DNA from: Paragordius varius
Lineage: Eukaryota > Animalia > Nematomorpha
Assembly (NCBI GenBank): GCA_964247055.1
Contig: OZ176060.1
Location: forward strand, 186,001 to 250,000
Length of the DNA: 64,000 nucleotides
Direction: 5' to 3'
The notes beneath the pieces are model-generated. The model saw nothing but the letters and a program-made list of their open reading frames with translations, did no database searches and had not been told where the DNA came from. Below are positions 1 to 64,000 of the stretch, piece by piece. The position numbers were made by a program, and so were the translations under genes. Position 1 is the first letter of the stretch. Each line of letters opens with the position of its first letter.

Positions 1-2
1 AT

Positions 3-170
3 CACAATGGTTTAAATGAGACACCTGCACGACTATTCCTAAAACGAAATATACCGACACCGCTGTCCTGGATGAAAGGCAAACAAAGGATTATATCGAT
101 ACCTCAGATAATATACGTGAGTTCGTTCCAGGTGAGAAAGTGTTTATATTATTAAATTATGGACAAAATT
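3..170 (+). mobile_element. Ty3/Gypsy-like integrase C-terminal fragment (frameshifted, runs off the left edge of the window)
   Basis: Manual translation gives HNGLNETPARLFLKRNIPTPLSWM, then in a shifted frame QTKDYIDTSDNIREFVPGEKVFILLNYG. This resembles the Gypsy post-core pattern TPAELxxGRxLRTxL...QKxYYD...RxFxPGDxV. Confidence 0.5.
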
Positions 171-228
171 TTTATTATATCATACGCTTCTGTATTAATA
201 TTTGGCCAACAATAAATAAAGTACTATA

Positions 229-262
229 CAGTAAAAATCGAAATAATACGGACAAAACGTAA
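229..262 (+). mobile_element. Isolated TIR of the pogo/Tc1-like MITE family
   Basis: TA|CAGTAAAAATCGAAATAATACGGACAAAACGT matches the TIR of the paired copies elsewhere in the window. Confidence 0.55.
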
Positions 263-274
263 GAATATATACCA

Positions 275-357
275 TTCCCAGTCAAAAAACGTTTTCCCAG
301 TCATTCGAAACATTTTCCGAGTCAATCGAAATGTTTTCCCATTTAATAAAAACGGTT
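275..357. repeat. Minisatellite, about 4 x 19-22 bp
   Basis: Units ttcccagtcaaaaaacgtt / ttcccagtcattcgaaacatt / ttccgagtcaatcgaaatgtt / ttcccatttaataaaaacggtt. Confidence 0.7.
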
Positions 358-1224
358 TTAGTTTTGATGAATAATATCAAAACAAGATATAAAAACTTTG
401 AACCATTATCAGCAGAATATTAGGATATTATTTTTAATTAAAAACACAATTATTGAATGACAATTTTTCCAATTATATTCCAGTACACAATCATTAATGA
501 CTTATTCTTCAAAGGTTATATTTTTGGAATTTGAGTTAAGATAATATTTTTTATTTTATCGATGGTCCGCATTAATATTTGCGGATAACTTAAAAAATCT
601 ATAGTAATGGAGGAAATAATAAAATTTATAAAAATATACCATTTTTATCTCAGAGGTCATTTAACACTTCATATTATCTTAAACACAAACTTTACTCTAA
701 TTTTATAATATTTATCATTTGGTCCAGGGATGGCTAAATTGATATAGAAAATGCATTTTTAAAATGGTACAACATTCTTTTATAATATTTAATGTAAATA
801 TTCTGACACACCACTTTTCGAAATATAATAGGAAATATTTTAATCAAAATTTAATTTCTTAAAACATCGTTTTTGTTAGAGTATTTAAAATTATTAGAGT
901 TAAATTTTTGTTTGCTTAATAATAAATTTTAATAAATTGACTAATTTCGTAAAATATGCATTTTTTTAAAAAAAGGTAGTTATATGCAAAATGTATAATT
1001 TTATTACAAAATATTATTAATATACTGCTACTCATTTTTCTGCCTTTTTTATGTCATTCATTAAAATAAAATTTAAACTTAAAAAATTTAGCTTTTGCAA
1101 GTATTTATAAAGTTTTAATGAAAATTATCAAGTAAATGTATGGTTCTTATCAGTTAAAATATATATATTATTTCATTGTAAATATTTTTAACCACAAATT
1201 AATTGAACAACAAAAATTAAAATA

Positions 1225-1315
1225 TACAATGAAACGACAGACGATTTCATTTCTTAACGGTTTTTTTTAATTGTCTGCTTTTCATTTATTCGAAAAATAT
1301 TCAAAAATATTTAAA
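1225..1315 (+). repeat. Dispersed repeat family, six copies (also ~15450-15540 +; ~20790-20860, ~30870-30940, ~41330-41405, ~50980-51045 -)
   Basis: Shared core aatgaaacgacagacgatttcatttcttaacggtttttttaattgtctg is visible at all six positions. Confidence 0.8.
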
Positions 1316-1319
1316 GAAT

Positions 1320-1500
1320 CAGTAGCGTACCGATGGGGGGGCAAGGGAATGCATCATGCCCCGGGCGCCGTTATTTAGGGGCACCTAAATTAACATTTTA
1401 AATTAAATTTAAATTATTCATAAAAATAATAACTTTCAGGTAAGATTTTTCAGCAATTTACGTAATAATCCCTAAAATAATATAATAATTATATAAATGA
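1320..1500 (+). mobile_element. hAT-like MITE, left part only
   Basis: cagtagcgtaccgatggggggg...catgccccgggcgccgttatttaggggc is near-identical to the left end of the complete element at 39940-40279. Confidence 0.7.
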
Positions 1501-1576
1501 GATCAAGAGCAAACATTGTGCAAAAATAAACTTTCATGTATGAATTCCCTTCAACATCTGCCAACTATTTTTTCGC

Positions 1577-2085
1577 TTAACACTTGGATAAAACACATTC
1601 ATTTCAGTCCTTCCATATAAATTGGGGTAGTTGAATACCCCTGGCCTGTTTAGATTAATTACTTTAAAAACTATCAATGGAATTGAAACCATAGCAAAAG
1701 TTTGCATTTTTATAACCAATGAACCGAAATATTAAAAAAATTTATTCAAAAATACTTGATATAACATATTTTAAAGTAAAACCCAAAGCTAAAAATTTTC
1801 AATATATGTGTGTATTAGCAAAATTAAAAAATAATACAAAATAAACCATTTCTGTTTCTATCAGTAATAGATGGGATTTAACACTTCGATTCAAATTGGG
1901 GTATCTAAATACTCCAGACTAAATTTAAAATAATATTTTCAAAAAACTACTGAAGCAAACAATCCCAATTTAAATTTATGCTTCTATCCTAATAAAAATT
2001 ATATAAAAAAGCCAAAACATCTAGATAAAATTTCGCTTTGAAAAAAAGTTCCATGTCAAATTACTTGGACGCCATTTTTTTTAAT
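1577..2085. mobile_element. piggyBac-like MITE fragments (nested pair; reverse complement of the ~10700-11152 arrangement)
   Basis: TTAA|CACTTGGATA at 1577 and TTAA|CACTTCGATTCAAATTGGGGTA at 1878. The internal sequence is homologous to the 9116-11152 copies. Confidence 0.7.
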
Positions 2086-2210
2086 CATATTCAATTTTAA
2101 AATCCAAATTTATTCATTTAAATCCCCAAGATCATTCATCTCTAATAAGGTAAGTTTTTATTATTATAGCCTTGTATTTTTAAAATTACTTTCATTTTCA
2201 TCAGATATCA

Positions 2211-2372
2211 ATGCCTAAACTCAACGGTGACGCAAGTAGGAAACGAAATATCCAGGAAGAGAATAAAGCAAATGCAAATGAATATGAAATCTCATTTAAC
2301 GGAAATATTGATAACATTGAAAAAATGTATGGCGACACAAACATAACGGTACCCCTTATAATAATAACTTAA
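2211..2372 (+). CDS. Short ORF (53 aa, MPKLNGDASRKRNIQEENK...) after a candidate 55-nt GT-AG intron at 2150-2204; possible gene remnant
   Basis: gtaagt...ttcatcag lies directly upstream of the ATG and the ORF has coding-like composition. No recognisable homology. Confidence 0.2.
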   Translation: MPKLNGDASRKRNIQEENKANANEYEISFNGNIDNIEKMYGDTNITVPLIIIT

Positions 2373-2494
2373 ATAAACTTAAACCTTAGTTATTAATCCA
2401 ATAAATAGAGATGAGAAAACTACAAATATACCACTAGTAATTCCAAGCGCTATTATAGAGTTTAATGATTTCACCATTTAAAATTTACTAATAA

Positions 2495-5487
2495 TAATGT
2501 TCCCAGTACGGATATAAATTCTAGTATTCTAATTCCCAGTGATTGTTCGGTAAATAAAAATTATTTTAATTACTTTTCTAAAAATGAAGTCTCTTTATCT
2601 AATCGTTTTACTATTCTTGAGGAGAGTGTTGATGAGGAACCCACTTCATCGGTTACTCTACCTCCATCAAATAAAGTTTTAATAAATCCTCTGCTTTAAA
2701 TAAAAATACTTTTCCTTTCACTAATTTTAATAACCTTCTTGACTCCCACGACGAGAATTCCGACTGGGAGGACGTTTGTTCTTTAATAAGCTCTATTCAA
2801 AATGCATTATCTCCACCCTTGCTGATTATAGTAAGCCTAAATGTTTGGTTCATAAAGATATAAATATTCGTAGCATGTATAAGAAAAATAGAAAAAAAGC
2901 TATAAGATTGATCGTTGATGGCCCTCCATCCTCTTGTAAAATTAATAACGAAGATATAACAAATTATTTTAACAATACAATTGGCAAAAAATCTGAGCCT
3001 ATTAATTTTAATTATTCTAATAATTCTGTCCCTTTACTTGATTTTATTCCCTTTTCAGCATCTGAAGTTTCTGATAAATTAAGAAAAGTTTCTAACAGAT
3101 CCCCTGGTCCTGATGGTATTTCTTATACCAAATGATAGCAGGTGGATTTCAAAGGTATTCTTTTAACTAAATTTATGTTTAAGTCATAGAATGATTCCCA
3201 ATCATTGGAAGATAACTATGTCAATTTTAATTTCTAAGAAAGGGAGACCCTTACCTTGTTTCAAGTTGCAAGCCCCTTAAGCAATACTATTTATAAATTA
3301 TTTACTGTCCTTATTGCCAACCGTATTTCCAAGAATATTTTATAGAATAACTTATTCTCATCAGCTCAGAAAGGATTTATGCCTTTTGATGGCTGCTTTA
3401 AGCATAATTATATTGTAAATAAATCAATTTCCGATGCTAAACATAAAAAATTGATATTTTTGTAACTTTTATTGATATCAAGGCTGCGTTTGACTCGGTC
3501 CCTCACCAGCTGATTTTTGAATGTCTCCCTATTGGTATAGATGGTAATATTCAAGCTTTAATTAAGGATATTTACACAAATTCATGTACTCAGTTCTTTT
3601 CCGCCTCTGGGTTAACGCAACCCATTACTTTCTTGTCTGGCATTAAACAGGGGTGTCCAATTTCTGGCCTTCTTTTCAATTTGTCAATCGATTCTGTGTT
3701 GAGATCTATGGTGTTTAATGGTTACAATGTCCTCGCTTATGCTGATGACATTGTTTTATTGTCTGACTCTCCTGAACGTCATCAAGTTGGGCTCAACTTG
3801 CTAGAATGTCTTATTCAAGATATTGGTCTTTCGATCAAAGCTGAGAAGTGCAATATTGCTTCTTGTAGTCCTGTTTTTAAGATTGGTGAAGTTGTCATTC
3901 CCTCAATCGGTCAAGGTGAGTTTGTTAAATTTCATGGTAAGCCTGTAGGTCTCAATTTCATTAATCCCGTTCCTTCTACGGAAATTGTGGATAAAATACA
4001 TAGTTCTAGCCTCCTCCCCTGGCAAAAGCTAGACGCTATTAAAACTTTTTTCTATCCCACTATTTCTCACCAGTTGAGAAATAATGAGCTTAAAATGGTT
4101 ACAGGTGAATATCTAGATAAAAAGCTAACTAAAATTTTCAAATAAATTATAAATCTCTTAAGAGATGCTACTAACAATTATATTTTTGGCTCTTGTAATA
4201 AGGGCGCCTTAGGGATGCCCCTATTCCGAGATGACATTAATATATTCCGTATTGACTCCGCTTTCAAATTACTTAGCTAGATCCTTTTATAAGAGTTTCT
4301 GCTCTCGAGGAACTTAAGGTTTCGGCTAGCTTTCGTTTTAAGGTTCGATTAGATTCTATAACTCCCGATCAATTAAGCAAATATTTGTCTGGTTATGAGA
4401 ACCCTCTTGCCTCAAATCCAGCTAATAAATGCCAAAACATTTGGACAATAGCGAGAATTGCGTCTGAATCTCTCAAAATTTCCTGGTCTTTTGATGATTC
4501 TTTTCAGCCTATAGTAATTACAGAGTTCTCTAAAATCTCCCAAGACAATCGCTCAGCTGTTGTTTCTAACCTTCGATTTTATAAACGAAAGTTAAAGGAT
4601 ACTGAGCTAAACCATTTTGCTTTGCAGGGTTGGGTGATGGAGTGCGTTGCTGATGATAAGGTCAGTCACCACTTCCTATACAATAATAAGGATCTTCGCT
4701 TTAGAGACTGGAAACTCATCCATCGAGCCTGGATCAATCTCCTACCAACGAAAATGCGACTCTGGACGTCTGAACAAATGTGCCGTCGCTGCGGCAAATC
4801 GAAAGAAACCCAGGCACACGTTTTAAACCACTGCCTCAAAGATGATAATATAGTAACCAAAAGACTCAATGTCATAGTAGACCTGATTAAAGATAACCTC
4901 CCATCAAATTTCAAGGTCTTAAGTGAAAACCAAGCCATCGATTCGTCGAGACTACGCCCTGCCTGACCTCATTGTAACAAATGGCACTGATTGCTATATC
5001 ATTGATCCCACAGTACCGTTTGAAAACAGGCTAGAATCGTTCGAAACGGCTTTCAACAATAAAATAATTAATTATAGCTGTATGGCTCAACAATTACAGG
5101 AAACATACAGAAAACCCAAGTCATTCCAGTTGTTGTAGGGAGTCTCGGTTCCTGAAATTTAAAAAATGACATTCTATTCGACAAAATCAGATTCCGTTAC
5201 CGTACCCAACTTAAGAAATCAATAATTACAAGCATAATAAAATCTTCAGCCGACATGTACCACATGTTTATGAGCGGTCGAAATTCCATCATAGACAACA
5301 ACCCTACATCCTATGCATTATTGTAATATTTATATATATATTTCTTTTTTTTTATATTGATTTTATTATATATATATATATATATTAATATTTTCTCTTT
5401 CTTATCCCTTCTCCAAGCCCAATATTGTTGCGCAGCACTTTTCTTCATATATTCTAAATTGTATTTTTATATATATTAATAATTTAT
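2495..5487 (+). mobile_element. Utopia/NeSL-type RLE non-LTR retrotransposon copy 1 (5'-truncated, frameshifts and stops)
   Basis: ORF pieces contain RT motifs GIKQGCPISGLLFNL and LAYADDIVLL, WQKLDAIKTF, the CCHC knuckle CRRCGKSKETQAHVLNHC, and RLE motifs PDLIVTNGTDCYIIDPTVPFEN...NKIINY. Homologous to 53214-57092. Confidence 0.9.
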
Positions 5488-5509
5488 AAATAAACCATTT
5501 TTAAATATA

Positions 5510-6600
5510 ATGTATGAAATGACTGAAAAAGGAAAATGTATTAAAAAAAATATTACAATTGTTTATTATTAATTATTTGAATTTATAAAATGTCCGGATT
5601 ATTCACCCGTAAGTCATTAATTATAGTATATCCATAAGCGGATTTAGGTTAACAAATGATTTAGTTTTTGGTTTTTTTAATTTTGAATCAAATTATAGGC
5701 CGCGAACATTAGTGTTTATTTATATTTATTCTTTATAATCTAATATTTATTGACATATATTTTATTTTATAGGTCTTACATTAAAAATAGAAGATATACA
5801 GTTTAAACGTAAATTTAAGACGAATTTGTTTTAAAAGACAACCAGACTTTCCAAATATTTATTTCATATAAGCTCTTTAATTTAAATTATTATGGACTAT
5901 AGAATTTATTGAGTTGGTAATATTTATCCAAATTTCACACTTTGCCATTTTAAACAATATTTAAATGAATAAAGATATTTAAAGTATCGTTGTTTTTAAT
6001 TTTGTGTCTATTTTATATTTTACCACATATAATTCAAGAAACCCCTTTTTAAGATAAAATCAATGAATTTTAAAAAATAAAAATAGTTGGTATTATTTTA
6101 TGTAGTTAGCTTATGTTTTATTGAATTTCTAAAAAATCTAAACAATTTATTTTTCAGTTATTTACCTAGTTAGTCATCAGTTAGCATTGTAACATATTTT
6201 TTTTACATTCCAAAATAGTTTTGTTTAAAATTAAAATAGGTTATCATACATAACAATACTAAACATAAAAAAGATGGCATATTTATAGCTCAAAAGTACA
6301 TTAATTATTAATTTGATAAAAAAATATTTTAATAAAGATCATCATAAAACCATATAAACGAATACATCTTTTTAGATAAAAATTTGTGTATATTTATTTG
6401 ATGTAATAAAATTATTAATTCAAAAACTAATAACTGTTGACCTTTCTCTGAACTAATTCTCAACTTCAACTAAAAGAAAGTCAAATTTTTAACCAAATTA
6501 AATTCAGCTATACATAATTTTATAGTTACTCTACGTAAAATACATCTGCGCATTTTAGAGTAGAATTTGTAACATAGTGTAATATTAAATAATATTTAGT
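5510..6600 (+). repeat. Cassette segment downstream of the Utopia/U2 site (paralogues ~47000-48140, ~57105-58290, reverse ~33480-34467, partial ~26640-26800)
   Basis: Shared strings such as ggccgcgaacattagtgtt, aaagacaaccagactttcc, aaagatggcatattt, gaactaattctcaacttcaacta. Confidence 0.8.
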
Positions 6601-6690
6601 CATTATATAAAATGTTATCATTTTTTTAATCTATGATTTAAATTCGTATATATATTTACAGTAATATACGGACAAATAGGGTTGTGATTT

Positions 6691-6749
6691 TGACCCCCTT
6701 TTTGAAAAAGGGGGTCAGACCTAGGTCTGATCTAGGTCCGACCTAGGTC
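6691..6749. other. GC-rich palindromic island: perfect 13-bp hairpin plus three tandem palindromic decamers
   Basis: tgacccccttttt-g-aaaaagggggtca (6691-6717), then gacctaggtc / gatctaggtc / gacctaggtc at 11-bp spacing (6718-6749). Confidence 0.85.
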
Positions 6750-7225
6750 ATACCATATGTTATTGCCAATAATAAATAACTACCTACTAAATACTTGATT
6801 AAATCACATAAAAAAGGTTTTTGCATAAAGTATATATTTTTTTAAAATTATACTTTCACCAATCCTGATAATTTAAATTTGTATAATTAACGAACTTTCC
6901 TGGAATCATACATAGAAAGTTTATCCCAGAAAGCTAAGACTAACGAGAAAATATGGATTTATAAATATGTTTATGCTCTAATTATTTAGATTGTGTAAAA
7001 ACGAGGCACTGTCCATAAACTTAACGTTAACTTAGGATGGTTCAAAGTTTTCTTTTATTCTTTGAAATTTTTTATACGATTTATTAAATTTAATATGTAA
7101 TCGTGCTCAATACATTTTAAATTTCAGTAAAATTATTAAGTTTAATATATTCTTTGATCGAATTATTTAAACTATGCTATTGGCATCCATCCCATATTAT
7201 AAGAGTATAATCTTTATTTCTTTTT

Positions 7226-9115
7226 TATGATTCAACAATCAACCTTAAATAATGCATGTAACGGATTCTTTTTTAATTTGTAGAATCTATGTGCAGGATT
7301 TTAAAAATAATCTTATAGGTAAAAACATTGGTCTTTTATTTAAGCTTAAATACGTATTTGTCATTTGAAAATGATACTTGCGCTTCACTATATTCTTATA
7401 TTCTAGAATTCTACTTTATGATTCAAAAGTCAACCTTAAAGAATGCACGTAACGGATTCTTTTTTGATTTGTAGAGTCTAAATGCAGCATTTTAAAAATA
7501 ATCTTATAGGTAAAAACATTGGTCTTTTATTTGAGCTTAAATACGTTTGAAAATGTTACTTGCTCTTAACATTATTGAATTGTTGTTTTATAGAATTCAT
7601 ATTCATAATGTATATTGTGATTCAACAATCAACCTTTAATACATTGATTTAAAAAACACTATGAATTGAATAAAATACGTGGTAATTTTGTAACTGATTC
7701 TTTTTAAATTGTCGAGTATTTGTAGGATTTTGAAAATAATATAAAAGTAAAAAAAACATTGGTCTTTTATTTGAGCTTAAATACGTATTTGTCATTTGAA
7801 AATGATACTTGCGCTTCACTATATTCATTTCTTATATTCTAGAATTCTACTTTATGATTCAAAAGTCAACCTTAAAGAATGCACGTAACAATTCTTTTTT
7901 GATTTATAGAGTTTATGTGCAGCATTTTAAAAATAATCTTATAGGTAAAAATATTGTTTTAAGCTTAAATACGTATTTGTCATTTATGATATTTGGGCTT
8001 CACATTATTGATTTCTTATATTAAGAATTCTACTTTATGATTCAACAATCAACCTTAAATAATGCACGTAACGGATTCTTTTTTGATTTGTAGAGTCTAT
8101 ATGCAGCATTTTAAAAATAATCTTATAGGTAAAAATATTGGTCTTTATTTTGAGATCAAATACGTATTTGTTTTGAAATGATATTTGCGCTTGACATTAT
8201 TGATTTTTATATTCTCGAATTCTATTTTATGATTCAACAATCAACCTTAAATAATGCACGTAACGGATTCTTTTTTGATTTGTAGAGTCTATATGCAGCA
8301 TTTTAAAAATAATCTTATAGGTAAAAACATTGGTCTTTATTTTGAGATTAAATACGTATTTGTTTTGAAATGATATTTGCGCTTGACATTATTGAATTGT
8401 TGTTTTATAGAATTTATATTAATAATGTATATTTTGATTCGACAATCAACCTTAAATAATACATTGATTCAAAAAAACACTAAAATTGAATAAAATTCGT
8501 TGTAATTTTGTAATTGATTCTTTTTTAATGAGTTTGTGCAGGATTTTAAATATAATCTTATAGGTAAAAACATTGGTCTTTTATTTGATCTTAAATACGT
8601 TTGAAAATGTTACTTGCTCTTAACATTATTGAATTGTTGTTTTATAGAATTCATATAATGTATATTTTGATTCAACAATCAACCTTAAATAATACATTGA
8701 TTCAAAAAAACACTAAAATTGAATAAAATACGTTGTAATTTTGTAACCTATTATTTTAAAATGAGTTTTTGTGCAGGATTTTAAAATTAGTCTTATAGGT
8801 TAAAACATTGGTCTTTTATTTGAGCTTAAATACGTATTTGTTTTAAAATGATACTTGCGCTTCACATTATTAATTTCTTATATTATAGAATTTTATGATT
8901 TAAAAATCAACCTTAAATAATGCATGTAACGGATTCTTTTTTAATTTGTAGAGTCTATGTGCAGGATTTTAAAAATAATCTTATAGGTATAAACATTGGT
9001 ATTTTATTTGAGCTTAAATACGTGTTATGTTAAAAGAGCGCTTCACATTATTGATTTCTTAATTTATAGAATTCATATTTTAAATTTTATTTTTTGATTC
9101 AACAATCAACATTAA
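7226..9115. repeat. Tandem satellite, about 10 units of ~190-240 bp with two unit types
   Basis: Recurrent tgattcaacaatcaaccttaa at about 7228, 7418, 7617, 7856, 8038, 8229, 8436, 8668, 8896 and 9096. Type A carries gcacgtaacggattc; type B carries acattgattcaaaaaaacac. Confidence 0.9.
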
Positions 9116-9691
9116 CACTTTGATTCATGGGGTATCTAAATACCCCAGACTAAATTTAAATTAGGATTTTTAAAAAACTACTGAAGTAAACCGTACCAAT
9201 TTGAATTTATGCTTCTAAATAAAAATTATATAAATATGCCAAAATATCTAAATAAAATTCTATTTTTAAAAAAAAGGTTCCATGTCAAACTACTTCGACG
9301 CCATTTTTATTTTACAAAATTTTTGCAAAAAATCGTCCTCATTTAATTTTAAGGGTAAAATTAAAGCTAATTTTTTATTTAAATTTCATCTAACATTGAT
9401 AGAAATAGAAAAAGCGGTTTTGTTTGTATTATTTTTCAATTTTACCATTGCACGCATGCCACTTGGACTAAATTTTTACCTTTCGGTTTTAGCTTAAAAT
9501 AAGTAATATCAAGTATTTTTGAATAAATATTTTTACATATTTCAGTTATTAATGTTATATAAATGCAAGATTTTGCCATGGTTTCGATTTCCTCTATATT
9601 TTTTCAAGAATTTTTATTTTAAACAGACCTGGGGTATTTAACTACCCCAATTTGAATCGAAGGACTAAAATGAATGTGTTGTAATAAAGTG
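9116..9691 (+). mobile_element. piggyBac-like MITE (576 bp), TTAA-flanked, inserted into the last satellite unit
   Basis: TTAA at 9112-9115 and 9692-9695. Ends CACTT...AAGTG, with subterminal palindromes ggggta-n-tacccc at both ends. Confidence 0.8.
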
Positions 9692-9765
9692 TTAAATAAA
9701 GCATTTAATAAAAGACAATGAATAATATGTTATTAAATACGCGTAACAAGCAGCATATTTTTTGA

Positions 9766-10300
9766 CGCTTCGTTTCAAATTGGGGTATTCAAATACCCAT
9801 ACTAAATTTGAGTTAGGATTAAAAAACTACTGAAGGAAACGGTCCGAATTTAAATTTATGCTTCTATCTTAATTTATATAAATATGCCAAAATATTTAAA
9901 TAATATTTCGTGTTGAAAAAAAAGTTCCATGTCAAACTTCTTCGAAAGCCATTTTTATTTTACAAAATTTTTGCAGAATATTGTCTTAAAATTAGGTTAA
10001 AATTAATTTTAACTTTTATTAAATTTACATCTAACATTGATTATAGAATAAGCGGGTTTTTTTTCAATTTTACCATTGCACACATGCCACATTAACTAAT
10101 TTTTTACCTTTGGGATTTATTTTAAAATAAACAAAATCAAGCATTTTTAAATAAACTTTTTTATATATTTTAGTTTATGAATATTATTTAAGTGCGAAAT
10201 TTTTCCATGGTTTCAATTGCTTTTATAATATTAAAATGGGCCTGGGGTTTCCAACTACCTCAGTTTAAATCGATCGATTGAATTGAATGTGTTGTATCCA
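9766..10300 (+). mobile_element. piggyBac-like MITE, degenerate second copy
   Basis: cgcttcgtttcaaattggggtattc start and internal homology to 9116-9691. Confidence 0.7.
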
Positions 10301-10318
10301 AGCTCATTTTTTATTTAA

Positions 10319-10898
10319 CACTTGGATACAACACACTCATTTTAGTCTTTCGATTCAAATTGGGGTAGTTATATACCCCAGGCCTGTTTAAAATTAAATT
10401 CTTTAAAAAATATAGAAGGAATCGGGACATTGCAAAATTTTGCACTTATCTAACATTAATAAACCGAAATATATAAAAAATTTTATTCAAAAATACTTGA
10501 TATTACTTATTTTAAGCTAAAATTGAAAGGTAAAAATTTCGTCAACGTGACATGTGTCAAATTGTAAAATTGAAAAATTATACAAACAAAACCGCTTTTT
10601 CTATTTCTATCAATGTTAGATGTAATTTATATAAAAAATTAGCTTTAGTTTTACCCTTAAAATTAAATAAAGACGATATTTTGCAAAAATTTTGTAAAAT
10701 AAAAATGGCGTCGAAGTAGTTTGAGATGGAGCTTTTTTTTCAAAACAAAACTTTATCAAGATATTTTGACATATATATATAATATTTATCAGGATAGAAG
10801 CATAAATTTAAATTGGGACCGTTTCCTTCAGTAGTTTTTTAAAAATATTAATTTAATTTAGTCTGGGGTATTTAGATACCCCAATTTGAATCGAAGTG
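10319..10898 (-). mobile_element. piggyBac-like MITE (580 bp) nested in another copy at an internal TTAA
   Basis: TTAA at 10315-10318 and 10899-10902. The left flank (aagctcatttttttatt) and right flank (attatttcaaacattgatag) rejoin to the internal MITE sequence aagctaattttttatttaaatttcatctaacattgatag seen at ~9365-9400. Confidence 0.85.
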
Positions 10899-10902
10899 TT
10901 AA

Positions 10903-11152
10903 ATTATTTCAAACATTGATAGAAACAGAAAAACTGGTTTTTATATTTAGCTAATGCACATATGTCAGGTTGACCAAATTTTTACCTTTCGGTTTTAGTT
11001 TAAAATAAGTAATATTGAATATTTTTTTTATATTTTGTTTTATTAATGTTATTAAAGAGCAAAATTTTGCCATGGTCTCGATTCCTTCCATATTTTTTAA
11101 AATTTATAAGTTTAAACAGACTACCCCATAAATCGAAGGACTGAAATGAATG
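10903..11152 (+). mobile_element. Right half of the host piggyBac-like MITE
   Basis: Homologous to ~9385-9680, ending taccccataaatcgaaggactgaaatgaatgt. Confidence 0.75.
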
Positions 11153-11215
11153 TCCTAGTGCGTTTTTACAGATGAAAACCTTTTTAAAATAAAAGCGCTA
11201 AAGCAAAAATCAAAA

Positions 11216-12353
11216 ATGCCATCTGTAATTGATAATGAAAAATTAACAACAAAATATCCGAACATTTTTCTAGCAATACATGAGAAGAATTTCGTACATG
11301 TCAGTGATTTGTATGGAAATATTTCTAAAAGCTTTGATATAAACTGCCATTTTGATAAATTTGTCCAAGATGGGCCATTTTTATGTAAAACATTAATACA
11401 TTGTAGATTATGGTCATTCACTAATAGAGCATCTATTTAATTTTATTGATGGAAGTGTAATTGAGTTAAGAAAAGACTCACTTGGATACCTATTAGACGC
11501 ATTTTTTTTCAAGAATAAACATTATCATCTTTCTATATTCCATTCTTCAGATCCTAGAAGGCACTTTATTGCTTATTATTGTTGTGGAACTAAAATATTG
11601 GTGTATTTTTATTATATTATAGGACTTTCCCGCACAAGATGGTGTGATTTGCCGATGGGATCCGGATTATATCTTTATAAGAGGCAAAGAAAATGATGAG
11701 ATTTATTGTTTAACTGATAAAAAAACAATTTCATTAGAAAGCAAAAGTCAAAAACTAATAAGTGGCTACAGTCATCTTTTTTGCTCAATATCAGATAATG
11801 AATCGGTTATCACAAATTTTACCAAATATAAACAAACAAGTCAAAAAACTAGTTTTCCCAATGATCAATGTCAGTTTTCGAAACACAATGATCATCTATT
11901 GTTGAAATATGAAGGAAATGTCTTTTCAATATATGATGCTTTAGAAGATAGGTGGTTTTTAAAATATAATTTGTTTTCTTTTAAAGTAAAATCTAGATGG
12001 AACTACATCATTTTTATGTAATTCATTATTTAAACATATATTTGATAGACAATCACATATAATATATCTTTATTTGCAATAGCATAAAAACGTACACTCT
12101 TGAAAAGGGATATTTTGATGGCATGTTTCTCCCCTACTCTCAAAATGTGGCATTTCTTTATTTTAATCCTAACTCGTTAGCTCCTTATCAATTCCAAACA
12201 TTAGTTTTTGATTTGAATCAAAAAGGAGAACTTATGCCTGAGAAAATAACTTTGCCTGTCATTAAGCCAAACGGACAAAATATGATAAACGCAAAGTATA
12301 TTTTGATGGAAAAATCGAAAGAAAGAAAATCATTTAACGAAGGAGATCTTTAA
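11216..12353 (+). CDS. Orphan four-exon gene, 342 aa (exons 11216-11384, 11407-11600, 11623-12017, 12083-12353); function unknown
   Basis: Removing GT-AG introns 11385-11406 (22 nt), 11601-11622 (22 nt) and 12018-12082 (65 nt) joins the three ORF-track pieces and the intervening sequence into one stop-free frame of 1029 nt, from aaaATG to TAA. Confidence 0.75.
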
Positions 12354-12428
12354 TCTTAATGTAACGATAGCATTCAAACATTCACCAAAAATAAAATATA
12401 ACAATAAATAATCATTATTAACCTTTTA

Positions 12429-12695
12429 CAGAAAAAATGAAATTTATACGGCTAAAACTTAAAAATCAAATATTTTTTCCAAAAAACAACTATGCTTTTT
12501 AAATCCTCAATTTTTGAAATCAAAATGATTGTTTTAGACAGCAAAATGTCATGAAAATCTTAACACAATTGATTGTGTTTATTACGATTGTGTTTAAATT
12601 TTTATAGAATAAATTAAAGGAAAAAATATGGTTTTTTATAAAAAAAATTGTTTTTAAATATATACGTTTTGTCCATATAATTTCAAGGTTTATTG
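12429..12695. mobile_element. pogo/Tc1-like MITE
   Basis: Left tacagaaaaaatgaaatttatacggctaaaac and right acgttttgtccatataatttcaaggtttattgta are inverted, about 270 bp apart. Confidence 0.55.
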
Positions 12696-14129
12696 TATTT
12701 TATGGGATTAGCTTATTTGCACACATTTTTATTGCGGTATAGCTCAATATTACTAGTCAATTTTTAGTAAAGCCGAAGTTAAATGCAATCCTAAGGTCGA
12801 AATTTAAGGCTTTAATGGTGTTTATGTATAAATCTGGCATTTTTTAAGACAATTTTAATAAAGTTAATTTATGTTATTTTACGGGGAATTGTGAATTTAT
12901 CATTAGTCCATATCATGTTGTAATTTTTCCAATAAGATACATTTTTATTCGTGACATTATTTATACTTGTAGGACTAATAACTAATCGGAAAAGGGCCTG
13001 ACTAAAATTCCTTTGCACAGTGCGCATAAATATGCTGATAAATGTATATATCCGAATTTGTATTAGAATTCTTTTCCTTTTTGGTTTTGAGGCGTACGAG
13101 ATAGTTTTTACCAGTTCTATGGTAATATTTTATAAATATGGAAAATTTATTGGTGAGATACTAAATGGTATTTTACTATGATTAAAAGCAAAACAATATT
13201 CGTGTCAAATTTTTGGATTGAGCTTCAAAAGTTCCAAACATTTACCCCTCTGGAATGAGTTCGTTTTATAATATACGCAAAAATACCGAAGGGCATTAAC
13301 AATTTTTAATATATGCTAGATTTTAGCATCCTAGACCATGTTTTTACAATATGCATGCTTTTCTTTAGTGAATGTTGAAGCTTATGTATTTTGTAGCATA
13401 ATGGAAACGGTATATAACTGGAAAAATATTATAAACACACCTTTTCTATATGATTTAATGCTGCTATAATAAGGGATAAATTTAACAAACTATATAAAAT
13501 CTAGAAACCTAAATATAACCGCTAAACACAACTGAATATTTAAAATTTTAGAATTGTTGTTACAAAATATTCTATAACATGAAGGCACATAGAGTTAATT
13601 ACCTAATTAAAAATCAATTTAAAATTTATAACGTACAGAGAACAATGCTCTTTCATATACCATATTTTTCATTAAAAACCTGTTGCTCATTTCAAAATCA
13701 ATAGAGTGTAGATTGTAAAACACTCAATCATTTTCACAAATATAATCATTATTTTTTAAGGCTCTATAAAATTATTTTCTTTATTAAAATTATTTGTCTT
13801 TTACTTTTTAGTCATTAATCTTTAAATTATGTTATAAGTACCAGGTGTGTCTATAAGTACCGCTTAACTAAAGGCCTAGTAAAAAGTGCACACACCAATT
13901 TGACCTGGACTTTGTTTTTATCAAACACTTAATGACAAACAACATTTTTCGAGTAATATTGGGAACATATGAACATGCACTATTTGAAATATTACTTGAG
14001 ATATTATGTAAGAGAGTCTGCTAGATCTCACAACTGAAATCAATTGCAAGGATAATTTAACTAAATTCATCATCAATTGGCAATAGCATGGATCATATGA
14101 AAAAATCAAGTTTACGAGCAATGGGAAAG

Positions 14130-14470
14130 AAAACGTCTCACACCCATGTATGGAAACCAAGGAGGAGAAATGAGTAGTTGTTTTGGTTACAATTTAAAAA
14201 CTTTTGTTTTACCATTTTATTAGTTGGCTGGTCATCGCCTCCCTACCCAACCCTATTCTTTTAGTAATGTTGAGAATTGAAGATTATTCTCAAGAATTCT
14301 AACACTCAAAACGTTAGTTCACTTCTTCATATAGTCTTTTCCCCCAATGCTTAATGTTTCAATATAATAAGATGTTAGCATTTAGCTTTCCTTTCTTAAA
14401 GTTCCTCTACAATCTAAGAGAATATAATATTTACCCGAAAGTATAAGAGTCCTCTACCTATTCTTTCAAT
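14130..14470 (-). mobile_element. Highly decayed RTE-like RT C-terminal remnant
   Basis: Manual minus-strand translation gives ITKRIGLGREAMTSQL and LVSIHGCETF, resembling IKRRIALGRAAMTKL and LYGCETW. Confidence 0.45.
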
Positions 14471-17400
14471 TATAAATTTGTTTCAAAATACACAGAATAT
14501 AAACGTTTAAAATAATCAAAAAGAAGTTTATAATTAATAAAACTTCGATTCTATTTTTGACTTTTTTTAGGTTATAAATATTTTCCCATTAACACATTAA
14601 TTAAATAATCATAATAAACATTAATAGCAAAAATACCTAAACCTACAAAAATTATAGGTAATATTGGGTTGAGTAAAATTAGCAAAGTAAATGTATCTGC
14701 ATAATTTAGAATTCACCAGGAGAGCTTAGTTAGCTTGTTATTAGATATATTAGTCAATACAAACAGGCAAGAGAGAGCATAAGAACAAACCAAATTATGT
14801 TGACAGTCTACTATTTGTCAGAGTGTGAGACGCCTTTCGTCCTTGAACTCAGCAGTCACAAATGAACGTGGATTCTTAATAAATGGTATTCATATCTTGA
14901 GACAATTTAAAACCAAGTAGAGTGGGGGAAATGAATATTTTAAGCTTAGAGTCCATATTGGGCAACCGATTGTATAAAAATTCAGCCAGATAATCGCTCC
15001 TTATAATCCTCAAGACATTTTACCAAATCCAACATCTTAAATTTGCCTTTATATTGCGTATGGTGAAAAAGTGTTGCTTTTGACTGAAAAAGGGTATATA
15101 ATCTTTCGTGTAATCAACAATTTTTTTTACAAAAAAAACATTGATGTATCGACAAATTGTTTTCTCTCATTAATAAAAAATTAACATTAAAAATATTTGC
15201 ATTCACCACTGTATTCAAAAATAAATTATATTTTTGTTGATCAATTAATTATTTATATTTATAGAAATGATTGAACCTAGTATATATAAATATAACTTAT
15301 TTCAACTTCTAATTATCAAATAGAATACAATTATAAAAAATATTAGTTTTAAAATAAATTTATTATTTTTAAATATAGAAAAGTATTTATATTAATTTTT
15401 TATAAAATTATATAACCATAAAATAATTAAAAAATAAAAATTGAAATATAAAATGAAACGAGAGACGATTTCATTTCTTAACGGTTTTTTGATTTGTCTG
15501 ATTTTTATTTATTCGCAAAAATATTCAAATATTTTTGAAAAATGGGTACAATTAAATTTCATATTATGAAATATTTTAATAATTTTATTTTAAATTAATA
15601 TTTTTATATTAAATTTTTGATTAAAATGCATGGGAAAAGTATATGCCATCTTTTTTATGTTTAGTGTGTTATTAATATTAATCTTTTTTAACCAAATCTA
15701 ACAAAACTCTCTTTACATAGAAAAATATGTTAGAATGATGATTAACCAATAACAAAGCAGATGAATGAAAAATAAATTGTTTTCTTCTAGAACCCATTTA
15801 AAACAAATTTATGTTACTATTAATTCAAAAAATATTCTACAAAAATTAATGAATAATTGTTAAGTTTTTTTGAATCATTATTACACCATTTTCAAATATG
15901 ATAGAAATTTATAATACTTCACCATATAATTTAATTGAGAATTAAGCTAGAATTCACATTAAATAAAGTCGCAAAAAATCTAATTTTATTACATAGGCAT
16001 TAGAGCTTAATTTTTAAAAATAATGCTCCTTTTCGCTATATATATTTTATCATTTAAAGATACCCATTTTTAGACACATACGAAAAAATATTTGCTATAT
16101 ATAAACTGTTGTAATTTGTAAATATTTGGATATCAATAGCGTCATGTATTATTAAAACTTGTTTATAAATACTAGACAAAAAATTTTTCTGCCACTCGAG
16201 TTATTTGCAATTACTGATATACCATCATTTTAACAGTAAATTCCCTAACTAAAATTATGATTCCATCTAAGGAATTGAAATAATTCGTTTTTTGATTATG
16301 CGCCCTCTTTATCAATTTTTTTAAAAAATGTTTTTCTATAAAAATTTACAACAACCCATTTGTAATATATCATTCGAACTCTATACAATGCATCCTAATA
16401 TATTTTACATCGATAATATATTGGACATAGGTAGAACGCGCGAAGCGAGAGCGTTTTTCTTAAGTAATGGATGAAAATAGCTCAAACGTTGTCCAGATAT
16501 CAATGAATGTCCAAAAAAAGATAACTCAAAAAAGTTTTTTGATTTAAACACTTGATTGCTTTTATGTCATTTAAAACAGCCATTTTTTGTTTTTCTATAT
16601 TACCATCTCCATTTATTGATTTTCTTTAGGAGGCTTATAATTCCAAGACTAAAAACAAAGTGTAGGTATTTTTTTGTTAACAATTATGTAATAAATTAAC
16701 AGTTATAATTATGCATTTTAGTATCCGCTAAATTTTGATATTAATAATTTCTATTTAAAAAGCAAACCTTTCAAAGATTTTTTTAAATTTTTTTTACTGA
16801 TGTAACCCTAATAATTATATTAAAAATTGACTTTTAAATTAGTGTTTCCAAGAAAATTTTTGACTTAATTAAGGGTTAAAAAATTTTACCATATAACCCA
16901 AAAAAACTTTAACCTAGGGTTGATTTATATCACTTACTACTATTTGAGAGATACAGTTTTTCGCGCTCTTCTCAATGATATAAAATACATGGCTTGATAT
17001 CTAAAACTTTTAATTGGGAAAATTTCGAGTTTAATTTTAAATCGGGGCCAAAAATTATCGATAACTAATATAAAAAAATTTTAGCTCTTAGACCATTTTT
17101 TTCAGATATACTATTTATATATTTTTATGATATTAATTTTAAATTTACAAGAATGGCAGATAAAAAAAGATCAAATCATGCTAAATATCTTAAAAAAATA
17201 AATGAATATCATTGATAAATAATATATATAACACTCTGTGATTAAATTCGTATATTTGAAATTCATATTTAATTTTTTTGTGAATAAATTATATGTTTGT
17301 TGCAAGACTTACTTTATATAATTATATTTAACTAATCGGACAAGAATAATATTATAAACAGCCTTAATATGTGGAGCAAATAGTTTTGAAGAGAAAATTA

Positions 17401-18387
17401 ATTTTTATTAATTGGACAATTATGTTAAAACTGCTCATGAACAGAACGAATATGTGTTGTAAGTCTTTGATAAAAAATTTTTACATATCGGTCATTAATT
17501 TTTAATTTGTTAATGTAAGTATCTAATTTTTATTGCGAGATAACTTTTGTAAGACATTATCGAACAAATTTTGTAAGACCTAACTAGTTCATGAAGAGAG
17601 CCAATATATGCGGAAAAGCTGGATTTTTTAAAAAAATGTTTTTTAAAATTGTACATTTATGTTTTATTTGCTTCTGACATTGATTGTGTGTTGCAAAATT
17701 TTTACCACCGAAAATTAGGCCAGGTTACATATACATTAAATATATAAATCATATTTTATATAATTCAAAAGAAACATAATCCGACAATTAAGTTTATAAA
17801 AGTTATCGATTAAATTCGAATAAATTATATGGGTTAATAAAATTTAATAAAAAATACTAATCAAATCTTTAGTTAATTGACATTTAGCCCAATAAAAGCT
17901 AGACTAAAACGTTTTATTTCACAATATTATTTATTGACTTGTCCTTGTGAAAATATATTCTTATATGATTATTCCTAGATTTATGTCATTTTTAATCGCC
18001 AAATATACTTTTTAATTTTTAAATTTTTATGATTACATTTATAGTTTTGATTTACTACTGGTCTTTTTAAAAAAGAGTGAAACGTATAAACTGACAATTA
18101 ATTTTAAACTGAAAATTACATCGAAAAGGCGTAGCACGCCGATTAAACCGTAGAGCCTATTTGTTAAATAGATAGAAAACTTAGAGTTAGAGACTTTATT
18201 ATTGGTTACTTCACATTATTTTTACCCAAATTGCAATACAGTAAGATGTGAATAAAAAACAACAAACGGTGTGAAACATATATTTTTCCTATATCACAAC
18301 ATTAATTTTGTTTATCAATTTATGGAAAAGATTTGTTTTATATTCTACATTACTGTATTGCTAATTAGCCATCAATATAGAACTAGA

Positions 18388-18636
18388 CAGTAAAAATTGA
18401 AATTATACGGACAAAACGTGAACATATAAAGACAATTTTTTCAAAAGACAAACTATATATTTTAGAATCAAATTTATCGTATATATAATTAGAATTGTAA
18501 AATACATAATTGATTGTGTTACCAGTAAATCTAATTTACAAAACAATCAGTTTATGAAATCAAGATATAATGGTTGCCTTTAAGACAAAACATTTGGGTT
18601 TGAATTTTTACGTTTGGCCGTTATTCGATTTTTCCT
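18388..18636. mobile_element. pogo/Tc1-like MITE in the ZnF 3' flank
   Basis: cagtaaaaattgaaattatacggacaaaacgt ... acgtttggccgttattcgattttt inverted ends. Confidence 0.6.
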
Positions 18637-18795
18637 ACAAAATAAACTCCACGGTCAAATATCATTCCAAATATTTTATTAACTATGCTTTTTCAAAACG
18701 TCTTCATAAAATAATATGAATCTTAATATCTTTTATATTTAAACAAAATTATATTTAATGCTACATGAAATATTATATGATGTTGAGTAAAGTGT

Positions 18796-19598
18796 TCATT
18801 TATGTATATTTTTAATATGCCTGGCAATACTGCTTTTTTCGGTATATTCCTTTTTACAAATCGGACATTCATGTTTAATTTTCCTGTGAACAGCTTGAAT
18901 ATGTGTTCCAAGATAGCCTTTTTTAGTATATTTCTTTTTACAAATCGGACATTTATGTTTAATTTTCTCATGAATTGACTTAATGTGCCTATCAAGATTG
19001 CCTTTGTTAGAAAATATTTTCGAACAAATTTTGCACGAGTATTTAACTTTTTCATGAACAGAACGAATATGTGTGACTAAAACATGTTTATCCTTATAAA
19101 TTTTATCACATTGAATACATCGATAATTATGGGCCAATTTTGAAAAGTTTAAAGATTTAATAGATTTTGTTTTATCATCAAATAGCATGTTAATATCATT
19201 CAAGCTTACGCCATTGGAATCAATATTTGAAGATACCGAGCTTATATCTTTTACATATTTTGGTGATTTTTTCAGAGAAAGATCTAAAGGTTCTGTCTGT
19301 TCTCCTACCAAATCAATAATTAGGCTATCTTTGATGGTTTCGGTATTTTCATCATTTAAGTTATTATTTTGTTGAGTATTTTCGCTTTTATGTTCCCTTA
19401 AATGACAAAGGTTATGGAAAGAAGCGTTCAGAATTCTCCGTAAATCATCGTTTGTAAAGTCTTCGTTTTCCAATAAATCAATAAATGATGTCGGTTTATA
19501 TGGATCATCAATATACGTTTCTTGTTGATTTTTGAGTTCTACTTTATAAAGTTTAGTATCGAGATCACACCAAAGTTTGTAAGTCGAATCGCCGAAAT
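18796..19598 (-). CDS. C2H2 zinc-finger protein (4 fingers, C-x2-C-x12-H-x4-H) with PLDLS motif; terminal exon, possibly intact
   Basis: ORF 18796-19473 stays open upstream to a ctaac...tttag acceptor at 19599-19600 that is conserved in the 39.86 kb paralogue. Fingers CIQC, CKIC, CPIC, CPIC; EPLDLSLKK at 19276-19290. Confidence 0.8.
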
Positions 19599-22500
19599 CT
19601 AAACAAATTTGTTAGAAATGTAATTTGAAAAGTCAAATTATTGATGATGAAATAAGCTTTAAAAGCCCAAGTAATGACATAAAACTTATTGTACAGGTTT
19701 ATTATTGTTACTATCAATATTACAACCTTTGCAAACATTAAAACAATACAGTAATGATTAAAATTAATAAAATGTACAATAAGGATTAATATTTTTTATA
19801 AAAGAAAATCATACTTATCAAAAGTAAAATTTTTCTACATAAACTATTATATTACATATGATATCTAAAATTGATTAGATTAACATTTATATCTTTATGG
19901 CCTGTATTGCAACTTAAAATGATGAGTGTTAAATATAAAAATGTAAAGTGTGGATGTCGGAAAAAAATATTTTACTGGAATTAGATTTAGTCTTAAATTT
20001 CTAAATATAAAAATTATCAAATATTAATGTAAGGTTACATAAAGTCGTGTATTGGTAAAATATTTTAATTGAAACAAATGACACTAAAAAAAACTATTAT
20101 AAGGAGAGATTAATTGAGATTTTGAAATCAAAAAATTAATTTGTTATATATGTATAATTTAGATAAAATCATATAATCGATTACTACAAGTAATCTTTGT
20201 CAAACGTAAAAAAAATTAATATATATGCTAAAATATAAATTAATTATTTTTCTAAAAAATGCAAACCAAATTAAACAAAATTATATTTATTATAATATTT
20301 ATTAATTGATTCAATTTATAAAATATTAGCAGTTATTTGTCTAATGAAACGTTATGAAATTTAATTATAGGTGATATTGTTACATTAAAATGGATTATTT
20401 TATTTTTACGAATTAAATATATATTTAAAAGTCAAAAAAAAATTATTTTTTGAATATTAATAACAATAATCATCAAAATTAAAAATTATTTCAATTATAA
20501 AATAAATATATAATCTAAAAAATAATATTAAAATATTATCTAATTTTTTATTTATAAACATATATAAACTATAAGAATAATTTTAAAAACAAGATAATTA
20601 ATGTTAATTAAAATAAAAAAAATATTCCATTAATTAAACAATTTACTTTAATTATCTACAAATTTAATAAAGTTATAAATAATATTAATTATAAAAATCA
20701 ATTTGATATATAAATAAATTAAAATAAAATAATTAATATAAAAATTAGAAAAATATAAAAAAATATACCCATATTCCAAATAATTTGAATATTTTATCGA
20801 ATAATAAAAAGCAGACAATTAAAAAAACCGTTAAAAATTAAATCGTCTGTCGTTTCATTTTATATTTAAATCAAAATTTTTTAAATTATTATATAGTTTA
20901 AAAATATTATATTTTTAATTAATTTAAATTATATATTAAATTTTTTACATATTATTTAATTCGGAATGATTTTGCTAAATAATCAATTATTTCTTTAATT
21001 GTAAATTATTTATTGACGTAAATATTTTTTCATAAATAATTAATTAATTAAAAGTATTTATTAAAATATTTACTATTTTTAATTTATTGGAATCGCAAAA
21101 TAAGTTATGAATATTATAATTTAATGAGAACTGCCCTTTTTTTAAAATTTTTTTATTCAAATGATTATAAAAGCCAAAGAATTTAGGCTGAATCAATTGA
21201 TTATATATATTTATATTAAATATAATAAAATTATATTTGGAAATATTTCTTAAAAAATAAGTGATCTTTTAACAAGTACTGTGAGTATATGACTATACAA
21301 ATTTAATATTTTCATAAAAACCTAAACAATATATCTTTTTAATACAGTAAAAATTATGATTCTACAACCAAAACTTTAGAGAGAAAATTAATAATGATTT
21401 TTAAGCATAAAAATGTGCTTTAAGATATGATAAATTATATTCGGTAAAACATTTTTATAACCTTAGAATGTTGATTAAAAAGTTAGGTTGTTTTTCAATT
21501 TGGTTTAGTTGTAAGTACAATTATAACTAACTTGAATTAAAGGCGATTAAAACAATCAGAGGGATATTTTTTGGCTTCATTAAATTTCAAAAAGTGTTTT
21601 TCATCATGCTCAAAATAGAATATAGAGTAAGCTTCAAATAACTTTTGATAAAAATTTCGTTAAAAATTAGATTTTTGATATTTAAAAAAATATTTTTAAA
21701 TGCTATAATCAGCACAGAGATGTTAACAAATAACCCTCCGGGCCTTTATGACTTAAAGTATTCAGCCGGCTGCATTAGAAATTATATGAGTGTTTAGAAA
21801 TATTTTTTTGGTTTTCAAACATAAGGCTCTGAAATGCAAGGACAATATAATAATTTTTCTTGTTCTTTACCAATAGGATAGACTTATTCAATTTTTTACT
21901 GTAATCATTTGCATGTAAGTTGGACAAACCTAATCTCTTATATATTAATTATTTTTGCGAAATCTTGGTGGGCGAACATGTAGATTTAAAGAAAATATAT
22001 AAAACATTCTTAAAGTGCATATAGATATTTAAATTTAGTTGTGGCAATTTAAAACGGGTTTAGTGAAATATTCTGTATAGACAAAAATCTATATTTTCTT
22101 ATTTATGAGAAAAACTAAGAGTCAGCACGAACAGAATTTAAAACATATGAGGTATAAGCTTATCGGTTAAAGTGTTATATTACACATTTATTAAACTAAT
22201 AATAATAATAATAATTCATACAAGTTAAATAAAATTGTCATTAACCCTCTATAGTACACCTAATAAATTTATAATATGTAAATCTTATATATGCCATCTA
22301 ATTAATATATTAAGTTTAGAAAGATAATTTTAAAGCTGAATAAAACGAATATATTCAATGATTTTTTTTATTAATTTAATATTATTTAAAATAATTTTTA
22401 TCGTCGCTTATAATAAATATAAAAGTAATAAAAGTCTTTAAGTCAACATAAATTGAAATTTTGATTGGTTTTATTAAAAACAGAGGCGAGTTTTAGTTGT

Positions 22501-23518
22501 GTAATTTCCTAGTTCGTTTCTAAAAATTTGAATCAGTTTAAAGATAATTAAATATTTAAAAGATATTTATATTTAGCCAAAAATTTATGTTTCGGGGTGA
22601 TCTAAGTAGACATATCGCTAATAGTTTTGAAGTATATATATATTAGATAAATATCTTATGGTTATTAACTACTTAAAAGTTAGAAAAGGTACTAATTTAT
22701 ACCTTGCAAAGAATAAATATTTATAAAAATACAGTAAGTTTCTTTTTAGATCAAATACATCTGCTATATGTGACTTCTAAAATAAAATATGCCATCTGTT
22801 CCTGAATTTATAAGGTAAATTAACGCCTCTACTATTGTTAATAATTTTATACCATGCTTCATTTTGGATATCATAAAAATTTTGTTTGTTACTTGAGAAA
22901 TATTTTTCCGAATATTTCGTGTTTTAATTATATTCGATTATAATGGAGAAATAATAATTTACTATTACTTGATTTTTTTTATTTATGGAAAATAAAAATG
23001 GAAATTTTATTAAAAAAGTCCACACAGGATTTGAAATCAACAAAAACTTCTTGATAATTAATTTATCAGGATAACATAACCTATAAATTAGAAAATATAA
23101 AGCAAATAAAATATTTTTCCAATATAAGCATAAATGATATTAAAAATAGGTTTTGCTAATTTTAAAAAATAGCCAAAAAATACATTCCATGATAAGTCTT
23201 GGCTTTTATTTATTTAATAATTATAAGCTTCGTATAAAAGCAAAAGGCATCATAAATCGTTGTAAAAAATGAATTGATTTAAAATTATATAATTATTTTG
23301 TTGATTATTTAAGCAAAAATTGAATTCGGGAAAAAACAAGTGTACAAAAAGCAAACGTTAGAACCCAATTATATGAAACAATTTATACCATATTAAAATT
23401 TAAATAATCTCTATTAATATTTAAATTATATTTTGCACTTAACAATAAATACCATAGAAGTTGCTAATCAATTAATGTTTATATAATTATTACTTGCATT
23501 AAATAAGCCATCTATTTA

Positions 23519-23727
23519 CAGTAAATACGGAAAAACGCTAAAATTAGAGATATATATATATTTTTTTAAAAACAATCATACTTTTATTATTCGAGTTTTT
23601 TCCATAAACTATTTTATTACAATGGTAAAATTAATAATTGATATCCAATATACACCTCTTTTAATACTTTTCAATCTAAATAATTGTTTAATATTTTTAT
23701 GTTTTGTCCGTATAATTACATTTATTA

Positions 23728-23730
<3 letters not shown>
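23519..23730. mobile_element. pogo/Tc1-like MITE
   Basis: tacagtaaatacggaaaaacg ... gttttgtccgtataatt inverted ends; paralogue at 44539-44751. Confidence 0.55.

Positions 23731-23733
<3 letters not shown>

Positions 23734-23769
<36 letters not shown>
23734..23769. repeat. (TA)n microsatellite
   Basis: About 18 TA units directly visible. Confidence 0.95.
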
Positions 23770-23772
<3 letters not shown>

Positions 23773-24483
23773 AAAATTAAACGATTTTAATGAATCTTAA
23801 AATTGGATATCCACAAAATTAATCATAAAGAGATTTAAATTTTAAGATAATAAAAATATTTTATATACGAGTTTAATAGGTCCAATATATGTTAATAAAA
23901 AAGTTTTTAAATATTAAAATTTTACTGACAAAACCAACATTTAAAGACAACATATAAAAAATATCCTATTTTTAAAATCTATCCTGCATATTTCTAATTG
24001 CAAATATATGATTGATTAAATACCAAATCACATCTATATATCATATTTTGCCATTTAAAACATTAAGAATAGAAATAATCATATTTGTAAAAGTACAGCG
24101 GTCTTTTGGAAAACTATTTTTTTACGTTTTGCCCGTATAAATTAAATTTTATATGAATAGTATTGTAGGATAAATTATATCTGGATATATGTCATTTTTA
24201 GTTTATATTTCTTGTTTAGTTCAGTATTATTATTGATAAATTTATGCTACTTTTTTATTGTTGGTCATTTTTTTTACACATTTTGTGTTGTAATGCGTAT
24301 GTTTATCCTTATAAAAAAACAACCTTTTTCGCCAAATTTACATTATTTTTTATCTTACAATTTCTATGTAAATATTTTATAGTTTTAGTTTCTTAGTGCT
24401 TTACGGTTATTAAAATTCGAGTTAAACCAAATCGGAAGGTTTAAGCTGATAGTTACAATAAAAAAGCGTGGCATGCCGATTAA

Positions 24484-25232
24484 TAGATCTTTCGCTGAAA
24501 AAATCACCAAAATCTATAAAAGATATTAACTCGGTATAAATGTTGATTCCAATGATATAAGCATGAATGATATTAATAAGCTATTTGATGATAACAATAA
24601 TAATGCAAAACCTTTTAAATCTTTTAAACTCTTCAAAATTGGATAATATTTATTGATGTATACAATGTGATAAGATATATATGTATAAAAGAGGCTTGTC
24701 CAAACATATTCGCTCCGTTCATGAACAAGTTAAATATCCGTGCAAAATTTGTTCAAAGTTGTTTTCTCAAAAAAGCCATATTGCTAGGCACATTAAATCG
24801 ATTCATGATAAAATTAAGCATGAATGTCCGATTTGTAAAAAAGAATTTACTCAAAAAGACAATCTTGCAACACATATCCATGCTGTTTATGAGCTAATTA
24901 AACATAAATGTCCGATTTGCAAAAAGGAATTTACTCAAAAATATCATGTTGCAAGACACATTCAATCTGTTCATGAACATGTTAAGTATCCTTGTCCGAT
25001 TTGTAATAAAGATTATTCTCGAAAAGGCTATCTCACCAAACATATTCAATCTGTTCATGTAAAAACTAAACATGATTATCCCATATGTAAATCCGAATTT
25101 TCTAATAAAACCAATCTTGCATCGAACATTCAATCTGTTCACGAGAAAATTTAACATCAATGCAAGATATGTGAAAAGGAATATACCGAAAAATACAATC
25201 TTACTAAGCATATTAAAAATGTACATAGTTGA
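24484..25232 (+). pseudogene. C2H2 zinc-finger pseudogene (7 fingers)
   Basis: DLSLKKS remnant at 24484, TGA immediately before the first finger, ORF 24681-25154 with five more fingers (one C>Y), then a frameshifted last finger ending at TGA 25230-25232. Confidence 0.8.
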
Positions 25233-27856
25233 ATATTATTTCTTAATAATATATTAGCCGTTTTAATCCTTTTTAAAAATAAATATGTTTAGATTAATTT
25301 TAATTCATGGAGACTCTTTGCAGACTTTTTTTTATTTTAAGATCCTAAGATATTTGGCATGCTATTGGATTGGTCTATTCTGAAGTTTTTTTTAGATTGG
25401 CATTCTTAAAGCAAAACTAATTTACATTACTCACTTTATTGTTGGTCAATTAGCAATATAATACCTATATAAAACAAATTTCGGCCATAATTTAATAGAT
25501 ATATTTAATGTTGGAATTATAGGTATAAATGTTTATTTCACACCGTTTGTTGTTTTATACTCACACGTTACTATGTTGCCAATTGGCTAAAAATAATGTG
25601 AACTAGCCAATTACTGGGTACTATATATACTTTAAGTTTTCTATATATATAACAAATATACGGTTTAATCAGCGTGCTACGCCTTTTCAATGTAATTGTC
25701 AGTTTAAATCTTTCAGAATATTAATTTCACTCGTTTTAAAAAAACAGCACTAAGAATCTAAAACTATAAATATTTGCAAAAACTTTAAAAATATATAAAT
25801 AAAATAATTTAAAATTTTTCAGCCACAATATATTTTATTCTAAAAGAATAGCATATACACAAACTTATATATAAAATTCCTTAAATTAACAAAAAAATAA
25901 TTTATTTACCTAAGATATTATTAAGGTGCTTATTTATAAATAAACATAGAAATAAAAAATTACAAATAAAATGACAACCCAGATATAATCCAGCCTACAA
26001 TGATATCCCTTATCTAATTACAAGTATACGGATAAACTATAGTATAAATAGAAATTTTTTTTCAACCCGCTTTAATATTTTAAACATGTAGTTTAATATG
26101 GCTCTTTGTTTTAAATTTTAAAGTTTTAAATAGAAATGTAAATTGCTAACGGAAATAAAATATGTGTTTACAATTGGAATTATATATATGTAGAGTTTAA
26201 AAAAATATGGTTATCTTTGTAAAAATAAATTTATCCCACGTTTTGTCCGTATTTTTAATTTTTACTTTATTTAAACAAAGTTGAGATAAATAATATATTT
26301 TCGGCCATCGCTTAACTCGCTTGTGTTAGCTGCTAAATATTTATAAACTAAAGATTTTAATTAAATCAATATAGTCCATTCATCTGAATTAAATAGATGG
26401 CAAATATATTGAAATAATTTCTCCTTTAAACTCTGTCAATATTAAGACTTTAATTGATAATTTTTATGCTTAATTGTCGGATTAGTATCCTTGAATTATT
26501 TAATAAAATATGTCATAAAACTATTATAATAAAATTATAGGTAAGTCTGCTTTTATCATCGTTTGTTAAGTCCTCATACTTCAACAATCTATTTCTAATT
26601 TTTGGCTAATATTAAACTTAATATAACACTTTTAAATAGAGAATTAATAATGTTATTGAATGAAGAAAGAAAATAGATTAAATATATTGTAATTGGGTAA
26701 ATTTTAATTATTTAAATTTATAAAATGTCCGCATTATTCACCCGTAAAGATATGTTTTGTAAAAAAATATAAACGAAATTAGGGTATATATTTGTTTTAA
26801 TATTATATTGTTAAAATAATGGTTATATGCAAAAAACTCCAGCGACAGAATAATTTGTAGTTTAGTTTTTTAATCATTTATATAGAGTTAGATAGTCTTC
26901 GATTGATTGTTGTTTGTTCCTTTTCAAAATATATACATAGTATTTTAAGTTGTGTGCATATAAATATTTGTCATTTTTAAAGATGTTTTAAAGGATTTAT
27001 TATTTAATTTAAACATTATCCCTTAGATGGGAATCAATAAAGAACTCATAGTTAATATACTAAGCATTATGTAATATTTCTCAGAGAAACTTTTTTCAAC
27101 AAACCATCGAAAGATTTATTTATCATCTTTCTTTTTACGATTGCATGGTTTATTTTATAAATTAATTATATAGATGGCGTATTATTAACTGTAATTACCA
27201 CATATTGCAACCCCTGGACTAAAAATATATTAATTTATTTAACTAAAAGTTTGTTCTTTACAGGGTTAAAAATGACAACTTTCTTATATCCATGAAGTTT
27301 TTAATAATCATTATATTTATATATATATATATATATATATAATACTACCATATCGCCGATGTGGCTGTTAAAGTCTCCTAGATATTTAATTTTTGGCTAT
27401 AAATGAATATTTCCTTAATATCATAAATTTTTAGGGTAATTTTAATTTCCCATTAAATGTTGTACACTAAGTAATATTTTTACTGGGTCAATATTTAAAA
27501 AATGCTGCCTTTTAGGATGAAATTTTAAAGTATCTATAATTGTCAAATAAACATTGATTCATTCACACAAAAAAATGCGCGAAATTACCTTTATAATATT
27601 TTTCTTATATTTCTATTTATCGTTTTATTTAAAGTATATTACATATATCCTAATTCTTATTCCTCAGTTGTAAAGATGCCTATTTTATTTCATTTTTATT
27701 TATTGATATATATTTATTTATCTATTTTTTTGGTTCAATTTATTTGGTTTTTTCGGTTACATTTAGATATTAGTTACTATATATTTTAGTTTATTTTTAT
27801 ATATTATTAATCTTCTTATGTATTGTATTTTTGTTTTTTATGGATTTTTTTTGTAA

Positions 27857-30690
27857 GGCGTGCAGGCCAGACCCGGCCAGTCGCTGCACGGAGGTAGGGG
27901 CCAATAGGGATAAGGTAGGTTGTAGAATGTGTTTTACCAGTATAAATGTTGGTTCGTTAAAAAGTAAGTTATATGATTTAGTTGAAACTTTGAGGGTAAA
28001 AAGGTAAATTTTTTGTGCATTCAGAAAACCAGATACCGTGGAAATGATATTAAGACGTTAGAGGGTAATTATAAAATGTTTTATTCAGGTTCTATGGATG
28101 GTTAGAGTGGGGTCGCCATATAGTGCCTTTAAGATTCGTCAATCAAGTAATTGAGGTTAGACGTGTTGACAGTAGAATTATAAGTGTCGACCTATTGTCA
28201 AATAAGAAGGTTAAGCGTTTATGCCCCCCAGATAGGGTTAATTAAACCGGAGAAAGATAAATTTAATGATTTGTTAGACGCAGAAATGACTTCATTAACG
28301 AAAGACAGAGAAAATATATTTTGTGTTGATTTCAATGGGCGGACAAAATAGGAGAGGTTTTGAGCCTTGGCACGGCGGAAAAGGCCACGGGGTTATAAAT
28401 GAAGAAGGGGCTAGTTTATTAAGATTTGCCCAATCTTCTAACTTTGCTATAACAAATACTTTTTTTACGAAAAGGGATAGCCACTTAATTACCTACGAAA
28501 GTGGAAATAATAAGTCACAAATTGATTATATTCTAGTGCCACGAAAGTCTTTAAAGTTTGTTTTGGACTGCAAAGTGATACCCAACTTGCAGATTAGCAC
28601 ACAACACAATTTAATTATGTTTAAATATATGACAGATATACCAATAAATGCCAAAAAGCCTAAGCTTATAGCGCCGAAGGTAATTAAATGGGATTTTCTA
28701 AGAAACAGTAAAGAAAGATTCGTAGAAACTGTAGGCATACTAGACAGGAACAGTGATCCAGAAAGTGTTTGGTCTCAGGTGGCAAAAAAAATAAGAGAGG
28801 CGGGAGTTAAGGTGTGCGGAATAAAAGGTGGCAGAAACCAGGTTTATAGAGAGGCATGGCTGAAAGACGAGAAAATAATTCTGAAATCGCGAGAGAAAAA
28901 TCAAACTTTTAAAATGTGGAGGTTTACCCACCAAGCAGAAGACAAGGAAAAATATAAAAGGATTAATAAGGAACTTAAAAGGATTGTAAGATTGGTCAAA
29001 AAAGAAAAGACGGCATCATTATATGAAGAGTTAAACAGTAAGCAAGATCTAAACAAAGTTTTTAAAATTGCTCGACAAAGACACAGAAGAATGCTGGACT
29101 TGCCCCCTTACGCGACAGCTATTAAAGATAAAAAAGGCAAATTACTCGTTGAGGAAGCGAAAATATTGAAAAGGTGGAAAGAATATTTCCAGGACCTTGA
29201 ATTGGGCGTCAGTGAAACAAGTTTACCCGAAACACCAGAAATCTGCGCATATTGAAAGTATAACAAAAGAAGAAGTCCAGGCTAGTTTAGAAGAGATGTC
29301 AATAAATAAGGCTGCAGGTCCAGACGATATTAACATAAACTGTTGGAAAATATTGTCAGAGAAAGGTATTGAATTTTAGCGGATATTTTTAATAATGTAG
29401 TTACTACAGGTATGATACCAACCGAATGGAAGGAGAGTTTCACTGTTCCCATTTTCAAGGGTAAAGGAGATATTAATGATTGTAATAATTACAGAGGGAT
29501 AAGATTGATGTAGCATACAATGAAGTTATTTGAGAAAATACTAGAGAAAAGAATAAGAAAAATGGTTAGTATAGAGGGTAATCAATTTGGTTTTATTCCA
29601 GGAAAATCCACCATTGATCCAATTCACGCAGTAAGAAGGCTAATCGAGAAGCATATAGAAATGAAAAAGGAGTTGCATAGTATTTGTATTGATATTGAAA
29701 AGGCTGACAGAATACCTCGGAGCACAATATGGTGGAGCTTAAGACGGAAAAAGGTCCCTTAGAGTTACATAAAGATCTAAAACACACCACGGAATATCAG
29801 GTCCTATTAAAATAAACGAAGGGGTCTATCAGGGGTCTGCAATCAGCCCGTTATTATTTATAATATGCATGGACGAAATTTCAAAAGAAGTAGGGCAACA
29901 TGATGGCTGGTATTTTCTTTATGCAGACGACCTAATAGTGTTGTCCGACGAGTTGCATGAATTAAAAGAATCGGTGAGTAAATGGATTGATGTGTTACGA
30001 CGATGCGGATTAAAAGTTAACAAAAAGAAAACGGAACTGATAAATTTTGGCGGGAAAAAACGAGAAATAGAATTAGAAGAAGGGTGGGTATTAAAAGGTC
30101 AGGAAGAATGCAAATATTTAGGAGCAATATAAGCAGCTGATGGATCTTTAACACTTGATATTAATTTAAGAATTCGAAATAGTTGGGCAAATTACAAAAA
30201 GATCTCAAGTGTATTGTGCGACAAAAATATTGACCTAAAAGTAAAGGGTAAAATTTACAGTGCTGTTGTACAACCAACAATGATGTACAACTCACAGACA
30301 TGGGCAATAAAGAAATCAGAAGAGAGGCACTTTGAGGTTACTGAAATGAGAATGCTTAGATTGATGTGCGGTGTAACGAGGAATGACAAGGTGAAGAATG
30401 TCTACATAAGAGGAAGTACGGAAATCAAATCGGTAACGCAAAAGATGATGGTAAATCGTTTAAGATGGTTCGGACATGTTGAAAGAAGAGATAAAAATTA
30501 CATTGGTAAAAAGATTGATGATTATATTGTAAAAGGCAAGAGGGGAAAAGGGCGCCCTAAAACGCGATGGATAGATACAGTTAAGAGGGACATGGCAAAA
30601 CTGAACCTAAAACGCGAAGACGCCTTAGACAGGGTTCTATGGCGAAATAGTTTACGGATATGACCGCTCGAAAGAGTGATATCATATAAT
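27857..30690 (+). mobile_element. RTE-clade LINE (APE endonuclease + RT), near full length, disrupted
   Basis: APE motifs FAITNTFF, YESGNNKSQIDYIL, STQHNL. RT motifs KAAGPDDI, NQFGFIPGKSTID, LYADDL. RTE-type tail RLRWFGHVERR...RGKGRPKTRWIDTVKRDM...DRVLWR. Confidence 0.9.
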
Positions 30691-32363
30691 GTAATTATTA
30701 TACCTAATACGAAACATAAAAAAGATGGCTTATACATTACAAGTTATATAACTCATGTGTCAAGTTATTTTTTTATATACAAATAATTAAAATAAAATAA
30801 TTAAATTTTATATATTTTTAAAAATATTTATTAATATGAATACCCATTTTTTAAATATTTTTAAAATCTTTCTTCGAATAGCTAAAAATCAGACAATTAA
30901 AAAACCGTTAAGAAATGAAATCGTCTGTCGTTTCATTTTATATTTCAATTTTTGTTTTAAATTAAATTATGCTTTAAAAATATTTAAAATGAAAAAATGT
31001 ATATTTTTTAACTAATAAACTATACATTAACTTGATATTTTTTATTTGCTTTAAAAACTTTATACTTGCAAAAATTAAGCGACATTTTTCAAAATTTAGA
31101 TTCTATAATAGTTAATTAATCATTAACAAATGTGTCTTAAAAAAATAATAATTTTAATTATATTTAATATATTTGTTTTAAACTAATAATTTTTCACAGT
31201 AAACGTGTTTATATTATTTTTAGGTACAAAAAAATCCCAAATAAAATAATGATTGCTGTTTATAGAGAAGCGAATTCCGGTTATGTTAGGCTTCTTAGGT
31301 CGTTTTTGTAAAATTGAAATAGTTTAAATAATCATAATACATTAAATTGTATTTACCCAAAAATATATATTTTGAGGTGATTGACATACTGGTAGATCAG
31401 TAATATATATTTGATAAATATATTATGCTTATTAACCTCATAAAAGTAAAAAAAGGTGAATATTTATACCTTGCAAAGAATAAGTATTTTTTTAAACACT
31501 GTTACTTTATTTTAACCCATATATATTGCTTATTAATATCCACTAAAATAAGACATATGTTTAATTAATTATATGGCTCGGCTATTTTTAAAATAAAATA
31601 TGCTAAATTTGGATTTTATAGGTTTGTTAATTAAAGATATGTTCGAAAATTGTTTCTCGTTTATTAAATTAATAATATGGAAAGGGTAAATAAACTCTTT
31701 AAGATATTAAAAAACTTTTTCTATTTGATTCAATAGTAAACATTTCAAACGGTTCAGAATTTTAATTTAAAAAATTTGTTTGCTTTTAAATGTATGGGAT
31801 TGTAAAATATTTATATTTAATTTGAAGACAAACACATTTTTTGATAGTCCTGAGGTTATTTAAATGTTACGAAGCATCGAATTATGTAAAAAAAGTGTTT
31901 TTATAATATCCTAAAGCACTATACTGTTTCCATCATACCTCAAAAATATTATGAAATACGTTACCACAAAATTTCGCTAAAAATTAATTTTTAATAAATT
32001 TTGCATTTTTTATAAATATTTTTAGTATAAAACTTTATTAAATATTTAAAAAATTATAGCGCAATCCCGGCATTTTGGCGTTTATTTAAAAAAACTTCCA
32101 TTTGGAATAGCATCTAAATTTGAGACATTTGGAGATATCCCTAAAATAATTTTTAAAAAATTTATTTTGCCTTTTATATATTGATAATAAATTTCGGTGA
32201 TATTTTTTGGAATGTAGCCTATAGTTTTCGACCAAAAAAATATTTAAAAAAATGTGCGCAAATTATGTTATTATCTCATATTGTGCATTCATCCTTATAT
32301 AACTGGTATAGACTTAAACCATAAGCATCATGATATTACTGGTACATTATATATATATATATA

Positions 32364-32633
32364 CAGCAAAAATACAAATACGGACAAAATGTATAAATAT
32401 AAAGACAAAAAATTTTTTCAAAAGCAACCATACCTTTTTAAACCTTAATTTATCCTATTGATAACAATCGTATAATATGTAATTGATTGTGTTGCCAATT
32501 GATATTTCTATATTACACTTGAAAGTTTAAAACAATGAGTTATATTTAAAAAAACCTAGATTAAAAAAGTATTTTCTATTTTAATAAAGTATTTGAATTA
32601 TATATTCGTTTGTCTGTATAACAACTTTTACTG
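32364..32633. mobile_element. pogo/Tc1-like MITE
   Basis: ta|cagcaaaaatacaaatacggacaaaatgt ... cgtttgtctgtataacaacttttactg inverted ends, 270 bp. Confidence 0.65.
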
Positions 32634-34467
32634 ATATTTCATGAGGTTAATTAATCCTTCCCGATTTCTGACGGAGTGTAATAAAAATATTATAAACTAT
32701 AAGAAATTATACACAATTCTTTATTATACTAATTTAATAAACTTTTATTCATTAAATATATTTATGGTTTTTTAACAAAAATTTTAATTTTAGTAAAATT
32801 TCCTATGAGAATGTACACATAGATAACGTAAGTACCCAATAATATTAAACAATTTATACCATATCAAAAGTAAAATTATCTCTATTTTTCTGTAAAATAT
32901 ATTTGCGCTTTACAATAAATGTTATATGCAGTTTCTTATAGATAATTATATATAAATAGTTAAAATTTTAGCAAACAAGCCATATTTACAGTAAAATATT
33001 AAAATTATACGGACAAAACGTAAAAACTTAGATTTTTTTAAAAGACTCTTTTTTGAACTTTATTTTTCCCTATATAAATTATTTAATTGTGCAATTGTAT
33101 ACTTGATTGTGTTGCCAATAAATATCTCTATTCACAACTTTGTAGTTGGGTAAAATATGTAATAAATTATGCGCTATTTTCAAACTAAAATACAAACATA
33201 TATGAAAGAATACTTAGACTAATGGTTTAAGTAATTTTTTTTAATTATTGGCTCTAATAACTCATGTTTCCTATTCCAATAATTATATTTATAAATATAA
33301 GCTAAGAATTTAAGTTATAAATTCAAAATTAATTACATTTTATATAATAATTATAGACGAAATGTTTTAAAAATCAAATACACCCTCTATACAAAATGAT
33401 GTAGGAAGATTTTGTATTTAACTTTAAGCGACTTATCTTATTTTTTTAAATAATGTTACAAATTCCACCCTAAAATGCGCAAATGTATTTTGCATAGATT
33501 ATAAAATAATGTATAGCTAAATTAAATTTGGTTAAAAATTTGACTTTCTTTAGTCGAAGTTGAGAATTAGTTCAGTGCAAGGTTAACGGTTATTACTTTT
33601 TAAGTTAATAAATTTTCTTACAACAAATAAATATATATAAATTTTTACCTAAAAAAATAGTATTCGTTTTTATGGTTTTATGATGATCGCTAAAAAATTA
33701 TTTTTTAAAATTACTTATTAGAACCGATACAGATTAAGTATATGCCATCTTCTTTATGTTTTGTTAAAAAAATAACCTATTTTTAATTTATTAAAACAAA
33801 ATACTCTAAAAATGTAAATATATTAGGTTGGTATGATAATTGACCCCATAAAAAGTATACAAATAAATAAATTTTGGTTTTCTAGAAACAAATAAAACAA
33901 AATCTTATTTTTATTCAATAAATATTTTAAATAAATAACCAACATTTTTATTTTTTCAAATTATTTCATAATACCTTGTGTATATGTGACAAATATTTAT
34001 GTTATTTTACCATCGTTTAAAAGAATATATATATCATATTAAAAAATTTAAAAACGCGATTTAACATTTTCTTTAAATAGACTGTAAGGTTTCAACCTAT
34101 ATTTGGGCACAGGAACCGAAAGGGAAGTTTTATTATTATTATAAAACTTATAAAATAAATTAAATCTTTGGATAAATTTTAAAATGTAATTGAATACAAA
34201 ACAAAGGATCATTGTATTGATTGGTTTATTTTAAATATAAGTAATCCTAACACTAATATGCGCCAATTTAAAATATCTAAACATGTTAAAAACAAAAACT
34301 ACAACAAATATTTCTAATTTCGTTTATATTTTTTCTATAAAATATATCTTGTACGGGTGAGGAGAAATTAATTTAAATATTTAATATTATCCAATTACAA
34401 TATATTTAATATATTTTCCCTCTTCAATCAATAACATTATTTACCTTCTATTTGAAAGTGTTCTTTC

Positions 34468-34478
34468 AAGAACAGATA
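34468..34478 (-). ncRNA. U2: U2 snRNA 3'-junction fragment TATCTGTTCTT flanking Utopia copy 2
   Basis: Plus-strand aagaacagata is the reverse complement of U2 TATCTGTTCTT and sits exactly at the element 3' end. The same 11-mer is at the 3' end of copy 3. Confidence 0.7.
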
Positions 34479-37400
34479 TAATTTATTAATATATATAAAA
34501 TACAATTTACAATATATGAAGAAAAGTGCTACGCAACAATATTGGGCATGGGGAAGTTACAAGGGGGAAGAAAGAGAAAATATTATATATATATAAAATA
34601 AAATAAATATAAAAAAAAGAAATATATATATAAATATTACAATGATGCATTTTTTGGGTTGTTGTCTATGAAGGAATTTCGACCGCTCATAAACATGTGG
34701 TACATGTCGGCTGAAGATTTTATTATGCTTGTAACTATTGATTTCTTTAGTTGGGTAGGGCATCGGAACCTGATCTTCAAAAAAAGAACATCGTTTTTCG
34801 AATACCATGAGCCGAGGCTCCCTACAACAACTGGAATGACTTGGGTGTTGCTGTATGTTTCCTGTAATTGTTGAGCCAAACAGCTATACTTCATTATTTT
34901 ATTGTTGAATGCCGTTTCGAAGGATTCTAACCTGTTTTCAAACGGCACTGTGGGATCAATGATATAGCAATCAGTGCCATTTGTTACAATGAGGTCAGGC
35001 AGGACGTAGTCTCGACGAATCGATGGCTTGGTTTTCACTTAAGACCTTGAAATTCGATGGGAGGTTATCTTTAATCAGGTCTACTATGACGTTGTGTCTT
35101 TTGGTTATAATATTATCATCTTTAAGGCAGTGGTTAAAAACGTGGGCTTGTGTTTCTTTCGATTTGCCGCAGCGACGGCACATTTGTTCAGACGACCTGA
35201 GACGCGCATTTTCTGTGGTAGGATATTAATCCGCGCTCGATGGATGAAGTTCAAGTCTCTAAAACGAAGATCCTTATTATTGTTTAGGAAGTGGTGACTG
35301 ACCTTATCATCAGCAATGCACTCCATCACCCGACCCTGCAAAGCAAAATGGTGTAGCTCGGTATCCTTTATATTTCGTGTCAAAAATCGAAGGTTAGAAA
35401 CAACAGCTGAGCGATTGTCTTAGGAGATTTTAGAGAACTCTGGAAATTTTGTAGGCTGAAAAGAATCATCAAAAGACCAGGAAATTTTGAGAGATTCAGA
35501 AGCCATTCTCGCTTATTTCCAAATGTTTTGGCATTTATTAGCTGGATTTGAGACAAGAGGGTTCTCATAACCAGACAAATACTTGCCTAATTGATCGGGA
35601 GTTATAGAATCTAATCGAACCTTAAAACGAAAGATAGCCGAAACCTTAAGTTACTCGAAGAAACTTTTCTTAATTTATCAGAAACTTCAGATGCTGAAAA
35701 GCGAATAAAATCATGTAAGGAACAGAATTATTAGAATAATTAAAATTAATAGGCTCCGATTTTATGCCAATTGTATTGTTAAATGATTAGTTATATCTTC
35801 GTTATTAATTTTACAAGAGGATGGAGGGCCATCAACGATTAATCTTATAGCTTTTTTCCTATTTTTCTTATACATGAACGAATATTTATATCTTTATGAA
35901 CCAAACATTTAGACTTATTATAATCAGCCCGGGGAGGATATAGTGCATTTTGAAAATTATTAAAGAACAAATATCCTCCCAGTCGGAATTCTCGTCGTGG
36001 GAGTCAAGAAGGTTATTAAAATTAGTAAAAGGAAAAATATTTTTATTTAAAGCAGGAAATTTAATTTTTATTTGGTGGAGGTAGAAAACCGATGAAGTGG
36101 GTTCCTCATCAACACTTTCCTCCAGAATAGTAAAACGATTAGATAAAGAGACTTCATTTTTAAAAAAGTAATTAAAATAATTTTTGTTCTCCTAACAATC
36201 ACTGGGATTTATAATATTATAATTTATATCCGTAATGGAATTATTGTCTTCATGTCCCTTACCAATTGTGTTTGAGGTCCCACTCACTTTGGTAGGAGGA
36301 GAATTTACCGGAGAGTTGGGTGGATTAAAAAAGCTGAATGGGTTGAAGATGACTGGACAACCTTAGGGGCTTATTAGAAGGATTGAATCGGAGGTTTGAC
36401 AAACTTAACTGTTTGGTGTGAGGAAGGATGAGGAGGTAGATTATGAGATCTTTTATGAGATAGTAGAGAGAGACATGCGCTTGGGAAACGACAAGTCACA
36501 CTCATTACATGCGTGAGGCATTTGGACAATAGGAGATTTGGATGCAAAAATGCACTCTTTCATATGTATGCTTGGGTGGATGAATAGATAAAACTTTGTT
36601 ATAAAGTTTGCAAAAATTAACTATTTTGATTAGTTCTTTATGGACCAGCTTAATATGACGTAGAAAATACAGTCACTAGGCAGTCCAGGATTTACAACGA
36701 AACTGATTTTTACAAGATTTAAACGGGCAAACGAAGTGATTAGGTAATGGAATGAAAAAGAAAGTTAGGGTTTTGTCTTGCAGGGTAGGTTGATGTGGCA
36801 TCACCTCCAATAGGTTGCCATCATTATCATCAACATTATTATTTATCTTAAGCATTTCGTTGGCTGGATGGACACGATCAAGGTGGTCTTGCGTTTCACG
36901 TTTGAGCTGGGAGATTTGGCCTGATTGGATGACTGATTGGTAGCTGTGTACACGTTGTCGTAGAACTGAGATGAAGAGAGTGATGGGAAATGGTGTTCAT
37001 AGAGAAATAGAGCCAATATCAGATGTAGGTGGACGTGTTGACACAGAATGATGAATGGCTTTGAGTATTGACCGTGGTGACAGAGGTATGGCAGAAGGTT
37101 GTCTTGCAGTATATTGGTTGATTATCATTATCACTTATTGTAAGGGGATACATGATTTGTACGTTGTTGGAGCTAAAAATGTTGGTAGATATCATATCTA
37201 AAATAAAAATAAACAAAATATATATTAGAAAGAAATTTAGATGGCCCAAAGGATTAAAGAATGGATATAAATAAAGTCCTAATCACCCGGATAATTAATA
37301 TATAGCTAAAAGGGGGCCGGGAATTCAGAGACATACGATTAAAAGTAAAAACATCATGCAATTAAAAGATAAAGAGATGCGCGAATTTCAAAAAGGGGGT

Positions 37401-37593
37401 AAACAATAAACAATTAAGAGGGGCGCGGACATTACCAAAGGGAGAAAAGGGCACAAAATTTAAAAAACAAGGTATGAAAGTGCAAAAGATAATATAAATA
37501 AAAAGGGACAGTTAAACATTTGCAAAAGTATAAAGGATGGCATAAGATCATGTTTGATTAATTTTATTAAGAATTTTAAGGTAAGAAGGGACG
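34479..37593 (-). mobile_element. Utopia-type element copy 2: longest 5' end, RT domain internally deleted (non-autonomous)
   Basis: RLE motifs (KRHNVIV, PDLIVTNGTDCYIIDPTVPFEN, KY), CCHC knuckle and N-terminal fingers (CPFKSC..., CNECD...) are present. At ~35660 the pre-RT sequence is fused to the post-RT sequence. Confidence 0.9.
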
Positions 37594-37623
37594 ACACTTT
37601 GATCTTAGCCAAGAGGCTGAGAA
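37594..37623 (-). ncRNA. U2: U2 snRNA 5' fragment at the 5' junction of Utopia copy 2
   Basis: Reverse complement TTCTCAGCCTCTTGGCTAAGATCAAAGTGT compared with metazoan U2 TTCTCGGCCTT(T/A)TGGCTAAGATCAA(A)GTGT. It stops at the branch-point-pairing region. Confidence 0.85.
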
Positions 37624-38599
37624 ATTTACAATAATGACACTATAAAATAATATATTAATAGATCATTAACCATTATAATAAATTTTCAATATTTTCCTTT
37701 ACAAAAAAAACATTATTAAGGTTATTTTAAAATTTTTATTTTTATATTTTTTGATAGCCAAAAATTAAAACTTGTTTTTGAATGAATGTGGACTTAACTA
37801 TCAATGAATAAGGTAGCTCAATTACATTTTATATTTATAATATTTATACCAATTTTTTCACCGATTTAAAAGAAACAAAAGTCCCACAATTAGTCAAAAA
37901 AAATTATAAAACAAAATCAAATAGATATTATATTTGTTTATATTAATATTAATACACTTGCCATCTATTTAAAAAATCGTATGAATTGTTTTGTTATAAA
38001 AACTCATCAACCAACAATAGCGAGAAGCTAATTGATTGCACAAAATATATTATTCATTAACTTATCTTTTCAACATATTAGATAATTAAAAAATAGTTTA
38101 TAATTTTTATTTTTGTTTCTAAGTTTTTTTATAAATATTATACATTTATTTTTATCATTAATTTTGGTTTAAGTAGTTTTATATATGAGTTTGTTTAATT
38201 TTTTCATGCTTTCTTTTTGCAATGAAATAGGCCTGTATCGCACATAAATTACTGAATTATTTTAGGCTTATTTTTGAATTTCTAGAAATTATATTTAGTG
38301 GTAGTTTATTAGGGCTTAGCGGTTTTATACTGGGCTAAACGTAATAATTACAATAAAAAAGCGGCTGAATAAACCGTAATTTTAAATAAAAAAAACTTAT
38401 AGTATATACAGTACCTTTTTTATTGTTGGTTACTTCATTATATAATGCTAATTGGCAAAACAGTAACGTGTGAGTAAAAAAACAAACGGTGTGAAATAAT
38501 TTTTCCTATATCACAACATTAAATTTGCTTATTAGTTTATGGACAAGATTTGTTTTATATTGTACTGTATTCCAAATTGGCGAATAAAGTGACTACTGT

Positions 38600-38856
38600 A
38601 TAATAAAAATCGAAACTATACGCACTAAACGTAAAATATATAGTGAATTTTTTTCAAACAACCATACATATTAAAATTTAATTTTTTATACAAAAACTAA
38701 TGAATTGGAATTGTAAAATACATTATTGATTATACTTTATTTTGCAAACTGAAACATTCAGTCAATTAAGAAAATCAAGATATTAAAGTTATGGTTATCA
38801 GTTATAAAAAATTTTTATATTTTTACTTTTTGTCCGCATAATTTTAATTTTTACTG
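38600..38856. mobile_element. pogo/Tc1-like MITE in the ZnF 3' flank
   Basis: aaaaatcgaaactatacgcactaaacgt ... tttttgtccgcataattttaatttttactg|ta. Confidence 0.6.
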
Positions 38857-39056
38857 TAATTTATTTATTATCTACAAAAGGAAACTCCTCAAAAGACCGG
38901 TCAAATAGCATTCCAAATATTTTATTAACAATGCATTTAGCAAAACGTTTTCATAAAATAATATGAATCTCAATATCTTTTATTTGAGAAATGGATTTAT
39001 AAACCAAATTATATTAAATGCTACATGTAATATATTATATATGTTGAATTAAATGT

Positions 39057-39862
39057 TCAATTATGTACATTTTTAATATGTCTGTTAAGATAGTGTTTGT
39101 CCGTATATTCCTTTTACAAATCTTACATTTATATATAATTTTTTCTCATGAACAGCATGAATATGTGTTGCAAGATTGCATTTTTGAGTAAATTCTTTTT
39201 TGCAAATCGTTCATGTTTAATTTTCTCAAGAACTGAATTAATGTGCCTGGCAAGAGAGCTTCTGGAAAACATCTTACAACAAATCTTGCACGAATATTTA
39301 ATTTGTTCATGAACCGAACGAATATTTGCGGTTAATCCATTTTTACCCTTATATATTCTATTACATTGGACACATCGATAATCATTCTCCAATTTTTGAT
39401 TGTATAAGGACTCAATTGGTTTTTCATTATTATTGTTATTATTAAATAAATTGTTAATATCATTCAAGCTTATGCCATTGGAATCAACATTTGAAGATAC
39501 CGAGCTTATATCTTTTACCTTTTTTGGAAATTTTTTTAGATAAAGATCTAAAGGTTCTGTCTGTTCTCCTATCAAATCAATAACTAGGGTATCTTTGATG
39601 GTTTCGGTATTTTCATCGTTTGAATTATTATTTTGTTGAGAATTTTCGCTTTTATGCTCCCTTAAATAACAAAGGTTATAGAAAGAAGCGTTCAGAATTC
39701 TTCGTAAATCATCGTTTGTGAAATCTTCATTTTCCAATAAATTACGAAATGAGGCTGGTTTAGATGGATCATAAATATACCTTTCTTGTTGATTTTTGAG
39801 TTCCACTTTATAAAGCTTAGTATCGAGATCACACCAAAGTTTGTAAGTCGCGTCGCCGAAAT
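39057..39862 (-). pseudogene. C2H2 zinc-finger paralogue with internal deletion and frameshift
   Basis: ORF 39129-39806 is homologous to 18796-19473 with PLDLY in place of PLDLS. Finger 3 is truncated and the last finger is in another frame ending at 39057. Confidence 0.8.
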
Positions 39863-39939
39863 CTAAAAAAATTTGTTAGAAATGTAATTAAAAAGTCAAA
39901 TTATTAATAATGAAACAACAAATTTTCACAGACCAAGAT

Positions 39940-40279
39940 CAGGGGCGTACCGAGGGGGGCAACGGGGTGGATCATGCCCCGGGCGCCGTTATTTAGGGGC
40001 AAAAATAAAAAGTTCAAATGAGATTTTCAGCAAATTTATTTAATAATCCCTATAATATATACTCTATTATTCACCTAATTAGTACTATTGAATAAATTTA
40101 GTATCATATAAATATATATATTTAATAGATTTAAAATTTATATGACTGTGCTGTCTTACCTATGGTTTTTAGGTTACAACGTTTGTATTTTTTTTACTTA
40201 ATTGTTTTATTGGCTTTAAAAAAGGGGGGTGGGCCCCATAAAAGTTTTATGCTCCGGGAGCCGCAAATACTCGCCACTG
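39940..40279 (+). mobile_element. hAT-like MITE (340 bp) with 8-bp TSD
   Basis: Ends CAGGGGCG...CGCCACTG; flanks accaagat / accaaaat (7/8 identical). It is absent from the paralogous site at ~19665-19680. Confidence 0.8.
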
Positions 40280-43200
40280 ACCAAAATGACTTAAAACTCA
40301 GTTGTACAGGTTTATTATTCTAACTATAAAAATTACAAACTTGGCAAACATTAAACAATACAGTAATGATAAAAACCAAATGATAATAATGTAAAAGTAT
40401 AAAGAAAAATATTTTTTTAGATAGAAAACCATAGTTTATTTAACTTAGACTTTTCTATATAATATATGATATCTAGAATTAATTATTTTAACAATTATAT
40501 CTTTATGGCATGTTTTGCTAAAAAAACATGAGTGTTCTACAAAAATATAAAGTCTGGCTGTCAAAAATAATATTTTATTGGAATTAGATGTATTATTAAT
40601 TTTTTTTAATAATAAATTATCTAATATTATAAGGTTGCCTAAAATCGCTTATAAAGTGGTAAAATAATTAATGACACTAAAAAACAAAACTTTTATAAGA
40701 AAGATTTATTGAGATTTTGAAATCTAAAAATTAATTATTTTTTATTCATTAATTTAATTAAATTAAATGTTGAAATAAAACTTAAGTATATTTATTATTA
40801 TTATAATTATTATTTGTTCTATTTTATAGAATATTAGCAGTTATTTGTCTAATAAAACGTTAAATTTTAATTTGTTACATTATGGATTATGAATTTTATT
40901 TTTACGATTTAAATATATACATATATATATATATATATATAATATATATAAATCAAAAAATATTTTATATTAATAAATTATAACAATAATCATTCAATAA
41001 TAAAAATTATTTCAAAAATTAAATTTAAAAATTTATAACCTAAAAAAATTTAAAAATTTATCTATTTTGATTTATAAATATATAATATATAGTTAAGAAT
41101 AATATTTAAAACAAGATAATTAATATCAAATTAAATCACAAAAAAATATTCCATTAATTAAAGAATTTAATTAATTAATTTACAAATTATATCTAAAAAT
41201 TAGAGTATGAATAATAATATTAAAATTAATAAAAATATACTATATATGTAAATAATAAAATAAAATAATTAAAATATTTATAAAAATTAGAAAATTTAAA
41301 AAAATATACCCATTTCCCAAATAATTTGAATATTTTATCGAATAATAAAAAGAGACAATTTAAAAAACCGTTAAAAAATTAAATCGTCTGTCGTTTCATT
41401 TTATATTTACAAAGTTTTTTAAATTATTTTATAGTTTAAAAATATTATATTTTTAATTTATTTAAATTATATATTAAATTATATATTTTTTTACATATTA
41501 TTTAATTCGGAATAATTTTGCTAAATCAATTATTTCTTTAATTGTCAATCATTTATTGACGTAAATATTTTTTCATAAATAATGAAATACTTAAATGTAT
41601 TCAATAAAATATTTAAAATTTTAAATTATTGGAATCGCAAAATACGTTATGAATATTATAATTTAATGGGAACTGCCCTTTTTTACAAAAAAAATATATA
41701 TTTTTCAAATAATTATAAACGTCAAACAATTAGGCTGAATTTGAATCAATTGATTTTATAATTTTATATTTTATGATAAAATTAATAATATTTGGAAAAT
41801 TTTTCTTAAGAAATAAGTGATTTTTAAATCAGTACTGTGAGTATATTACTAAACAATTTTAAATTTAAAAAATCTTGTGAAAAAACAAATTAAAATTATT
41901 ATATAAACAAAACTTTAAACAATTTTTTGGAAAAATTTGCCATACTTTTTCAACAATGATTTTCAAGCAAAAACTATGCTTTTAGATATAATGAAATATT
42001 TTCATTAAAACATTCCTATTAATCAGAATTTTGATTAAATAGATTGTGTAATTAGTCGTAATATACAATTTATATTTAACTTAAATTTTAAAAACGACAA
42101 ATTAATCGAAATTTTGATGGATAGAGCGCCGCATTGAAAATATTATATATATATATATATATATATGGGTATTCAGGAATATTTTATTAGTTTACAAACA
42201 TAAGGCTCTAAATGCAAGCATAATATAATGATTTTTCTTGTTTTTTACCAATAGGATTATTCACATCTTTTTAAGAAATATCAATTTTACTGCGATTTAA
42301 TAAGCGTTTTCTGCAAATAATGGATTCCCTAAAGTTAGCCCTGATTTCACTTAATTATTTTTGGAAAATCTCGGCGGACGAACATGTAGTTTTAAAGAAA
42401 ATATATAAAAACACTCTTAAAGTGCATATGGTACATTAAATTTAGTTGTGCCAATTTAAAATGGGTTTAGTGAAATATTCTATATAGACAAAAATTTATA
42501 TTTTCTTATTTATGAGAAGAGCTAAGAGTCTCTACACGAACAGCTTTTAAAAAGTACGGGGTTTAGATTATCGGTAAATGTGTAGTATTAAACATTTAAA
42601 ATAAATAATTAAGAATTTGAACAAATTATATAAATTTGTTTGATTAACCCTCTATAATACAAATTATATTTATCTAAGATTTTTATATATGCATAATTAA
42701 TGTATTAGGTATGAAAAAGCCCTAAGAATTAAAAAAATCTAAATTGTTTAAGTATTGGTTCATGATTGTTTATTGCTAGAAAAATATAATCCTAAATCGT
42801 CATATTGCCTTTTTTAATAATAACTTAATTAAATAATTCAACATACGGATTATGCTAAAGGCTTATGAGATAAATGAGATTCAGATTTGTACTGGGACAA
42901 ATTTTCTCTTTTGTTAACATTTTAAGATAATTTACATAAATTATAATTTGAATCTTAACTTGAAAAAACTTTAATACTACGATTTTTTACAATAAATGCT
43001 ACAATCTGCATTAAACAGTTTAAATTTGATATTGTAATAGCTATTAAGTTTAATTATGCAGAATTGTTACCGAAGTTTCTTATTTCGTTTTCCAAATGTT
43101 GGAGAATTATTTTTATAGTCAATAAAATTATATACCATATTTAATGTAAATTTTGTACTCTCAAGTGGGCGCTTAATAATTTTTGATTAAAGATGAAAAA

Positions 43201-44538
43201 ATTTAAGAGGGTTTAAACACTTATATTTAACCTGAACAAATTTTTAATAATTAATTTATATAATACTACACATTTACCCATATGCATATACCGTGTGTAT
43301 GTTAGAAGCTAGCCGTGATGCCACCATAAGCTTTCACATAGATTAGCGATTATAAATTTTTGTCTCTATATTAAATATACTTAACCTTTTTAAATTGGCA
43401 TAACCAAATTAAAATATACCATTTTCAATTGGGTTTTTATAGACTTCAGGTTGATTTTTATCACTTTAATATGATTCTTTGATATCTCATGTCGGCGAGT
43501 CGCGAAATTTATTAATATATCATAGATTATAACATAAAAAAATAGAAAAATTGCATATTTTGTTGATAAAATTAATCTTTTTTTTTTGTTAAATCTTACT
43601 TCCTGAGATTTTGTAGCCATACGAAAACAATATAGGCTTTAAGCTTTATAAAACTGCTAATAAATTGTATATTACAATTAAATTTAGAAGCAATCTAACC
43701 TTTAATCCTGAGGTGATTAAATACATTTCCATCATATCATAAAATACCGTAAAGTACAGTTTAATATTATGCTAATATTGATATTTTTTACAAAGATACA
43801 TTTTTTCAAAAATATTTTTTTGTAAAGCAAAAAGTTTTTTGCGTTTGTAAAAAATGGCCCATTTTAGACGTGTCAAATCTGCAATTCGAATTCTTTCAAA
43901 ATATAATGTTTTGCATTTGTGTAGTTTATAACATACTTTAGTGATATTTTTGGAATAAGACATTTAGCTATCACCAAAAAAATTTGAAAATGCATATAGC
44001 TTTCTCACTCGAACCCAACTAAAAACACATTACTGATATATTTATAATGAAAATATATATTTTTTATAAGGAAATGATTATTAAGTTAAGGAGACTTTAT
44101 TCGGTATAATATGTAATTGAAAAAATATATATTCTTAAATAAACAAAGCATTTATTGGAGAACATATTTGAATGAACTTGGTAAAATTTTTAGTGGCCAT
44201 AAAATTTATAACAATACTTATGTAAAATATCCAATAAAAAAATTATTACTAAAATAAATTAGACTTATTATGTTAATTTATTATAATAATGATAATTAAA
44301 ATGTATTAAATTTTTTCTAGCACTATTTTAGGCAAAAATTTTAAATCAGGAAAAAACGGGTGTACAAAAAGCATACGTATTAACCCAATAATATAAAACA
44401 ATTTATACCATTATAAAATTTAAATAATCTCTATTTTTATTTAAAATATTTTTGCGCTTAACAATAAATACCATATGAAGTTACTAATCAATTAAATTTT
44501 AAATATACACCGCCCGTACTGTATCAGCCATCTATTTA

Positions 44539-44751
44539 CAATAAAATATCAAAATTATGCGGACAAAACGTAAATAGGGAAAAATTATTTAGACAACCAT
44601 ACTTTTAACCTGGTTTTTCCATAAACTATTTAAAAACGATTGTAAAATTAATAATTGGTGTCCAATATACATCTCTTTTTCATACTTTGCAATTTAAATA
44701 ATATTTGTTTAATATTTTTGTGTTTTGTCCGTATAATTACAATTATTACTA
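44539..44751. mobile_element. pogo/Tc1-like MITE
   Basis: caataaaatatcaaaattatgcggacaaaacgt ... gttttgtccgtataatt inverted ends. Confidence 0.55.
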
Positions 44752-47700
44752 TATTATATAAATAATATAAATTACACGATTTTAATGAATTTTAAAATTG
44801 GATATCCACAAAACAAATCAGAAAGAATTTTAAGACAATAAAAATATTTTATATACGAGTTTGATAAGTCCAATATATGTTAACAAAAATTATTAAATTT
44901 TAGTAAATATTAAAATTTTACAGAGAGAACGAAATATAAAGACAATATTTTATAAAAAATATAACCTGAATATTTTATTTAATTCCAATTATAAATACAT
45001 CATATTACCAATTTACATATCTATATTTGATGTTAAGTACAGCGGTCTTTTGGAAAAAATTGTCCTAAATTTTACGTTTTGTCGGTATAAATTTTATATG
45101 GGATATTATTTAGGTTGGATTATATCTGGATATTTCATTTTAAATATATATATCTTGTTCCTATGTTTTATATACCAAAAATACAGCTTTAATACTATTA
45201 TTAAAGAATTAATAATTTTTGTAAAATATATTTTATATACAATTTAATTGATATGTTCATGCTATCCTTTTTAAATTCATCACCTTTATTACCAAAAAAT
45301 TCTGAATTTATTTATCTCATTTTTGAATTAGATATGTTTTAGTTTCTTGGTACTTAACGGTTTTTTAAACCGAGTGAAACGCACACTCCTGAAAAGTTAA
45401 AGCTGACAATTACATTGAAAAGGTGTAGCACGCTGATTAACCGTAGAGCTTATTTGTTAAGACTTAGAATATATGCAGTACCCACTTTATTGTTGACCTA
45501 TGTACTTTTATAAACTTAATATATACATCATTGTAATTAAATTGAATTAAGTTGTATATTACACAATCAATTACGTTTATATAGGGAAAATAAGGTTTAA
45601 CAAAATTATAATCATCTTTAAAAAAAAATTGTCGTTATATTGTTTTGTCCATGTATCTTTTTTATTTTTGGTGTAAATAGATGGTAAAGTTAATTATAAT
45701 TTGTATATAAATAATCAAAATTTGAATTATTTCCATATAAGGACGGCGGCCCTTCAAGCTGGTGTAAGAGGAATAAAAAACATTAATTTAATAATTTTTT
45801 GTTAAATATCAGAAAATCACCTCCAATCTAAAGAAAGTAAGAGTAAACAAACATTTCTCTATGGTTAAAACATTACCTTAAAGATATACTAATAATAACA
45901 ATTGATTTTACGTTTGATAAAAATTATGACCTTCTTAACAATTTTTAACATTTATTTAATAATATAATTCTAAATTAAGGTTGGGCCTAAATGCCGTAAA
46001 AATTTGAATATTTGATAGAACTTTATAAATATTTAGAAAGTATTAAAAAGTCAACATATCAGGATGTAGTCTGATCTGACTTTCAATATAAATGTTTAAG
46101 TTATATATGAACATCATCCCTTAGTATATATATATATAATAAGCATAATGTAATTTCTCGGACAAACATTTTTCAAGAAACCATCGAATGATTAATTTGG
46201 CATCTTTCTTTTTACAATGCATGGCCGGATATAACATAAATTAATTATATAGATGGCGTTTTTTAAGCGGATCAACTAATAATTTAAAACCCTTAACTAA
46301 ATATAATTTAATTGATTTAACTAAAAATTTGTTCTTTACAGCGTTAAAAATAGCAACTTTCTTATATCCATAAAGTTTATAATAATGATTATATATTTTT
46401 CAAATGTATAATTCCACACTATCGCCAATGTGGCTATTAAAGTCTCCCAGATATTTTTAATTTTTGGCTATAAATAAATATTTTATTAATTTATCATAAA
46501 CTTTTGGGGTAATTTCATACACCAAGGCTTCTTAATAATTTAATACCTTAATAAATTTTAGCAATGGTCTCCTTTTCAATATATGCCTTTTAGTATGATG
46601 CAAATTTTACAACATCTCGAACTTTTTCGCCGCTATTTTTTTCTTTAATTTTTTAAAAGGTCAACCATACTTATTTTTAATTATAAATATATATTTTCTA
46701 TCCATGTTAATTCAATTTATCCGATTTCCTAAATAGATGGCAAATATATTGATATAAATTTTGCCTTATGCTTTGTCAATATTACGACTTTAAATGATAA
46801 TATTTAACATCATTAATTGTGGGATTAGTATTGCTCTCGAACTATTTGAAAAAACATGTCATATAAAGCCATTAATCTAATACAAATGTTATAAGCCTGG
46901 TTTTAACATCGTTTGTGAGTCCTCATTTTTCAACAAATTTTATTTGATTATTGGCTATCATTGACCGACCATAATATAATAAATTTAAATATAATGTTAA
47001 TAATGTTATTGATTAAAGTAGAGAAAACATATTAAAATATTTTAACAATTTTAATTATAAAATTTTTATCATGTCCGCAATATTAATTATCCTGCAAGTC
47101 ATTCATTATATATCTATAAGCGGACTTAGGTTAACATTTGTTTTTGGTTAATTTAATTTTGAATCGAATTGTAGGCCGCAAACATTAGTGTTCATTTATA
47201 TTATTAATTCTTTATAATAAATAATTATTAAATAAAAATTCATTTACTTTAAAAATTGAAATTATACACTTTAAACGTAAATTTAAGACAAATTTGTAAA
47301 AGACAACCAGACTTTCCAAATATTTATTTCATATATGCTCTTTAATCAAAATTTTTGTAGACTATGATTGAGTTAGTAATATATATCTCTATTTCACACT
47401 TTGCCATTTTAAATTATTTTTAAATGAATAAAGATTTGTAAAGTATCGTTGTATTCAAATTTGTGTCTATTTTATATTTTACCACATTTAATTCAAGAAA
47501 CCCCTTTTTACTCTATTGGTCCTTATATATGGTCAAAACACAACAGTTAAAAAAAATATTTTTTTCGCGTTTTAAATTGGTTTTAATATGGTGTAATGTT
47601 TTTTTAAAAATGGTGAAATATCCTAAATATTTGATATAACAAGATATAATTAATTAATTTTAAAAAATATAAATAATTGTTATTAATTTAATGTAATCAG

Positions 47701-48904
47701 CTAATGTTTTATTGAATTTCTAAAAAAATCAAAACAATTTATTTTTCAGTCCATTTACTTTGTTAATCATCAGTTAACAATGTATAATATTTTTTTACAT
47801 TCCAAAATATGTTTAAATAAATTAAAATAGGTTATCATACATAACAATACTAAACATAAAAAAGATGGCATATTCATAGCACAAAATTACATCATTAATT
47901 AATATTTTGAAAAAATATTTTAATAAAGATCATCATAAAACCATAAAAACGAATACATCTTTTTAGGTAAAAATTTGTATATATTTATTTGATGTAATAA
48001 AATTATTAATTTAAAAACTAATAACTGTTGACCTTGCTCTGAACTAATTCTCAACTTCAACTACAAGAAAGTCAAATTTTTAACCAAATTTAATTCAGCT
48101 ATACATAATTATATAATTTACGCTATGTATAATAATATGTGCATTTTAGGGTGGAATTTTTTGTGTTTAATAGAAAACGCGTTATCTTTCACTTTAACAA
48201 ATGAATAGTCAAATTATTTAATAATGTGTGCGAATATAATTAAATTAAAGAAAACAGTCACTGAAAGTTGAATATAAAATGTTTATATATCTAATTGCAC
48301 AAAAGTGTATTTTTAAAACATTTCGGTTATTAAGTCATTATATATATATATATTTAAAACTTAAAACTTAATTTCCAAGCTTTTTATATTTATAAATAAT
48401 TTGGCATATTATAAAAAATGGGTTTGTAGAACCATTTTAAATATTATATTATATTATATATATATATGTGTGTGTTTGTAATTGAATACAATGTAATTAG
48501 CGAATAATATTTGTAATATATTTTTACCCAATTTCCCGCTAAATAGCATTCAAATTTTTTGTGTTAAACAATCAATTATGCATTATACATTACAAATAAA
48601 TAATCTATATAGGGAAATATCAGGTTTAAAAAATGTCTAAAAAACCTAAATTTTTACGTTTTGTCCGTATTTTTATATTACTGTAAATAAATGGCTTATT
48701 TAGTTAAGAATATATATTTAATATAAAATAATCAATTAATAATTGCCTTTTTTATTATTGTTACGTACAAATTTATTTTAAATCAAAAGAGATAATATTT
48801 AAGTTTCAATATAGTATGCGCCTTGGTAAATATTCGGTTCTTCTATAAAGAAAAGAAAGATATCCATAAAAATGCAATTTTTGGTAAAAATAATAAATAT
48901 ATAT

Positions 48905-50165
48905 AATTCGATTGTAAGCGAGTGATGTTAGCTATTGTAAAGAGAGATTGGTTTCTTTGGTTATGTTTTCGATCCAGCACATCTTGCAGCGTCCACGTTT
49001 GATGGATCCTTCGACCTTGCCTGTCATTAGTTGGAATTCCAAGTCATTAGCTCTGGTAATGTGACCAAAGTATGATAATTTCATTTTGAGGCACATGCCA
49101 ATCAGGTGTATCTCGGGGTTTATTTTTTCAAGGATTACAGTGTTTTTTATTTTGTCTTTCCAAGTGATTTGAAGTGCCTTCCGCCAACACCAGATTTCGA
49201 AGGCGTTAATGTATTTTTCGTCTACCTTTTTTATTGTCCAGCTTTCTGATGCATATAGCATGCTAGGAAATATTAGGGCTTTAACTAAACGGATTTTTGT
49301 TTTAAGTTTGATGTCGTGTGATGACCATAGTTTATTATATTTTATCATTTTTGTCTTTGCAAATCCTATTCTTCTTTTAATGTCTGGGGTGCTGTTGTTC
49401 GTTGTATTTATGAGACTGCCTAGGTAAGTGTATTGGGACACTACTTCTATTTGTTGGTTGCGAAAAGATAAGTTGTTATAGTGGTTATAATCATATTTTA
49501 GTTTTTTTAAAGTTGATCGTCAATCCACCAAATTTTTGAAATTTATTTGAGAATTCAGTTAAGAGTTTTTTAAGGTTGTCCACTGAGTTTGACAGCAGTA
49601 TGGTGTCATCAGCATAATCAAGTGATGATATATTGCCGGCGATGCTTATACCATTAGTTTTATCTATGTTCCGTAATACGCTTTCTATGCAGACGTTAAA
49701 GAGAGTTGGTGAGAGGACACAACCTTGTCTTAGACCATTGTTCATTTGTACCCAATTACTTGTGCCATATGTTTAGTGATGAATTGGAATAGAGGGATTT
49801 TATGATGTTTAAAATGTGATCTGAAACTCCCATCTGAGATAGTGCCTTCCACAGCGTGTCGTGTTTCACGCTGTCGAAGGCTTTTGTAAAATCAATGAAG
49901 CAGATGTGGGTTTCTTTCTGAAATTCTATTTGTTTTTCGAATATCCAACGTATATTGCTGATCATTTGCCTGCATCCGCGATTGGTTCTAAATTCCGCTT
50001 GGGTATTAGAAAGTTCGGCTTCAATTATGCCTTGAATACGCCTGTGAATTATTTGAAAAAAACTTTTGATGCTTGGTTGATTGGCGCTATAGTTCTAGAG
50101 TTGTTAAATGATTTAGGATCGCCTTTTTTCAAGATGGGGATGAGTATTGATTTGCACGAACACGG
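48905..50165 (-). mobile_element. RTE-clade (BovB-like) LINE, 5'-truncated, disrupted
   Basis: CFIDFTKAFDSV, GLRQGCVLSPTLFN, LDYADDT, YLGSLI, IKRRIGFAK, LYASESW, WCWRKAL, KLSYFGHI, GKVEG..RGR. A different family from the 27.9 kb copy. Confidence 0.9.
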
Positions 50166-50344
50166 GTAAACACTGTGAGTTCAGGAATTGAATTTATATT
50201 GAGCTTTAGAAAATTTGAAACCGAATAGAGTCGGGATGAATATTATAGAGCTTAGAGTCCAGATTGGACAAACGATTATACTAAAATTCAACCAAATTGT
50301 ATGATTTCTTATAATCCCTAAGCCAGGATTAAGCTTTTTATAAT

Positions 50345-50676
50345 TAGAAAATCAGAAATTTTTTTGGCAGAAAGCACCATCTCCTAAATGTTATAAATCA
50401 AAAGGAGTAGAAATAGTTAGTCTATCTGGTTGCAGGTTGAATATATTAGTATATCCTAATTAGCAACAGAGATTATAAGAAACCCAAATTTTGTTGATAG
50501 TCTCACACATGACACGTGGTAAACACTGTCAACAAAATTTGGGTTTCTTATAGTCTCTGTTGCTAATTATACTAATATGTCCAACCTGCAACCAAATAGA
50601 CTAACTATTTCATCTCCTTTTGATTTATAACTTCAAAGAAATCGCGCTTTCCGCCAAAAAATTTTCTGATTTTCTA
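50345..50676. repeat. Long imperfect palindrome (~155-bp arms, 23-bp spacer 50502-50524)
   Basis: gttataaatcaaaaggag...cccaaattttgttgatagt versus actgtcaacaaaatttggg...ctccttttgatttataac; outer ends tagaaaatcagaaa / ttctgattttcta. Confidence 0.9.
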
Positions 50677-51380
50677 GGTAATTTGCTGTTTAATAAGCAT
50701 ATTAATTGTTAAACATTAGGATAGATTATGAATTTAATTTTTGAGATTTGCAAACAATATATTTCTAATATTGCATATTTATTTTCTAAAATTTAAGTAT
50801 TGAATAAAAAATAATTATTTGTTATATAAACAAATAATTTAAAATAAAATAATCAAAATATTAACTAAAATAATATATGCATGAAATAATTTAAAATAAA
50901 ATAATTAAAATATCATATAATGTATATTTAAATTAAAATAAAAAATATACCCATTTTCCAAATATATATATGAATATTATTAGGAATAAATAAAAAGCTG
51001 ACAATTAAAAAAACCGTTTAGAAATAAAATCCTGTCGCATTTTATAATTAATTAGTGTATTTTTATTGTTTTATGGTTTAAATTAAAATGATTTAGTACT
51101 TTTTTACATATAAAAATATTTAATTATTCACTAATTCTTTTTAAAATTACCAAACTTATATTTATTAACAATTTTATCAGTTTTTATTATAATAATTTTA
51201 TTTTTTAGAGATAATTATGATTCATTAAAAAAATTCTTTTTTAATTAAATTAATTTTTAGAATCATTATTTTGATATCACACCTTTTTGAAAAGCAGTTA
51301 GTTATTTTAAAAGAAAAGCTAAATGGTTAGTAAAGTTTAAATTAATTCATCTTAAATATAAAAATCAAATGTTGTTAAAC

Positions 51381-51682
51381 CAAGGGTCGCATTCGGCTAT
51401 CTGAGACTTTTAGTGCGGTCAGAAAAACGTAGAATTTATAATTTCCAAAAACATTTTCACACAATTTTGGTAAAATTGATATTCCTTAAACAATTTTTTA
51501 CAAAATAGGTGTATCATCCAAATAGCAGAACGAGAATGTTAAATACCGTTTACTTTTTAAAGTTTAATGTTTGAAATCTAATAGATTTTTATGAATGCCC
51601 GCATATATATCCCAAATGCGGCTCGTCGGAATATATAAACTAAAAATGCGACCAGCAAAGCCATTTGTGCTGAACCCCCCTG
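51381..51682. mobile_element. Possible hAT-like MITE
   Basis: caagggtcgcatt start, internal inverted aatgcgacc and gcggctc, end gaacccccctg. TSD is not convincing (5/8). Confidence 0.35.
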
Positions 51683-52380
51683 CTTTTAACTCTTAATTCA
51701 ATAAATGAAATTGATTGACGTAATATTTTGCTGTATAATTTCTTGAATAAAACCGCCTTAAAAATGCTTATTTTACGAAATTAGTATGTAACATATACCC
51801 CAGACACATTGTAAAAACCTATTATAATAAATTAATTTATTTAAATGAAATTCTAAGGGTTAAAAAGGTAAAAATTTTAGTTTTTAGGAAAACAATCAAG
51901 AGATTACACATAGGAGAGTTAAAAGCGCAAAAGTTTAGTGCACACAAATAAGTTGTATATATTTTGGCATTGTTTCGTATGAATGTTTTCAAACATTACA
52001 CATAAAATTTCAAATTAATCAACTGCTCTTTCGTATATTTATATCGTCAAACAAAATAAAAATGAGAGTAAATTTTGGCAAAATGTAAAAATATAAAGAC
52101 AAATATTATTAAACCATGCTTTTTAAATCTTGATAACTCATATATATATATATTAATAATGTTAAGGATTTCAATCACCTCGGAAATTTAATCTCAGCAT
52201 TTTCGAGTTTATTTTAAAATAACTGGCTGATTTATGAAGAGCAGAAATTTGGGACTTTCGGGGTCTATATCAAAAAATTAAAATATTTGAAACATCTGTT
52301 CTATTATAAGTAATTTATGATAATAAAATTTACTGATATTTACAAATGAATCGTTAAACCTTTATCAAAAAAAAAATTAT

Positions 52381-53206
52381 TTAACATAATGTGCGCAAAT
52401 TTTGCCATACTCTGTTAATAAACCGTTACAGTTAAAATGTAATTTTGTTAAATCAATCGTGAAGATCAAAACCAAAAGCCCTATGATATTCCTGATACTT
52501 TTCCTATCGAATAATTTTTTTTATATATTTCAATTTTATAATTTAAGAAAGAAGCCTTTAGGAAGAGGATATAAATTAATTGTATTAGCACGTGCTGATA
52601 AAAAATATAACGCTGAGTTTTTTTGAGAAAAATTTGACTTTACTTGGTCCTTTAAGCCGAATGTTACGACAACAAGTAGTCTACGAGCAGTATTATATGT
52701 GCTATTAATTATCCAAATTTGTTAAAATTTTTTATATTTATATAAAAATTGTAGTATTTTATATTTTTGTACTATGCAAATATTATATCCATTAGTTTAC
52801 TCGTATAATTTTGTATGTATTATCGCTAATTATATTTATTTGGTAAATTACCATCATAGAATTTTGCTTAAAATACCTGTATACTAAGTGAATGATCATT
52901 TTCGCATACATTTTATTATAGCAGATAAATCTAAAAAGTTAGATAATAAAAAAGTAATTTGTTAAGTATAGGCCATTTTTTTAATGTTTATATTTAATAT
53001 ATATATTTAGTTTAAAGATAGTTCATTAATAAAAAGTTATGTTACAATGTTGACTCACCAATAACATATTTTATTGTGTAATTCATTTAAATGCTAGAAT
53101 TCGCATATAAAAATCCAAAAATAATTTAAAATTATATGGAATTTTGCATAATATAAAAAATAATTTATATGAAACAAAAAATATATTAACATTTTTAGGA
53201 GGCAGG
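52381..53206 (+). repeat. ~830-bp block duplicated at high identity at 62569-63418
   Basis: Both copies begin ttaacataatgtgc and end ttaggaggcagg, with near-identical internal sequence. Confidence 0.9.
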
Positions 53207-53213
53207 AAAATAA

Positions 53214-56200
53214 TTGATAATGATAATCAACCAGTTTAGTGCAAAACATCCCTCTGTTATACCTCAGTTACTACAGTCAACACTCAAAGCCATCCATCAT
53301 TCTGTGTCAACCCGTCCTCCGTTCCTACATCTGATATTGGCTCTCTTTCTCTATGAACACCAATTCCCATCACTCTCTTCATATCTGTTCTACAACAAAG
53401 TGTACACAGCTATCAATCAGTCATCCAATCAGGCCAAATCTCCCAGCTCAAACGTGAAACGCAAGACCATACTTGATCTTGTCCATCCAGCCAACAAAAT
53501 GCTTAAGATAAATAAGAATGAGGATGATAATGATGGCGAGACCTATTGGAGGTGATGCCACATCAACCTACCCTGCAAGACAAAACCCTATCCTTTTTTT
53601 CCCTCTTCCCAATCACTTTTTATTCCCGTTTGAATCTTGTAATCATCAGTTTCGTTGTAAATCCTGGACTGCTCAGAGACATTCTTATCTACGCCATATT
53701 AAGCTGGTCCATAAATAACTAATCAAAATAGTTAATATTTGCAAACCTTGTAACAAAGTTTTATCTATTCACCCAAGTATACATATGAAAGAGTGCATTT
53801 TTGCGTCCAGATCTCCTCCTATTGTCCAAATGCCTCACGCATGTGATGAGTGTGACTTGTCGTTTCCCAAGCGCATGTCTCTCTTATATCATAAAAGGTC
53901 TCATAATCTACCTCCTCATCCTCACAGCAAACCGTTAAGTTTGTCAAACCTCCGATTCAATCCTTCTAACAAACCTAAGGTTGTCGAGTCATCTTTAACC
54001 CATTCAGTAAGCTTTGTTGATACACCCAGCTCTCCAGTTAATTCTTGTCCTACCAAAGTGAGTGGGACCTCAAACATCATTGGTAAAGGACATGAAGGCA
54101 ATAATTCCAGTACGGATTTTAATTCCAATATTCTAAATCACAGTGATAGTTCGGTAAAAAAAAATTTTAATTACTTTTCTAAAAATGAGGTCTCTTTATC
54201 TAATCGTTTTACTATTCTTGAGGAGAGTGTTGATGAGGAACCCACTTCATCGGTTACTCTACCTCCACCAAATAAAGGTTTTAAAAAATCTTCTGCTTTA
54301 AATAAAAATACTTTTCCTTATACTAATTTTAATAAACTTCTTGACTCCCACAACGAGAATACCGACTGGGAGGATATTTTTTCTTTAATAAGCTCTTTTC
54401 AAAATGCATTATCTCCTCCCCGGGCTGATTATAATAAGTCTAAAAGTTTGGTTCATAAAGATATAAATATTCGTAGCATGTTTAAGAATAATAGAAAAAA
54501 AGGCTATAAGATTAATCGTTGATAGCCCTCCATCCTCTTGTAAAATAATTAACGAAGATATAACTAATTATTTTAATAATACAATTGGCAAAAAATCGGA
54601 GCCTATTAATTTTAATTATTCTAATAATTCTGCTCCTTTACTTGATTTTACACCTTTTTCAGCTTCTGAAGTTTCTGATAAATTAAGAAAAGTTTTAACA
54701 GCTCCCCTGGTCCTGATGGTATTTCTTATACCAAATGGAAGCAGGTGGATCCCAAACGTATTCTTTTAGCTAAAATTTTAATTTGTGTTTAAGTCATAGA
54801 ATGATTCCTAATCATTGAAAGATAACTAAGTAAATTTTAATTTCTAAAAAAGAGGGAGACCCTTCTCTTCTTTCAAGTTGGAGGCCCCTTTCTCTAAGCA
54901 ATACTATCTATAAATTATTTACTGGCCTTATTGCCAACCGTATTTCTAAGCATATTTTAAAATATCACTTATTATCATCAGCCCAGAAAGGATTTATGCC
55001 TTTGATGGCTGCTTTAAGCATAATTATATTATAAATATTTCCGATCCTAAACATAATAAAAAAGAAATTTTTGTAACTTTTATTGATATCACGGCTGCGT
55101 TTGACTCGATCTCTCACCAGGTGATTTTTGAATGTCTCCCTAATTTTGGTATAGATAATAATATTCAACTTTAATTAAGAATTTACACAAATTCTTGTAC
55201 TCAGTTCTTATCCGCCTCTGGGTTAACGCAACCCATCCCTTTCGTGTCTGGCATTAAACAGGGGTGTATAATTTCTGGCCTTCTTTTTAATTTGTCTATC
55301 GATTCTGTGTTGAGTCTATGGTGTTTAATGGTCACAATGTCCTCGCTTATGCTGATGACATTGTTTTGTCTGACTCTTTTGTACCTCATCAAGTTGGGCT
55401 CAACTTGTTAGAATGTCTTATTAAGGATATTGGTTGATCAAAGCTGAAAAGTGCAATAGTATTTCTATTGCTTCTTGTAGTCTTGTTTTCAAGATTGGTT
55501 GTCGTTCTCTTAATCGGTCAAGGTGAGTTTGTTAAATTTCTTGGTAAGCCTGTAGGTCTCAACTTCGTTAATCCCGTTCCTTCTACGGAAATTGTGGATA
55601 AAATACATAGTTCTAGCCTCCTCCCTTGGCAAAAGCTAGATGCAATTAAAACATTTTTTCTATCCCACCATTTCTCACCAGTTGAAAAATAATGAACTAA
55701 AAATGGTTACAGTTGAATTTCTAGATAAAAAGCTTACTAAAATTTTTAAACAAATATTAAATATCCCAAGAGATGCCACTAACAATTATATTTTTGGCTC
55801 TCGTAATAAGGGCGCCTTAGTGATGCCCCTATTCCGAGATGACATTAATATATTTCGTGTGGATTCCGCTTTCAAATTACTTACTAGCTTAGATCATTCT
55901 ATAAGAGTTTCTGCTCTCGAGAAACTTAAGGTTTCGGCTAGCTTTCGTTTTGAGGTTCGATTAAATTCAATAACTACCGATCATTTAGGCAAGTATTTGT
56001 CTGGTTATGAGAACCCTCTTTCAAATCCAGCTAATAAATGCCATAACATTTGGACAATAGCGAGAATTGCGTCTGAATCTGTTAAAATTTTTAAGTCTTT
56101 TGATGATTCTTTTCAGCCTACAATAATTACAGAGTTCTCTAAAATCTCCCAAGACAATCGCTCAGCTGTTGTTTCTAACCTTCAATTTTATAAACCAAAG

Positions 56201-57092
56201 TTAAAGGATACTGAGCTACATCATTTTGCTTTGCAGGGTGTCGGGTGATGAAGTGCGTTGCTGATGATAAGGTCAGTCCCCACTTCCTATACAATAATAA
56301 GGATCTTCGTTTTAGAGACTGGAACTACTTCCAACGAGCGCGACTCAATCTCCTACCAACGAAAATGCGACTCAGGGCATCTCTAAACAAATGGGCCGTC
56401 ACTGCCCCGAGTCTAAAGAAATCCAAGCACACGTATTAAACCATTGCCTTAAAGATAATAATATAATAACCAAAAGACACAACGTCATAGTAGACCTGAT
56501 TAAAGATAACCTCCCATCAAATTTGAAAGCCATCGATTCGTCGAGACTACGCCCTGCCTGACCTCATTGTAACAAATGGCACTGATTGCTTTATCATTGA
56601 TCCCACAGTGCCGTCTGAAAACAGGCTAGAATCGTTCGAAACGGCATTCAACAATAAAATAATGAAGTATAGCTGTATGGCACAACAATTACAGGAAACA
56701 TACAGCAACACCCAAGTCATTCTTATTGTTGTAGGGAGCCTCGGCTCGTGGTATTCGAAAAACGATGTTCTTTTTGAGAAAATCAGTTTTCGTTACCCTA
56801 CACAACTTAAGAAATCAATAGTTACAAGCATAATAAAATCTTCAGCCGACATGTAACACATGTTTATGAGCGGTCGAAATTCCCTCATAGACAACAACCC
56901 TACATCCCATGCATTTTTGTAATATTTTTATATATATTTATTTTTTTTATTATATTTTTTCTTTTTTTATATATTTATATATAATAATATTTTCTCTTTC
57001 TTCCCCCTTGTAACTACCCCATGCCCAATATTGTTGCGCAGCACTTTTCTTCATATATTCTAAATTGTATTTTTATATATATTAATAAATTA
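53214..57092 (+). mobile_element. Utopia-type element copy 3 (most complete coding region, frameshifted)
   Basis: N-terminal C2H2 fingers (CDECDLSFPKRMSLLYHKRSH), RT motifs, RLE motifs and a 3' UTR ending directly in TATCTGTTCTT. Confidence 0.9.
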
Positions 57093-57103
57093 TATCTGTT
57101 CTT
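57093..57103 (+). ncRNA. U2: U2 snRNA 3'-junction fragment TATCTGTTCTT
   Basis: Exact 11-mer at the element 3' end, as in copy 2. Confidence 0.7.
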
Positions 57104-59111
57104 AAGGAAAAGAACACTTTTAATTAGAAGATAATTATTGATTGACGAAAGAAAGTGTATTAAAAAATATAATAATTGTTTATTATTAATTATTTGAATT
57201 TATAAAATATCCGGATTATATTCATTTTAGTAAATCTATAAACAGACTTAGGTTAACATTTGATAATTTTTTGTTTATTTAATTTTGAATCAAATTATAG
57301 GCCGCGAACATTAGTGTTTATTTATATTTATAATTCTTTATAATCAATTCTTTATAATCAAATAGATTCATTTTTATTATTTTATAAGTCTGACATTAAA
57401 AATTGAAATTATACAGTTATAACGATTTAAGACAAATTGTTTTAAAAGACAACCGGACTTTCCACATATTTATTTCATATAAGCTATTTAATTACAATTA
57501 TTGTAAACTATAGAATTGATTGAGTTGGTAATATTTATCTCTATTTCACACTTTGCCATTTTAAACAATATTTAATGAATAAAGATATCTAAAGTATCGT
57601 TGTTTTAAAAAATTTTGTGCTTATTTTATATTTTACTACATATAGTTTAAGAAACCTCTTTTTACGCTATTGGTCCCCATATATGGTCAAAACACAACAG
57701 TTAAAAAATATTTTTTTTTCCCGCTTTAAATTGGTTTTAATATGGTGTTTTTTTTAAAGATGGTGAAATATCTTAAATATTTGATATAACAAGATATAAT
57801 CAATTAATTTTAAAAAATTAAAATAATTGTTATTAATTTACGTAGTTAGCTTATGTTTTATTGAGTTTCCAATAAATCATAACAATTTCATTTTTTAGTT
57901 ATTTACTTTGTTAATGATCAGTTAACATTATAAAATATAGTTTTATCCTTAATTATAATAGGTTATCATACATAACAAAACTAAACATAAAAAAGATGGC
58001 ATATTTTTAATATATCTCAGCATCCTCTTTTAAAATTCGTTTTAATAAAAAATACTTTTATAAAAATCATCATAAAACCATAAAAACGAATACTAAAATT
58101 TTAGGTAAAACTTTATATATATTTATTTGATGTAATATAATTTATTAAAAAATAATGATCGTTGACCTTGCTCTGAACTAATTCTCAACTTCAACTAGAA
58201 GAAAGTCAAATTTTTAACCAAATTTAATTCAGCAATACATTATTTTATAATTTACGCTACGTAAAATAAATCTGCGCATTTTAGGGTAGAATTTGTAACA
58301 TATTGTGAGTTTTTAAAAAAAATGTATCTTTTTTTTTACTTTATGTGAATAGTCAATATTTATTTGATATTTAAAAAATAAGATAAGGTGCTTAAAGTTA
58401 AATTAAAATCTTCCTACATCATTTTGTATAGAACGTGTATTTATTTCAACATTTCGGCTGTTTAGTTATTTTATAAAGTTTTATCAACTTGTTAATCTAT
58501 GACTTGAATTCTTAGCTCAATATATTTTATAATATAATTATTGGCTATGAAATATGATTTGTTAAATAAAAAAATTATTCAAATTAGTCTAAGTATTCTT
58601 TCATAAATGTATGTAGTATGTAATTAGATATTATTTATTCACGCATTTATATAGCCAATTGATATTTATTTTTGCCCATTAGTTTATGACATTTCTGTGT
58701 GTTTATAAACAATTTTAATTTTATTTTATTTATTTGCAACACTTCTGGTATATGAATTAGGGAGATTTATGTTTTATTGGTTATATCTTGATTGCCTTTT
58801 TTTAAATAGAATTTCTTACCAAATATATGCTTTAGTTTACGGCATTCTTGTTTAGTTATGGCCTAGTTAATAATATGAATATAAATTAAGATGGTGATAA
58901 GATAAAATATTATTCTTGTATTAAGAAGGCCAAATATAACCCTTGATTTTTGTATGTTATCTTTTGATGGAATCTTCAACAAATTATTTTTAATTTTTGG
59001 CTAACATTATATTTAATATAAAAAGAACACTTTTAAATTTGGATGAACTCATATGGGAAAAAATAATGCAAAGCCTAAAAAATGAATAAAACTATAGCTA
59101 GCTGGTGAAAA

Positions 59112-59339
59112 ATGTCTGAATGTATGCAATGTAACAAATTATATAAAACGCGTGCGGGATTATTTTATCATAACAAATCCGTTCATATACAAAAAATATT
59201 CCGTGAAATTTGTAAAAAGATTTTTAACAAAATGAATCTTGCTAGGCACATTAAGTCGGTTCATGAGAAAATAATACATAAATGTCCGATTTGTAAAACT
59301 GATTTTTCTCAAAAAGGCCAACACCTTAGTTTGTTATAG
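59112..59339 (+). pseudogene. C2H2 zinc-finger fragment (about 3 decayed fingers)
   Basis: CMQC...HNKSVH, EICKK...HIKSVHEKIIHKCPIC are family-typical; truncated near Utopia copy 4. Confidence 0.7.
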
Positions 59340-59403
59340 AAAATTCGAATTAGTTTAAATGATTAAATATCAAAAAAAATATTTATATTTAGCCAAAAAT
59401 ATT

Positions 59404-59514
59404 ATTTATTAATATATATAAAAATACAATTTAGAATATATAAAGAAAAAGTGCTACACAACAATATTAGCATGGGAAGTTACAAAGGAGAAGAAAGAAG
59501 AAAGAAAAATATTA

Positions 59515-59546
<32 letters not shown>

Positions 59547-59894
59547 AAAATAAAATAAATATAAAAAAAAGAAATATATATAAAAAATATTACAATAATG
59601 CTTTGGATATTGGGTTGTCTATGAGGAAATTTCACCCGCTCATATATGGTACATGTGACAAATGATTTTATTGTATTAGTTATAATTGATTTCTTAAGTT
59701 GTGTGGGGTAACGAAACCTGATCTACTCAAAAAGAACATCGTTTTTTGAATACCAGGAACCGAGGCTCCCTACGACAATGGGAATGACTTGGGTGTTGCA
59801 GTCAGTCTCCTGTAATTGTTGAGCCATACAGCTATACTTCATTATTTTATTGTTGGAAGCCATTTCGAATGATTCTAGCCTGTTTTCAAACGGG
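59404..59894 (-). mobile_element. Utopia-type element copy 4 (short 5'-truncated 3' end)
   Basis: PFENRLESFE...KIMKYSCMAQQLQET...IVVGSLGSW plus a 3' UTR homologous to the other copies. Confidence 0.9.
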
Positions 59895-61193
59895 ATATTA
59901 AGTGTAATGCTAGCCAAAAATTAAAATCAATTATTGAAAAATTTTCCTAACAGAGATTAAAGCAAGCTTACTTACATTTGTATTAAATTAATGGCTATAT
60001 ATAACATATTTTTTAATTTAATTCAAAAGCGAAACTAATCCGATAAATTAGGCATATTTTATAAATGTCTTTTTTTAGATAAATTTTTGTGAATAATTCA
60101 TATTTTGTAATTTACTTGCCATCTATTTATAAAATATGATAAATTATTTGTTAACATGGAAAATAATTTCAAAATCTTTCGTTTTTAGATATTTAGCTGT
60201 TAACAAAAGCGAGAACTTAAGCACGATTGCAGGAAATTATTAATTAAATGCTGATCAATTACATCATATAGTAAATATATATACATAAGTAAAATAAATA
60301 TTTTTAAATAGCCAACTATTTTTAAATTTTAATCTATATAAAGTTATCCTAAATACCTGATTAATATATCTTTTGAAATTTCATAGGGCAATTTCAAACA
60401 AGGAGTTATATATAACATTCAGGTTTAAAAAGTACAGCGGTCTTATGAATATATCTCTTTATACTTTCACGTTTGCTCCGTATAATTTCAATTTTTATTT
60501 GAGATATTATTATGGGTTAGATTATATCTGGATATATGTCATTAATATTATTTATTCCTATTTCTAAGTTTTTGTTTATATAAAATTAATATTCAGTAAT
60601 AGTATTAATTTAATTATAGTAAATCATTTCATATGAAATTTAGATAATTTTTTATGTTCATGCTATCCTATCTAAAAAAATTTTATAATTATTTTTAATC
60701 TTAAAATTTCTATGCAAATATTTTATAATTTTAGTTTCTTAGTTTTTTACGGTTTTTATGAAAAAACTCATCGTAACCTTTTATGTTTGAGCTGACATTT
60801 ACATTGGAAAAGCGTAGCATGCAGATTAAACTGTAGAGCCTTATTGTAATATTAAAAACTTAGAGTATATTAACCATTTTATTCACTTCACATTATTTTT
60901 TGGCCGATTAGCAATACAGTAACATGTGAGCAAAAGACAAACGGTGTGAAATAAACATTTTTACCAATAAAATTACAACATTAAATTTGTTTTGGTTATA
61001 AATTATTTATTTTGCTTTATAAAAATTTATTTAAAAATATTAGGACCTTTATTTCCGAAATTAGTGTGTACACTTTATTATACTTTTTCAAAAATTGTTT
61101 TAAATAAAATTAAATTTGTTCATTAATTTATATACAATTTTTTTATATGCGCTACTGTATTGCTAATTGACCAACAATAAAGTGAGTACTGTA

Positions 61194-61461
61194 CAGTTAA
61201 AATTGATATTATACGGACATAAAATAATTACAATTTTTTATAAAACAACCATACACTTTAAAATAATTTGTTCCTAAAAAATTATTATTAGTATTGTAAA
61301 ATATATAATTGATTGTGTTACGAATTAACTCTATATAAAAGCTGCATTGTAACAATCAGTTATAATTATGAAAATCAAGATAAAAATTTATGGTTATCTC
61401 ATATAAAATATATTTGTTTTTATATTTTTACGTTTAGTCGGTATAATATTGATTTCTACTG
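61194..61461. mobile_element. pogo/Tc1-like MITE (268 bp, TA on both sides)
   Basis: TA|CAGTTAAAATTGATATTATACGGAC ... GTCGGTATAATATTGATTTCTACTG|TA. Confidence 0.7.
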
Positions 61462-61661
61462 TAATTTATTTTTATCTACAATAAAAACTACAGAATAGAC
61501 CTTTGGTCAAATAGCATTCTAAATATTTTCTAAATGAAAATGCATAATGCAAAACATCTCCATCAAATGAATTAAATCCCAATTTTTATTTGCAAAAATG
61601 AAATTTTAAACAAAATTATATTTATGTGACCACATGCTACATGTATTATATTTTAAAGTGT

Positions 61662-62250
61662 TCAGTTATGTACATTTTTAATGTGCCTGGCAAGATTGTA
61701 TTTTTGAGTATATTCTTTTTTGCAAATCACACATTTATGTTTAATTTTTTCATGAACAGATTGAACGTGTCTTGCAACATCTGCTTTTCCGGCATATTCT
61801 TTTTTACAAATCGGACATTCATGTTTAATTTTCTCATGAACTGAATATATGTGCCTTCCAAGATTGCCTTTGTTAGAAAACATTTTTGAACAAATTTTGC
61901 ACGGATATTTAACTTGATCATGAACAGAACAAATATGTTTGGTCAAGTCGCTTTTATCCTTAAATAATCTTATCACATTGAATACATCGACAACAATTCT
62001 TTAATTTTTGAGTGTTTAAAGACTCACTTTTTCCATTATTATTGTTATCATTAAATAAATTGTTAATATCATTTAAGCTTATGTCATTGGAATCAACATT
62101 TGAACATACCGAGGTATTATCTTTTACATTTTTTGGTGGTTTCAGCGAAAGATTTAACTCCGTATGTTTTCCAACCAAATAAATTATCAAGATATTGTTG
62201 ATTTCGGTATTTGAAATTTTTTGCTGATTGTGAAGTATTTTCACTTTTAT
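61662..62250 (-). pseudogene. C2H2 zinc-finger paralogue (4 fingers, frameshift in finger 1, 5' part eroded)
   Basis: ORFs 61960-62244 and 61662-61976 are homologous to 18796-19473; the PLDLS position reads ELNLS. Confidence 0.8.
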
Positions 62251-63489
62251 TTATTTTAGATAACAAAAGTTACGAATCATTGGTGTACTCTCTATACAAC
62301 TCGAAGAAGAGTGTATTTTTATAAAAAACGATAAAGTTACATATTTTTCACAAAATCTTTCCAAGTAACAAACAAATGAACGAATTCACCATATGTATCT
62401 TTAATGATGTGAACGTAAATCAATTAGATGGCATATTTTATATATATAATTATAATATATAGCTTAAAGTTCTTGGCATAAACTTAACTTAATCTAATTG
62501 AAAAAATATTTATTTTTACAAGGTGTAAATAGGTTTTTCATAATTTTACGAAATAAAATATTTAATATTTAACATAATGTGCCCAAATTTTGCCATACTC
62601 TGTTAATAAACCGTTACAATTAAAGTGTAATTTTGTCAGTCGTGAAGATCAAAACCAAAAGCCCTATGATATTCCTGATACTTTTCCTATCGAATAAATT
62701 TTATAATTTAAGAAAGAAGCCTTTAGGAAGAGGATATAAATTAATTGTATTAGCACGAGCTGATAAAAAATATAACGCTGAGTTTTTTTGAGAAAAATTT
62801 GACTTTATTTGGTCCTTCATGAAGTCGAATTCACTACTACTAGTAGTCTACGAGCAGTATTAAATGTGTTATTAATTATCCAAATTTGTTAAAATTTTTT
62901 ATATTTATAATAATAAAAATTGTAGTATTTTATATTTTTGTACTATGCAAATATTATATCCATTAGTTTACTCGTATAATTTTAATGTATTATCGCTAAT
63001 TATATTTATTTGGTAAATTACTTTCATAGAAATTTTGCTTAAAACCTATATACTAAGTGAATGATCATTTTCGCATACCTTTTATTATAGCAGATTAATC
63101 TAAAAAGTTAACTAATTATAAAGTATTTGTTAAGTATATGCCATCTTTATCTTTATATTTAATATATATTGTAATTAGTTTAAAGATAGTTCATTAGGAA
63201 TGTATAAAAAGTTATGTTACAATGTTGACTCACCAATAACATATTTTATTGTGTAATTCATTTAAATGCTAGAATTGGCATATAAAAGTCGCAAAAATAA
63301 TTTAAATTTATATGCATTCAATTATTTTGATATAAATTACATTTTATATTATGCGAAATCCTCTAAATTATTCTACATTTTACCATCCTAAAAAATATAA
63401 ACATATTTAGGAGGCAGGTATATATAGACTGCTGTGTTTTGTCCATATTTGGGTATCAATAGCAACATAAAGGGAATTCTTCCATGATT

Positions 63490-63739
63490 CAGTAAAAATC
63501 AAACTTATACGGCAAAAAACTTAAAAATATAAAGAATTATTTAAAAGATATCCATTTTATAAACATTTTTGGCATAATTATTGAAATGTTTTAATTGTGA
63601 AATATGTAATGATTATGAGCATATACTTTTGCTACTTTGCAATATTAACCAATGATATATTAAAAAATAAAAACTAAAAGTACTTAGAAAAAAATAATTA
63701 ACTATATTTTACGTTTTGTCTGTATATCAATTACGACTG
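63490..63739. mobile_element. pogo/Tc1-like MITE
   Basis: cagtaaaaatcaaacttatacggcaaaaaac ... acgttttgtctgtatatcaattacgactg|ta. Confidence 0.6.
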
Positions 63740-64000
63740 TATTAAGAAATAAAATAAATTAACTGCTTATTGGATGGCTTAGAGCCTATGTTGTTTCCGT
63801 AATGCTTAAAAATAGCATGAATAAGGCTTTAACAAAAAGATATTAAATTTATAAACAAAGTATGCAATTTTTTAAAAAAATATTTTTTATAATCTATGAT
63901 ATATTTATAAATTTCATCTCGGCTTATTAACATTAAGTATGGATCAAATTGTTTTTAAAAACCATTTTTAAATTTATAAAAATACCCTTAAAGTGCAAAT

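Follow-up and report, generated by a model that had tools for sequence, protein, structure and literature searches.

A five-copy gene family of the horsehair worm Paragordius varius with two candidate introns of 21–28 nucleotides

The Paragordius varius genome analyzed here comprises 110.6 Mb in 44 contigs and has a GC content of approximately 25%. A 64-kb stretch of this genome (contig C11:186001–250000), which we refer to as the window, contains a candidate gene of four exons that extends over 1138 nt from ATG to stop (Table 1). When three GT–AG segments of 22, 22, and 65 nt are excised, the remaining exons (169, 194, 395, and 271 nt) form a 1029-nt frame that runs from ATG to TAA and, by frame arithmetic, contains 342 codons free of stops. 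The coordinates and sequences of the three segments are exactly those reported in the initial annotation of this locus, and our recomputation likewise agreed with its claim that removal of both 22-nt segments restores the reading frame. An in-frame TAG at 11156–11158 precedes the ATG by 58 nt. Removal of intron 2 fuses the peptide ...GTKIL to DFPAQDGVICRWDPDY. Near either 22-nt intron, we found no alternative GT/AG pair that restores the frame. The GC content is 0.23 in intron 1, compared with 0.28 in the flanking exons, and 0.14 in intron 2; overall, introns 1 and 2 (0.14–0.23) are GC-poorer than the exons (0.28–0.32). The AATAAA hexamers located downstream of the stop are possible poly(A) signals but constitute weak evidence for polyadenylation since AT-rich DNA contains many such hexamers.

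Table 1 Candidate gene in the window and its four paralogues. Positions without a megabase value are those of the window.
Feature	Location	Strand	Description
Gene (window copy)	C11, 11216–12353	+	Intron 1, 22 nt; intron 2, 22 nt
Exon 1	11216–11384	+	169 nt; ATG at 11216; exon ends with T, phase 1
Intron 1	11385–11406	+	22 nt, GT...TAG, phase 1; TAT codon split T/AT; frame +1 on removal
Exon 2	11407–11600	+	194 nt; without a start codon of its own
Intron 2	11601–11622	+	22 nt, GT...TAG, phase 0
Exon 3 core	11623–11951	+	329 nt; motifs ICRWDPDY and QFSKH...IYD; kept in paralogues
Ambiguous 66 nt	11952–12017	+	Tail of exon 3 or 5′ part of intron 3 (donor AG/GTGGTT at 11952)
Intron 3, minimal version	12018–12082	+	65 nt, GTAATT...AATAG, phase 2
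Exon 4	12083–12353	+	271 nt; TAA at 12351–12353
Two AATAAA hexamers	12390–12408	+	37 and 50 nt past the stop; possible poly(A) signals
Paralogue L010	C7:9.20 Mb		Intron 1, 21 nt; intron 2, 22 nt
Paralogue L011	C2:14.82 Mb		Intron 1, 21 nt; intron 2, 22 nt
Paralogue L012	C1:10.44 Mb		Intron 1, 28 nt; intron 2, 25 nt
Paralogue L013	C11:0.375 Mb		Intron 1, 22 nt; intron 2, 23 nt

The expectation that ORF callers would miss a gene of this architecture was borne out. The caller splits the gene into three separate ORFs (11216–11440, 11644–12021, and 12123–12353), and the open frame of exon 2 goes unlisted because this exon contains no ATG, GTG, or TTG. The dinucleotides GT and AG are frequent, which raises the question of whether unrelated open frames in AT-rich DNA were joined by chance or whether assembly (homopolymer) errors mimic frame breaks. 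As a null test, we used dynamic programming to search for the longest open frame that can be built with up to three GT–AG introns of 18–100 nt, with no start codon required. Across 40 simulated 64-kb strands generated with an order-3 Markov model, the longest spliced open frame had a mean length of 610 nt and a maximum of 735 nt. The frame of 342 codons (1029 nt) is therefore not a product of chance. Applied to the real window, the search behaved as expected. A count made on 118 kb of GT..AG segments linking one open frame to another did not exceed that of decoy dinucleotides, a result that would favor chance joining but is uninformative at that size. However, the protein sequence of all four exons is conserved at four further loci, and a sequencing error would not recur at one codon in diverged copies. 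On the evidence of these paralogues, we regard both chance joining and assembly error as already refuted.

The paralogues were identified through six-frame searches of the whole genome in which exons 3, 4, and 1 served as separate queries. Each query returned the identical four extra loci and no other credible match; two weaker candidates, L008 and L009, were judged to be unrelated, and L009 resembles a multi-pass membrane protein. The four exons lie in unchanged order at all four paralogue loci, with protein identities of 24–55% when compared exon by exon (35–55% for the peptide encoded by exon 1; 32–51% for that encoded by exon 4, which has 16 invariant columns). The exon 2 motif IIDC...LDG.LLDAMYFKGKHY is common to the gene and its paralogues, and the exon peptides on either side of the tiny introns are conserved. 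Intron 1 is found in phase 1 in all five copies, where it splits one and the same codon (T/GT...AG/AT). Intron 2 occupies one shared codon position in phase 0, again in five of five copies. Across the family, intron 1 varies from 21 to 28 nt and intron 2 from 22 to 25 nt, and the length of every tiny intron equals the frame shift demanded by the exons of its own copy. In the window copy, L010, L011, and L012, the ATG and the first donor are exactly 169 nt apart. Both 22-nt segments, the 65-nt segment, and the eight micro-introns of the paralogues all begin with GT and end with TAG. Comparative support is drawn from paralogues of a single genome, and among these five copies the position and phase of the introns are shared and their length is free.

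Two of the paralogues are closely related. L010 and L011 lie in an inter-chromosomal segmental duplication of more than 5 kb (approximately C7:9204300–9209500 and C2:14823400–14828500) that is 91–100% identical, introns included. The duplication spans the whole gene together with at least 2 kb of downstream sequence; the downstream part is the most similar (97–100%) and could represent a younger repeat. The duplication is evidently recent, and we therefore count L010 and L011 as one witness. Intron 1 of both copies (2373–2393 in L011; 2600–2620 in L010) is 21 nt in length, which is a multiple of three, and contains no in-frame stop. Consequently, the frame at this site is no proof of splicing in these two copies. 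If retained, the intron would add seven residues silently.

The initial annotation noted that homologues might expose the frame breaks as ordinary pseudogene indels; the gene would then be a decayed pseudogene with coincidental GT...AG ends. True frameshifts and stops are indeed present in the family. L013 contains an in-frame TAA and a 1-nt shift in exon 2 together with a 2-nt loss within ICRWDPDY, and L010 has lost 1 nt toward the end of exon 3. With two of its five members broken, the family may be decaying, and no homologue was found outside the family for comparison. However, these genuine lesions sit away from the intron sites and are not bounded by GT and AG, whereas the breaks attributed to introns fall at two identical codon positions in all copies and are bounded by GT and AG throughout. 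The lengths of these breaks differ by non-multiples of three, yet each fits the frame of its copy. Moreover, the exons of L010 and L011 differ by 14 synonymous and 23 non-synonymous changes, and the resulting dN/dS of 0.41 also speaks against decay. Recurrence at shared codons, GT/AG bounds, and copy-by-copy compensation of the frame therefore argue that the breaks are not pseudogene indels; examination of the four paralogues did not expose them as such, and we consider the pseudogene reading close to refuted. By coordinate arithmetic, L011 and L012 join into intact frames of 314 and 316 amino acids.

We estimate a probability of about 0.85 that the locus is a real gene with two genuine 22-nt introns; that splicing takes place is something we infer from genomic sequence. 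The gene would be protein-coding with four exons, and introns 1 and 2 would be U2-type GT–AG spliceosomal introns; the ordinary spliceosome would excise them, in a genome whose tubulin genes also contain introns shorter than 30 nt. The family would have kept both tiny introns at fixed positions during diversification, with their length drifting within 21–28 nt. A search for a conserved neighboring gene or mobile-element cassette alongside the family found none. An AT-rich repeat, probably a dispersed repeat or MITE, lies at 16170–17000 of the window, approximately 4 kb downstream of the gene, and is found in inverted orientation just upstream of L013 (L013:1367–2200).

The third intron allows two solutions. 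The 65-nt intron proposed by the initial annotation has GT–AG ends and restores the frame, but it is not the sole in-frame solution. A phase-2 GT at 11952 also works with the acceptor at 12082, generating an intron of 131 nt and a protein of 320 codons. The open stretch that leads into exon 4 (open frame of 96 amino acids) offers a single AG, the acceptor at 12082, whose position and phase 2 are common to all paralogues; in these, intron 3 measures 0.65–2.0 kb. Under the second solution, intron 3 would begin at a family-wide donor (AG/GTGGTT), the 66-nt tail of exon 3 would be intronic or confined to an alternative isoform, and both 22-nt introns would be unchanged. All five copies have a phase-2 GT at the homologous codon, and L011 (2933) and L012 (3061) have no other usable late donor. 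The protein lengths of the family would then be uniform (314, 316, and 320 amino acids by coordinate arithmetic). The tail itself has an intron-like GC content of 0.197, compared with 0.28–0.32 in the exons; conservation in the exon 3 alignment drops past ...EDR, and pLDDT is low from residue 110 on. On the other hand, the frame beyond 11952 stays open for 22 codons in the window copy and for 20 codons in L013, its closest paralogue, and both open stretches end in the right phase at an identical AT/GTAA. Non-coding DNA of this region would yield such a long open stretch with a probability of approximately 0.15–0.18 per copy. The donor at 12018 (AT/GTAATT) has a counterpart only in L013 (AT/GTAAAA), but the usual donor consensus of animals is matched more closely by GTAATT than by GTGGTT. 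We place the family-wide donor slightly below even odds and judge the two donors about equally probable, which would give an intron of 65 or 131 nt and a protein of 342 or 320 amino acids; the length of 342 amino acids is uncertain because the donor is ambiguous. Intron 3 would thus be long in the other copies and 65 or 131 nt in the window copy. Because introns 1 and 2 are tiny and intron 3 of the paralogues reaches 0.65–2.0 kb, the family pattern is one of tiny introns first and long introns last.

The initial annotation had proposed that the host splices tiny introns as a regime. Consistent with this idea, introns shorter than 30 nt are found in conserved genes. In a β-tubulin gene (C4:4964500–4968500, reverse strand), the invariant N-terminus MREIVHIQAGQCGNQIGAK is parted from FWEVISDEHGIDPTG by a frame-changing 25-nt GT–AG segment located after codon 19 (...NQIGAK/25 nt/FWEVISDEHG). 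The same gene has a 43-nt intron further on. In an α-tubulin gene (C3:3257000–3261000, reverse strand), an intron of 29 nt directly follows the ATG (M/29 nt/RECISIHVGQAG). The exon ends were recognized from the well-established N-terminal sequences of tubulins. Since these 25- and 29-nt introns are confirmed by homology, it follows that the genome splices introns shorter than 30 nt. Both tubulin genes also have introns of approximately 80–110 nt, and the actin genes have introns of approximately 100 nt only. All 11 micro-introns examined end in TAG, with GC contents of 9–23%, and eight of the 11 have an A located 7 nt from the 3′ end. This position is suggestive of a putative branch point, although the evidence is weak because the DNA is so AT-rich.

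Not every candidate withstood inspection. Two possible tiny introns in the window (24135–24160 and 24368–24388) as well as one of 22 nt at the tubulin locus on C6 were rejected because they join junk-like frames. A second copy of α-tubulin on C6 (L030:940–970, corresponding to C6:9692440–9692470) has an ATG followed by 27 nt that start with AT and end with TTTTAG, after which RECISIHIGQAG begins. These 27 nt could be an AT–AG intron, the copy could use another upstream start exon, or it could be dead.

The tiny introns had further been linked to a divergent U2 sequence and to a U2-targeting element in the same region. Our analysis did not support the first link, because canonical U2 genes exist in the genome: a search yielded 46 U2 matches, and the best of these (177.7 bits) carries the canonical GUAGUA box that pairs with the branch point. 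The 64-kb window contains no RNA gene, U2 included, at the level of Rfam. The co-occurrence with a U2-targeting element appears to be incidental. Most of the 46 matches are clustered, above all at C3:257000–528000 and also at C2:11950000–11990000, and their scores start at 177.7 bits and fall to values under the gathering score. This distribution fits arrays with many decayed or interrupted copies.

The gene had been described as an orphan. This description holds in that no relative was found outside the genome, but the gene is one of five paralogues and its exon 3 models as WD40-like β-propeller blades. Homology searches were made exon by exon, and the joined frame was used only for counts of stops and base composition. 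None of the exons had a Pfam match at E ≤ 1. Among PDB sequences, profiles of exons 3 and 4 yielded no significant match; two WD40-repeat proteins, SWD3 and the beta subunit of the guanine nucleotide-binding protein, were reached with E values of only 0.46–0.77. The exon 4 profile found no true relative among 1.84 billion representative proteins, the sole match being a repeat-rich bacterial adhesin with 28 Ig repeats that we judged to be spurious. No match to the exon 3 profile was obtained in a word-indexed collection in which only proteins of approximately 72–229 amino acids were eligible, so longer relatives of exon 3 could be missed. The ESM Atlas provided no usable lead, with scores up to 0.87 and low recognition. 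As judged by the profile searches with exons 3 and 4, the product of the gene is absent from protein databases.

Structural modeling was more informative for exon 3 than for exon 4, whose model was poor (pLDDT 47). AlphaFold, supplied with a four-row alignment of exon 3, produced an all-β model with 11 short strands (pLDDT 68, pTM 0.62). Among the top matches listed, Foldseek (best E value 2e-3, TMq 0.36–0.58) and VIA-align (Z up to 9.7) both returned almost exclusively β-propellers, mostly of the WD40 type. These structural matches include IFT-A subunits, Atg18, WDR5, and Nup82. In addition, the motifs ICRWD, SIYD, and VFDL resemble the ends of WD repeats. The product of 342 or 320 amino acids is most likely a divergent WD40-like β-propeller that would act as a protein-binding scaffold, with both fold and function predicted from a moderate-confidence model of the exon 3 fragment and with no match to a WD40 sequence profile. 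The predicted likeness to WD40 β-propellers such as IFT-A subunits, Atg18/PROPPIN, and WDR5 consists of the all-β architecture and putative four-stranded blades of the exon 3 model, together with the motifs resembling WD ends. Unlike these proteins, the product has no Pfam WD40 match and no significant match to a PDB sequence, and neither an orthologue nor a specific subfamily can be assigned.

Introns shorter than 30 nt were, to our knowledge, long thought to be absent from animals. Genes of parasitic flatworms have small introns at the 5′ end and long introns at the 3′ end, and these small introns peak above 30 nt. The family described here resembles flatworm genes in this polarity, with small introns first (introns 1 and 2, 21–28 nt) and large introns last (intron 3, up to 2 kb), but differs from them in that the small introns of all five copies measure 21–28 nt. 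A survey of 51 animal genomes identified introns shorter than 30 bp only in myxobolid myxozoans and in Dicyema japonicum, in which tiny length is the genome-wide median (22–27 bp) and the introns exhibit reduced splice-site motifs with A residues shortly before the AG (Hadjez et al. 2026, Mol Biol Evol msag244; PMC13644364). The tiny introns of P. varius share several features with those of myxobolids and D. japonicum, which measure 20–29 nt (PMC13644364): they have GT–AG ends, are very AT-rich, and lie between conserved exons. In myxobolids and D. japonicum, A residues a few bases before the AG are the probable branch point, and removal is by canonical U2-type machinery; the same may hold for P. 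varius. P. varius differs from those lineages in that genes with tiny introns at their 5′ end also contain introns of 65 nt to 2 kb. The genome papers on horsehair worms that were consulted do not mention introns; one of them reports a GC content of 26.9% and a BUSCO score of 71.6%.

These comparisons bear on how widely tiny introns are distributed among animals. We see an even chance that this ecdysozoan worm represents a third independent animal lineage with introns of 21–29 nt, in which such introns constitute a distinct class, located toward the 5′ ends of genes alongside kilobase introns, that is old and stable. If this is true, two positions would have stayed tiny (21–28 nt) down to approximately 30% protein identity as intron 3 ranged from 65 nt to 2 kb, and the pattern would point to length-limited, position-dependent pairing of splice sites. 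The five paralogues can be viewed as a natural experiment in which position and phase are fixed, length is held at 21–28 nt, and a neighboring intron is free to reach 2 kb. What is new is that tiny introns occur also in a gene family for which no homologue was found elsewhere. Such a gene would escape assembly by homology-guided and by standard ab initio gene finders alike, and if our reading is true, lineage-specific genes may be hidden in a form that is invisible to current annotation pipelines. Tiny-intron genes that are missed in this way may account in part for low completeness scores and for lineage-specific genes being overlooked in such genomes.

Elsewhere in the window, open frames of reverse transcriptase (RVT_1, zf-RVT) are located at 3633–4966 on the plus strand. 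A 310-amino-acid ORF without a Pfam match occupies 28323–29255, also on the plus strand, and C2H2 zinc-finger genes are found at 18796–19473 (minus strand) and 24681–25154 (plus strand).
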